A DNA stretch of 64,000 nt from assembly GCA_012295275.1 (NCBI GenBank), contig CM022672.1:18910001-18974000 (forward strand). Direction: 5' to 3'. Shown in pieces: positions 1 through 64,000 of this stretch (position 1 is its first letter; each line of letters starts with the position of its first letter). The position numbers and the translations under genes were made by a program. Under the pieces are notes generated by a model. It made no database searches and had not been told where the DNA came from. It saw only the letters and a program-made list of their open reading frames with translations. The DNA comes from Chrysomallon squamiferum (Eukaryota; Animalia; Mollusca).

Positions 1-88
1 ACGTTATACGTGAAAAATCTTTATAAAACGTTAATCGCTAGTCATTAATAGTTTAAGAAAGGACTACAAAGAAGCTGCAAACACTCAC

Positions 89-1981
89 CCCACGTGAATC
101 TGGAGAATAAGCATCAAGATTGTGAGTCTGATCCCGAGGTCCACCCATGTAGATGCGACTTTCTGGCGACACCTGGTAGAAGGCGTTGTCCTGCTCATTG
201 GGGTCAGCGTAGTGGACGTAATACTGACAGATGTGGGTATACGTGTCACCATCACGGGACGGGTCATTCCCGTAGATCTCAATACCGTATTCTCCCTTCT
301 GCGGCAGATTGGCATTGACCACAACTTTGTCGTTCTGGTCGTCATCCTGGATGTACTGCTCCAGCTCGTCGTCTCTCATTCCGTTCTTACGCAGTTTGGC
401 AAGGATGTATGCTGGCCTCGTCTTTTTGAATTCAAGTCTGACGTTTCCATCAGCACAAGCAATCACACCTTTAAAACCAGAAAAATATATTTATAGTATT
501 TTCATCAGTAGAACATCTGAATATCTGTCTTCGTTTTATTTTTCTTGGGATGCATTTACATTTTGATGAAATATTCTTTTCATACAGATAAATGCCAAAA
601 ATATTTTTATTACTTAAATATTTTACATAAAAAGTATACATCAATTTAGTTAATTATTTTTATTATTATTGTTTTTGTTTTTTATTAGTTTTAAAATTAC
701 AATAGGAAAAATAATAATATTATTCTTACAATTTATTATCCTTGAGATGATTTTAAATAAGAGAATTTAATACCTAACAACACTTCACTCTTTCAAAACT
801 GAAAACATTCTTTCCACGCAGTATAATTAGGCTACTACAACAATGAAAACATTACCTTGCGGAGGACTTACTTAAATATTTTATATAATAAGCATACAAC
901 AATTTAGTTAATTGTTTTTATTATTTCTTATTTATTCTGTTTTTTAATTACTGTTTTAAAATTACAAAAGGAAAAAATAAGAATATTATTCTTACAATTT
1001 ATTATCCTTGAGACAATTTTAAATAAGAGAATTTAATACCTAACAACACTTCACTCTTTCAAAAACAGAACAGATTCTTTAACCATAAATCCACAGAGTA
1101 TAATTAAGCTAAAACAATGCAATACCTTGCGGAGGACTTGCTACAAGACCCATCTGATCAACAGCAACGCCAGGACCCCAGCTGCTGTCAGAGCAGTTGG
1201 GCAACGGCACGGCATCAGAAGCTGGCTGGTCTGCCAACACCTTGTACTCAGCAGACGCAGTGAAGACGTTCTTCACACCCAGCTCTCCGGTCAACAGCTG
1301 AGCGAAGATGGTGAAGTAGTAAGGTCCTGCCCGGGGCGCTCTGAAGATGAACGTGCTGGTCTGGTTCCTTCCATGCTCCTGAAGAGAGAAATTCTTCAGC
1401 TTCTGCCCCTGGTAGGTCTCATCCCCAGAGTCGGCGAACGTGATCTTGTAGGTGAAGTTGGTCGGTTTTCCGTGGCCGAGGGTCAGCGCGATGCAGCCGT
1501 TCTTGGTGTTGACGACGCCCATGTGGTGGGAGATGAAGAACATGCCGCACTTGAAGAAGTAGGACTTGACGAGTGGGAGGTTTTCGAAGTCCTGCAGAGA
1601 GATGCTGCGTGTGAGGAGTTGCCATTCCTTCTTGTGGGCCCAGTGGCTGTAGATGAGTTGTTCTGGATCTGTCAGAAAGTAGAAGTCGTCGTATTCGTAA
1701 ACCTAGAAAAATGTAAAAAAGAAAATTCTGAAATGAATTTAAATCAATAAAATAGACAAAACAATTTTGTTATGTAATGTGTAATATCCATTCTGAACTG
1801 TTAAAAAGATATTATACAGTTCATTAGATAAAAGAAATGGTGTGAAGAATGAAAATAAAATATAGTAATATTTATGATATACTGACAGCATGGGCAACTG
1901 AAGCCATTCAAGTACATCCCCAAACACACACACAACAAAAAAAAGGAAAACGAGAGAAACAGAAATACGGTGTGTGAGAGA

Positions 1982-2026
<45 letters not shown>

Positions 2027-4404
2027 GTTGTGCATGTGCACCTGGGACTCAGCCTTTATAGATGTTATTTCACCACACAGTAATCATTTTTACATTTATT
2101 TCCAATAGCCTAATTTCACTGTATATATTTATGGTTAAAGAATGCTTTCTGGAAAAAAAAAGAAAAAAAAAGATCTTCAATTTTGATAGAGTGAAATGTT
2201 GTTAATACTGAATTATCTTGTTTAAATTTATTTCAAGGATCAAAAACTCTATTACTAATTAGTCTTTTTTTCTTTTTTTCTTTTGTCATTTTAGAACAAT
2301 AATAATAAAATAAATGTATAAGAAATGTTATATTAAAATGTACAATAATATTATATTATCACCATCATTAGTAACAGACTATAATTATCATATAAACAGA
2401 AGAACAAAAAAAAAATGATGTACATAACATTACCTGAAAACAGTTTTAATCATTTCATATAATCACAGTAAGGGAGATAACACTGATATAAATGTATGCA
2501 TTTAAAAAAGGAAAGGAACAAGGATAAAATTATAATAATGAGTCTGTGTGTGTGTGTGTGCATGGTTAGAGAACAGCTGCCATGTTATTTGCATTATTTA
2601 ACATGTTTATACTATTTATTTACACTTTTGTTGTAAATAATTATCTCCCTTAATCTGAATAAGTCAATAGGCTCCACAAAGAAGGTAACATTTGCCCCTT
2701 TTCGTGCAAAGATAAATTCCAAAAGCATCATTAAAAAATAATAATTAATTTGCAGATGTTCATATCTTTCACTTAGTCTGCACTGTATATCAAATTTAGT
2801 TTTTTTTCAGTTTTATGGATTGGCTGGAAAGGAACATGGTGTGCTGGAGATTAAAATAAGGAGTCCAGAGGGAAATAATATAAAAGAAAATTGGGAAAAT
2901 AGAAATAAGCTTAGAGTATTGTGACGTGTATTAAAGGCCAGTTTTTAATCCATTAGAGTATTTTTTTTTTTGTTTGTTTTTGTTTTTTTTGTTTAGAAAT
3001 TCCATTTTGTTCTGTTTTGTTGTGTTGTGTGGTTTTTGGGGTTGTTTTTTGGGTTTTTAAATTATGTTTACCAAGTTTTCTGGTTTGTTCTTCTCAGAGG
3101 TGAGGTAGCGGGTGGCCCAGTGGGAGTCGACAAGGTACCAGTTGCCGTCTATGAGAATCCCGTTCCAGCTGTGGTTGTAGTCGTTTGTCTTGAACTGATC
3201 CCCAGGACGATAGTCCAGGCCCTTGGCATACCCAGTCAGAACAGCAGAGTGGAGATCTGAGTACCTGTGAGTGAAAAACAGTGAAATATCACTTTAAAAA
3301 ACAACTTTAAACATTTAGAAAAAAAAACCTGAATAAAATTTATTGCACAAGTGATTTCTGTGATCTGCATCATCATATGAATATATGAATACTTATGAGT
3401 ATAAACAGATATATATTTACTCTTGGGGTGTCTGATAGACAGACAGAGGGAGAGATAGAAAATGGCTTTAAGAATGCTGAACACCATCATAATGAAGCTT
3501 CAGATCTGAACTGGCTTCTTTATTATAAAATTACCTTCATCTCAAATTTTTTAATCATTGTACATTCACTGCCATAGATTGATTTTTTTGATTCACAAAC
3601 AGTTAAACAGCTGTTACTGCAGATTTTCAAATGAAACTGGATAATGAATATTTAACCATGGAATATCAATTAATACAAGCTTTGTATGAATTCATTTGTG
3701 TACCAACAGACAGACAGACATCTTTGATATCTTCAGATATGGAGACAAATAAACAAGATTATTTATTGTACTTGAATTTAGTTCTTTTTTTTTTTACCTG
3801 CACAGTGTTTCGAAAATGCGTGCATATGTTCCCTGTTTGTTTTTGAAAGACAACAGCACTTCTTCTGGGGAGCCTGGCTGAGCTCCGTCACGAAACTGAA
3901 TAGTGTACATGTTCTTTGATGTCATCCATCGGAAAATAACTCTGTAAGAGAAATACTCAACAATTGCAACAAAACAATTTATTTGTTTCTATTTTTAAAT
4001 TATTTTCTATTATTGTTTCTTTTATTTTTTTTCACCTGTTGCTTTAATTTTTTTTTTTTTTATGTATTTATGCTTTTACACATAAATACATATGCAAGTG
4101 CATAAACAACTAACTTATTTATCATGAAGAATAATTAAATGTCACATTTTTTTTTACTGAGTGTTCAAGCATACAGAACTTACATATATATATGTATTAT
4201 TTCAAGAAAGATGTATTTTAGTTAAATATACCTCACATTATGTTGCTTTGAGAGTTTCATTACAGGTGCAACAAAATATTTTGGCATAAATGCAAGTTCT
4301 ATTTTAGTGCACTTTACTCATTTGTATTTTGTTTTGTTATTTTTATTCTATTTCATTTTGCTGTTATTTTTATTAAAAATATTTTTTTTTTCTTTTATAA
4401 TCTG

Positions 4405-4449
<45 letters not shown>

Positions 4450-5168
4450 AATTTTGATTGTATAGCATTTTTTTAATTGTATAGCATTTTATTTTATTAC
4501 ATCAATCAATATAATTCAAATTTCATAGCCAGAGTATAATGATACCCCATTTATTTGTAATAAACAGTACAAAAGCTATAAATACCTCATAAATTATTTT
4601 TCTTTTAATAAATCTTAATAATCTATTGATTTGTGGCCATTACACAATCATTTCCAGTGACATAACATGTTAAACCAGATGTGACATATTGCTTGTAAAA
4701 TCTTTACGTTTTGAATATATATACACACACATATACACAGACATATACATATAAACACCATTAGAAAATGAATGACTTAACTAACTGAACAAATTTTCAT
4801 ATTAACAGTTATTAAAGATATCAAAGATATTAAAAAAGTAAAACCACTGCTTCAACACATTGACTATTGTTATTAAGTAGCAATAAGATAATAAGCATCT
4901 ACACATAAGTTTATATTTATTATAGTTTCTTTATATTTATTATACGAAGGAAAACAAAATAAACATTATATATTACATGTCATTCATCATTTGTTAAAAA
5001 AAAATTCAGATATTAAATTTACTGTCAATACCATCATTGTCATTTAAAAATAATAATAAATTTCAGGAAGTAAAATTATATTGTTTATCATATATCAGTT
5101 ATGTTATCTTTGCTACATTAACAGAGAAAAACAAAAACATTGAGTACATAACAAATGACAACTAGAAA

Positions 5169-5208
<40 letters not shown>

Positions 5209-6292
5209 AGTAATAATAATAATAACAATAATAATAACAATAATAATAATAATAATAATTTATCTTCACTGGCAAACAAAACTAAATGGGTAAAAATTAT
5301 TTCGAACACTTCCAAATGATTTATTTGCTTTTGTTTTTTCTATTAAAGAGAATCAATATTTATTAACAATAAAGTATACTGACAAGTACCACGTGTTAAA
5401 AATATTAGGAAATTTCTAAATATGACTTTAAAACTTTCCTTGCTGAACACGACAACATATTATCATTTTGAAAATGTCACCAAATACAACAGACAAAGAA
5501 CCAAGTAATTGCAATGAATTTTTAATTTAAAAAAATAAAATATTTAAATAAACAAATTACCTAGCTTTCTCCAACTCAGTCTGAACGTTTTTCTGACTGT
5601 ACACAAGATGCCAGATGAGGTCAGAAAAGTTATCATGGTCTTGTTGAGCAACCTGAAACATTAACAAAGACATGGCTGTAATATTTTCTATTATCTCTGT
5701 GTATGTGGAATTGCCATTATTGAGATATCTATTTTATTTCTTTGAAAAAAAAATAGTATTAATAATAATGATAATAAATAAATAAATAAAGAAACCTACC
5801 TGAAGAAATTTTGGTATTATTTTTATATTTATCATTAATTTTAAATTATTTAAAAGATAAAATCAGCATACAGTCATGTAAAATAACCAATTATTTTTAT
5901 TAAAAAAATAACAAAAAAAAAAAAAACATTCTACAGCTAAATATGTAGTCAGTATGTAACTAAAGGTAACTGAAAGACAGTCTCTTTTGAATATTACATC
6001 ACATGAATGATGAATCTATCACAATTAATCATTAGATGTCAGTCATTAAACATATCACAATACTGATATGACAGAAAGATATTTTTATGGGATTAGTAGC
6101 AAGGGATGTCAAAATTTTCTGCAACTTCACATAAAAAGAAAAATATTTACAATGGACTGTGGATATATCTTTTGGGAGTAATATAATAATTATATACATC
6201 ACCACAACAATAATGCATTTTCATTGATTCAAAATGATACCCAAGTAATGTCTGTTTTGTCATGACAACCTTAGTAATAAAAATATTTCCCT

Positions 6293-6338
<46 letters not shown>

Positions 6339-6600
6339 AAACTAAAAGAAAGGTTATTTCCATTTTTTATCAGATAAAATATGAAGCAAAAAAATGAATG
6401 TTACATTAGAGGTAATTTTTTAGATATTAAAATGTAATTTATGAAATGAGCACCTGAATGGCGTGAATATCTATGTTGCTAAACTGCTGTACGTCACGGT
6501 AAATATCAAACTTTCTGTAGCGGGAGCGGCAGGGTGGAGGTGGGTGTGACCTCTGTTTGACATCCTGTGGCTGGAATCCAGCTGGTGCTTTGATCTGCAT
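89..6600 (-). CDS. Hillarin / kyphoscoliosis peptidase (KY)-like protein, transglutaminase-like domain; 3' part continues beyond the left edge of the window
   Basis: Exons with GT-AG and consistent phase: 6454-6600 (ATG 6600, in-frame TGA just upstream, acceptor at 6623), 5561-5652, 3798-3941, 3072-3264, 1126-1702, 89-468. Translation includes ...NIDIHAIQVAQQDH...TELEKARVIFRWMT...GTYARIFETLCRYSDLH...GYAKGLDYRPG...NHSWNGILIDGNWYLVDSHWATR...YEYDDFYFLTDPEQLIYSHW...LPQKGEYGIEIYGNDP, motifs typical of hillarin/LTD-1/KY proteins. Confidence 0.88.
610..1139. repeat. Tandem duplication (~260-270 bp x2) that includes the exon 3' end and splice donor of the KY-like gene
   Basis: 610-869 and ~868-1139 share long blocks (e.g. 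aatattattcttacaatttattatccttgaga, ttttaaataagagaatttaatacctaacaacacttcactctttcaaaa). Both end in taccttgcggaggactt. Confidence 0.9.
1986..2024. repeat. (TG)n microsatellite
   Basis: Directly visible. Confidence 0.95.
5990..6150 (-). mobile_element. Degenerate SINE-like interspersed repeat remnant
   Basis: The reverse complement of gggattagtagcaagggatg...ttctgcaacttcac resembles the GGAAGGTG...ATCCTTGC...CTAAT core seen at 24646, 28461 and 37364. Confidence 0.4.
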
Positions 6601-7501
6601 GCTGACTTGGTTTCAGGAAAACCTATAAATAACAACAACATGAAGAATATGTTAAACTGAACAAGTGAAGGTTTTATCTGTGTATATTTCTTCTAGTCAG
6701 TCCAAATTAGAGATATTTTTTTAAATTATTTAAAAAAAAAATACAAGTAGAGATTATTCTTATTATGAAATTTTTGGAAGGTTAAAACATTCAATAATAG
6801 AGCTGTAGATAAATTGATGTCAAAACCCTTTGTAACAAAACAGAAAAAAAAATTTAAAAATTTAAATATTATTTCTACATCCATTTCACTCAGAGGTCAT
6901 AAGTGGGATAAATAATGACAATGAATAATTGTAGTAATTCATTTTGGTAAAAAGGGCAAACTAGCGTTCCTGGAATTATGATCATGGTTTAATTCTGCTG
7001 AAAATTTCGGTATTTTTTTTGTGGAAATATTAAAAGTGTTTCTCAAGTTTAATATTTTGTGAAAACTAACAATTTTCGGTGATCTGTCTTGGAGTTACAT
7101 GGCAATGAAATTGGAACTGACATTTTCGTCACGAAAATGGAAAATACGACTTCATTATCAGCTAAATATGTTCACTGAGTGCCTGTCAGATGGGGATTTC
7201 CAGGCCCTGATATTCTGGATTGTCATCTAATTATAGACTTTACAAAATGACATATGAGAAATGCCGTCATTTATCAAAATCAAACTGATACACTGAGATA
7301 AAGACAAATCAGAACACATTTAGAACAGAAGCATTACCATCTATTTCAAATAAATCTTATCCGATGTACTCATTAAGATATGTTACAAATCCCCACCACA
7401 TATTTTTCACCAAGCAATTAAAACTTAGCTAATACAATCTATTATGACAAATTCTGTGAATTTTATTATTAACTGTTTCTTCTTCTTCTTCTTCTCCTTT
7501 T

Positions 7502-7624
7502 TTTGTGTGTGTGTGTGAATGTGTGTGTGTGTGTGTGTGTTGTGTGTTTTTAACATACCCAAACAAAGAATAAAGAAGTAATAAACACAGACACACATAT
7601 AAATATACATACATCTATACATAC

Positions 7625-7671
<47 letters not shown>

Positions 7672-7730
7672 TATATATATACACACACATAAACACAAAC
7701 ATACACACACACACACGTGCACACACAAAC
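7502..7730. repeat. Compound (TG)n/(TA)n/(AC)n microsatellite
   Basis: Directly visible; it generates the spurious ORFs at 7425-7762. Confidence 0.9.
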
Positions 7731-8823
7731 ATGTATACATTATGTACATACATTATATACACAAACCTGTTCCAGAAAGTCTAAACTCTTTGCTATCCTA
7801 GTATAGTCTACATTTTATTATTTAGCTTTCGATCTTTATTAATTATAATTATGCCTCAGCTACATAATTCAGTGCCATCCTTGCAGATATGTACGAAATG
7901 TAATTACAGAACTTAAATTAGGTCAGACATACTGGCAACATGCCTGAAATAATGTTTTGAAAGCTATCAGTTTTATTCAATTTTCATTATCAATACTGCA
8001 GACAAACCACTGTTGTTAATTCAGATATTCATCATAGAGTATACAAAAAACCCAGTAAATTTAAAAATCAATCAATAAATAAAAAAATTTTAAATGTTCA
8101 TTATCAGAATATGTTTGATACTTAAAAATATATGACAGGCACTGCAGTAACACCACATAACATGATGATAACATATTGTGTTGAAAACAAATACATAGAT
8201 AGAATTACTATGTGATATTAATATCTGATAAATGACTTTTTAAAACAAAAGATAGTTGTTTCCAAAGAAAGATTAAAAAAAAAAAACTTTATTAAACATC
8301 AAAGAAAACTGAAGATTTTAAAGAAAAAAACAAAAAAAAAAACAGCAATTAAACTTTGAAAAATATCCTAAACCTCAAACATAATATTAATTTTTTTTAG
8401 AAATGATCAGAAATCACTGATGGAAAAAGATTAAGCACATTAATAATAACATTAAATGCTAATATTATGCGGCACTGTGAAGATTTAACATGCTGGTAAC
8501 ATCACTCAGGCACAAAAGTGTTGAAAGACTAATAACATTAAATACAAAAGTAATGTGGAAGAATTGAGATTGGCCTTGCCTATAACATAAACTGCTAAAT
8601 GATTAAAGCCAGAAACTGCCAATAAACTCAGTCTATCAGAGCTGGAAGCAGGAAACGTCAGCGCTCTGACATTTACTGAAGCTATCAGTTTTGGAAGGTC
8701 ACAACGACTCTCTCCCATTGACAATGGATAAATTAGAATAACAAGTTGTGATTAAATGTCATTGGTTGTGAATCATTTGTATAATAATAGATCTGTGTAA
8801 ATATGTCTGGTAATGTATCAGTA

Positions 8824-8863
<40 letters not shown>

Positions 8864-9199
8864 TTTATTTTCATTTAAATAAAGGTTTAATCAAGATAGA
8901 TCGTTACAGGTGATTTTAATATAACACACACATATACAGACAAGCACAAACAAACATTTCAACTACAAGTTTCATTAAGTACAGCCCAGGCATGCAAAAC
9001 AATCAATTCCTTCTTATAAATAATACATTCTACTGAAGAATATGTTGTCAGTTATTACATAATTGTGACTGAAGTGTATTCGTTCACAGAACACCATCCT
9101 AGAAGAATCCAGCAAAACAAATATCTCATCTGCAATGTGTCATCAGTAATTGAAATTCTTGTGCTGTTCTCATTCCACAAGGTTTTCAGTATTAATTAC

Positions 9200-9920
9200 A
9201 TCAGGATTAATTTGTATAGTATTTGTGTGTGTGTCTGTGTGTGTGTGTGTTATAACTAACAGAATGTAAGAATAACAGGATTGGATTCCAAAGGATGCAA
9301 CTCAGAACATTAGTTTATGTGAATGTAATTTGGATATGATTTATGTACCAGTTATGAAAGGAGATATTTTTAGATGATGCAGGATAATCTGGATTAGACT
9401 TGATATGATGTAACACTGTAAAATGATAAGAACCTGAATAAAAAGTGATAAAATTAGTAAAAGTTATAATGATAATAAGATTAATATGCAAAGGACTGGA
9501 GATAACCTAGTACAAATGTGACTCTAACGTGATTGCTTTACTAGCTGTGTATCTCAGATAGGATTAACTGTTAATATATGATAAGATTAGCTTAGAAAGT
9601 TTCTTATGCTATGAAGGAATTAACTGGAAAACAATTAAGCTATTACACAACTGATGTATTAGCTGGCAAAATCGAGCCTACAATATGTTTAGCTGGACAA
9701 GGAAGCAATTATGACAGGATTAGCTTTAAAAAAAAAAAAAAAGGTAATAAAATTTGCTCAGAAAGGATTGCAACTATGACAGGAATAGCTAGGATGTGGC
9801 ATTTACAGAACTACTTTCTTCAGGATGGAACCAAGCTAGGATTACTCTGCAAATATTTTAGGATTAGCTTGCAAATATTTTAAGATTAGCTGGCACAGAG
9901 TATCTGTATAGGATTAGCGC
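9200..9920 (+). repeat. Degenerate array of same-strand (G/A)GATTA(GCT) motifs (decayed minisatellite or homotypic site cluster)
   Basis: GGATTA near 9204, 9391, 9561, 9717, 9839, 9861, 9911 and AGATTA near 9479, 9584, 9883. A near-perfect ~22-bp tandem is retained at 9839-9892. Confidence 0.6.
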
Positions 9921-12900
9921 TGAAGGAATTGGTTGTTAAGCAGTGTCCATGACAACAGACAAGCCTGACATAACAGCCTGATTAGCATTCAGATTGAATG
10001 TTTAAATGACATGTAATACCACACTTGGTCATTCCCTCACACAGTATAGCTGGTCCAGTCAATAACACTATGGTAAATCAATACTGAACAATAAATCAGT
10101 ATGATGTAACAACAGCCTCAAGTTGTATCTCATTAAAAACTGTTACCAAACTGTTGCCAGTGCCTTCTTTTATAAGTTTTATATAAACGATGTTTTCATA
10201 AAAGCTACAAATAAAAAGTACTTATAAAGTTTTACCAATCTGACACATAATAAAGTAAGACAGAAACTGATTTATTTCCCATTCCTTTGTATTACAACCC
10301 TGAATGAATGAAATAACAAAACTAAATAAATAAATAAAAATTAAGCTTTTCATTGATTGATAGTTATCAATATGTACTTCATATTTGTTTTATACAAACA
10401 AAGTAATGGACATTTAGTTCTCTGCTAAGGTAATATTTTGTATATAAATTATGTCTTCACAGTACTTTAACAGTTGATACTTGTCTTTTTTTTTTTTAAA
10501 ACTGTGATAAAACTAAAATACCTTCTCTATAAAAGGTAAAAATAAAAAAAAAAGATTATAAAAAAAAAATAATATATGAATAGCAATCACAGTGTCAATC
10601 CACCAAAAAAATTTATTTGTGTATTAAATTTATTAATATTCTAGCCACATTTCAAACAAGCATACAGGAAGACTGACATTTTAAAACTCATTAACTGTCA
10701 TCCTCTTACTGTGTGTTTCTATTATGGGCCAGTCAAAATAACACTTGACAATTTACAATACTCGGAATTTGAGTTATGGATTCACATCCATCACTTACAT
10801 AACACACTGATGATTATTCTGATTACAATTAAATAGAACAGAGGTACATCCTGATTAAATAACACGAATGTGTAATCTTTTTCTGCCAGCACAATAGATT
10901 AATATTACCTCGATGTCAACAGCAGTTTTTAATCAAGATATATTAATCTTTAGTAAAGATAACACCCAGTGACATATGATAAAAAACACCTAAAAACTAA
11001 ATGAAAACTTTAAAATAATTTCAGTGTATGCATCTAATATTAATGGCTTACAACATACAACAGGAATTTTCAGTAAAATGCTCACATGCTTCTGGTGAAA
11101 TAAGTCCTTATGAAAATAAAATTAGCCTTTCTCTTCAGCTGAGTTAAAATTTTATTACCGTCAGTGAAAAGAACCCAACTGAAATCTGCTGCTCCTTTGT
11201 AATTTGACATCCATTATCAAAACTGTAAAGTATATCTTTAAGGTAATACATTTAGAGTATCTAAGCTTTGGTGATATATACATATATATATTTCTAAGTT
11301 ATTATTCTATTTGTTACTGCTGATCAGTTTTTGCTAGTAATAAAGTATAACAATAAAATAACTAGTTCATAAAGACGTAATGAAGATATGACAGTTCTGA
11401 AACAATTTATTCAGTCAGTCACATTTCTAACTTTTTCTTTTGAAATTGTGTTATGAAAAAAAAAAATTAATAAATTAATAATGGTGAAAGAAAGCATAGC
11501 CTGGAAATACACTCAAATTTATTTAGGCCATCACTATGAATCACAAAAGTATTTTAATGCTGCCATTTATCTGACAAAGAATTAGCCTTTATCCTCAAAT
11601 TATCGTTACTTGATACCTTTTGACCAACAGGCACCAATATTTAGGCAGTACTGCTACTACTACAGTGACCCATGTCTTTTTACAACACTGTTCTCAACAG
11701 TCTGACTCATCTCTCTATTCAGGAAACAGTAACAAAGCTGTTTACTATAGAGAACAGATAAACTGGGTATGGATGCTCAATAACACAGATGCGAAGCATC
11801 TGGCAAAATATGAATCACATCTCCACATGTCACTGTAGAAACAAGAACAGCAATTAAACTGTTTTTGTGTGTGTCTGTGTGTGCAGACAAACCGCAAACT
11901 ATTAATAATACAGGTATACTGGAGAAGGGAGACATTACATCTTTTGGGATCACAGCTCAGACAGAAGAGATTAAGCAGAGCTTCCTGAAATTTCAGTCTG
12001 GGAAACTTTCTGTTAAAATAACATTTTAATATAATCAAATGGTAATTCAAGGTTCTTTGATAGTTCTTTTTGTATTACAGTAATTTTGCTAAAAAAAATT
12101 ATATTTACTCTTGTTCTTTGAAAATATTATGAACAATTTTCTTTATGCTACAAATATATGTTTACTTATAATAATTTCTCAAATATTGTTATAATTGGTA
12201 CTATATGCTTTTATGTATTTTTGAAATGGATTTTAAACACTGAGATTCAAAACTAAAATAATAACAATACATTTTTTAAAAAGCAATAATAATCCTTTGA
12301 TAAGTTATCATACTTAAAATTATTTGTGAAATAAACTTCATACCTTAACTAATTCATTATTCAGCAAATCTTACTTTCAGTACAAAACTCTAAAGAATGA
12401 TTTTATCTCTCTGTGTTTGAAAGCAAAGAAGAATTGTTATTGTATTTTCTTCTGTAGGATCTCCGAAGGTGAAACATACACCATGTTAAAATTGCAAAAT
12501 TCCTCACAGTGTTTTGTTCCAGTGGAGTACAAAAAGCACATAGCACACATGCATTTACTGTTTTACATCAAGTTTCCTGTCTAAAGAAAGCACACATAGG
12601 GTGCACGTCTGTTGAGATATTTATAGCTCTGCAGGCAACCAGTGTACACCTTCTAGTACATCTGCTTCCTAGGCAGCAGTGATCTTATGTCCAGGTACAG
12701 TGTAAGCATATATTAAGGTTTTCACTTAAGAGTTTATTAAATTAGTTCAGTAAAAACAGACAGTGCAGGGGATCAAGCTAAACAAGGCTCAATGTTTAGA
12801 GACAGGAACATCATTTTAGTGATTACAATTTTTAAGATAAAATGAATTTTATATATATATATAAAGATGTTGATTAGCAAAATCTTTGAGGGTATGCAAA

Positions 12901-15900
12901 TACATCCCAAATGCACCTCCATGAGATTCATCCTTGTAAGTAAAGTGTAAGTATATGAGGTTTCAGCTAGATCAGTTTATTAAATTGCTTAATTAAATAA
13001 CAACACATCAAGCACTTATCCAGCTTTATAAATCTGCTTAAAAATAAAATATAAAACAATTTTCTTTTAAAAGTCACTAACAGATAATCAGTAATTATGA
13101 AACTCTTTCTAATATTTATAAGTAATTGGAATCTGTTGTAAATATTTAAATTATTAAACAGTCAGTTTCAACATTTTAAAACATAGTGAGCAATAGTAAA
13201 TAGTAATGGATAATCTGTAAAAGCTAATGCTTATAGACAATTAGAATCCAGAATAAATATTTAAACAAGAATTTTTTATTTTTGTTCTGGGTTCAGGCAC
13301 AAACACAAGAGGATAAACACTCCTCGAAGCATCAAATACTAAATGGTAGTTCATAACATTATAAATTAATTTGTTAGCATTTAATATACAGTATTAAATA
13401 CTGTTTTTCTTCAAGACATAACTAGACAGAAGACATACAAAAAAATTAAAATTAAAATTAGAATTAAAAAAATAAATTTCGTCCATTTTTTTTTTTTTTT
13501 TAGAACTTACAGGTGTACTTATACACAGGTCATCAGATATGACTATCCTAAGTTTATTGTCAGATATTTTCTTGTGTAAACACTGGCTATCTCTAAGTTC
13601 CTTTTTTATCTGGTATATAAAAACATAAAATTTCAGTTATATTCTTCCACCTTGAGCACAGCTATAAATCAGGACAATGGCTCAAGTTCTTAAATAAAGT
13701 ACTGTGATATCTGTTTTATTATGAAAAACAAATCACTCCATGAATAAAGACATAAGCTAATAAACTGCACCTTCATGTAAGCATATTTTATGTGTCTTAT
13801 GCCAACAGCTAATTCATGTGACCTTGTAAATACCTTTCAAAACTTCTGCCCCCACACTTTTATCCAAGAGGCCTATTTGAGGATTAACAGTTAACAAATG
13901 TTACAGAACTATTTACTACTTAGACACTTATTTTTTTTATTAACATTTTACTCTGCCTATCTGGTCATCCAAGATACATTTCTAAAATATATATGTATAT
14001 ACATTTATTTACTATTAAAATTATAACTGAAGGTCATTTTACCCAAGTTATTATCATATTTATATTTACTGTAAGTTCAAAGATGCTGTTCCTAACCATA
14101 ATCCAGAAACCTAAGGTTCTTCACTTCAACAATTTCAGTAAATGTTTTGCTGTCTTTTCTAATTTATAAACAAATATTTAGTTCAACAGAAAGTACTAGT
14201 CTTTAACGAAAACTAAAATGAGAAAGAATGACTGGTTACTAAAAAAAAAAAAAAAAAAAAAAAAAACATTTCAGTGTGGAAATGAATACTGGTTATAAAT
14301 TGTTTTTTATGATGAAAATATGAAAATCTGAAAACTGTCATATTAAAAGTTTTTCAAAAACGATTGATAAGATACTATTAATACAAATAGCAGGGACCGA
14401 TCCAACAACCTGTAAATGTTCAGAACTTTCTCTAAAGTGTAGATTATTTTATAGCTGTCTTTTTAAAAGTCAAGCATTAAAGCATTCATTTCTTAAGAGA
14501 GTTGCCTAAACATTATTACTGGTGCCATAAATTACAATTTCATACTATGCCCTGGAGACACAAATAACCTACATCCAAATACACAATGTGTACCTTACCC
14601 ATTCCTCACATAAAGTGAGGTATACCGAAGTGTTATTTAAAAATCCACAGCAACTTCATGTGCAGACAGCGTGTATCAGACAGTGTAATAAACTATGCAT
14701 CGCTTTAAAAAAAACCCACAAGAACGAAAGAATGCAGACTCTGCAGCAATTAATCTGTCCCTATTGCGAAATCCACAAGCATCTCACAATCAAGAATACT
14801 AAAATTATTCTTTTTTTTTTTAGAAATAGCAGTAGCTTTTACACCTGCATCTTGCAGCATTCAGCGTGTTTAAACTATTAGTAATAATTTAGATTTCAGC
14901 ACTGCTCATTGTGTGAAGACATGTTTATAGACCATTATGATACGCATTATGTATCGTGCATAAAACATGAACATGCACCCTAAAACACATTTTGCTTAGT
15001 GCATATTGATTAATATTATATATTTATGACAGTCTTATAGAGAAAACAAGCATCATTTGATATACACTGTATGCAGTCTACACTCTACATAAAAACATGA
15101 TGTATTTACTACAATAGCTAATTGTAATATATAAATGCTTAATAATGCAGGGGAAAAGCAAAATCTATTTCTCAATCTCTCCTTAATGTCACACAGTTTG
15201 GCATCTGCAATAAATATGCCTAATATTAATTTTAAAGGTTTATATATCAAGAAAATCTTAACAGAAAAGACAAAATTAAAATTAATAAAAATAAAAAGTG
15301 TTTGATGACTCAGAATGGAAGGGAAAAATGATAATCTTGATTTTTACACCTATCCTAGCAACAGATCAACAAAATATCTGTGTTTTTTATCTGTTCACAC
15401 CTACCTGTCTCTGGTAGCCGGGCCCACCAATACAGTATTATTTCTCTTTACTTAGACAGAACTACATACTTGTCAAGTGTTAAGATAACATTCCTAGTGC
15501 TTCTACTTCAAATCACTGGGACTATCAAACTTTCCACTCCCAACATCACTTTTCAACACCAGTCACATTATAAACAAACAAAATGGCTATTTTTATTGGC
15601 AAGGAATTTGCACACTTGTTATCACTGTAAATCTATGATGCTGACTGATGTAAAATTTGAATTTAAAAAAAAAAAAAAAAAATTAAGGAAATATAGAATA
15701 GATATATATATTTTATGTATTGAATCTTTTTTTTTTTTTTTTTTTTTTTATATCAGCATTAAAATAGAAGAGATATTTCTTGGTCACATAACTATTTGAA
15801 TAGGAAAGCCTAAATCATATAATCTGAAATTCAATAGCTTATTATAGAACATTTTGAATACTCTGTCAGTCTCTTCGATAATAACAGATTTCATTCTCAT

Positions 15901-16237
15901 TATCTATCAGAAGTCAAATTAGTTCCTTAGTCTATTAATGATCATATAAATTTATTTTATTTTTTTAAATTAGATCTGTATGTGAATATAAGCTTAACAT
16001 TGAAACTAAAAAGAAATATAATTGTTCTTATTTAGAAAATACAGACACCTGATACCGATGCATATAATATTAAGATAAGGAAGTATACATTTAATTAGAA
16101 GAAGAAAATTAATTATTATTTCTGAAAATAACATTATTTGTCTGACTGAAACCCAAGATAATTTTTAAATCAAGATTATTTTTATGATTAATTTTATTTG
16201 CTATCTACTAAAATATTTAGCCAGTTTAGACAGATAT

Positions 16238-16241
<4 letters not shown>

Positions 16242-16284
<43 letters not shown>
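16242..16284. repeat. (AC)n microsatellite
   Basis: Directly visible. Confidence 0.95.
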
Positions 16285-16286
<2 letters not shown>

Positions 16287-17131
16287 CTGTACATTTGCAG
16301 TTTCCTGGCAACCTAGGCCTGGAAATCCATCTACAGCAAACTTTCTCATTTGCTTTAGACAGGAGAATGGTGTGTTGGCATGAACTGCTAAAAGATACTC
16401 GTCTACGTATGTACAATACAGCTACACTAAGAGATGAAAAAGCTCTATTCTTTCAGTTACACATAATTTACCTGTCAGAACACAAGGCATTCACAATCAG
16501 TTATGAAATCCAAGCTTCTCCTTCAAAACTGAACAAAAAGTATTTGTATTTACAGGTCTCAGTAAGCATCTCTCCATTTTTGCAGTGTAGTGAAAAGTTT
16601 CCTGATGCCCAAACTCTTCCCAGTGTCTAGACTAAACAAAGTTATGGATTATTGATGAATCAAGGCAACATGACACTGAATTCTTTCAAAATAAAGTTTA
16701 GCTTAAACAGTTTTGTGCAATATTAATTAATCCGTACTTCTCAGATATTTTTGAAAACTTCTCCATTTAACAAGACCGGTATTAAAAATATAATACTATT
16801 AAGTAAAAGAATGGCCCATCTCCATAATTATTCATTATCACTTTTTAATCAATCACCAACACGGTTACCATGGCAATTTATTTTGCTCAATTCACAGCTG
16901 CTCCATTAACTAGAGTTGATGGATGTGCAGCAATTAATAAGTTTTCAATTTAGCTGTGCACTGTGTCAAAATTTATAGCAAGTAGCACTTTAGATAATAA
17001 AAAGAAATGAAATCTAACCCATATGGGCTCTATCAGTTTTCTATTACCATATTCTGCATCACATCAGAATGTAGCAGAGCTCTCAGTACAACAAGAAATT
17101 GCATACTACATTTTATATATAATATAGTGAC

Positions 17132-17470
17132 TTATTATAGTCTTCCTTTGTTATTATTAGTATTATTAGTAGTGGTAGTACTGTAGTAGTACTGGTGTTT
17201 ATATACATGTTCTTGATCTGGGTTTAAACCAATTTTTTGTTAGCATGCTGTGTTTTATATAGTCTTACTTTATTATTAGTAGTATTATTGTAGTAGTATT
17301 AGTGTTTAAATACTTGTTCTTGATTTGGGTTTAAACCAACTTTTTATTTGCATACTATGTTTTATATAGTCTTCCTTTATTATTATTAGTATTATTAGTG
17401 GTGGTAGTATTGTAGTAGTAGTATTAGGGTTTAAATACATGTTGTTGATCCGAGTTTAAACCAATTTTTT
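17132..17470. repeat. Minisatellite, 3 copies of a ~110-120 bp unit
   Basis: Each unit runs tatagtctt...(tag)n...tacatgttcttgatctgggtttaaaccaattttt (with variants). Confidence 0.9.
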
Positions 17471-20400
17471 TGCTTGTAAAAACACAAAAATAACTGACCA
17501 CTTCAGTGAATAACATTGTATATACATTTTAGAAAGAAAATTATTGTAAATAAATTTTAAAAATTGCACAATATCAAATAAAAGACCACTAAGAATATTA
17601 TAGACATTAAATCAAAACATCATAAATCAAACAATCAACATGAAACCATCATAACTGAACCAGATACTTGACTATTATTTAATATGATTTTTTTTTTTAA
17701 AAAGAGCAGTTCATTTTGACATTCGATAGAAAATTAATTTAGGTAACTGAAGCGAGTGAAGGGAATCTGTTATTCATCAGCTACAACACAGCTTTCACTG
17801 AATATTTTCCCCAGTGATCTAACCAGACTGAAGTTGGAACATTACATTCTGTTTACACAAAATGTTTTTTTAATAAACCTTTTATTTTTTTAATGATAAA
17901 TATTTTATTTCTAGGATTTTCAGTTTTATCAGAGCTAAACAGCTTTTTTGTATACAGATTATGAAATCTTACCATATTATGTGCATACATGTGTTGAATC
18001 AAACAAAAAGATTAGTTACAAATATACATTATTTTTCCTTTTATCTTTTTTCCTTCTTCTTCTTCATTGTATACAATGTATAAAATACTGTAACTGTCTT
18101 GTTCTTTTTTTTCTTCCAGAAATGATAAATTAGAACTGACCTATAACCTTTTCATTCCATTTTAGGGTTGAAGGCTATTTTTCTCATTTCATTTTGATTA
18201 AATTGCTAAGAAAAGTTAGACATGAAATATATAATTACAGTTGCTTTACTTCACTTACTAAACAATTTTTTTTTTCTCAATTTATACACCCATGACAGAC
18301 ATGCCTTTACCTTTAAATTGGATATAAACCTGAGAGTGCTCATCCAGATTTTCATTTAAATTATTATATTTTAATGTTTTATTGTGGATTTTTTTTTTTT
18401 TTTTTACTTACTATACAGGTGGTTAAGCTTCTAAGTCATCAAACAACTATTTCAGACATGAAAAATATTATCAAGTATGTTGTTAGTACTGGCAGTATAA
18501 ACTGTTCTACAATTACTCAGTAATTGCTTTACAGGATTTAAGACCAGTATCTGCAGGCTAAATTTGGTTTGTTCATTCAGCTATGAGTGTGTGCTGGTGT
18601 GAACAAAGTCAGAGCACCAATACCAACTAGAGAAACAGACAATAAAAAATGCCATTTTCAGAAAACAATCCAGCTGAAAAATAATAACTGGTCTTGATAG
18701 GTTTCTCTCTACAACATTAGCCTTTAGTTTTATAGAATTAACCATCAGCAATAAGAATGAAAGTCAGCATCAAAATCAATATGCGTGTGAAAAAAGTGTT
18801 CGTGCAGATACACTTTTAATTCAGCTATTGTATTCATAAATGTATGAATATATCTGACATAATTATATACATGTATTAAGATGATGCTGTTCAATTACAA
18901 GTAACACTTGGATGACTGAAATGAGCGTGTGTGTGTGTGTGTGTGTACATATCTATGTTTTTGTTTATATACATGTATGTATATGCTATTTAATTGCCTG
19001 TGTATGTGCACAGATGCATGTAAATGTAAGCAGGGAGAGCAGAAAATTAACACCTGTCAGTATAGTTAGACAATGCAGCTTTTACAAATTATTACATATT
19101 CAAATTTACAAGAGTGTCTTGCACTTTTATTTTTTTGCACTAATGTTTTTTTTTTTTTGTTTTTTTATATATACTAGACTGTCATGCACTTTTGTTTTTT
19201 TGCACTAACTTTTTTATTTTTTTACCTTAAACTATTTTAAACCCCAAGGAAGCAACTGCAGATGACATATTCACAGCTATTTCAAGTTTGTGACAAGCTG
19301 CAGGTAGTGTATATTCACCTAACATGACAAATACACATCTCCAGCTTACTACAATGACCTTGAAGACATACCATACCAAACCATGATCCAGATTTCATGT
19401 CACATGATCCCTTTCACACCCACCAGACAAAAGATACTGGTTATACAAGCTGATGACATCCCTATAACCACTGATTTAATCTTACTAGGCTTCAGATGTG
19501 ATCTTCCACACTGGAGTAATGAACTGGCAGACTGGTCACAAAGATTTATATTAAAATACATAAAGTTACATGTTTAATAATCTATTTTAACTGTCCAACA
19601 GACCCTTTTTTTTTTTTCTTACTGTGACCATTGAACAGTTTGCTTAGATTTAAAAACGAGATTTGTACGTATTTGTGTGTTTTTATTTCAGCTATGCAGA
19701 GATGGATGTAAATTAAAAACAGCCAGAAGTAATAACAAAACAGCCTGACTGGTGGACCGTATCAGCGTTCTCTTTACAAACAACTCCAGGCTTTTTGCAC
19801 TTCAAGCTACAGATTGTGGGTGTATGAGTCATAAACAGTTATTACCTGTGAAAGAATACGTTAAGCTGTAAAACTCAATTCAAAATTTCTAATGCCAATA
19901 ATTAAAAAAACAAAAGGTACAGAATCAAGTACTTTCCTGAATAAGCAGAATTAATGTTGAAAACTCTGCTGTTAACAGTGTTACAGGAAATATAAACCCA
20001 AAACACAACAACATACACATACTTAGAGGATGGGTATTTAATTTCTACTTAATTAAAACAAATCAGATTTTGGATTTGAAAAAAAAAAGATGAACCAGTT
20101 ATTCAAGGTAACAGTCTTTACATATAAACCTTCATGACAGTAATATATTAATTTTGTAACAAATTATTAATAAATGAAAAATAAATATTTTACTGTACTG
20201 ATACTGAATAGCAGTATGTGTAAATTATTTCTGAGAAGAAATACATAAACACTGATTACACAGATATCAACATGTATATTGCACATATGCAGAATATATT
20301 ATATATTAAATAACAATAATAATAAATAATTCATTGATTTATCTTATTTAATAATCAAACATAATGAACATGTACCTTTTAAAGTCCATATGTGCATGTA

Positions 20401-22797
20401 ATTTGTTCTCCAAATGTAAACAATCCTATACACCTTCACATACATTGTCACTTGTGTATGCAATTACAGAATTAAAAATTTTGAATGCAAAGATATAAAT
20501 TATACCCTGAATGTCTGCATCTAATCTCTCTCTAGTAATGTAAGAAGACATTTTTAAAAAAAATAAAAAATCATGGATAACACAACGAACATTTTCACAG
20601 CAGACAGATCATGTATGCAAGCAATAAGCAACCACATAAAATAACCTTTCCACTGAACCACTGGATAGTTTTATCACTAATAAAACATTTTTTTGTTCTT
20701 TACTTCTTTCTTAATCTCATGCATCTCTGTTAAAACAGTGCATAATCTAGAAAACATTTTCTGTAGTTCTTGTGAATTTCATTAGCACAGCAAGTTTATC
20801 TGTTTCTCTCCATTTGAGGCCAGTGCTAAACACTGGCATTACTAGCTATACTTTGTTTGTTAAAAAAAAGAGAAAGAAAATAAAGCTGCAAGAATTATTA
20901 TTACATGAATAATAATGCTCACACCTTTGGGCAAGAGTTATAGTGCAAATCAAAAGGGATTACAGGCAGCTCAAGGCTAAGTCAAGTTTTATGTCATTGG
21001 GATCTGATGTTCGTGGAAGTTAACAACAACATTTATTATTGCAGGGTAGCCTGTCATCATCATCATCATTGCTATTTGACAGACGAGAACATTCCATGTC
21101 GCTAACGGCAACAATAATTGTATTTAATACAGTGCTAATCCAAGGTCAAATCAAATGGATACCAAAAGCAGTAAGACATCATCTGTCAGTGGGCGACAAT
21201 TACTGTTAATATTATGGCACTATAGTTTTAAATAATTGTACATAACAAATACACAGAAGAGGAATAAAGCACTGTTAAAACAAGTATGTGTATAATGTAG
21301 TATTTCAAGGTGAAACCATAAGATAACAAAAACAAGAAGCTAAAGATATTATCATAATGGTCTTTTTCTAGTATTATAGATGTAATATTAACTAAATAAC
21401 AGTAAAGCAGTGGCAATCTAAGGTTACCACAAAATATTACGATTTTTGAAGTAGCAGAAGTGATATTCAAAGTCATCATTAGTAAAACAAACGTTTTGTG
21501 TCTGCTGAAACATGACGACACAAAGAAGTAAGCTTTATACAGTTGTGCAAGTTACCAGTGAACTTCGTGATCAGGTCCAAACAACAATTACCTTTATTTC
21601 TGAACAGCTTAACTATACCATTAGTGGTAGTTTTAAGCACTATACAAGTCAAAGCAGCTCTGGTAATCCAACATCATCACAATCACAGGGCAGATGTTTT
21701 CACAAGATAAATAATTATAAATCAGTGACAGGTGTCTTTTCTCCAGAAGAACTCTAATAAGCCGAGGTCACTACCAACTGTCTGCAACATAAAACCTGGA
21801 GATATTGAGTCAGACTTACTTATGAATTTGATATCCATGTTGTTATTTGCAGCAGTTCACCACAATAATCTTAAAACTGAAACACAACAGCTTTCAAAAA
21901 ACATTAAGTTTTAATCTTCACTTATTAAATTTTGTTGTTCAGTTGTAACTGTAAAGTCCTAGTCACTTACAAGAACATCAGAAATATATTAAAAATAAAG
22001 TATGCGTGAACAGCTGATCAGCTCATCATTTATCACACATCCATTGCTATGTGATGTAACAATATCACCACAAGGTACAATGTAATAGCTGACTGTTTTC
22101 CCATAATATGTAAATAATCATCACCAACAAATGTGAAATTTATAATAATTTAAGATAATTGCTTTGTAAAATTTAGTTTTTAAAAATACATTTTAAATAA
22201 TTTAAAAAAAACAAAATTCTACACCCTCCTATTATTCTTTCAAAAGAATAAAATGCATCTGCATTAAAATAATGATCAAAATAAAACCAGAATTTTTTTT
22301 TAACAGCTACTGCAGAAACTCAGACAATCTTAACAATTCGCATTAATAATCATATTATTATTAATAACATTAATATAATTAAATATTGAAACAGAAGCAA
22401 AATGTCAATCTTCCACACCCGGTCTTATTATCTTACTTCAACCGTCAAAATCTCGTTCTAGTTTAACGAGGTTCTCCAGTTATTTTAAAACATGCATATA
22501 TGCTGAGATAATATATTAATTAAAATGTTCAGTCTGAAAAATTACCTCATTCGCATGTCATGGCATGGCATGGTATGGGAGCGAAGAGAAAGTAACTCCA
22601 GTGAAATATAACGCCTCGATTGTTTACGGTATATGTGACACGGAAACCCGTTTGGCTTACCCAAACATGGGCACCGGCTGTCGAATAAACGAAAGTAAGC
22701 TGTTGATCTGCTATATTGTTCTAAATAATGATGCCGGCACCTCATGTTCTGTGCTATAATATAACTGTGCAAAAATAAAACTAACAACTGCACTTAC

Positions 22798-22950
22798 CTG
22801 AACAAGTAAGTGTATAAAATTAAAAGGATCGGGTCAGGTTAACACTCTACAGCGACGCCGGGTTTTTGCTGGGAATGGTCCACATGCGCGGAGTGGGATG
22901 CGCACAAAACAAGCGAAGATTCTAAATTCACTGCGTTCCAGTCGAATGAC
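22798..22950 (-). promoter_or_regulatory. Probable promoter and non-coding first exon of the KY/hillarin-like gene
   Basis: Consensus donor CAG|GTAAGT on the - strand at 22798/22797, next to a locally GC/CpG-rich stretch. The ATG exon (6454-6622) has an acceptor and so needs an upstream UTR exon. The link is inferred. Confidence 0.45.
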
Positions 22951-24599
22951 ACAAAATAACTGCTTGCTAAGGGAGATAAACATATGTAGAAAAGGAAAAG
23001 TACATAATTATAATACTAATAGGTTCCTTCTTTTTTCACTTACTTTCCTACTTTAATGTCGGTTTTCGATATATTTTCAATTTCATTTCAACAACTCTGT
23101 TACTGACATACTTTCCTTGTTTTATCATGTTTGTTTCTTAAAACAATTTGTATAAAACTATGACCCGTAAAGGTCAATTATGAACCCTTCAAAGGTCTGC
23201 GTCCTAGACGTTCTCTGTAGTTGGCTTAATAGTAGTGCAGGCCCTGAGTGTTTGGATGTGTGTACCTGGGAGAAAGATATGAATGAAGTGATAAAAATTC
23301 TTTCTCTTGCTCTGTTTCACAAACAGACGCAGGCTATACATCTATACATACACATTCACCCCCTCTCTCTCTTGTGCACATGCATGAACGCACATAAAAC
23401 ACGGCAATTATAACCCATTCATGAACGTTCACGAATATTCCTTGTTTAGATTAATCTTCACACTAACGTTTTGCAGTTATTTTAGCTTATTGACATTACG
23501 TCTCAAATATTTAGTAGAGGGGATTTAAAAAAATTAAAAGTTTATCATAATTTCTGTCGCAAGCCTAAGAAAAAATGTTATTTATAAAGAATGTGAGGAT
23601 GTATTTTCTTTTCAGTGAAGAGTTGTGAGACCTATGATTAATCATTTGTAACGTAGATCCGTCTGATATTGATTTTTATCCTTACTTCTGTAGCTGTTTG
23701 TTTAGTTATGTATTATTATATTACAAAATGTTTTTGTGTCGACATTTGAAATCGGGAATTTTTTCTTCTTTTAATTAATTTTCTTTTTTCTTTTTATTAA
23801 ATTTATTCTTGTATTTTGTGACTAGAGAAACTTCTATATTTTAGGGCACTGAGCAGAATTAGGACATTTTGGGACAGAACTTTATTTACTTAGATGAATT
23901 ACTTGTTCCAAGTTACTTCTTTAGTGTTTACTTGCATTAAAAAGTTTTTTTCATTTAAAAATAGCAAATAAATTATGGGAGAACTATTTTGTTTTTGATA
24001 TATAGACGAAAACGAACGCAATGAGAGGTAAGCCGAAAAATAAAACAATTATTTTTTGTAATATTTAGATATCGGCTAAAGATAACACCTTTCTCCTGCT
24101 GCAATTAAGTCCTTCTAACCTTTGTGGAATAAAATTGATATCTTAAGACAGTATATATATATTAATGTACGTATTTATTTTACCTTTTTTATATTATTTT
24201 TATTTATTGTTTATTATATATATTTTAATGTTTAATTCTCTCTCTCTCTTTTTTCAAATTCGTTTACAGAAGTGCATATATATATATATGTTAGTTTGTT
24301 TTTAATTTTCTTAGTCAGTCCCGCCCAAAATACTTTGTTTTCTTTGCCTCCCACTTAGCACTTAATCACGTTTTCCGCTATAAATATTTGTCACGTCGCA
24401 AAAAAATCGTGAGGTATTATTTTTCTTAAAGTATTTTAGAATATAAAAATAATAAAACTACTACTAATAATAATAATGTCAGTGTTATATCTGATACTTT
24501 TTTTATTTTTTATTTTTTTTTTTTTTTTTTTAGTCGATAGCACCATATAATGTAATATATAAACAGTTTTGAGTCAGCGCACGTGACTACGACCTCTGC

Positions 24600-24815
24600 C
24601 ACTGCCTGACGACTTGTTTATCTAAAACGTGGTATCTACCTTCCCAGTCCATGGGAAGGCGGATATGAACGTTTCTTTGCCGCTAAACGATTTGTATAGA
24701 CCAAGGATTAACGGGGAGTATATTTCATTGTTATAATTATACATTAATCCTATGACTAACACCTGATAGCTGTTAATTCTAAAATGGGATAGTGTCAAAC
24801 GTTCGTTTCATTTAT
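24600..24815 (+). mobile_element. Degenerate SINE-like remnant
   Basis: Core ccatgggaaggcggatatgaacgtttctttgccgctaa plus a tail ending ...gtgtcaaacgttcgtttcattt; resembles the copies at 28.3-28.6 kb and 37.3-37.5 kb. Confidence 0.45.
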
Positions 24816-25634
24816 AATGAATTATACGACACAAAGCCTGGGCGCAGGGAACATCCGCCTTCTATTGTGGCTAGCTGATGTTTGTTTGTCACTATAATTA
24901 TTTCGTCTTCAAAGTTACATCCATTACAATAATGATGCCTTCTATTTTTAGATTCGAGACCAAGCCGCTGAGAAACAGGCTGTCAGGTTGTTTTGTTGTT
25001 GTTTTTTTTTGCTTTGTTTTTTAATTTTGAAACCTGTTCTTGTATATTTATTGTGCACTGTGGATTTATTTTCAAAAATTTGAATAGTAACAGATCTGAC
25101 GAATATTGGATGTCTTAATATTTGTTCTTCATATGTCGAGATCTCGTTAATCATTCATCATTTCATTTAATGTATTGAAAAAATATGAGTAAGTCTGGAT
25201 TTCTTAATGAATGTGGTTAATGGAACATTTTAGTAGCTATTGGATGGGAACAAAAGTTCAAGCCTTTTTTAAATTTTATCTTTTATTTTATTTTATTTTA
25301 TTTTATTTATTTTATTTTTTTTTTTATTTATTTATTTTGTATTTTTTTTTAATTAAATCCATGGACAATATTTAGATGTTTGTACACACATTTATTCACT
25401 CACGTATGTGCCATTTTGTTCACCTTTCAAAATATGGATATACATCGTATATTTCAATCATATGTGAAACGAAATCACGTGCTTAAACACTACTTAATGA
25501 AAAAAGTGCTATCAACTTCGTTTCAGCTGAATAATGTTATATCTGTGAAATTACTTTAATGCTCTTTATTATTTATTAATTTATTTATTATTTATTTATC
25601 TTTTTCCATGCATCCTTCTTTATCTTCTTCTTCT

Positions 25635-25636
<2 letters not shown>

Positions 25637-25722
<86 letters not shown>
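25637..25722. repeat. (CT)n(AT)n microsatellite
   Basis: Directly visible. Confidence 0.95.
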
Positions 25723-26666
25723 CTCTGTACGTATGTTTCTGTCTCTCTAAGAATGTTAGCCCTGTCATCGTACCGGAGTCTATTAGTCCAGGAATCCGAG
25801 TACAGTCATAATGAATTGAAAAATTTGACATATCGACCTCTATTAAACTGTCTTTAGTTTTACAGGAAATATGACTAGGCTGGGGTCTTCTGGTCGGTTC
25901 GTAGCGGATGTAATCTCGTGTTATTGATATTTTCAAAATTACTTTTACAACAGATAAAAAGAAGAGAAGTTAATGCTTTGATCCGAACCGTTCCTTGTGT
26001 AGGGGAAAGTATGCAACACTCTCGTTCTTATCTTCTAGCGATCGATGATTTTTTTTATTATTGTTAGAAACATTTCAAAGATCCGTGGCAATAAGAGCGC
26101 TGGATTTGCCTCCTTCTTAGATCCTCATTTGGTATGCTATACCCGAACAAAACTCCTGTGCATGTAATAAAGGGTGCTTTTTAAAAACACTGCTGTTTAA
26201 CCTGATTTGCAATAAAACAGCCAGGCTGATTGAAATCTAACAATTTTGATTCAACATTCTCAGCAGATCTAGGAAAAGCAATTCTCAGACTGTCAGAATA
26301 TCGATGCGATCACACATGAGATATACGTACAGAGACACTGCTTAACTCTTCGCGTTCTTCTCTGACGTGTGGTACTGAAATACAATAATACTGGCTATCA
26401 TTGTCTGCATTGTATTTTGTGTGAACCAATATAAAATAATAGTAATAGTAATTACAATACATACATACATACATACATACATTATTATTAATTACTTACC
26501 CCCCTCTTTCATTCTTTACGTAGTTTCATTCAAAGTTTCAAGACAAATTAAGATGCATGTAACAGATTTCATGATACTGATTGAAGATGCAGAGTGGCAG
26601 CTTCGGGTTTCACGTCATAATTACATATATATATTAGGATGATGTCTAACAATGGTTATTATTGTT

Positions 26667-26879
<213 letters not shown>

Positions 26880-27600
26880 AAATATTAAATGTCCTCAGAT
26901 GTATCTTTTATTATAGAATATTTTAATCTAACATCCTGTGTAAACAACACAGTTAAATAGTTAATTGTTTTGACTGGAAACGTGTGGCTGACTCTCTTTA
27001 AGAAATAAACTAATGACATAATCAATACTACAACAGTCACAACTGTTAGTAATTCAGTGCATGAGAGGAAGGAAATGGCGTTTGAAAATTCAGCTTTCCA
27101 CTTCAGTCGACTGGGTCATCAGTGAAGATAGATTGAATTATTCAATTACAGTTGTATAGTGTTAGATTGTTAAATTGAATAAAACGTATGAGAACAGTTC
27201 TTTTCGTTTTATGCAGTCAGGGTATGCCCTAATTTAATTCAGAGACTTCGAAATCTTTTTGAGAGAGTCCAAAAACTGAAGACAGTTTTATGAAAAAGCC
27301 TAAACAGTGTGTCATGAAATTATTATTTTAGGCAGCAGCAGAATTTTATTATTATTATTATTACTACTACTACTACTACTACTACTATTATTTTACTCAT
27401 TTTTAAATACATATATTATCTGTGCACTTTTAAATCATTGTTAATATCTCTTAATGGCAACTATTTTCATTTCATTCTTAAAATTATTTTGATGACAGCA
27501 CCTACAGCTTGCCAACAATTTATTCCAGCAGCCAACTCGGATATTGGAAAGCTATCCATCCTCAGATTAACATCTTTAATACCAGTCTTCCAGCTCTCTT

Positions 27601-27732
<132 letters not shown>

Positions 27733-28324
27733 AGTGTGTGTGTCTTAGCGTCTCTAAAAAAAAAAAAATAAAAAAAAAAATAAAAGAGCAACATTTTAAT
27801 TGGAGATCGCATTTTTGCAAAGACAAATAAAAAATTTAAAAAAAAAAACAAAAAAAAAAAAAAAAGAAGAATTGAAAAAAAGAAAAGAATAATTTTATAA
27901 ATTAAATAATAAATAAATAAAAAATTAATGGAAGAACTTATTTTTGCAAAGACATTTTTGCAAGATCCACCTGTAGACACTTACAGTCGAGTTCAGGGAG
28001 TGCTTTCTCAAACTGGCAGTGGTATACTGTGAACTATCCCTATCTGTTCTCGCCACGCGCTGTTGTTAATCTGGGAAACAGGAGTAATCACATCCTCACC
28101 GTAAACGTACATATCTCGTTCCAAGGATGAATATATTAACGTTAGTTTCAAAATTTTACTGTGATTCCGTCTACCGCAGCGAAAAATATTTAATAAAAAT
28201 TATACCATATTATACATTTATATATATTTATTTTTAATGACTACAGTTTTCAAGGATTACATATTCAGCTGTGTGTGTATCATTCTGTGACGTTTTATAT
28301 ATAAAACTTTAATTTATGTAGCTT

Positions 28325-28575
28325 CTGGTATCCCAGTGACTGTATCGGAATAACCTTTGGCTCACTACTTAGAAATGCTGTCGATCACATGATCTATTGT
28401 CTTCAGCACTCCCATTGGCCCATTTCCCATATCAAAAAGCGTTGATATGTGCTTGCACACCTGTGGGAAGGTAGTTAGTAAACGATTCCTTAATGCTAAT
28501 ATAAAAGTTGAATACTATCGCTCATCAATCTCTGTGGTCCTTAAAAACCTGTTAATCCAGTTGACGAACAATAAT
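28325..28575 (+). mobile_element. Degenerate SINE-like remnant
   Basis: cccattggcccatttccc...ctgtgggaaggtag...gattccttaatgctaat...tctctgtggtccttaa; shares its core with the other copies in the window. Confidence 0.5.
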
Positions 28576-29612
28576 GATAATAATCTCAAAATAGTGCTTA
28601 AGTATTCATGCATAAAAAGTAATCAGCTGGAAGTTCAAAGTTCATCAGACATATTTTTTCCACCTTTTCTGTTCTGTCATGGAATCCATACAGACCTGTT
28701 TTTTTTTTTTGTCTTCATGCCAACAATTTTTAGACGGTAAATGAAAGAGCAATTTTCAGGCATTTTTCTGCTGGTTATTTATATTATTCTTTCACTAAAA
28801 GGATGGTGTAAAGAATGACATTTTTAACATGTGCAGATTTAGGCAGTAGGTCTGAGGTTAGAGCATGAAAAGTCTGTTAAACTAATAATTTAATAAGTCA
28901 ACAATTAAACGTGATTTTTAATACTGATTAAAAAAGGTTTTGTTAACTTTACTTCCACACTTTAATAATATTAAAAATGAATAAAAAAAAAAAAAAAAAA
29001 AAAAAAAATAAAATAATAAAACAAATAAAAAATAAAATAAAATAAATAAAAAATGAAGGAAAAATAGTCTTGTAACCACAGAATTAATCTTTAGCTATTG
29101 ATAAGTGACCTGAATATTTTCATTGATCTTTTCTCACAAGAGGGAAAGTCAAATGTCAGAGAAATCTATAAACACAAGTGAAAGTCTGGATTATAAACTC
29201 TGTGTTACAACCAGTGACTACCGACAGCAGTTGGAAACTCATATATTTATGCCTTTGTATAGCAAACAGTAAATCCTGCATAATCTGTTATTACATACAT
29301 TGTAACATACATGTGTACATCAATACACACTGACATAAAATATTCATATAATGACTGTAAGAACCAAAACAAATAGCAGTTAATAAAAATAAATTTATTT
29401 CATTACCCCGGTTTTTACAATGCTAAATCTGCTGACTGACATATAAATAAACGAAAATATACTGCTGCTCAATAAAATGTAACAAGATAACAAGAGATCT
29501 TTCAGATTCATATTCACACACACACACACATACACATATACTCTTGTATAAAATAATTTCTGCTGTAAGTTGTTTTACACTTCCAGAGTTATGGGACAAT
29601 ATTGGACCTTCC

Positions 29613-29674
<62 letters not shown>

Positions 29675-31485
29675 TAATAATTATAACTATAATAATAATA
29701 TATGAATCTGTTACATTTGACATAATATTTCTACAATCCCACTGAGGTGCTATATACATAAATATATTCCAAAACAGAGAACATAACAAAAACTTAAAAA
29801 AACCTGTATGTTAATCAAATCCAGCTGAAATACAGTATGTTAATTATACATGAACACAAACAAGAACAACTTCATGCAAATGCACACATCAGAAACTAAC
29901 ATAAACAATGGTATTCAGTAATAAATGAGATATGTTACTGCATTTGTGCATATACACTCATGTACATAAATAAATGGATATGCAGACACATATGAATGCA
30001 TGCATGCACACACACAAATGGAACAGTTATCTGTTAACCAAAATCTTTGAGACCAAAATCTTCTGGGCTTTTTGTGAGGAAACCATTCAATTTCATACAA
30101 TATATAACAATACAAGAAAAATTGTTTCTGACAATTTTAAGTTTTTGGATAATGGATTGTCGACCTATGAACTCATAATAAAAAATCTGTGAGATGGGAT
30201 TTATAGTTAATACAGTGGAGTGAAAGAGGTAAATAAAATGAACACATGTGACAGCACACTGTTCTGTGTAACAGATGTGACCTATACATGTTTGGTGAAC
30301 AGAGATGTAAAGAGTGAAGTGGAAGATAAACTGTTAACAGAACTGTCGTTCAATTATTTCTGAAGTTACGTTTGTCTATAGTTCACCAAATATGCTGCAG
30401 TTGTCAAAACAGACATTAGATTTTTTTTTTTTTTTTTACATACATTGGTAGGATGTAGTACAAAATTTTACTCAATAAGATATGGTATTTTGCAAGTCTG
30501 ATAAGAACAAGTGGGGACATAGAGGTTAATGTATAAGAATGAAAAGGGTTAATTTACTTACTGCTTGTGTAACTTTATAATTTTTAGTCAGATTATTAAT
30601 TATAAATAAATAAGGATATAAAGGGTCAATTTTTCTTTGTGCATGTTTAAAAGTAGTTGATATAATAATTAATAATTTTTACTCGTGGCACTTAACTATA
30701 AATGAATAAAGATGTATAGGTTTAATTTATTTTCGTGTTAACGTGAAATTTATTTTCATTCAGAAGGCTTGTGATAGGATTTTTTTCTTAGTTTACTCTA
30801 CACTTAAAACAGATAAACATGGGAAAAATTATGTGTCACAAAACACAACAAACAAAACAAGGTAACAAATTCCTTTAATACACAGAAAGAAAGGTAATTA
30901 ATGGAAAATATCCAATACAACTAACAGCCATAATACAATCAATTCCCTCACATAAATAACCCCTGGATAATAATTTTGGTCTTATATTTTATAGTGAAAG
31001 ACACAATAGGATAAAATTTACCTTGCCCTTTGATAACATTTTAAAACAACAAGAACAAATTGCATATTTCACTATTCAGGTAAAACTTCCATAATACAGA
31101 TCAACCAATAAATACTCCCCATTTGGTTAATTTATATATTACATATGTGGACATCAAATTAAATGAACTATTATTAAAAACAACATATATAATACATTCA
31201 GCAGTTTCCATTGTAAATCATTGGTAATACCTATTTTCATGCCGTTCATAAATTTCAGAAAGTTACTTCATATTCATTTCCTAATGGACACAATAAATAA
31301 AAATAAATGCAATTCTATTTACCAGCTAATAATACTTTGTGCAAACAATGTGATCTAAGTGCAACCACATAAACTGTAATCACCATTAATTGTATTTTAA
31401 ACAATTCACAATAACTAACGAGTATTTATCTAAAGAGGGAAACAAAGTAAATACATAATAATAATAAAAATAACACAAATAAAAC

Positions 31486-31531
<46 letters not shown>

Positions 31532-32784
31532 CAAAAACAATATTTGTTAAAAAAAAAAAAAAAAAAAATAGTAATATAATTAAATCATTATCTTTAGTTC
31601 AAACAGTTAACTCTAGGGATCCAAAATTCAGCTACATCAGAAAGGATACTTATTAAGTTGCTACAAATCAAGGAAAAAATGTTAAGTTTTAAATACAGGT
31701 AATGATATTCTTTAGATTTGGTATTGTAAGATTTCTTTAGAAAAACATAATGTTAGATTTTAAAAGTGTTTTTAAATAAGAACATAAAATACTAATGTAG
31801 AATGAGAGGAATGTTAATGGAATGACAAAAATAATGTGCATTTGTAACCACAAAAAAAGCATCTGCCACATAATGTGGTGGGCAACACCTACCCAGGGAA
31901 TATTTTATATTACACTTTTACACTATGGATTTTAGTATTTAGTGGTCAAAACAGAAAACTTGTAATGAAGCAATTATATTGTTTCTATGATTAATCTGAA
32001 AATAATAAGAAAATTATACATTTAAAATCTGTAATGGCCTATTTTACAATGCTAATATGGATTTCAATTAAAAATTCATAGTATTAACCAAATGAAAAAA
32101 AAAATGAATTAATATATCATAAAAGAAAATCTCAAAAATTATATTTGGTGTAGTCGTCACAGTCAGTGATTTGACTGGAAACTAAACAGTAATTTCATTT
32201 ATCTCTAACTTCAACTTCTAATAAATTGTAAAAATAAAAAATAAAAATAAAAAAAAAATTAAAATCAAAATTAAAACAAAAATAAAAATGCAAACAGCAA
32301 AATAAATTTTAAAAAAAAGGATGATAAAAAATAACAACTAAAAACACTAACTCTTAACAGTAAAATATAGTAAACTCTCTGAAATATTGCATAGAATAAA
32401 TTTTCTCTGCATATGGTTAAATATATAATAATGAAAAATTGACTCAACTAAACAAAATGATTCAGAATTATTCATATAGAGCTGTTAGCATTTATATACA
32501 AACAGATCAGTTCTTTTAATCAGAATTTATCTTACTTCAGAACAACTGGTCACTTCAACCCGCAACTTTTCAGCAAGAACAAAAATAATTTTGATAATTT
32601 TGAATTGTTTTTTATAGTATCCTAATCTGAAGTTATTATTATCTTTGATATGTCTGACAAATCAACACATACGAGAAAAGTTGAAGTAGACATTCTACAG
32701 CTATAAACTCACAAATAATGAATGAGCACTCAACATTCTGTTATCTTTTAATACTTGTATACACTCCAGCATGTGAACATGCTG

Positions 32785-32840
<56 letters not shown>

Positions 32841-33384
32841 CAACCACTGTAAAATAATTTAATACCAATTTTATAAATAACATAAATGCATTTTATCAGA
32901 ATGATTTTCACAGATCTTGTAAGTTTTCTAAAGTTATTAAACATCCAGTGTAACTATTTATTTTGTTTTCTAGATGCGTTTCTTTTGGCATTTTATGAGC
33001 TTTCTGCATGTATTTTACAAGTATGTACATGTAACATTTTGAGGGTAATATATTAAAAATTCACTCATATATATATACAGACACACATATACACTACAGT
33101 ACGTACATCATCAATATGTATTTCACATTTCACATGGATATTCTCACCAATATATGCTTCCAGACATAAATAACCCCACTTCTTTTGTAGTCCATGGCAC
33201 AAAGTTGTTTTCTGATATGGCAGAAACTATTTCTGATATATTTTCAGAAACTTTCATGCCTGCCTGACTGCAGCACATCAGAATTCCTTATAAACTAAAA
33301 TATTTACCTCATTGTAGTGTACATTATATATAAAGATATAAAACCACTGTAAAAATTTAAACCAGCTCCTATACACAAGTAACA

Positions 33385-35089
33385 TTATGCATTCCTGTCA
33401 TTGTATATATATCCTGTAGTCCTTATTCCTTGCTCCATTTGATCTTCGTCAATCATCAGATATGACATTGATGGGACTGAGGGCAAGTCTTTTCGCCTTG
33501 GACACAGACGAAGGTGGCGAATGTAAAGACAAATGGCTGCTATGACAATCACGAAGCAGAGAAGAATGAGGTACTCGTTATTTAACACACTGTACCATGG
33601 ATGGTACGTTCCTTCAGTGTGCGTTATGGCACGATGTCTTTCAATATCTCTGCAAAACATACAGCAGCTTCATTAAGTAAATTTGTTTCGATACAGTACA
33701 AGTAAAACAAGGGGAAAAAAATGGAAGTAAAACAAATTTTTTTTTTTTTTTTTAACAGGATTTTGTCTTTCATAAAAATACAGCAACTGTTAAACTGATA
33801 TTATCATTTTGAAACCTAAAATATGACTTGAAGTTCTATTATTTTACACCAGAACAATAAAATTAATATCTCATTACAAACTTCTGCCATCTAATTTGTC
33901 TATCTAAATAATGTGAAAAATGTTTAAAAAAACCCAACCTTTTTCAAAAGAATTTCTTAAGTGAAGATTACTGCTAACTGTAAAATTTTTTTTTTTTTTT
34001 TTTTTTTTAATGTACACAAATTTGCTGCATCTTGGTGTATTTATTAATGACTGAATTAAAACAGATACTAACAAACACTTAAGATTTTATTATGTACATT
34101 ATCACTGTATTAGTACTTCACTAAATTCACACCCACATTACATTAAAAATAACCCACCGTAATGGTATATATTTAGTACGATATATCAGAGCTCCAAGAG
34201 TCCACTGAATATCTTTATTGTTGATCAGTTGTGCAGACTGAAGGTGCTCATAGGACTTGGGGAATTTAAAACCTTTGTGGAAAACAGTGGTCATCCAGGC
34301 TGATTTGAAACACTGGTATCTATAAATGTATACAGCAGTTTTATTTATTACAGAAACAAAACAGTCATCTTTGTCAAGCACAATAAATAAAACAGAACCT
34401 TAACACATATATATTTGTTCACCATAGATATCCTTTTAGATGAATATAAAATTAAAAGAAAGATCTAATTACTTCTTTATAATATTTAAATGGCAATATG
34501 CAAAGATGCTTTATGTCCTGTGAAAATTTGCATTTTTGTATTTTAATAAAAAAATATTGAGTTATTCTTTACACTCATTCAGTTATAATTTAGTAATAGC
34601 AATTTGTACATTTTTGAAAAAGCCAGTACAAAACAAAATGAATTCACAGTCATTTACCTTGATGAAAACAAAATGGCCAAAATGCCACATAATGTGATTA
34701 TAAAGGAATAAAACCAATTTTCAGGTTAATTATTAGTGGTTAGTTATATTTAAGAAGGTAATCACAGTAGTGATAATTTGTTTATATTAGTGATATCAGT
34801 GATCACTTACTTAAATCTGGCTTCATCAGCCTTTTGATACAGTTTTCTGTTATACCATTTACTTAAAGTGGCCCAATCAGTTTTACAGAATGACTGAAAA
34901 TATAAAAGTTTTATTTGTAAAAATAAATGTTTTCCACAGATTTTGAAATATTTCTTAAATTACAGTATTCATCTCAAAACAATGTAGTTCTCTAAACCTT
35001 AAATAATGTTTTAAATAAGACTATATTAAATATTAAAAAAACATTAATTCCATACTCTGGTTCTGAGCAACATTTTCACACACTACAAT

Positions 35090-35120
<31 letters not shown>

Positions 35121-36589
35121 AAGAGAAATAAACAAGAAATGTGCATAAAACCAAAAACAACAACAAAATATCAAATTAAACAGAATTCCAAAAAGAATAA
35201 AGGAAAGAAAAAAAGAAATAATAACAATAATAAACCGACCTTTGCACTTTGCTCAAACTTGTCATAACTGTACTTTCCTCCCATCCTGAAAACATCTTCC
35301 ATGGTGTACCAGAACTCAGAAAAACCGTAAAATGAAGATCGGGTGTAATCAATTTCTGGCTGGCTGACACCGTTCATGGAACAAGGAGCTTTCTCACAGG
35401 GAACTGATAAATTCAATAGAGGACTTAACGACTGTTTACAGGTGTCAAAATCCCCGTTCCAACAAAATAATGTTTTCGTCCTTGTTCATCTTCACTCTTC
35501 AGAGGCATGTCTTTGGGTAGACAAGGGTCGGAGATAGGTCGACTGATGTTCATTGAAGAACTGAAGCATTGTAAAAACTAATCATCAGTATTTGTTTTAA
35601 AAAAAAAAGGATTGAAAGAATTATCTTCAACTATACCTCTAGTATTAGATGTTAATAATTAAATAATGTATTTCACAAATTATAAAGATATGAAAGACAA
35701 AACAGATTAGGTCAACTCAGTAGCAATCAGTCATAAAGATCTTTAATTTAAGAAGCTCCTTGCAAAGTCAGAGCACATATGATGCCAGTCAAGAGGCACA
35801 GCTCCTCCTGTGTGTGTCTGTGTCTATGTGTGCATAAATGTGTCTGCATGCATATATTGTATTTTCAATTTATTTATTATTTTGACAATAACATTTCTCT
35901 AGTATTTATCATTTTATTTTACTTTTCCTGCCACAGATCATGTCATTAACCTGGTAAACATTCATTTCAGAAAAGAAGAATAGTTAATTTCAAACCTTTG
36001 TGTTGTTTCAGTGCTTTTCACCAATAATTCTTCATATCTATCTCTGGCAGAGTTGGCACCAAATCCAAGAAACGTTGTCACATAAACTACATAGGTGTGC
36101 TCAATGTCTGCGTCTTGACATCCTAAGTTAATTTCAGCCATTAGATGTTTGGGCAGATTTGGCTGCAGACCACAAAATAGATAATATTAGAATTTAATCT
36201 ACCAAGAACTGATTTCAAATGTTTCAAAATAATTAAATGAAGGATCGGAAATATTTAAAATCAAATAAACATGTTACAGTTATAAATATGTTTATGAAAA
36301 ATAAGTTCTCAAAATATTTGAAACTCATGTGTATTTGTATATTATTATAATCACAATAAATAAAAAATAAAAAATAAAATATTTATTCTGAAAAATTTAA
36401 ATTTATATTTTTATATGATATTAACTTTTTTCTTTTGCTCTTCAACATTCATCTATATTATAATACACTTTATTAAGTTTTTCCTTCTTTCTTTTCTAGG
36501 AAGAACTCCTATTATTATATCTATTTTATTTTGTACTTTTCATGACATAATTTGAAAAAAAAAAATAAATAAAAATAAAAATACACAGA

Positions 36590-36635
<46 letters not shown>

Positions 36636-39469
36636 GTAAAAACTCCCATTAATTAAATAAAAATAAACTGATAATAATAATAATAATAATAATAATAATA
36701 GTCTCTTAAGAAATAAGATTTCAGTTATAAACAATTATTCTATTTAAAATTTATTTTTTAAATATTTTTTACACACACCTCATTTAAAACTTCAAATGCT
36801 ATCTGCACTGATCCACCACCCATGTCAATCATTCCCACTGTCCTGCGACGAATGTGAGTTTTTCCTTCACTACCAGGCAACCTGACACTGACAAGAGGAA
36901 AATCTTGAAAACAGAAAAAAAAAAAATATATATATATATATATAAATATAAAGTATAAATTATAAAATAATAAATTATAATTTATAAAAAAATTAATTTT
37001 ATTTATTTTTAATAAAAAATAAAATAAATAAATAAATATTAACAATAAAAAAACTAAACAAAGTAATAAAAAATCCTCCTCTCAAAACACACACAATTCT
37101 TTTAAAATAAATATATTTTTTATATGTCAGTAACTAGTGATCAAATCTATGATCATACAAATTACAGTTAAAATCTATTAGATGACTGCCATTTTTAAAA
37201 CAGTGTTATGGGTTTTTCTATAAACCACTCTTACATATTATCTAGTTTACTGAAAGGATGTAGTTGTAGTTCATTGTCTAAGATATGTTACATAACAGGA
37301 TCAAACCTCCAAATATATTGTATTATATTTTATTAACAAGGCCCTGACATATACTTTCCCATCTACAGGAAGGTGCATGAAAAAAAATATCCTTGCCATA
37401 AGTTATTAAAAGTAGCCTGTGGCAGTGGTTTTCTCTCATATCATCATTTTATAAAAACCGTATATTTAACATATAACCTAATTAAAATGTGATAAATAAC
37501 TTTCCTTCAAATGTAAACCACAAAACATGGCTTTTGATTCAGCAGTTAGAACAGGAAATAGCATCAAAAGGGCTCTGTGATTTCTTCAGGCAAGATATAA
37601 TAAGATTAACAGCTGGTTCCTTAATGAAGAAGTTTTGTTTTCAGCTTACCTGATGCACCATGTGAAAACCTTTCTAGGATGTAATTGACAGCTATCCATG
37701 CGTATACACCTTCCATCTTGCCACTGATAACTTCAAAATGGTTCTCAGCAACATGAAAATCAAACAGTTTGGGAATGTCTGTGAGCAAATCATTCAGAAT
37801 AGCTTGCTGGGCTCTGTGAAAATATATTGTAATGTAAATTAAAAACAAAAATACACTGACATGACCAAAACCTAAAGGAGAATGCAACATATAATAATAA
37901 TAACAACAACAAAAATAATAATTTTATCAGTCATTCATGTGAAACTTTTGTATTATTTTTTAACTCATTCAAGTTTTAGCAAAAAAAAAAAATAAAATAA
38001 AATAAAAAGAAAAGAATAAAAAAAAAAAAAAAAACTTTATTTTAATGATTTTAATCTGTATCAGTCTTATTACTAATGTGATCAAATCCAGTAATTCAAA
38101 ATTAATTTGATTATCAGTACTGTTTTTTCTGTTCCACCAATACATTTCATCATGTAGTCAGACTATGTCTGTATGAACTGACATTAATATGGCTTAATTA
38201 AGTTAAAACAGTGTTACATTTCACTTACTTTTTAGGAATCATTCTCATGCCTGCAGTTGCCAAGATGTAGAGCAATGTTTCTTTGTGCTGTGCTTTTGGG
38301 ATATACTTTGATGCAAACTCTAATAATGGTCGAATATGTTCACTAGCATCATGTGGTTTGTCCTCCAATTCGGAAATACCTGTTTAAACAAATGTTCATC
38401 TTTAAACATTTATGCTTTTCAGCTGCAAGTATAGATATACATATATAAATATCCATCTATTTATCTATAGGCCTATATCCACACACACACTCACCATGTA
38501 TATATATATATATTTAAAAAAAAAAAAAAAATAAATAACAAAAAAAAAAAAAAAAATGATATTAGTGAAAAGTAAAAACATCACAGATGAGCTATTCTTT
38601 TATTAAAATAATAAACTCTTACATCTTTATGTCTGATTGCAAACTACACTTTATTGATAGTCTATTGGTAATTTACAATCTCAGCTCAGAGGAAAAACTG
38701 TATACTGTATTTACCTGGTGTCACCTTCTTCATAACCAGATGTTCATTTTCATCTTTTAATTGCTGTATGTTCAACAGTTCTCTAGGATTTCCAGAATGT
38801 GGAGGCCAAAAGTAGACATAAACTCTGCTACCACTACTTCCACAGTCGATGACAATTCCATAATGTAGACTTTTTGTGGCCTTTTGATTGAGTGAGTTAT
38901 CGTCAGTGTCAGTCCTAGACCAATTATTTGATATACTAAGAGTCACTGCGGATACAAACAATACTAAAAGCCCAATGAATATCAGTACTACCAGAATCTT
39001 CATCTTTATCGTCAAAGTTTGAAACAGCATCAACTTAGAGCATGGCCAGACAAAATAAATTCTAAAATAAAATTGTACAATTAGTTTGCTTAATACATAA
39101 ATACATATAATTCTGTCAAGACTTTTTTTTTTATTTTATTTATTTATAAAGTTTGTAATATCTGTAAAAGTATAATAAAAGATTAGACGAATAGTGTCCA
39201 AGGGTATTTTCATACACTAATACTATTACAAGTATTAGTAATAGTAGTAATACAGATTATGATCTTGAACTAAACCGATTTAACTTTAGAATAAGAGAGT
39301 ATTCTTATAATATTATTTTATAATTGCATAACAAATATAATATTTACTTAATATAATTAAATACATTATCAATTATAATAAATTAATTTATCAATTTCTA
39401 ATTTCATACGATAATCATGATCTTCTTATTTCATTATGATTATTAACTTAATTAAATGTACCTTGCCAT
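33385..39469 (-). CDS. ENTPD4/7: Ectonucleoside triphosphate diphosphohydrolase 4/7-like (GDA1/CD39 apyrase), ~597 aa once a 1-nt frameshift in exon 7 is corrected
   Basis: Exons 39462-39469 (ATG GCA AG), 38715-39061, 38229-38379, 37650-37813, 36779-36903, 35996-36162, 35240-35560, 34811-34893, 34158-34319, 33385-33649. Apyrase conserved regions YGIVIDCGSSGSR, LATAGMR, ISGKMEGVYAW, DMGGGSVQI, WTLGA. N- and C-terminal TM segments. The NLGC...YVTTFLGFGAN and FYGFSEFWY motifs fit the ENTPD4/7 clade. Confidence 0.93.
37255..37510 (+). mobile_element. Degenerate SINE-like insertion in an ENTPD intron
   Basis: ctacaggaaggtgcatg...atccttgcc...aaagtagcctgtggcagtggttttctctc...aaataactttccttc; same core as the 24.6 and 28.4 kb copies. 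Confidence 0.55.
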
Positions 39470-39847
39470 GTTGTGGAAGCAGCAGGAGCAGCCGCTTCCA
39501 CTTAACACGATATCTTTCATAAAATATACACTTGAATTAAATCATGTTATTTATTTTAATTTAAAAAATAATTATAATATACAAAATAGTATTAATAGAA
39601 TTGCCACACAACCCGGTTTACGTAAGAACTCTGGCGGAACCGGAAATGTTATGTTGTACGTTATTCTAACTGTTATTTGCGACATGAATTCCAAACATAG
39701 TTGTATTTATTGAGATTATTCTTAGCATAATTTTACTATAATGAAATTTAGCTTTAAACAGACATAATTTAATCACCAAACTTAATCAAATATTATCTTC
39801 TACAATTTTAATATTTTACAACAACTGTAAACAAATTCAAAAACAAA
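39470..39847. promoter_or_regulatory. Bidirectional promoter shared by ENTPD4/7 and SEC20/BNIP1
   Basis: The start codons diverge only 378 bp apart. ETS-like ACCGGAAATG at 39639-39648 and palindromic bZIP-like TTACGTAA at 39618-39625, in a local CpG-containing patch. Confidence 0.75.
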
Positions 39848-42800
39848 ATGGCAGCAGAAGATGTCCACGTCCGACTTTGTTTACAAGAAATTGTTAAATT
39901 GGACTTGGAAGTGAAAGCTATTATACAGGTATAGCTAAATTAATAAATAAATATATTTATATAAGCAGATGTTTTAATCACTAAATTTTTATATTGCTAA
40001 TTTAAGCAACCAAATTTTCTATCAATCTGTGCAATTAATTTAATGGCGTAATCAAGATATTCATATTCAGGATATAATATTTGATAAGATATAAAATTCG
40101 TGATACTGATAATGCTAATTTGTGACTTGTAATTGTACAGTTTATAATACTTAGAACAATTAATGATGAGAAAGATGTTATATAGCCGACATTATGAGTA
40201 TACTGTATTATGTCTATAGGTATTTGATATATCAATAATCATATGATTATCATATGATTATGATTATCATATGTAATAGGCGTTAAATAGGTGTGACGTA
40301 AGATTGGTAGCAGCATCAGTTCAGTGTTTCTAGCTGTTGGTAGTGCTACAGTGCTAGCTAATACCATGAATATGTCGTAAACTTAATGCTTGTGATTATC
40401 CTTATGAAAACGATCACTTGCTCACTTGCTTATAAGTTGCTATCATGTGAAAAAAAAAAAAAAGTCAAGTAGATGACATTTGCAAAAAATGATTCTGTTT
40501 GTTGAAACATTTTTTTTCTTTTCCTAACGTTTGCATAAATAACAGTTTTATTCTCTGCCTACTTATTTTTACAGGATATCCGGGATTATGTCAATTCATC
40601 TGACATTTTGGATGAGTTCAATATTAAAGCAAGAGAAAGGCTCAACAAATTGAGAAAAAAAGTTGATGTAAGTAATCAACATTAGTTGACATTAGTTGAT
40701 GTAACCCATTCAAACCACATTGTTTTAAACTATTTTTCTTGACTGAACTATTCTTACAATTATTATAAAATTAATCATCCCCAATTTACAACAATGATAA
40801 TATTTTAGCCTGTTGATGTAAATTCATTTAATTATGTTCAGTTACTTTTATTCACAGGTTTTTTACAGGATATTGTTGTTGTTGTTTTTCATCTGTTCTT
40901 TGGATGATTTTAATATTAAACTGGAACAACAAATTAGGGAAAAGGATAAGGATCCTGAAAAACATTATGCTATTTTGAAAAATGTTGAAACCCATTGAAA
41001 GAATTTAACCAGGTTTCTTGTAGATACTATTCATTTATGTATTTTATGTTTTAGTTCATGTTTTAATTTCATTTAGATTATTCACTTGTTTAAAAGATTA
41101 AAAATAAATTATTCTTTTTATGTTTTGTTACTTTCCGTGTCAAATCACCCAATGGTTTTGTTTTTTGTTGTTGTTGTTGTTTTTTATATGTTCTTGGTAT
41201 ATTTTACTTGAACAACTTGACTGGGATCCCATAAGGATCCTGAAAAGATGCTATTTTAAAAATGTTGAGACCAGTGGTGTGGGAATTTAGCCAGGTAATT
41301 TTAGATTTTTGCCAAAATGGGTGTATCTTTAACCTTTAACCCTCATATTTTAATTTCTATTTAGATTATTCATAAAATTTAAAGATTTGAAAAAATAAAT
41401 TACCCATTTGTTATTGTAATTGTATTTATTAATACTTTAAAACAAATAAATCTCCATTTAAAAAAACAAAATTCCTATATTAGGATGGTTGGTTTTTGTT
41501 TGAGTAAAACAAATACTTTTCCTTCTAAATATGGTAAAATGTATATATATATACAGTAATAAATATATAATTCTTAATAACTGAGTTAATCATAAATAAT
41601 TTTATGAAAATGTATAGTTATGGTAGCAAGAACATAACATAACTGAGGTAGGACAAAATCAGCAAATTAGTTTCAGATTAATTTGTTTCAAGTCTCAATT
41701 ATTGAGTTAATCTAATTAGATTTTTGTTTTGTTTTCAAGTACAGTTACTAGTCTTCGTCAAGCTAACCTTGCTACACAGCTGAAAATAGACAAAGAATCC
41801 AAAGAACAGCTTCTTTCTGGAGGAATCCAAATAAGAAAAAGGTACTTTTAAAAAAACTGATATGTAAGCAGGGAAAAGAAAACTGCATGTGGAAATTAAA
41901 ATAATTCTGACTGTTCATGATAATGGATAATAAATAGTCATCAAAATCAGTTATTATTATTTTAATTTGTTCTTATTTTTTTAATTTCTTTATTCTGCTT
42001 CTTATTGTTGTTTTTTTAATCTCCAAGGTGAAATACTAAGATATTGTTTCCAATTCATTTTCCTGTCTGGCCAAACATAAAAAGTAATATCCCTTGGTGC
42101 TTTTTGTCCAACAGAGTGCATTTCTTCTAATACTGTTTTGCTTAAAAATATATTTTGCATCTAATTTCACAGTACTGAACAATAACAGTAAAATGTGTTG
42201 ACATTTCACAGAACATCCCTTCTTTCAGAGCCCATGGAAACAAAGAGATGTTGGTGAAACAGGCAGGAGACATCAGTGAGTCACTGGTCAGTTTAAACAG
42301 AATGATGCAGGGACAGCTAGAACAGAGTGAACATACAATAGGTTTGCTAGGTAATGTGATTTTTTATATTTAGTATTCTAGGAGTCTTAATCCTTATAAA
42401 AATTGTCATTCAGTATTTTTAATGGATAGAATGATGCTTGTAGTTTGAATATGAATAGTCATTGATGCTCGCTTTACTAGGTAAATGTTTTTTAAATGAA
42501 TCAAGAAATGAAACTGTGAATGGTAAGTTTAAATAGAATGATGTGAATGTGTAATATATTTTCTGGATGCTAGGTAATGCAATTTAGTGTACTGTTTATA
42601 TGCTTCTTTATAGACACCTGACCTGAGCTCAAAAAATAAAACAGACTATTGGGTGCTAGTGTATTTTGAATTTTGAGATTTCTTATCTTGTGTAAATAAC
42701 CATTTAGTATTCTGGTGGACCAAATCATTAATTTAAATAGTGATGTAAGGACAACTTGAACAGATTAAATATTGGACACATTAACCATGTAACATTACTT

Positions 42801-43304
42801 ATATTATTAGTGTATTGTGAATCAGGATTCTCGTAATCCAGTGTAAATTGTCATTCAATAGGCAAAACAAAATTTTGGTTTTGGTGAAGAAATTCAGAAA
42901 TTAAATGGAAAATTATTTTCTGCAGCTATAAAAATGATGAAAAAAAAATGAAATTAATATGTACTTCCGTTCACATAATTAAAAATGTTTCCTGACATTT
43001 CCTATTTTGGTAAAACCTAGTATAATTTTTGTCAGAATAGACATACATCATACACATCTTGTTTTTCATCAAAATGTATTTACAAGTCAATGTTTGATTT
43101 CTCTTGACAGCATCATCATCAAAGACTGTATCGGAAACTCAGGATGAATTCAGAAGTATGGGTGGTCACATCAAGAATTCCCACAGACTGCTAACAAAAT
43201 ATGGTCGCCGAGAACTAACAGATAGACTTTTGATTTTTCTTGCTCTGATATTTTTCTTTTCATCTGTTTTGTACATTGTAAAGAAACGCATCTGGCCTTC
43301 ATGA
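39848..43304 (+). CDS. BNIP1: Vesicle transport protein SEC20 (BNIP1), ER SNARE; exon 3 not intact in this sequence
   Basis: Exons 39848-39928 (MAAEDVHVRLCLQEIVKLDLEVKAIIQ), 40575-40667 (DIRD...), [exon 3 broken, see 40869-41294], 41740-41841 (SLRQANLATQLKID), 42229-42350, 43111-43304 (EFRSMGGHIKNSHRLLTKYGRRELTDRLLIFLALIFF...VKKRIWPS*). Sec20 domain plus C-terminal TM anchor. Confidence 0.92.
40869..41400 (+). pseudogene. Two disrupted tandem copies of BNIP1 exon 3 (the first fused to a decayed partial copy of exon 2)
   Basis: Copy 1, 40921-41012, reads LEQQIREKDKDPEKHYAILKNVETH*KNLT with no proper acceptor. Copy 2, ~41207-41294, has several indels and no acceptor AG. The downstream intron sequence is also duplicated (41061-41110 vs 41348-41400). 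Confidence 0.75.
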
Positions 43305-44902
43305 CAAATTTATTTCAATTTGATATTTATTGATTTATTTATAAATGCTTAAATAATTGTATTAAATTTGTTAAAACAGACATTTTGAATTTTTGTTAAT
43401 AATGGTCAACATAGCAAAAACAGAACAAACCCACTAAACATCGATGGAAGACATATACATTAATGGTTTCTTACTAATTAATTTTCTTCTATTTTGATAT
43501 TAAATATTTAAAAAAAATTATTCTTCCTAAAAATATGATACAGTAACAAACTGGTAGATAATGATGATCCCACTTCAAAGTGACTCTTATGGACTTAAAA
43601 TTTTGGAGCATTGTTATAACTTGGGAAAAAAACAACACTCTCCAAACCCACACCTCTCATAGTAATTTTCTTAATAAAAGAAAACTGAAACTGTAATTAA
43701 ACTATTGTTTTATTTACCATATGAACAATTCCATAAAAGTACATGTCTAGCTTTAACATGATTATTTACAGAAAGAAAAACAATGTACTTGTGAAATTAG
43801 GATTTAACAAGCACTTTAAATTCATTGCTAAAAATGTCCGTTTTTAACAGTAAAACCAGCCATTGAATGCAATCGCAATTAAAGTATCTAAAATGTTGAA
43901 AATAACGTAATGTTACACAGACTGCAATTTCTTTCAATCTAGGAGTAACACATTTTTTGAAGTGCTTGTGAAGTATGATCATTGAAAAAAATCACTGCTT
44001 TTAGATACATAAAATTCCATTCGTATAAAAATGTCAAATAATAGATTTTCTTGAATTAGAAAATCTTAACATTTTAATATTTTATCAAAATATTTAAATG
44101 TTTTACTTTTTACAATTTAAATAACAGCCTTATGATACTAATTTTGTTTTTTTAGTGTTTTCTCTTGACATGCATGAACAGGAATGTAGAACTACCTTTT
44201 TAGGATTTTTAGATACTTGTTTTGGTTAGTCTTGGTGATTGGAACTCTTTACCAGATACATTAATCAGCTTGAATTTGAAATGTGGTTATTGTCATCTGC
44301 TAATGAAATGAAAAATAATTTAACAAAAATTGTGACCAAGTGATTTACCAGCATTCAGTTAAGTTATAAAATTGTATTTTTACTGTATAATGTAATAGCA
44401 GTTCACATTATTTTGAAAACTAATTTTAAAGTGATCAAAGCTGAACGTCTTAAAAATGAGAAGCTTAAGACAAAATATTTAAAATAGAAATTCAACCTTC
44501 TCCCCAAACTAAGCCAATATCCCCTTTTCCAAATGTTACAAAAAGGAATATGTATAGATATATAAATTATTTTTTAAAATGATTTCTTGTAAAACTGTTA
44601 GAACTCTGTGAAAAAAACAAAGCATTCCTGTTATTTGGCTTGTAATGCCATAAATAAAACTGTCAAAAATTACTTCAAGGGTTTTAATTAAGAAAAAAAA
44701 GATGCCTGAATTAAATAATATCCAGATATTATTAATGTATGTATCAGACACATAACATGCATAACAGTCAAGTGAGTAAAATACAAAAACCAAAATCAAA
44801 CCAAAAAAAAAAAAAAAAAACCATTTCTGATTAAGAGCCAACTCATATCAAGTGCTTACAGCAGCAACCCTGCTGTGTCCAAATTTTAAATTGTTGCCTT
44901 TA

Positions 44903-44906
<4 letters not shown>

Positions 44907-44952
<46 letters not shown>
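44907..44952. repeat. (TG)n microsatellite
   Basis: Directly visible. Confidence 0.95.
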
Positions 44953-44953
<1 letters not shown>

Positions 44954-46524
44954 ATTATACTAATGGTCACAACATTTGTGATCAAATACAGTTATAATCC
45001 ACAATGTAGAAAAGAATTAATGCAAAAAGTACCCCATAAAAAGCTGGTTTAATAGATTGATATCTTTTAACTTTCTCAGGTGAAAAATGGACACATTAGG
45101 GTTATTCTTTAAGCACTTGATATATAAATGCACATGCAAGTACAAAACTCCTTTGAAAAACTAATATAAGGACATCTTGTTTTTTAATATAAAGTAGAAT
45201 AAAACCCCATATAATGTTAATTCAAATTATAGAAATTAAGAATATAAAACTTTAACACATTTACATGATTTAGTAAAGGCAATTTACAGAATTTAGTAAA
45301 ATCTAAGTATATAAAATGGAACATACTGCAATACACCCATTACAATAAAAAAAAAAAAAAAAAAAAAAAATTTACAATCCTGCACTGGCAATTTTGTTTA
45401 CATTTCAGCAATAAACAGAAAAATGGAAGTGTTAAAAACATTATGTGTAATACAAATTTATTTGTTGCATTTCAGTATATAGAGGCAGAACAAACAGCCA
45501 GCCAAATAAATCATCAATTCATACAAACCTATTATTTTACAGATTCATGTTCTAGATTTCTCCAGAACTGTAGTTATTGTAGAGATATTTATAAGAAAAT
45601 CTTTTTTTAAAAAAATCAATGACCTCCCCCATCCGTTTTATTTTGTTATCTACAATTTCTTCCTTAATAAATCCGGCACTATGTACAATTATCAAAATAA
45701 ATCATTATTATTATTAATTTTTGTTTTACATAATACTTTTTAGTAATAAAAGACAATTAAGTCTACATCTAAATACAACAACAGCTTGTTACAAAAACTC
45801 GGCAAACTCATTAAAGAAATACCCAGGTCAAATGTTTTGGCTGCTCTACATAAATGTAATTGGTAAAAAAAAGGGCAGATTTTATATATATTGACCTTTA
45901 TTTCACGTTTAATTAAAAATACGTCCCTCCTTGACATGTGAGGCAAAACAAGTGTAATAAAAACTTATTTTGACACATTATTTAAACATGGACACAACTA
46001 TCCAGATCTCAGTGTGGCTACTTAACTTATTTTTTTCTTCTTCTTTTTAAAATTAATTATTTATGGTGAACAAAACTCTGCTTAGCCTCGAGTATACTGC
46101 CTGCCTACAATATCATTACACCTGAAAGTACACATTATTTTTATTGGTGTACAAACACACAACCTTTCATTTAATCTGAGTATTCCTTTAACCTCTCTAA
46201 CATGTAATACTAATAGTACTAACATATAAGAACAGAATTTACAAAGCTTATTAAGTAATATTGCTGTTCTTTTCACCTTTCCATACTAATACTTTTGTCT
46301 TCCGAATAGGATAAGTGCAACACTTCAAAAAAAAAAAAAAAAAAAAAAAAATTAAAATTTAAGAATTAAAAATAGGTAAACGTGTTATTATTCCATTTGT
46401 AAAAGAATTTGATAAATTTCATAATAATTATGTTTGGGTAAAATTTATATTAATATCATTAACATATTTTATGTTTCACATTATGGACTTACAGGATGGA
46501 CATTCAATGATCAATGTGATTTAA

Positions 46525-46584
<60 letters not shown>

Positions 46585-47113
46585 TATAAAATCAAATCAA
46601 ATTAATGCTATTAGTAATGGTCCCAGTATTGTTTTAACATGTTATTTGCACTTTCCTGAGAAAATCTATAGGGGGGGAAAAAAAAAAAAAAAAAAAAAAA
46701 ATCTGACAGTGCTGGACTAATCTGCATAATTATTTGAATGAAATGAGAGTTCAGAATGATTAGGTAACAAATGAATTTATGTTATTTACATTATCAAACA
46801 AAGAGTCACTGATCAAATGGTTTGTAAATATATATATATATATGTACATACTTTTTCATACTAAAACATCAAGAACTGACAACTATGAACAATTGTATAA
46901 TATAAAATTTTACTTTCAAGAAGAAGCAGGCCAAATTGTCTGTTTTATAAACTGTTCACTTGAGAAAATAAGTAGATGTAGCTGTTACAGTCTACTCCAT
47001 TGGGATGAAATGTATTAATTTAAATGTAATTATCTGTCCCATGTATAAAATGTTTTCACATTTAATTAAAATAATAAAATAGTTGCCTCCTAACAAAACA
47101 GTCATAAATTTGT

Positions 47114-47149
<36 letters not shown>

Positions 47150-47169
47150 TAGGTTGTTTGCAACAAACA

Positions 47170-49501
47170 TCAAAATGAGGGAATGTCAATAACAAGATCT
47201 TGAAATCCATCTTCTTCATCACTGTCATCAAATAACGGAGCAACAACAGCAAGAGGGTCACCTGATTTGGAACCTGAACGGCCACTACGAGTTCCAGACT
47301 TTGGCACTTTGCCCTTGGTGGTAGTGGCTCCGCTTATGGAATCCTTTGTGTCTGTACCAGCAGTACCACTGGCTGGCTTGCCAAGCTCTGGTGGTGGTCG
47401 AGACTTGATGTTAGCTTTTCTCTCAGAGTTAACAACAGTTCCTTTCTTTTTCTCCGGCTGTGTCTCCACACGCATGGCTGCACTTGGCACAGGTCGCTTT
47501 TTCAGTGGACCAGGAATATTAACAGGTTTAGTGTCTTCAGTTTTTTTGTCTGAGTCTTGAACCAGTGGTGTTTTTTCTTGAACTGCTGCTATGATTGGTT
47601 TCACGTCAGTCTCAGGTTTAGTTTCAGGTTTGGTCTCAGAGACTGTCTCACTGGCCTTGCTGCCTTCATTTGTGTCTGTGTTACATTCACTAGCTCCGTC
47701 TTCTGAAACCTCCACTGGTTCAAGTGTTTTGCCTTGCAGGAAACTGTCATGTTCAGAGCACACAAGAACGCCATCCACATTAAAAATGTTATGCTCTATA
47801 TGTGCGGGACAGAATGAATTTGGACACAGTGTACACATCTTTTTACTCTGCTTTCCACAAACATCACAATGATGCCAGGGACATAACCATTTACCTTATA
47901 TAAAAAGAAATTGGATATTGAAAATATATTGAAATATTTTTACATGGTTTAAAAAAAAAGGAGTAAAAATCAGATTTATAATGGTTAATACCATCATTTT
48001 CAAAAAAATCTTTTATATTTTTATGTCTAGGCCCTAAAACAAATATTATCCGACATCAACATAAATTTAAACCAAAAACAACAAATACCTGCTTTTTAAA
48101 AATGTTCAGAATGATAAGTTTATTTTAGTCTTTATTTAAATTTATCCCTGTTCATTTACATCAGTTTGAAGTCAGAAGACATTTTAATTACAGCATGTAT
48201 GTTTAACACTGGTACAGAAATAAAATAATTATTAATTACCAGGTGGTGGTTTGGTAAGTTTAAGACACTGCAGATGGTAGACTTTGGGACAACTGTTGTG
48301 ATCACACATAACCAGTTCTCCTCCTTCGCCACATCGGAAACAATCATCCTCGTGTTCTTTTTTCACCTCTATCTTCTTTTTTCTTTTCTTTTTCTTAGCT
48401 TCTTTGTTCTTCTTTTCTGTAGCAACAGCTGCAGCAGTCTAATGTTGATACAATAATCACATTAATAATTTTTCTGTTTGTAACTTTTTTGGTATCTCTA
48501 ACTGAAAGTATCATTAAAATTCAATAGTTTATTTATATCTTTACATCTATTAAAGAATTTTTTTTTCTAACTTTCAAACCTTTATTTTCCTGCAACAACA
48601 AATGTATATTTGGATTTTGAATATTTAAAGACTGAAATCATCAACTGAAGATATTTTTTATTCAATTCATTTGTTTGCTATCAATTAATATGAACAGAGA
48701 AAAGCCAGGTCACATTCAAGGTTCACAAACAAACTAATTTTATTAATAACTAATGATCTTACTTTGGGTCGGACACCAAGAAATCCACTGCAGTTTTCTG
48801 CTCCACAGTGACAAGTCTTCTTCTCATTACCCAGACAATCCAGATTGTAGTTAAATGTCAACTCTGACCCTGAAAACAGTAAACAGTTAACCTTACAGCA
48901 CATAACATTAGCTCAGATACTGAAGTATTTCTTTCTTTGTAAACAAATATAAATGTCAACAGAGAATAAAAATTTTAAATTTTATTTACGTCATTTTGTA
49001 AAAGTGAAGATGATAAATAATGTTTAGTAATGTTTATGAAAATAACAGAAAATTCGAACTAATATTAAAATAAACCAAACTATTTAAAACAATGGTAATT
49101 AAACAGAAAATCAGAATTAACTAAAAACAGCTGTAGAGATTTCTGCTATATGTATTTGTTGGTTCCATGTATATGCTTTGAAGAAAATAGTTCAGTGAAT
49201 GTTGCTGACTCAAATATTCCACAAAAATCAGATTATGCAGAAAGAAATTTGGTTCATCATTTAATGTTGCAACATTGCTCATCAATTACATCACTGAGTT
49301 GATGCAATCGATATCATAAGTTGCACAACTTGAAAATTAATAGTATGTAAACATCAGCTTCACCAATATTACATAAAACAAAAATGTTATCATCCCTTCA
49401 TTTACAGAACAGCTTGTTCTACAAATACCACAATTCTGCCACTAAACAATTCACTTTTTTCTTGGTGAAGTCAAATAAGATCAGTCACAGCAAATATTCA
49501 C

Positions 49502-49537
<36 letters not shown>

Positions 49538-52500
49538 AAAATCGACATTCAACACTGTTAGTTTGATTATTATTTTAAGCAAATAAAGAAGATGGCTAAG
49601 TGAATAATTTAGCAACATGCATAAAACAAAATAAAACTTTTGTGAACTATCTTGTGTAAATTGTTATTTAGCAAAATGACACCACAACACCTGTAAACTA
49701 CATATGATCATATCACTACACTTGAGAAAATAAAGCTATATACTACATGGTTTCATTTGTTTTATGGCAAACATTTCATAAAGTGTTGCTGACTCAAATA
49801 TTCCACAAAAATCAGATTATGCAGAAAGAAGTTTGGTTCATCATTTAATGTTGCAACATTGCTCATCAATTACATCACTGAGTTGATGCAATCGATATCA
49901 TAAGTTGCACAACTTGAAAATTAATAGTATGTAAACATCAGCTTCACCAATATTACATAAAACAAAAATGTTATCATTCCTTCATTAAAAGAACAGCTTG
50001 TTCTGCAAATACCACAATTCTTTGAAAATGCTGCCACTAAATGATTAACATTAATAATAATAAAAAACCCACTGTTATACAACTTTGCAGTTTGTTAATT
50101 TTATTAAGTAAATAAAGTTGTCTAAACAAATAATTTAATAACATGGATAAAACAAAATAAAATGTATGTAAACCATCTTAGTGTAAATTGTTATCTAGCA
50201 AAATGGCAATTATTTTGTCTTTAGAAAGGCCCCACAACATCTGTAAAACTACATATCATCTCACTTTAGAATATAAAGCTATATACTACATGGTTTCATT
50301 TGTTTTATGGCAAACATTTCCAAAGTGTTGCTGACTCAAATATTCCACAAAAATCAGATCCATGCAGAAAGAAGTTTGATTCATCATTTAATGTTGCAAC
50401 ATTGCTCATCAATTACATCACTGAGTTGATGCAGTCGATATCATAAGTTGCACAACTTGAAAATTAATAGTATGTAAACATCAGCTTCACCAATATTACA
50501 TAAAACAAAAATGTTATCATCCCTTCATTTACAGAACAGCTTGTTCTACAAATACCACAATTCTGCCACTAAACAATTCACTTTTTTCTTGGTGAAGTCA
50601 AATAAGATCAGTCACAGCAAATATTCACATTTATATATATATATATATAAAAAAATCGACATTCAACATTGTTAGTTTGATTATTATTTTAAGCAAATAA
50701 AGAAGATGGCTAAATGAATAATTTAGCAACATGCATAAAACAAAATAAAACTTTTGCGAACTATTTTGTGTAAATTGTTATTTAGCAAAATGACACCACA
50801 ACACCTGTAAACTACATATGATCATATCACTACACTTGAGAAAATAAAGCTATATACTACATGGTTTCATTTGTTTTATGGCAAACATTTCATAAAATAT
50901 TCCACAAAAAATCAGATTATGCAGAAAGAAGTTTGGTTCATCATTTAATGTTGCAACATTGCTCATCAATTACACCACTGAGTTGATGCACAAATATCAG
51001 CATCAGAAACTAAAATGAAAATATTTATCAACTTTTCCTTTATATAAGTTTATTCACTGATAACATTGTGATTCAAGTTATTAATTTTTGTCTCGGCTAA
51101 AATTAAATAATGGTTACCATGGAGCCAAGGAAAAGGTATTGCAATAACAAAATATAGAACTGTATGTGACAATACCAACACAATTTTTTTTAGGATTTTC
51201 AGTTGAGAAACAACTGTGGTAAATGTAAAAACTGGAAGAACTGAAAGCCAATGTTTGTCTTTTTTTTTTTTTTTTTTTACCATTTAAAAAAAAAAAAAAA
51301 AAATAATATATATATATTTTTTTTTTTTTTTATTGTGTAATGAGTTGTATATTTAATTTTTTTAAATCTCCCAAAAGTTGTTAATAGAAGAGTTATTTGG
51401 AAAAACAGACACAATTTCTTTTTTCTTGCTTCCAAAAATGATAATAAATCTAAATGTGTGAAGAATAAAGAAAGTTTATTGACAGCAAATCAATAGCTAT
51501 ATATTGTTTCTTCAGTTATTATTGCAACATTGCTCACCAATTACAATACGAACGTAAAGCAATCAATATCATAAGTTGCCAGTATCTTTAATTTTTATCA
51601 GTAGTTGTTTATAGTTCAACATAGATTTTACTTAGTTTTAATAAAAAACTGAAAAAAAGGAAAAGAAATAATATCTAGATTACAACTTAAAATAATATAT
51701 GCTATTACAATTTGATCATGTAAAACTGGTCTTAATAAATCATTTTTGTATTATTATTAATACATTTAATATAAGTCCAAATAGTTTATTAGTGAAAATA
51801 TTTCTGCAACTTAGGTGATGAATAAAAACAAGAATAACAAGAAAAAAAAAACTGATACCAGTTTTCAGTTCAAGTAAAAGAAATTAATTCTATATTAATT
51901 CTTATTTCATAAATATAGGCATTTAAAGTCAAGTTCCCAATTTATTAAAATCTGTAAAATATTTACAATAATTAAAACAATAATGAATACAAACAGCAGA
52001 TATTCATATATTCTGTTTGCACAATCAGGAAAAATATAAATGTAAATGACATGTTGATGTATTCAACTGTTATGCACAAATAATTGAACACAGAGAAGTT
52101 TCGACCATCATTTAATGTAGCAACATTGCTCACCAATTATACCATGGATATGATGTAATCAATATCATAATTTGCATAGTCTACATGTATTCCAATCATG
52201 TTATCCAGATGAAACTTTATACTGACAGTGGAAACATTTCCCAGGTTTCAAAATGTAACTTTCTGAAACTTTCAAATATGTTTCTCTTTTAAAACAAAAA
52301 CAGCACAGTGTACCATTACTGTAAGTACACCTGTAAATGAATCAACTATGCTGCAGTACAAAACATGCAGACTAAAGTGTGATTCATCAGTCGATATTGC
52401 AACTGGTACACCAAATGCATCATGGACAACATGCAAATGGTATCATGAGTTGCATTTTATTTTTTAATACCTGAAAAAACAAATACCCATCAATTACAAA

Positions 52501-52969
52501 AACATTATTACCCACATAAATAAACTAAATGAGACCAGAATACACTTACCAGCAGGTATAAAATGGGAGGCAAACAACCCAACCCTGATGTCACCATTGA
52601 CCATCCACTTTTGTGTTTCACAATTTGGTTGACAACAGTGGTTCATAAACCTTGATAAATTTCCTTTGGGACCAGCATCAATAATTCTACAAAAATGCAA
52701 AATTACTCATTTAAATAATTGTTAATATTGATGGTATTATTATTTTTTAAGAAACAACAACTGATTAAATTATGAAATAAATTTATGCTGCACAATATTT
52801 AACAATGTATTTAGCTACTGACCTGTTTTTGTCAAGAGTCAACATGTAAAAGTTGGAAATATTTTCACTATGGGCTTTTTCTATTCGTCGATGACATTCT
52901 TCTTCATCAATGAGCTCGCCTACATACTCATTCACAAACTCACCCTAGGAGAGAAAAAAATAAAAAATG

Positions 52970-53001
<32 letters not shown>

Positions 53002-53225
53002 TTAATATATCGACAAATATTTTTTAAAATTAAAAAAATAGCATTAATAACCATTAAAGTTTTTAAAAATGAACTTAACTGCAGCAACTGATATTACTGT
53101 CTTAAACAAAATTATCAAATGCTGGTTGTTTTCCTATATATTCTCAACTTTAATAAGGAAAAGGATTTAAATCAAACTTTTCTGTACATCTTGTTATTCC
53201 TCTCTTAATTCCAGAATGTTAATAT

Positions 53226-53264
<39 letters not shown>

Positions 53265-56200
53265 TAAAGGATGATTATTATATATTTTTAGTAATTAAAA
53301 AATAATAATAAAATAAAATAAAACATGTATCACCAATTGAGCACCTTTCATTTCTAATGGCATTATTTCAAAGAAAAAAGAAACACACCTTTTTAATATC
53401 AACCAAAGTTTTCAGTCCCCAGCCTAAACCTGGTGACTTGTATGACACAGACTCAGGATATTGTCTTTTCTGAAATCTCTGGTTTTGACACTTGTCACCT
53501 GCTGGACAATTGCTGGGGTGACATTCATACATTAACATGCGATTTAAACACTCTGCCTCACTGCTGCATGGATTATCTTGGTTTGGGCTGCACTCACACT
53601 TTGGTATTTGAGATATGTCTGCTTTGTAAATTTGTACATTTCCAACTGGTATATTTGTCTGAAATGATATTTAATTTGTCATTAAGCAAATAAATTTTTT
53701 TTTTTTTTTTTTTTTAAAGTGCAGAAATAGAAAAATGAAAATGTTTGTTGAACCTACTATTCCAAAAGCTTGTTATACCTTAATAAATTTGTAAGGTGCA
53801 GGTTTAGAAGCAGACTTTTCCTCTTTCTGTTGCTCTTTCCTCTCTTTTGCAGCTTTCCAAATTTTAAAAGCTTTTGTTGCTTCCTCCACTCCTGAATTAA
53901 AAATACACAGAATTTTGAATGATTTTAAAATATTTGTTAAGCAGTGGAATTCAAATTTGAATGAAAAATAAACTAGACTGTATTATGTATAGGCCTTTCA
54001 GGGTTTTACAATATTACTAATAAACATACCCCTTGAAAATATTTTTGCCAATCCTTTTGCTGCAGATTCCTTGCTTCCCTTGTCTCCATCTTGAAACAAA
54101 AACACTCTGTAAAAATAAAACATTAATTGATCATGAAGCAGAACATTATTTACTTGCATTTATTCATACATCACATTGTTTTGAATTTTTACTTCTTTAA
54201 TCTTATTTTTGATCACATATTTTCATATAGGAAGTTATGTGAAAAATTAAAATAAAACTGCACTGCAAAAGGGCAAAAATCATCGTCACTATTCTCTATC
54301 ATTCCATAACATACACTGATCACGTGAATGTAATTTATGAACTATGACCTTTATGTGACTAAACCCAAACATTACCTGCCCTGATAGATCCAAAAGAAGT
54401 CATGTGATCCATAGAATCGAACAGGGAATTCTCCCACTTGATGAGGTTTGTCCTGTATGTTTGTAGGAACATGTTTCGGATGACAAATCTCACCTGGCCA
54501 CCATCTGCAGATTTAAATAACAAACACAACTGTAAACATAAATTTAACTTTTTCTTGCTAGCTTGACTCTTTATAAACTAAACTGTTTCAGACTTTGTAT
54601 GTAATATTACAATATTAATTCAGATGCATTCTGATTTTGAGACTGTTATCTGTATTTATTTATTTTTGTATTGAAAGTGGGATGATATGGAAATGATGAT
54701 AAAATATACAAATCTGAGACAAAGCTAGTAATCAAATGACTTGAAAAAAGCTGGATACAAAGCATCAAACAAAACACTGTTGTTTAAAAAAATCTTTAAA
54801 TTCGATGAGAAGTTGAGTGGAATAAGATCATCAAGACAACACAACAGAAGACAGTCAAAAGAACATTCTTTTTATACTCTGTATCCGAGCAATTATTCTA
54901 TCAGATCCATATCTGTATGAAAGTGTTTTTACATTACAGAAAAAGGTATACGAACCCTGCCTCTTAACATATCTTTCCCAATACTATTTAAAAATTATTT
55001 GGAAGTGGTGTACAAATAAAACAATCAACCAGAATTCTGAATGATTTATGTTTAAAAAATAATTTTTGAAAAAAAAAAAAAAAATATATGTATTATAGAC
55101 CATATAAATGTCAAATTTTAATACTCAAGGTAGTTTGCACTGTACCTGTAGCTGCCAAGTTTGACCCATATAATATCACCATAGAGAGGTTTGCGTCCTC
55201 TTCGACAGTCATGACAGTAGAAACTTCCTTCAGGAAAGTCTATTTTAAGACATTCTGCATGGAAGGCTGCTGGACAGCTTTCACAACATAGAAGTGTTCC
55301 TCCTTAACATAATTACAAAAATACAATCAAAACAAATGAGAAAAATTAACCAACTCGGCCTAGCTAAGTCAGTCAGCGAGCTATTCACTTGGGCCTGAGT
55401 ATTTTGGTTAGATTTCAGAGCCAACACTTTGGTAAAATTAATTTCCTCAGATAAAACTCCATATTGTAATTCCAATACAGACTTTGCCTTTGATGAATGC
55501 ACTGGGCTAATCTTGACATTGGAATTCTGGAATCATTGCACATGAGTTTAAGTGGTTGATAATGCAGCAGTGAATGTGAAAGTGGCAGTGGTGTGAATTT
55601 ATCTCAATATGTGCTGGACACCTCGTGAGTCAAAGAAATTATGATAAATATCTTCTGATGAAATGTCAATCATTTTGAATAATGAAAATGTCAAATAATT
55701 AGAATTCCTAAATTTTGAAGTGAATTTCTGCATTTAAGAAAAAAATTTAAAACATTTTCACATGCAGGCCTAAAGTAGAAACAGTTAAACAGTGGAAACA
55801 GCTGTCATTTATAGTTTGAGAATTGTTTAATTTATAATAACAAAAGGCAATAAACATTCAAAATGACATTCAGAATAGAAATGACATCACAACATTAACT
55901 CTTTCTCCACCGAAGTTCAACAACCAAAGTGTCAGCTCTAAAAGGCAAATATATAACTTAATCAAAATATACTAATCAATGAAAACAAAATGATCACTAT
56001 TACTAAACCACTGAGTTAATGTTTAAAATTATTTAAAATAAATAAAACAAAACCATAAATACATTATAAACGAAATACCTTGTACAAAAATCAATAACTG
56101 TCAAAATGCACACACTATTTTAGATCCCTGTGTTATAAAGGAATTTATAAACATAATTAGTTACCATTGCTGCACATAAAACACCAGCTGACGTTGACAT

Positions 56201-59200
56201 GGCTGTGATGGGCTGTTGACCTGTTGGGTTTGAAGTGGCTGCTGCACACAATGTGATAACCTGGAAGATTGATGCTGCCAGCAGCAATGCAATATTCACC
56301 AATGTGATAAGCTGTAGGACAGCGTACACATCGTAAAAGGCGGCCTGAAATATTTGACATTACTTAGTAACAAGATATCTGCCATTTCATTAATATGTGT
56401 ATAAAACAATTCCCAAAAATATGTTGGAGTGTGCAAGACATTTAAAAATTAAATTTATGATACTAAAAACAATTTCTTAGTACAGGAAAAACAATTTTAA
56501 TAGTAAAAATAATATATAAAAAGATAAAAATTATTTAGCAGTTCCAGTTGCAGGAATCACAACTATATAATTACTATGGATTTGTAATTAATTGGAAATT
56601 TCTGAAATATGAAATCAGGTAATGACAAAAATGTAATTAAATCGAAGACTACACAAATTTTTACCTTTAGCACTCTTTGAATTCTTCTTATCCTCATCAG
56701 CTGCACATGTTGCACACACATGAAGTGGGCAAAAGAATTTTTTCCCTTCAAATACAGTGTTCGGAAACTTTTTTACACAACTTTCATGATAGAATTTTCC
56801 ACAACGTGATGTTGCACATGGTTTTAAATCACGACTTCGTTCCTTGCAAGCAAAACAAGTGCGAGTTCCTGAAAATAAATGTTTAACATTTCAAATAAAA
56901 GAGCAAAAATATTAACCAGACTTAAGTAACAAAGATTAAAACATGGAATTCATTATCAACACCTCCCCTTCTTAAATCAGTTCATAAATTGAAAACAGTT
57001 CTTTAAATGTAAATTTTGCTGCACTATGAAACACCATGTACATCTACCAGTCTAATGAAGACATCCAACAGGCATTTGTTTGTAGTGATCAATTACTCCT
57101 TGATATTAATTAAATGCAAGAACTTTAGTCTTTATCAGACAGAAGTATAAGAGAAATCCTTAAGTGAAAACTACACAAACTTATTCACTAAGATCAGCCC
57201 ACATTGTCAACATATGCAGATCTCTTGCAATTTTTAAAAAGATTATCCAGGCAACGAAAACATTACATGCACCTGAATATTATCTGTTAAAGAGCCTTCC
57301 CAACCCTTAAACAACTGGTCTTTCTTACCTGTCTGACATTCGTCACATTTGAACTGTGTTATGGAAGCTGAACCAAGTCCAAGGCAGTTGACATGGAAAT
57401 AACCCTGACATGATCCTTGACACTCGATTAGTTCGCCAACACCTTCACATATCTGACAGATGTTCTCCTTCCTGGCTGGAGCACTAGCACTCAGTTTGAA
57501 TATCTCCAGCTGATATTCCTCCGTACCATTTTTTATCAATATAGTGCTCTGTGATGTTCCTGTGGGTCGAATTTCTCCATGCTAAACGAAAAGTTTTTAA
57601 ATAAGTAACAATATTCTGTTTTACAAATTTTACAATGTTTAAATAGGTAATATTTTCTATACAGTCTAATAACAAATCAATAAATTTATTTTGAAGATTG
57701 TACAGAATAAACAAATTCTCTGTATAATGAAGGAATGCTTAGTTTTTGCAGTAATTCTTTTAAAAAATATCTGCTAGTAAAACAGTGAGTCACCCACCCA
57801 CAATTTTTTTTATTTTACAATTTACCTACAGTTACCTTTAAAGAAAAAACCCATCTTCAACAGTAAGTACCTCTATATTTAATTAGAATTGTCATCAAGT
57901 TAAAGTCAATACTACTCCAGGAAGTTAAATTAAAAATGAAGTTACATGTGATTCTGATCCGGAGTCTGATGCCTGACTCTGTGTTTCTGAATTAACTCCT
58001 TTAGATCGCCTTTTCTTGATATTTAAAATATCCTTGACTTCAGATTTCTGAAGGAAAAAAGTTGAAAAACAAAATAAATTATGTGAAACATTAAATTTTC
58101 TGCAATTTGGTTTAACAGTAATGAATGTATTTTAAGTAAATTTCGGAAATCTTTATGATGATATTGTTTGGAGTAGATAACAATTTGTTACTTAGCTGCA
58201 CATTATCTAATACAATAAATACAACAAAAAAATTTAAAAAAAAAATTTAAAACAAATATTTTTGTTTTATTTAAAGGTAACAGCTACCATATTTTGCAGT
58301 GTAACGGGATTTGTTTTTGATTTTTTGTTATCTGAACAAGCAGCTTTGTTTAATGGGTTAGTTTATATAGGAATTTTATCATCAGTATCACATAATGTAT
58401 CAACTGGTTCTGTTATCAAAATGTCATCAATGCAATTGATTAAAGCTAACATGACCTCATGTGGACTACCCTTTTACACCAGAATGAGAACCTTGTTTAT
58501 CTAATATTAAAAGTTATCAAGTACAAATTTATTACACTCAACAACTGGGAATTGAACATGTTTGGAATTTTAACAGCAAACTGAGAACAAAGAAATCTAA
58601 AGCATGTTTTTGGATACATACAAACAAATGTGGCATTCGGCACTTTACAACAAATACTTGCGATGTGCTGCATAACTTATAACATGATACATGCTAAATA
58701 TGAACTGGTCCTGTAAAATGTGAAAAAATAAAAATAAAAAATGGTGTTGTGTGTTATATACTGGTGCATTTTGTACTCTGCAAAATAACATATTTAACAT
58801 TCTTAAATTTGAAACAAGTTAGATACAAAGATCAGAGCACAAAAAAAAATCAATTACCAGATTGTCTGTAATTTCAGCATTATTTTTAGACAAGTTATTC
58901 ATGGCATCAGCTATCGTAGAAACTTTCGTTTTGATTTTTCCCTCAGATTTAACCTCTACTGGCTCTGTTTTGACTTCCTTCACAGCAGAAGTTGACTTTT
59001 CATTGGGCAAAGACTGTTTTGATTCTCTTGTAGCTCTACCTTTTGTTGTCCTTTGTTCGCTGCCTGCAGTTTTTGTTTTTGTCTTTGTAGCTGAAGGAAG
59101 ATCATTTTTCACATCTTCTTGAGCTAATAATCTCCCACTGATCCTTCTCTCACGTGTTTCAGGTTCCTGAAAATAAACAAAAACTTAAATCATTACTGGA

Positions 59201-59345
59201 TTAATATTGGTCCACATAAGCAGTTTTGCCTAAAATGAAATCAGGTATTTTATAAAAATAAAAATAAGATTACAATTTAAATAAATAATATATTTTTACA
59301 TTAGAATGTTTATGTTAAGTAACTAGTTATTATTCTTCTTCTTTT

Positions 59346-59376
<31 letters not shown>

Positions 59377-61586
59377 TTTTTTTGACGGTAAACTTACCGT
59401 TTTAATTGACTGTTTTTTGGTGACAATTTCAGTAAAGAGCTTGTCGCCTTCTTCGGCTTCAAGTTTTTTAACAGATGGCTTGCTTACCCGTTGAGGTCTT
59501 TTTGTAGCTGTTGGGGATACTGAAAAATAAAAATTAATAATAATAATAATAATCAGTAAAATGAAAGCTCCGATAAGTCTACAATAAAACTGAATAATTA
59601 CAGTGAAATTTTAAAATCTCAATAAGACCAAATATCCAAATTAAGATTGCATAGTTAACATATTCTGAATATCGTTTCAGCATTCTCTAAAACTTTATTT
59701 CAAATGTAACAGTAAAATGATAGAAATCAGTAAAACTGAATGTTGACAGTAAGGATTTAATGTCATGGCTGCAAATGATGTAGATTTAGAACTAGTAGAT
59801 ACAGATTTTTTTTTAACATAAAATGAAGTTTATGAACAGTAGGATGGAACATTCAATAAAACTCACCAACATCAGTTTTTTCTGTTGTGGTACTTTCTGA
59901 ACCATGTTTAGTAGGAGCGTATCTTGCTTTCTGTTTGTCCGTCATCATTGTCCACTGCTGTAGCAGGTAATCAACAACAGTGTCTTCATCATAATCTGGA
60001 TGCTCTTCCAGAACACCTTCCCTGTGTTTCTGACAAAAACATTCAAAGGAACCTTGAGTCTGAATAGGCCTGTGAGGAACTGTGGGACTTTTAGAGGCTT
60101 CAGTTTCCACTTTTCTTTTCTTTGGTGTTACCTGTATAGAGCTGCTGTTTTCACTATCAGCTTCTTTACGCTTCCGTCCTCTTTTACCTTGGACTTTATC
60201 AACAACACCATTTGGCAGTTCAGGAGAACTATCTGTGTTCTTAGAAAGTTTCTGACGTGTTATTTCAGTGTCAGTGTCATCCTTGATTTGAACTTTCTCC
60301 TTTGTTTCGGGTAGAATATACACAAAAGTTAATTTTTGTTTTCGTTCGTATCTATCCATAGGTACAGCTTCTTCAGCACCTGCTACACCAACCTCCCAAG
60401 CTGGTCTTCGGGAAGGTTTTACTTTAAAAGACTGAGCCAGTATTGTTTTTTGCTTTTTGTTAGGTGCATTTGCTATGCACTGTTCTGCATATTTAAAGAA
60501 CTGTTCTTTTCCTTCAAATGGCATGGTTGAAGACTCATTGATCCAGCCTCTCTCTCCTTCATTTCCAAAAAACTGAACATGATATGCTCTTATCACTTTA
60601 AAACCACCTGCAACATGACAATAAGATTTCAGGATACAATCTGCAATATTCTTGGATATTAACAAAATGTAATCACAACACAGATATTAAATGACAGCAC
60701 ATTACTTTCAAAAGTTAAACATAATTTTTATTATCAGATAGTTTTATCTATTTTCTAACTCTTTTGGATTATTAATAATAATTGAAACAATATTAAAACA
60801 ATCCACAGTACAAGATGTTTACCTATGTTTCACAAATCTTTAAAGGAATCATTTATATTTATTATACTAACCTGTAATACGAGTATAAAGTCCAGTGTAC
60901 GGATCGTAAGACACCATACATGGCCACCATGGATGTCCACTGACTTTTGCCCACAACAAATCACCAACAAGCCACTTAGGTGGTTTCTCCTTTTCAAGCT
61001 TTGATATTGGAGCCTTCATAACTGATTTCGGTGCTGATGAAACTTTAACTTCTTTTGCTTTTTCCACTGGTTCTATTTCATCCTGAGGAATTTTTCTTTT
61101 GATTTGCCTCTTCTCTCTATTTACTGCTGATGTAGGTGATTCCTTTTTCTCGCTCTCTTTTTCTACAACTTGTTCTGAACTGGCTGGTGAGCCTTTTCTT
61201 TTCTCTGAGGTCTTCTTTTCAGGAGTGATAAGACCATCAGATTTGGAAGTAACATCATCATTTTTACCTTTGGGTACATCTCTCTTCAATTTTCTGGTCT
61301 TGCGTTCTTCATGGGATTTATTTTCCTCCACTGGTGTTTCTTCTGATGCTCCTGTCTGAGGTTGTTCTGTTGGTTCATCAGCTTGTTGTACTCCACTTTC
61401 AACATTAACAAGACCTTCTCGTTTGTCAGGTGAGGTCACCGAACACTTGGCACTTGCCTTACTTTGAGCGATTTTTAGATTGCGATTCATTGTTGGCATT
61501 TGAGGTAAATGATGATGGAAGCCACCACTGCCTGCAGTGGTTTGGGATCCCAAACCATTTACAGGTGCAACCATCTGGGATTCCAT
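47170..61586 (-). CDS. NSD2: Histone-lysine N-methyltransferase NSD family (NSD2/WHSC1-like): PWWP-HMG-PHDs-PWWP-AWS-SET-postSET-PHD-C5HCH, ~1553 aa
   Basis: 18 phase-consistent exons: 60872-61586, 59867-60607, 59398-59519, 58858-59166, 57946-58047, 57329-57581, 56665-56868, 56165-56344, 55146-55302, 54376-54504, 54030-54106, 53779-53891, 53389-53658, 52823-52944, 52550-52686, 48763-48869, 48240-48438, 47170-47894. Motifs [19 protein letters not shown]-like FCQKHRE...[31 protein letters not shown]...[34 protein letters not shown]...[13 protein letters not shown]. Confidence 0.95.
49197..49326 (-). ncRNA. Putative H/ACA sno/scaRNA, copy G
   Basis: Lower stem UGCAAC/GUUGCA, 13-bp upper stem with two G-U pairs, H box ACAUUA, second hairpin, ACA at 49202-49200. 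Confidence 0.7.
49781..49910 (-). ncRNA. Putative H/ACA sno/scaRNA, copy F
   Basis: Near-identical to copy G; H box ACAUUA, ACA at 49786-49784. Confidence 0.7.
50323..50453 (-). ncRNA. Putative H/ACA sno/scaRNA, copy E
   Basis: Near-identical to copies F and G; H box ACAUUA, ACA at 50328-50326. Confidence 0.68.
50895..50990 (-). pseudogene. Truncated H/ACA-like copy D
   Basis: Keeps the H box and central part but lacks the ACA end and the 5' strand of hairpin 1. Confidence 0.6.
51452..51580 (-). ncRNA. Putative H/ACA sno/scaRNA, copy C (diverged 3' hairpin)
   Basis: Same 5' pocket (UUAUGAU / GAGCAAU), H box AUAAUA (51522-51517), 3' hairpin closed by UGAAGAA/UUCUUCA, ACA at 51457-51455. Confidence 0.7.
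52049..52177 (-). ncRNA. Putative H/ACA sno/scaRNA, copy B
   Basis: Same 5' pocket, H box ACAUUA (52118-52113), 3' hairpin closed by UGAUG/CAUCA, ACA at 52054-52052. Confidence 0.68.
52329..52455 (-). ncRNA. Putative H/ACA sno/scaRNA, copy A (most diverged)
   Basis: UGCAACU/AGUUGCA lower stem, UACCA..UGCAU/AUGCA..UGGUG upper stem, imperfect H box (AUAUCG), AUGAAUCA/UGAUUCAU 3' stem, ACA at 52334-52332. Confidence 0.68.
58288..58500 (-). pseudogene. Pseudo-exon or poison-exon candidate in an NSD intron
   Basis: TAG acceptor at 58503-58501 and GT donor at 58287. The segment is 213 nt, phase 0-0, with two in-frame TAA and weak similarity to the end of exon 58858-59166. Confidence 0.45.
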
Positions 61587-63217
61587 TGTGGTGAAGATTG
61601 TGCTCAGTTCACAGTAATTATTTGTAAACAAACTGGAATAAAACTGAAATTAAAAAACAAAAATGTAAAAAATACTTTTTACTTTTTATGCAAGTGGTAA
61701 CAGGAAAAATATAAAATAATATTAATTACATTTTTCTGCATTGTACATATATCCTTTACAATCTTTTTGTATGCACTAATTTGTCATTGACCTGCTGTTT
61801 ACATATTTATACTTTTTAAGTATTGTAGACATCTCAATTTCAAAAACACTTTGGGCAGAACCCAATGGTTTTTACACGTGCAGGCTATGGATTCTATGAG
61901 TTCCATGAAAGTATTTACTACAGAAAATATTAAGTTGCCCGGGCAAAGTAACACAGATTGCTTCCTATATGTCATAGCAGCCATAATGACAGTCACAGGA
62001 AAAATCCTATAATAATGTTAAGAACAAATCAAAATGCATCTAGCAATTTTAGACAAGTGAGATGGCTGCATCTTTGATAAACATGATGGGCAAATACATA
62101 AAATAATCATGTTTTGAGACAAATAAAAAAAATATGCAGACAACTTTAAATAATGAGATGTAAAAATCTGATGAATGAAACGATACTCATCCATTTTATC
62201 CAAATTATCTTTCTTATAAATTAGTTTGAAACTGCTTACATTTAATAAATTAAAAAGAATTTTGACGAATTGATGCTGTATTTGAAAAATGCCCTACAAC
62301 ACTGTAATATAGGATGTATGATCAAAGTTAATCACAGTACTTAGTAGGCAAGTATTTTATTAAGTTAATTTACTTTTAAAAAAACAGAAAGGAATGTCAA
62401 ATTGCAAATCAGTACCATTTATTATAGACCTAAGACAATATATGAGCAAATAACTAAAATATATTCAGTTTGTTTCAACATAAAAAATGTATTTCAATTA
62501 TTTGTCAATTATCAATTTATATTAATATAACAATCCAAGAAAACCTGACTCAGAAGTGTAGTAAGTGGCAAAACATTTTACATTTCTGCATTGACTCATT
62601 GAGGTTATTCGAAAAATATTCTAGATAAAAGCTAAGTATGTCATTATAAAAACTGTATCAAGTAGATTTTACTGTTCACTTCTTGATTATGAGTATGTCA
62701 TCTGAGCTGAATGTCAGTAATGTATTATAAACTCCTGAAATAATCTAGGAAAAAAGGAAAAAACTTTCATTATTGTTTAAATTTTAATTTTGCTTGAAGT
62801 ATTTTTGTTTATGAAATAACTTCAGACAATTGTAAGGTTTATGCACTTGTCTGAAAAAAACATGTATCCCTTGTATCTGATAACCTAAAATAGAAATGTA
62901 TTATTTAACATATTTACTTTTAATTTGTAAAAATATATAAAGCAACCTTTTTGTAACCCTTTTAAATATTACTAAATACATATGCATTAAATAATTTTAA
63001 AACTTACTAAAGGCTGTTTTTAAAAGAAAATCCCAATTATAACAATGCTGAAAATAAAAATTTATTTTACTGCTTTAGCAACATAGCTGGTGAATCACAA
63101 AAGAAAAAATGACCTAGCTGGAATGTTTACTATATAAATAAATAAACGCTGGCAAAATTGAATATGCGCTGTTCAGTATACCCTACTGGAACAAAGATTG
63201 GATATTTAATCACTTAC

Positions 63218-63570
63218 TAAGCTAATTTCAACAATAATTTTGCAAAATTTGTCCGCCTTTGATTTTTCAGGCGGCGGCCATATTGGTTTATATCCGAAAT
63301 ACAGCACGCGGCGAAAAAGAGGTCAATAATGAACAAAGACATTATGTATGCAGAATTAAATATGTCTTTGACAGGATGTTAAAGCACATATTATTGCTAT
63401 TTAAAAAATTAAATAGATGAAATTGCATATACCCATGATTTTTATGTAGCATTGCCAACCAACATCAGCCACTTTTCAGCGTCCTTCCGCCAGAAGGTTC
63501 GGGTATATTCGGCGGGAAAAGCATTATTCATTGATTGGCTGAAGTGATACGATTTACACCGATTGCCCCT
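63218..63570 (-). promoter_or_regulatory. Probable NSD promoter and non-coding exon 1
   Basis: Donor GTAAGTG at 63217 on the - strand; YY1-like GCGGCCATATTG (63274-63285), E2F-like GGCGGGAAAA (63511-63520), CCAAT box TGATTGGCT (63532-63540); CpG-enriched patch. Confidence 0.65.
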
Positions 63571-64000
63571 TAATTTTTTACAATTAACTGACCATAAACA
63601 ATATATTTTGCTAATTATCAATAAAATAAAATGTATAATTCACTGAACAAAATGATTATTGTAATGTAGCTATTTTATTACAGCTTAGACATAATTTATC
63701 CAACTGTTTATATCAATATCACTTTGTTCAGATAATGATGGTATCACAATAGATCTCTATCTTAATTATGGCTCCAGCAACATTTTTCATCAGAATGAAA
63801 TATTTAAGTTAATAAATATACTGACAAAGCATTAATTAAGATCATGAAGATATTTTTATACCTGGTATCCCATTTTTTTAAAAAACACCTTGTTATTGTT
63901 TCATCACCTGTCCTCAAGATTACAATCATCAAACCTTTCTTTACATCAGTCATTTTTGTTTTTATTTCTTTCCATCTAATATTTAGCCAACCACACATCA

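Follow-up and report, generated by a model that had tools for sequence, protein, structure and literature searches.

The question raised by this locus is whether a series of similar units in one intron of a gastropod NSD gene are genes for box H/ACA RNAs, as a sequence-only reading of the window (the whole 64-kb stretch of DNA analyzed here) had proposed. All six units of that proposal were found at the positions it had given, on the minus strand, which is the NSD sense strand, together with a damaged seventh copy, D (Table 1). The cluster sits within one spliced intron, whose joint is spanned by RNA contigs from both X6 and X7. When the six copies were used to build a profile HMM and a covariance model, these located exactly seven loci in the 64-kb window and nothing further of significance there (next best E 1.2 and E 0.22). 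When both strands of the window were scanned mechanically for the H/ACA layout, under thresholds set after the copies had been inspected, three of the six copies (B, E, and F) passed and no locus outside the cluster did. In our reading, the six paralogous units probably encode box H/ACA snoRNAs that would be trimmed from the excised intron and guide pseudouridylation through a conserved 5′ pocket, and they likely form a new orphan H/ACA family in an intronic cluster of the Drosophila type.

Table 1. Positions in the window of the H/ACA-like copies, their spacers, and the surrounding NSD exons and introns, in the direction of NSD transcription.
Feature	Position	Strand	Remarks
Intron after the exon with the E1099-equivalent residue	52687..52822	-	136 nt; splice joint in RNA contigs; by position the counterpart of the human ACA11 intron
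NSD SET-domain exon 5′ of the cluster	52550..52686	-	aligns to human NSD2 1127-1171
Host intron, NSD SET domain	48870..52549	-	3,680 nt, GT-AG; splits the codon equivalent to human NSD2 G1172
Copy A	52329..52455	-	H box AUAUCG 52397-52392 (imperfect), ACA 52334-52332; most diverged
Copy B	52049..52177	-	H box 52118-52113, ACA 52054-52052; 5′ hairpin and H box matched by second-species contigs
Copy C	51452..51580	-	H box 51522-51517, ACA 51457-51455
Copy D	50895..51008 (approximate)	-	5′ lower stem disrupted; 15-nt deletion takes out the ACA box
Copy E	50323..50453	-	H box 50394-50389, ACA 50328-50326
Copy F	49781..49910	-	H box 49851-49846, ACA 49786-49784; identity 97% to E, 99% to G
Copy G	49197..49326	-	H box 49267-49262, ACA 49202-49200; likeness to E/F ends at the ACA box
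Three duplicated spacers	49327..50894	-	D-E 50454-50894, E-F 49911-50322, F-G 49327-49780
NSD exon 3′ of the cluster (SET end and post-SET)	48763..48869	-	read from sequence and RNA contigs

Because E, F, and G are 96–99% identical to one another, the six units come down to four independent lineages (A, B, C, and E/F/G). Identity among these lineages is 64–82% in the 5′ hairpin, 55–68% in the 3′ half, and 43–60% in the 60-nt flanks. The predicted hairpin-H-hairpin-ACA layout and its spacing recur in all four diverged lineages, consistent with the H/ACA architecture read earlier from the sequence. An ANANNA H box lies directly 3′ of the first hairpin in five of the six units, the exception being copy A. 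In every unit, ACA follows the second hairpin, 63–66 nt after the start of the H box and 3 nt from the sequence-defined end of the unit, so the similar H-to-ACA spacing described before is upheld. The chance of meeting ACA in a given 4-nt stretch of the intron is 0.082, or approximately 5e-5 for four lineages if they are independent.

Folding gave a mixed picture. The G-U pairs favor the sense strand, as had been claimed, with a better fold than the antisense in all six units and in 11 of the 12 hairpins. The two-hairpin form is the minimum-energy fold of the whole unit in five of the six; the full-length fold of copy B is not of the H/ACA form (z -0.01), and each half of it alone folds as a pocketed hairpin. 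Whole-unit z-scores were -3.40, -0.01, -2.12, -1.09, -2.42, and -1.99. Both hairpins of copy A are stable and the 3′ side of its 5′ pocket differs from that of the other copies, those of E, F, and G do not exceed shuffles in the stability of the 3′ hairpin (z about 0), and in copy C the distance from the opening of the 3′ pocket to ACA, approximately 19 nt, is too great for a guide. The 5′ hairpin is divided by a 6 × 6 internal loop, and its predicted pocket opens 12–13 nt before the H box; since the usual distance from pocket to box is approximately 15 nt (PMC6049503), the top of the upper stem would have to open. Within this hairpin, 91.6% of cells are paired, and two double-sided changes occur among 20 pairs. 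Covariation among the copies, a check proposed with the original claim, was not significant, with 33 and 37 of 500 shuffles as high for four independent sequences, and the RNAalifold covariation term was 0.01.

A second species, organism B, bears on whether the units are under selection. Its contigs on 52106–52176 (7 and 6 in two runs of one sample) keep 33 of 34 nt, a single difference, over the right arm and the H box, with 7–8 differences in 56–61 nt for the hairpin as a whole, while its NSD exon contigs differ from the window at 19/204, 16/120, 23/131, and 48/240 nt (9–20%). This retention of the core while the exons diverge points to selection on the 5′ hairpin and the H box. Past the match, the contigs carry the same 7 nt as the 3′ lower stem of copy E, and one flank has a 14-nt word in common with the E–F spacer, where chance would give 0.004 per query and strand. 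In one contig, two parts that each resemble a copy are joined. Depths of 47–64 on the copy contigs versus 12–15 on the exons roughly suggest three to four copies among the contigs of organism B. Copy A and exon 52550–52686 had no organism B contig, and this was not counted as evidence. Two other matches, from motif searches for homologues, were discarded: a metagenome match (L001), which has no H box after it and no model match and was taken as chance, and an unrelated viral match (L059).

The spacers record how the array grew. E, F, and G recur with a tandem period of 543–584 nt; being above 500, this period keeps the array out of the Tandem Repeats Finder output. Spacers D–E and F–G are 96–100% alike save at a TA run; spacer E–F is 96–100% alike near the RNA units and 24–82% alike in its middle. 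The likeness from tandem duplication ends at the RNA unit, and no second H/ACA family was found in the spacers that follow D, E, and F, which gave no two-hairpin fold (z -0.3 to -0.5). The recent E/F/G duplication and the duplicated spacers agree with the view that the family is still expanding by paralogous copies. Judging from these sequences, the array likely expanded through unequal crossing-over, which between neighboring copies would duplicate the spacer between them and leave unique flanks upstream of the first copy and downstream of the last, and later conversion would homogenize the unit and its near flanks. Copy D appears likely to be a pseudogene and would be a broken by-product of array growth, and copy A may be drifting.

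On the model of established H/ACA biology, dyskerin, NOP10, NHP2, and GAR1 would bind the H and ACA boxes, and exonucleolytic trimming would proceed to ACA+3. An endonucleolytic cut between copies would also be needed because several copies lie in one intron. The pattern of divergence suggests that function would be carried by the 5′ pocket, UUAUGAUA / UGAGCAAU in B, C, E, F, and G, and that the 3′ hairpin may be retained mainly as a scaffold for the ACA box.

An rRNA guide pairs through its pocket over at least 8 bp around a U approximately 15 nt from the box, and we looked for such a target. The rRNA library was a surrogate from other eukaryotes (6,540 nt and 1,499 U sites, with gaps at 361–561 of the 18S model and 2174–2236 of the 28S model). 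In this library, the shared pockets gave no rRNA site common to the copies above shuffled controls: the shared 5′ pocket scored 22 on the strict scale against a null median of 23 (40 shuffles) and 26 on the loose scale, equalled by two of ten shuffles, and the shared 3′ pocket scored 16, the null median. Two single-copy scores exceeded all ten shuffles: the 3′ pocket of B reached 38 where the null peaked at 29, and the 3′ pocket of F reached 32 where it peaked at 28. Both sites are on the 28S fragment L028 of the surrogate library. We set these sites aside because they are not common to the other copies and L028 is of unspecified eukaryotic source; moreover, the segment with the B site is presumably variable, and the F site depends on an additional U that we take to be usually missing in animals. 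The joint-best site for the 5′ pocket, 18S U100, was rejected, being unmodified in human according to Table 1 of PMC6182160. A rough pairing by eye against U1, U2, U4, U5, and U6 gave one-sided matches only. In the human snoRNAome, at least four entries contain the 8-nt pocket word, and among the entries listed none is an H/ACA guide pocket. The consensus of the CAB box is UGAG. This motif occurs in none of the 12 apical loops, which leaves the scaRNA part of the original claim without support; the 5′ loop of E, F, and G contains UCAG.

Could the units instead be a non-functional local repeat, a decayed element or satellite-like array with incidental hairpins and boxes? The recent tandem duplication of E, F, and G with their spacers would fit, as would the absence of a target and of significant covariation and the Rfam result, in which no family reached the gathering threshold over the whole 64-kb window and searches by E-value returned weak matches only, among them snopsi18S-841 (E 6.7) and SNORA1 (E 5.5). 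However, the distance to ACA is fixed in four lineages although the 3′ halves barely exceed background identity, and the core is retained in organism B. There is also no sign of a high-copy dispersed repeat, either elsewhere in the 64 kb or in the DNA-contig depth of the window species, where 83.7 over copy A and 85.4 over copy C compare with 72–73 over exons in a comparison at 80% likeness that would miss dispersed copies of lower identity; this exon-like depth argues against a high-copy repeat. We regard an incidental repeat as very unlikely. It is most improbable, too, that the 5′ hairpin serves as a microRNA precursor or that the 3′ half is a box C/D RNA. One arm is far better conserved than the other in organism B, as in microRNAs, but the hairpin is interrupted by its internal loop, conservation continues via the H box into the next stem, and Rfam searches matched no microRNA family. 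E, F, and G do have AUGAUGA and CUGA, and they score 22 bits on SNORD18, at best 22.2 (E 0.03 when 146 nt were searched), against a gathering score of 41; yet the word resembling a C box forms the base-paired lower stem of the 3′ hairpin, and in B and C it has altered along with its pairing partner. Moreover, no terminal C/D stem was seen by eye, and copy C is without C/D motifs. Reading the conserved UGA motifs as a K-turn or SECIS element was rejected, as by eye that register breaks the stem.

Another explanation accepts the units as H/ACA RNPs and holds that a stretch of the intron survives as a longer RNA with H/ACA ends, a sno-lncRNA like SLERT (for example from E to G, 1,257 nt), exonucleases halting at the outer copies and no endonuclease parting them efficiently. 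Among the contigs listed, both RNA runs have contigs on the spacers between 49363 and 50873, including the single-copy E–F stretch 49948–50302, where depths were 4.5 and 10.3 compared with 18.2 and 11.9 for the spliced mRNA contig. Two or more snoRNAs in one intron can leave SLERT and other sno-lncRNAs in mammals (PMC11028025); in the snail, several predicted snoRNAs share one intron, and contigs cover the spacers between copies. These contigs give neither strand, ends, and size nor level, both runs come from one study, the same picture would arise from DNA carry-over or from an ordinary processing intermediate, and near-identical spacers collapse, so that D–E and F–G are indistinguishable. 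The runs had no depth at 51015–52421 (copies A, B, and C) or 49005–49205, which was not counted as evidence. We consider such a persistent RNA unlikely. There is likewise only an outside chance that an orphan H/ACA family under strong selection and with no rRNA target has tandem copies capping a stable remnant of the intron, 1.3 kb long and running from E to G; this would be an invertebrate counterpart of the H/ACA-ended SLERT, made from the NSD SET-domain intron adjoining that of ACA11. A spacer-containing RNA, if stable and snoRNA-ended, would raise the importance of the cluster.

Human NSD2 also hosts an orphan H/ACA RNA, ACA11 (SCARNA22; Rfam family RF00427), which resembles the snail units in its length of approximately 128 nt and its place in a SET-domain intron of an NSD gene, and an ancient NSD–H/ACA relationship had been suggested as one possibility. 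Our results do not support it. The introns are not the same: the human ACA11 intron follows the exon with E1099, and the cluster intron follows the next exon (NSD2 1127–1171, which we take to be exon 19). In the snail counterpart of the ACA11 intron (52687–52822), the covariance model found no family copy and the mechanical H/ACA scan no match. RF00427 was absent at E ≤ 10 in three Rfam searches, and by eye the GC-rich human ACA11, a single-copy RNA, has only a 7-nt word in common with the units, at a different structural position; their loops are without UGAG. ACA11 is also unlocated in Xenopus, marked '?' in one published table. It is thus scarcely credible that the family shares its ancestry with ACA11, having resided in NSD since the bilaterian ancestor and shifted by one intron, even though ACA11 lies immediately upstream of the counterpart of the cluster intron, the conservation of SCARNA22 is labelled 'Deuterostomes' in one table, and snoRNA copies do shift between introns of the same host (PMC2653536). 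If an orphan H/ACA RNA arrived independently in an intron of the NSD SET domain, that would be a curiosity pending further species.

Other known systems also offer parallels to the snail array. Huang et al. reportedly described intronic box H/ACA snoRNA clusters in Drosophila melanogaster in 2005. The earlier comparison with such polycistronic clusters stands, six copies lying in one spliced NSD intron of a molluscan host. The multi-copy intronic arrangement itself is already known from fruit flies, where such clusters are described as the rule (PMC3089462), with several sense-strand H/ACA genes per intron of a protein-coding host; unlike those, the snail units have a molluscan host, no target found, and no match among the Rfam families, those of Drosophila among them. 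The tandem scaRNA3/HBI-100 genes of Xenopus tropicalis (PMC6984369) are likewise paralogous H/ACA copies, 579 bp apart compared with 543–584 bp for E, F, and G, but they are verified U6-40 guides in a vertebrate, whereas the snail units are without Rfam similarity.

If the snail units are real H/ACA genes, they would constitute a family missing from Rfam, in a molluscan lineage for which the literature search found no snoRNA study. Their conserved pocket without an rRNA match is a concrete orphan-guide candidate for snRNA targets. The cluster would also have been caught in the middle of birth and death, with one intron holding four lineages of some age, the products of a recent triplication, and a pseudogene.

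Six H/ACA-like units of 127-131 nt (A, B, C, E, F and G) and one damaged copy (D) were found, as the sequence-only reading had described, in a single intron of the minus-strand NSD-family gene, and nowhere else in the 64-kb window. Each unit has the proposed layout hairpin-hinge-hairpin-ACA, with 63-66 nt from the start of the H box to ACA, and five of the six carry an ANANNA H box in the hinge, that of copy A being imperfect, as claimed. In the first hairpin (58-59 nt), an internal loop separates the 6-bp lower stem from an upper stem of about 14 bp. Because E, F and G are mutually 96-99% identical, the independent sequences number four: A, B, C and E/F/G. Across these lineages the first hairpin is the most alike (64-82% identity), followed by the 3' half (55-68%) and the flanks (43-60%). 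For each lineage, ACA would fall by chance in a given 4-nt slot with probability 0.082.

The sense strand gave a better fold than the antisense strand in all six units. The full-length fold of copy B is other than the H/ACA form, and in E, F and G the 3' hairpin does not exceed shuffled sequences in stability. Covariation among the copies is not significant: double-sided changes occur in 2 of 20 pairs, and 33 of 500 shuffles score at least as high. A mechanical H/ACA scan of both window strands, with thresholds chosen after the copies had been seen, accepted copies B, E and F alone.

The exon directly upstream of the cluster resembles the SET domains of NSD1, NSD2 and NSD3 and aligns to residues 1127-1171 of human NSD2, whose exon 19 we take to cover about residues 1125-1171. 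The host is a gastropod, since the nearest named relative of the AWS exon is the NSD2-like protein of Gigantopelta aegis (92%), followed by other molluscs at 64-75% (69 hits out of 95 candidates). RNA contigs from two runs span the splice joint of the host intron. About 80 nt into this intron, directly before copy A, a pyrimidine run ending in CAG is followed immediately by GT; it resembles a recursive-splicing site, without support from any RNA joint.

Contigs of RNA runs X6 and X7, which come from one study, lie on the spacers between copies, including the single-copy E-F spacer; they reveal neither strand nor ends nor level, and the samples may contain DNA. They are compatible with a precursor that is polycistronic and slowly processed, or with a candidate snoRNA-ended long RNA, and are no demonstration of a mature 130-nt RNA. 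In the available part of PMC11028025, SLERT is such a snoRNA-ended long RNA, which the snail contigs would fit.

Positions of features in the window and of one match elsewhere
Feature	Position	Strand	Remarks
Exons of another gene	53-1702	-	presumably like hillarin or a Kyphoscoliosis-peptidase transglutaminase-like protein, by eye
Exon with hydrophobic N-terminus and DCGSSGSR motif	38686-39135	-	presumably like NTPDase/apyrase of the GDA1-CD39 family
Host intron	48870-52549		GT-AG
Block of ~130 nt upstream of E, F, G	49327-49460, 49911-50040, 50454-50590
X6, X7 RNA contigs (among the pieces listed)	49363-49491, 49548-49977, 49947-50302, 50273-50519, 50491-50618, 50662-50873
14-nt word in E-F spacer	50187-50200		also at 50774-50787 and 49660-49673
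Match to organism B	52106-52176		first hairpin and hinge of copy B
Pyrimidine-CAG/GT site	52470-52471	-
Intron at the counterpart of the ACA11 position	52687-52822		136 nt
Motif match on metagenome contig L001	2166-2213		chance

The best evidence for function is comparative, namely an intronic 70-nt element that is more conserved than the adjoining coding exons. Contigs of run X10 from a second species, organism B, differ from the window by 9-20% on the NSD exons. Over the 671-nt stretch compared, 7/7 contigs of X10 and 6/6 of X11 (one sample) fall on copy B, where they cover its first hairpin and the hinge; one difference occurs in the 34 nt of right arm plus H box, and 7-8 in 56-61 nt across the hairpin. 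Past the match, the loose end opens with the same 7 nt as the second stem of copy E; an upstream loose end has a 14-nt word in common with the E-F spacer (expected 0.004 per query and strand). Around this word there is no H/ACA fold. One contig joins two copy-like parts, and contig depth, which is not itself a copy number, roughly suggests 3-4 copies in organism B; no contig connects them to an NSD exon.

The units had no Rfam match at threshold, and the scaRNA label found no support, as UGAG is in none of the loops. Targets were sought in a surrogate rRNA library of ten eukaryotic pieces (6,540 nt, two gaps) taken from bacterial genome assemblies. The 5' pocket shared by the copies reached a best strict score of 22, within the 20-27 obtained from 40 shuffles (median 23), and a loose score of 26 that 2/10 shuffles matched. 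Its joint-best site, 18S U100, was rejected, as human 18S has no pseudouridine there in Table 1 of PMC6182160, as excerpted. Two single-copy 3' pockets score above 10/10 shuffles, at sites not common to other copies. The eukaryotic rDNA contigs in several bacterial assemblies (L007-L013, L017-L019, L024, L027-L032, L043, L055, L056) are contamination. L001, GC-rich in its first 960 nt and AT-rich thereafter, is probably chimeric.

The human orphan ACA11 (SCARNA22) is placed in NSD2 intron 18-19 (PMC4055699) or intron 20 (PMC3674460), and E1099 in exon 18 of 22 or exon 20 of 24 (PMC12665890), in the available parts of these sources, so ACA11 comes after the E1099 exon. The counterpart intron in the snail has no family copy, and the cluster lies one exon further downstream. 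SCARNA22 is assigned to RF00427 (PMC4914119, in part), which gave no match at E<=10. ACA11 is classed as orphan, with '?' for Xenopus, in the excerpt of PMC6984369; PMC8629011, also available in part, gives further background. With RF00427 unmatched and a different host intron, the suggested ancient NSD-H/ACA host relationship found no positive evidence, and the neighbouring positions are a real coincidence.

Between the D-E and F-G spacers the likeness is 96-100%, a TA run excepted. The E-F spacer keeps 96-100% likeness near the units, to ~130 nt on their upstream side and ~50 nt on the downstream side, and falls to 24-82% in its middle. The similarity between G and F stops at the ACA box. 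Copy D has no upstream block, its 5' stem is disrupted, and its ACA was lost through a 15-nt deletion. The spacer pattern, the G-F boundary and the missing block in D fit an array that grew by unequal crossing-over between adjacent RNA genes, which would have taken two or more rounds and been accompanied by conversion near the units. The ~130-nt upstream block is 96-100% identical in E, F and G while the mid-spacers differ; it holds C-like and D-like words only ~30 nt apart, has no Rfam match, and is probably a conversion tract.

Huang et al. (2005) reportedly described intronic H/ACA clusters in Drosophila. The Drosophila-like arrangement is borne out by multiple units in one spliced intron, and the snail cluster would work like the intron-encoded box H/ACA clusters that are usual in Drosophila according to the available part of PMC3089462. 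Defining features of box H/ACA RNAs (PMC6049503), scaRNA context (PMC3884663) and snoRNA cis-duplication (PMC2653536) are covered in the accessible parts of those sources. Title-level literature searches, mostly without subscription journals, turned up no study of snoRNAs in molluscan NSD introns. Both the H/ACA RNA class and the arrangement are known, and the cluster is likely a new orphan member of that class.
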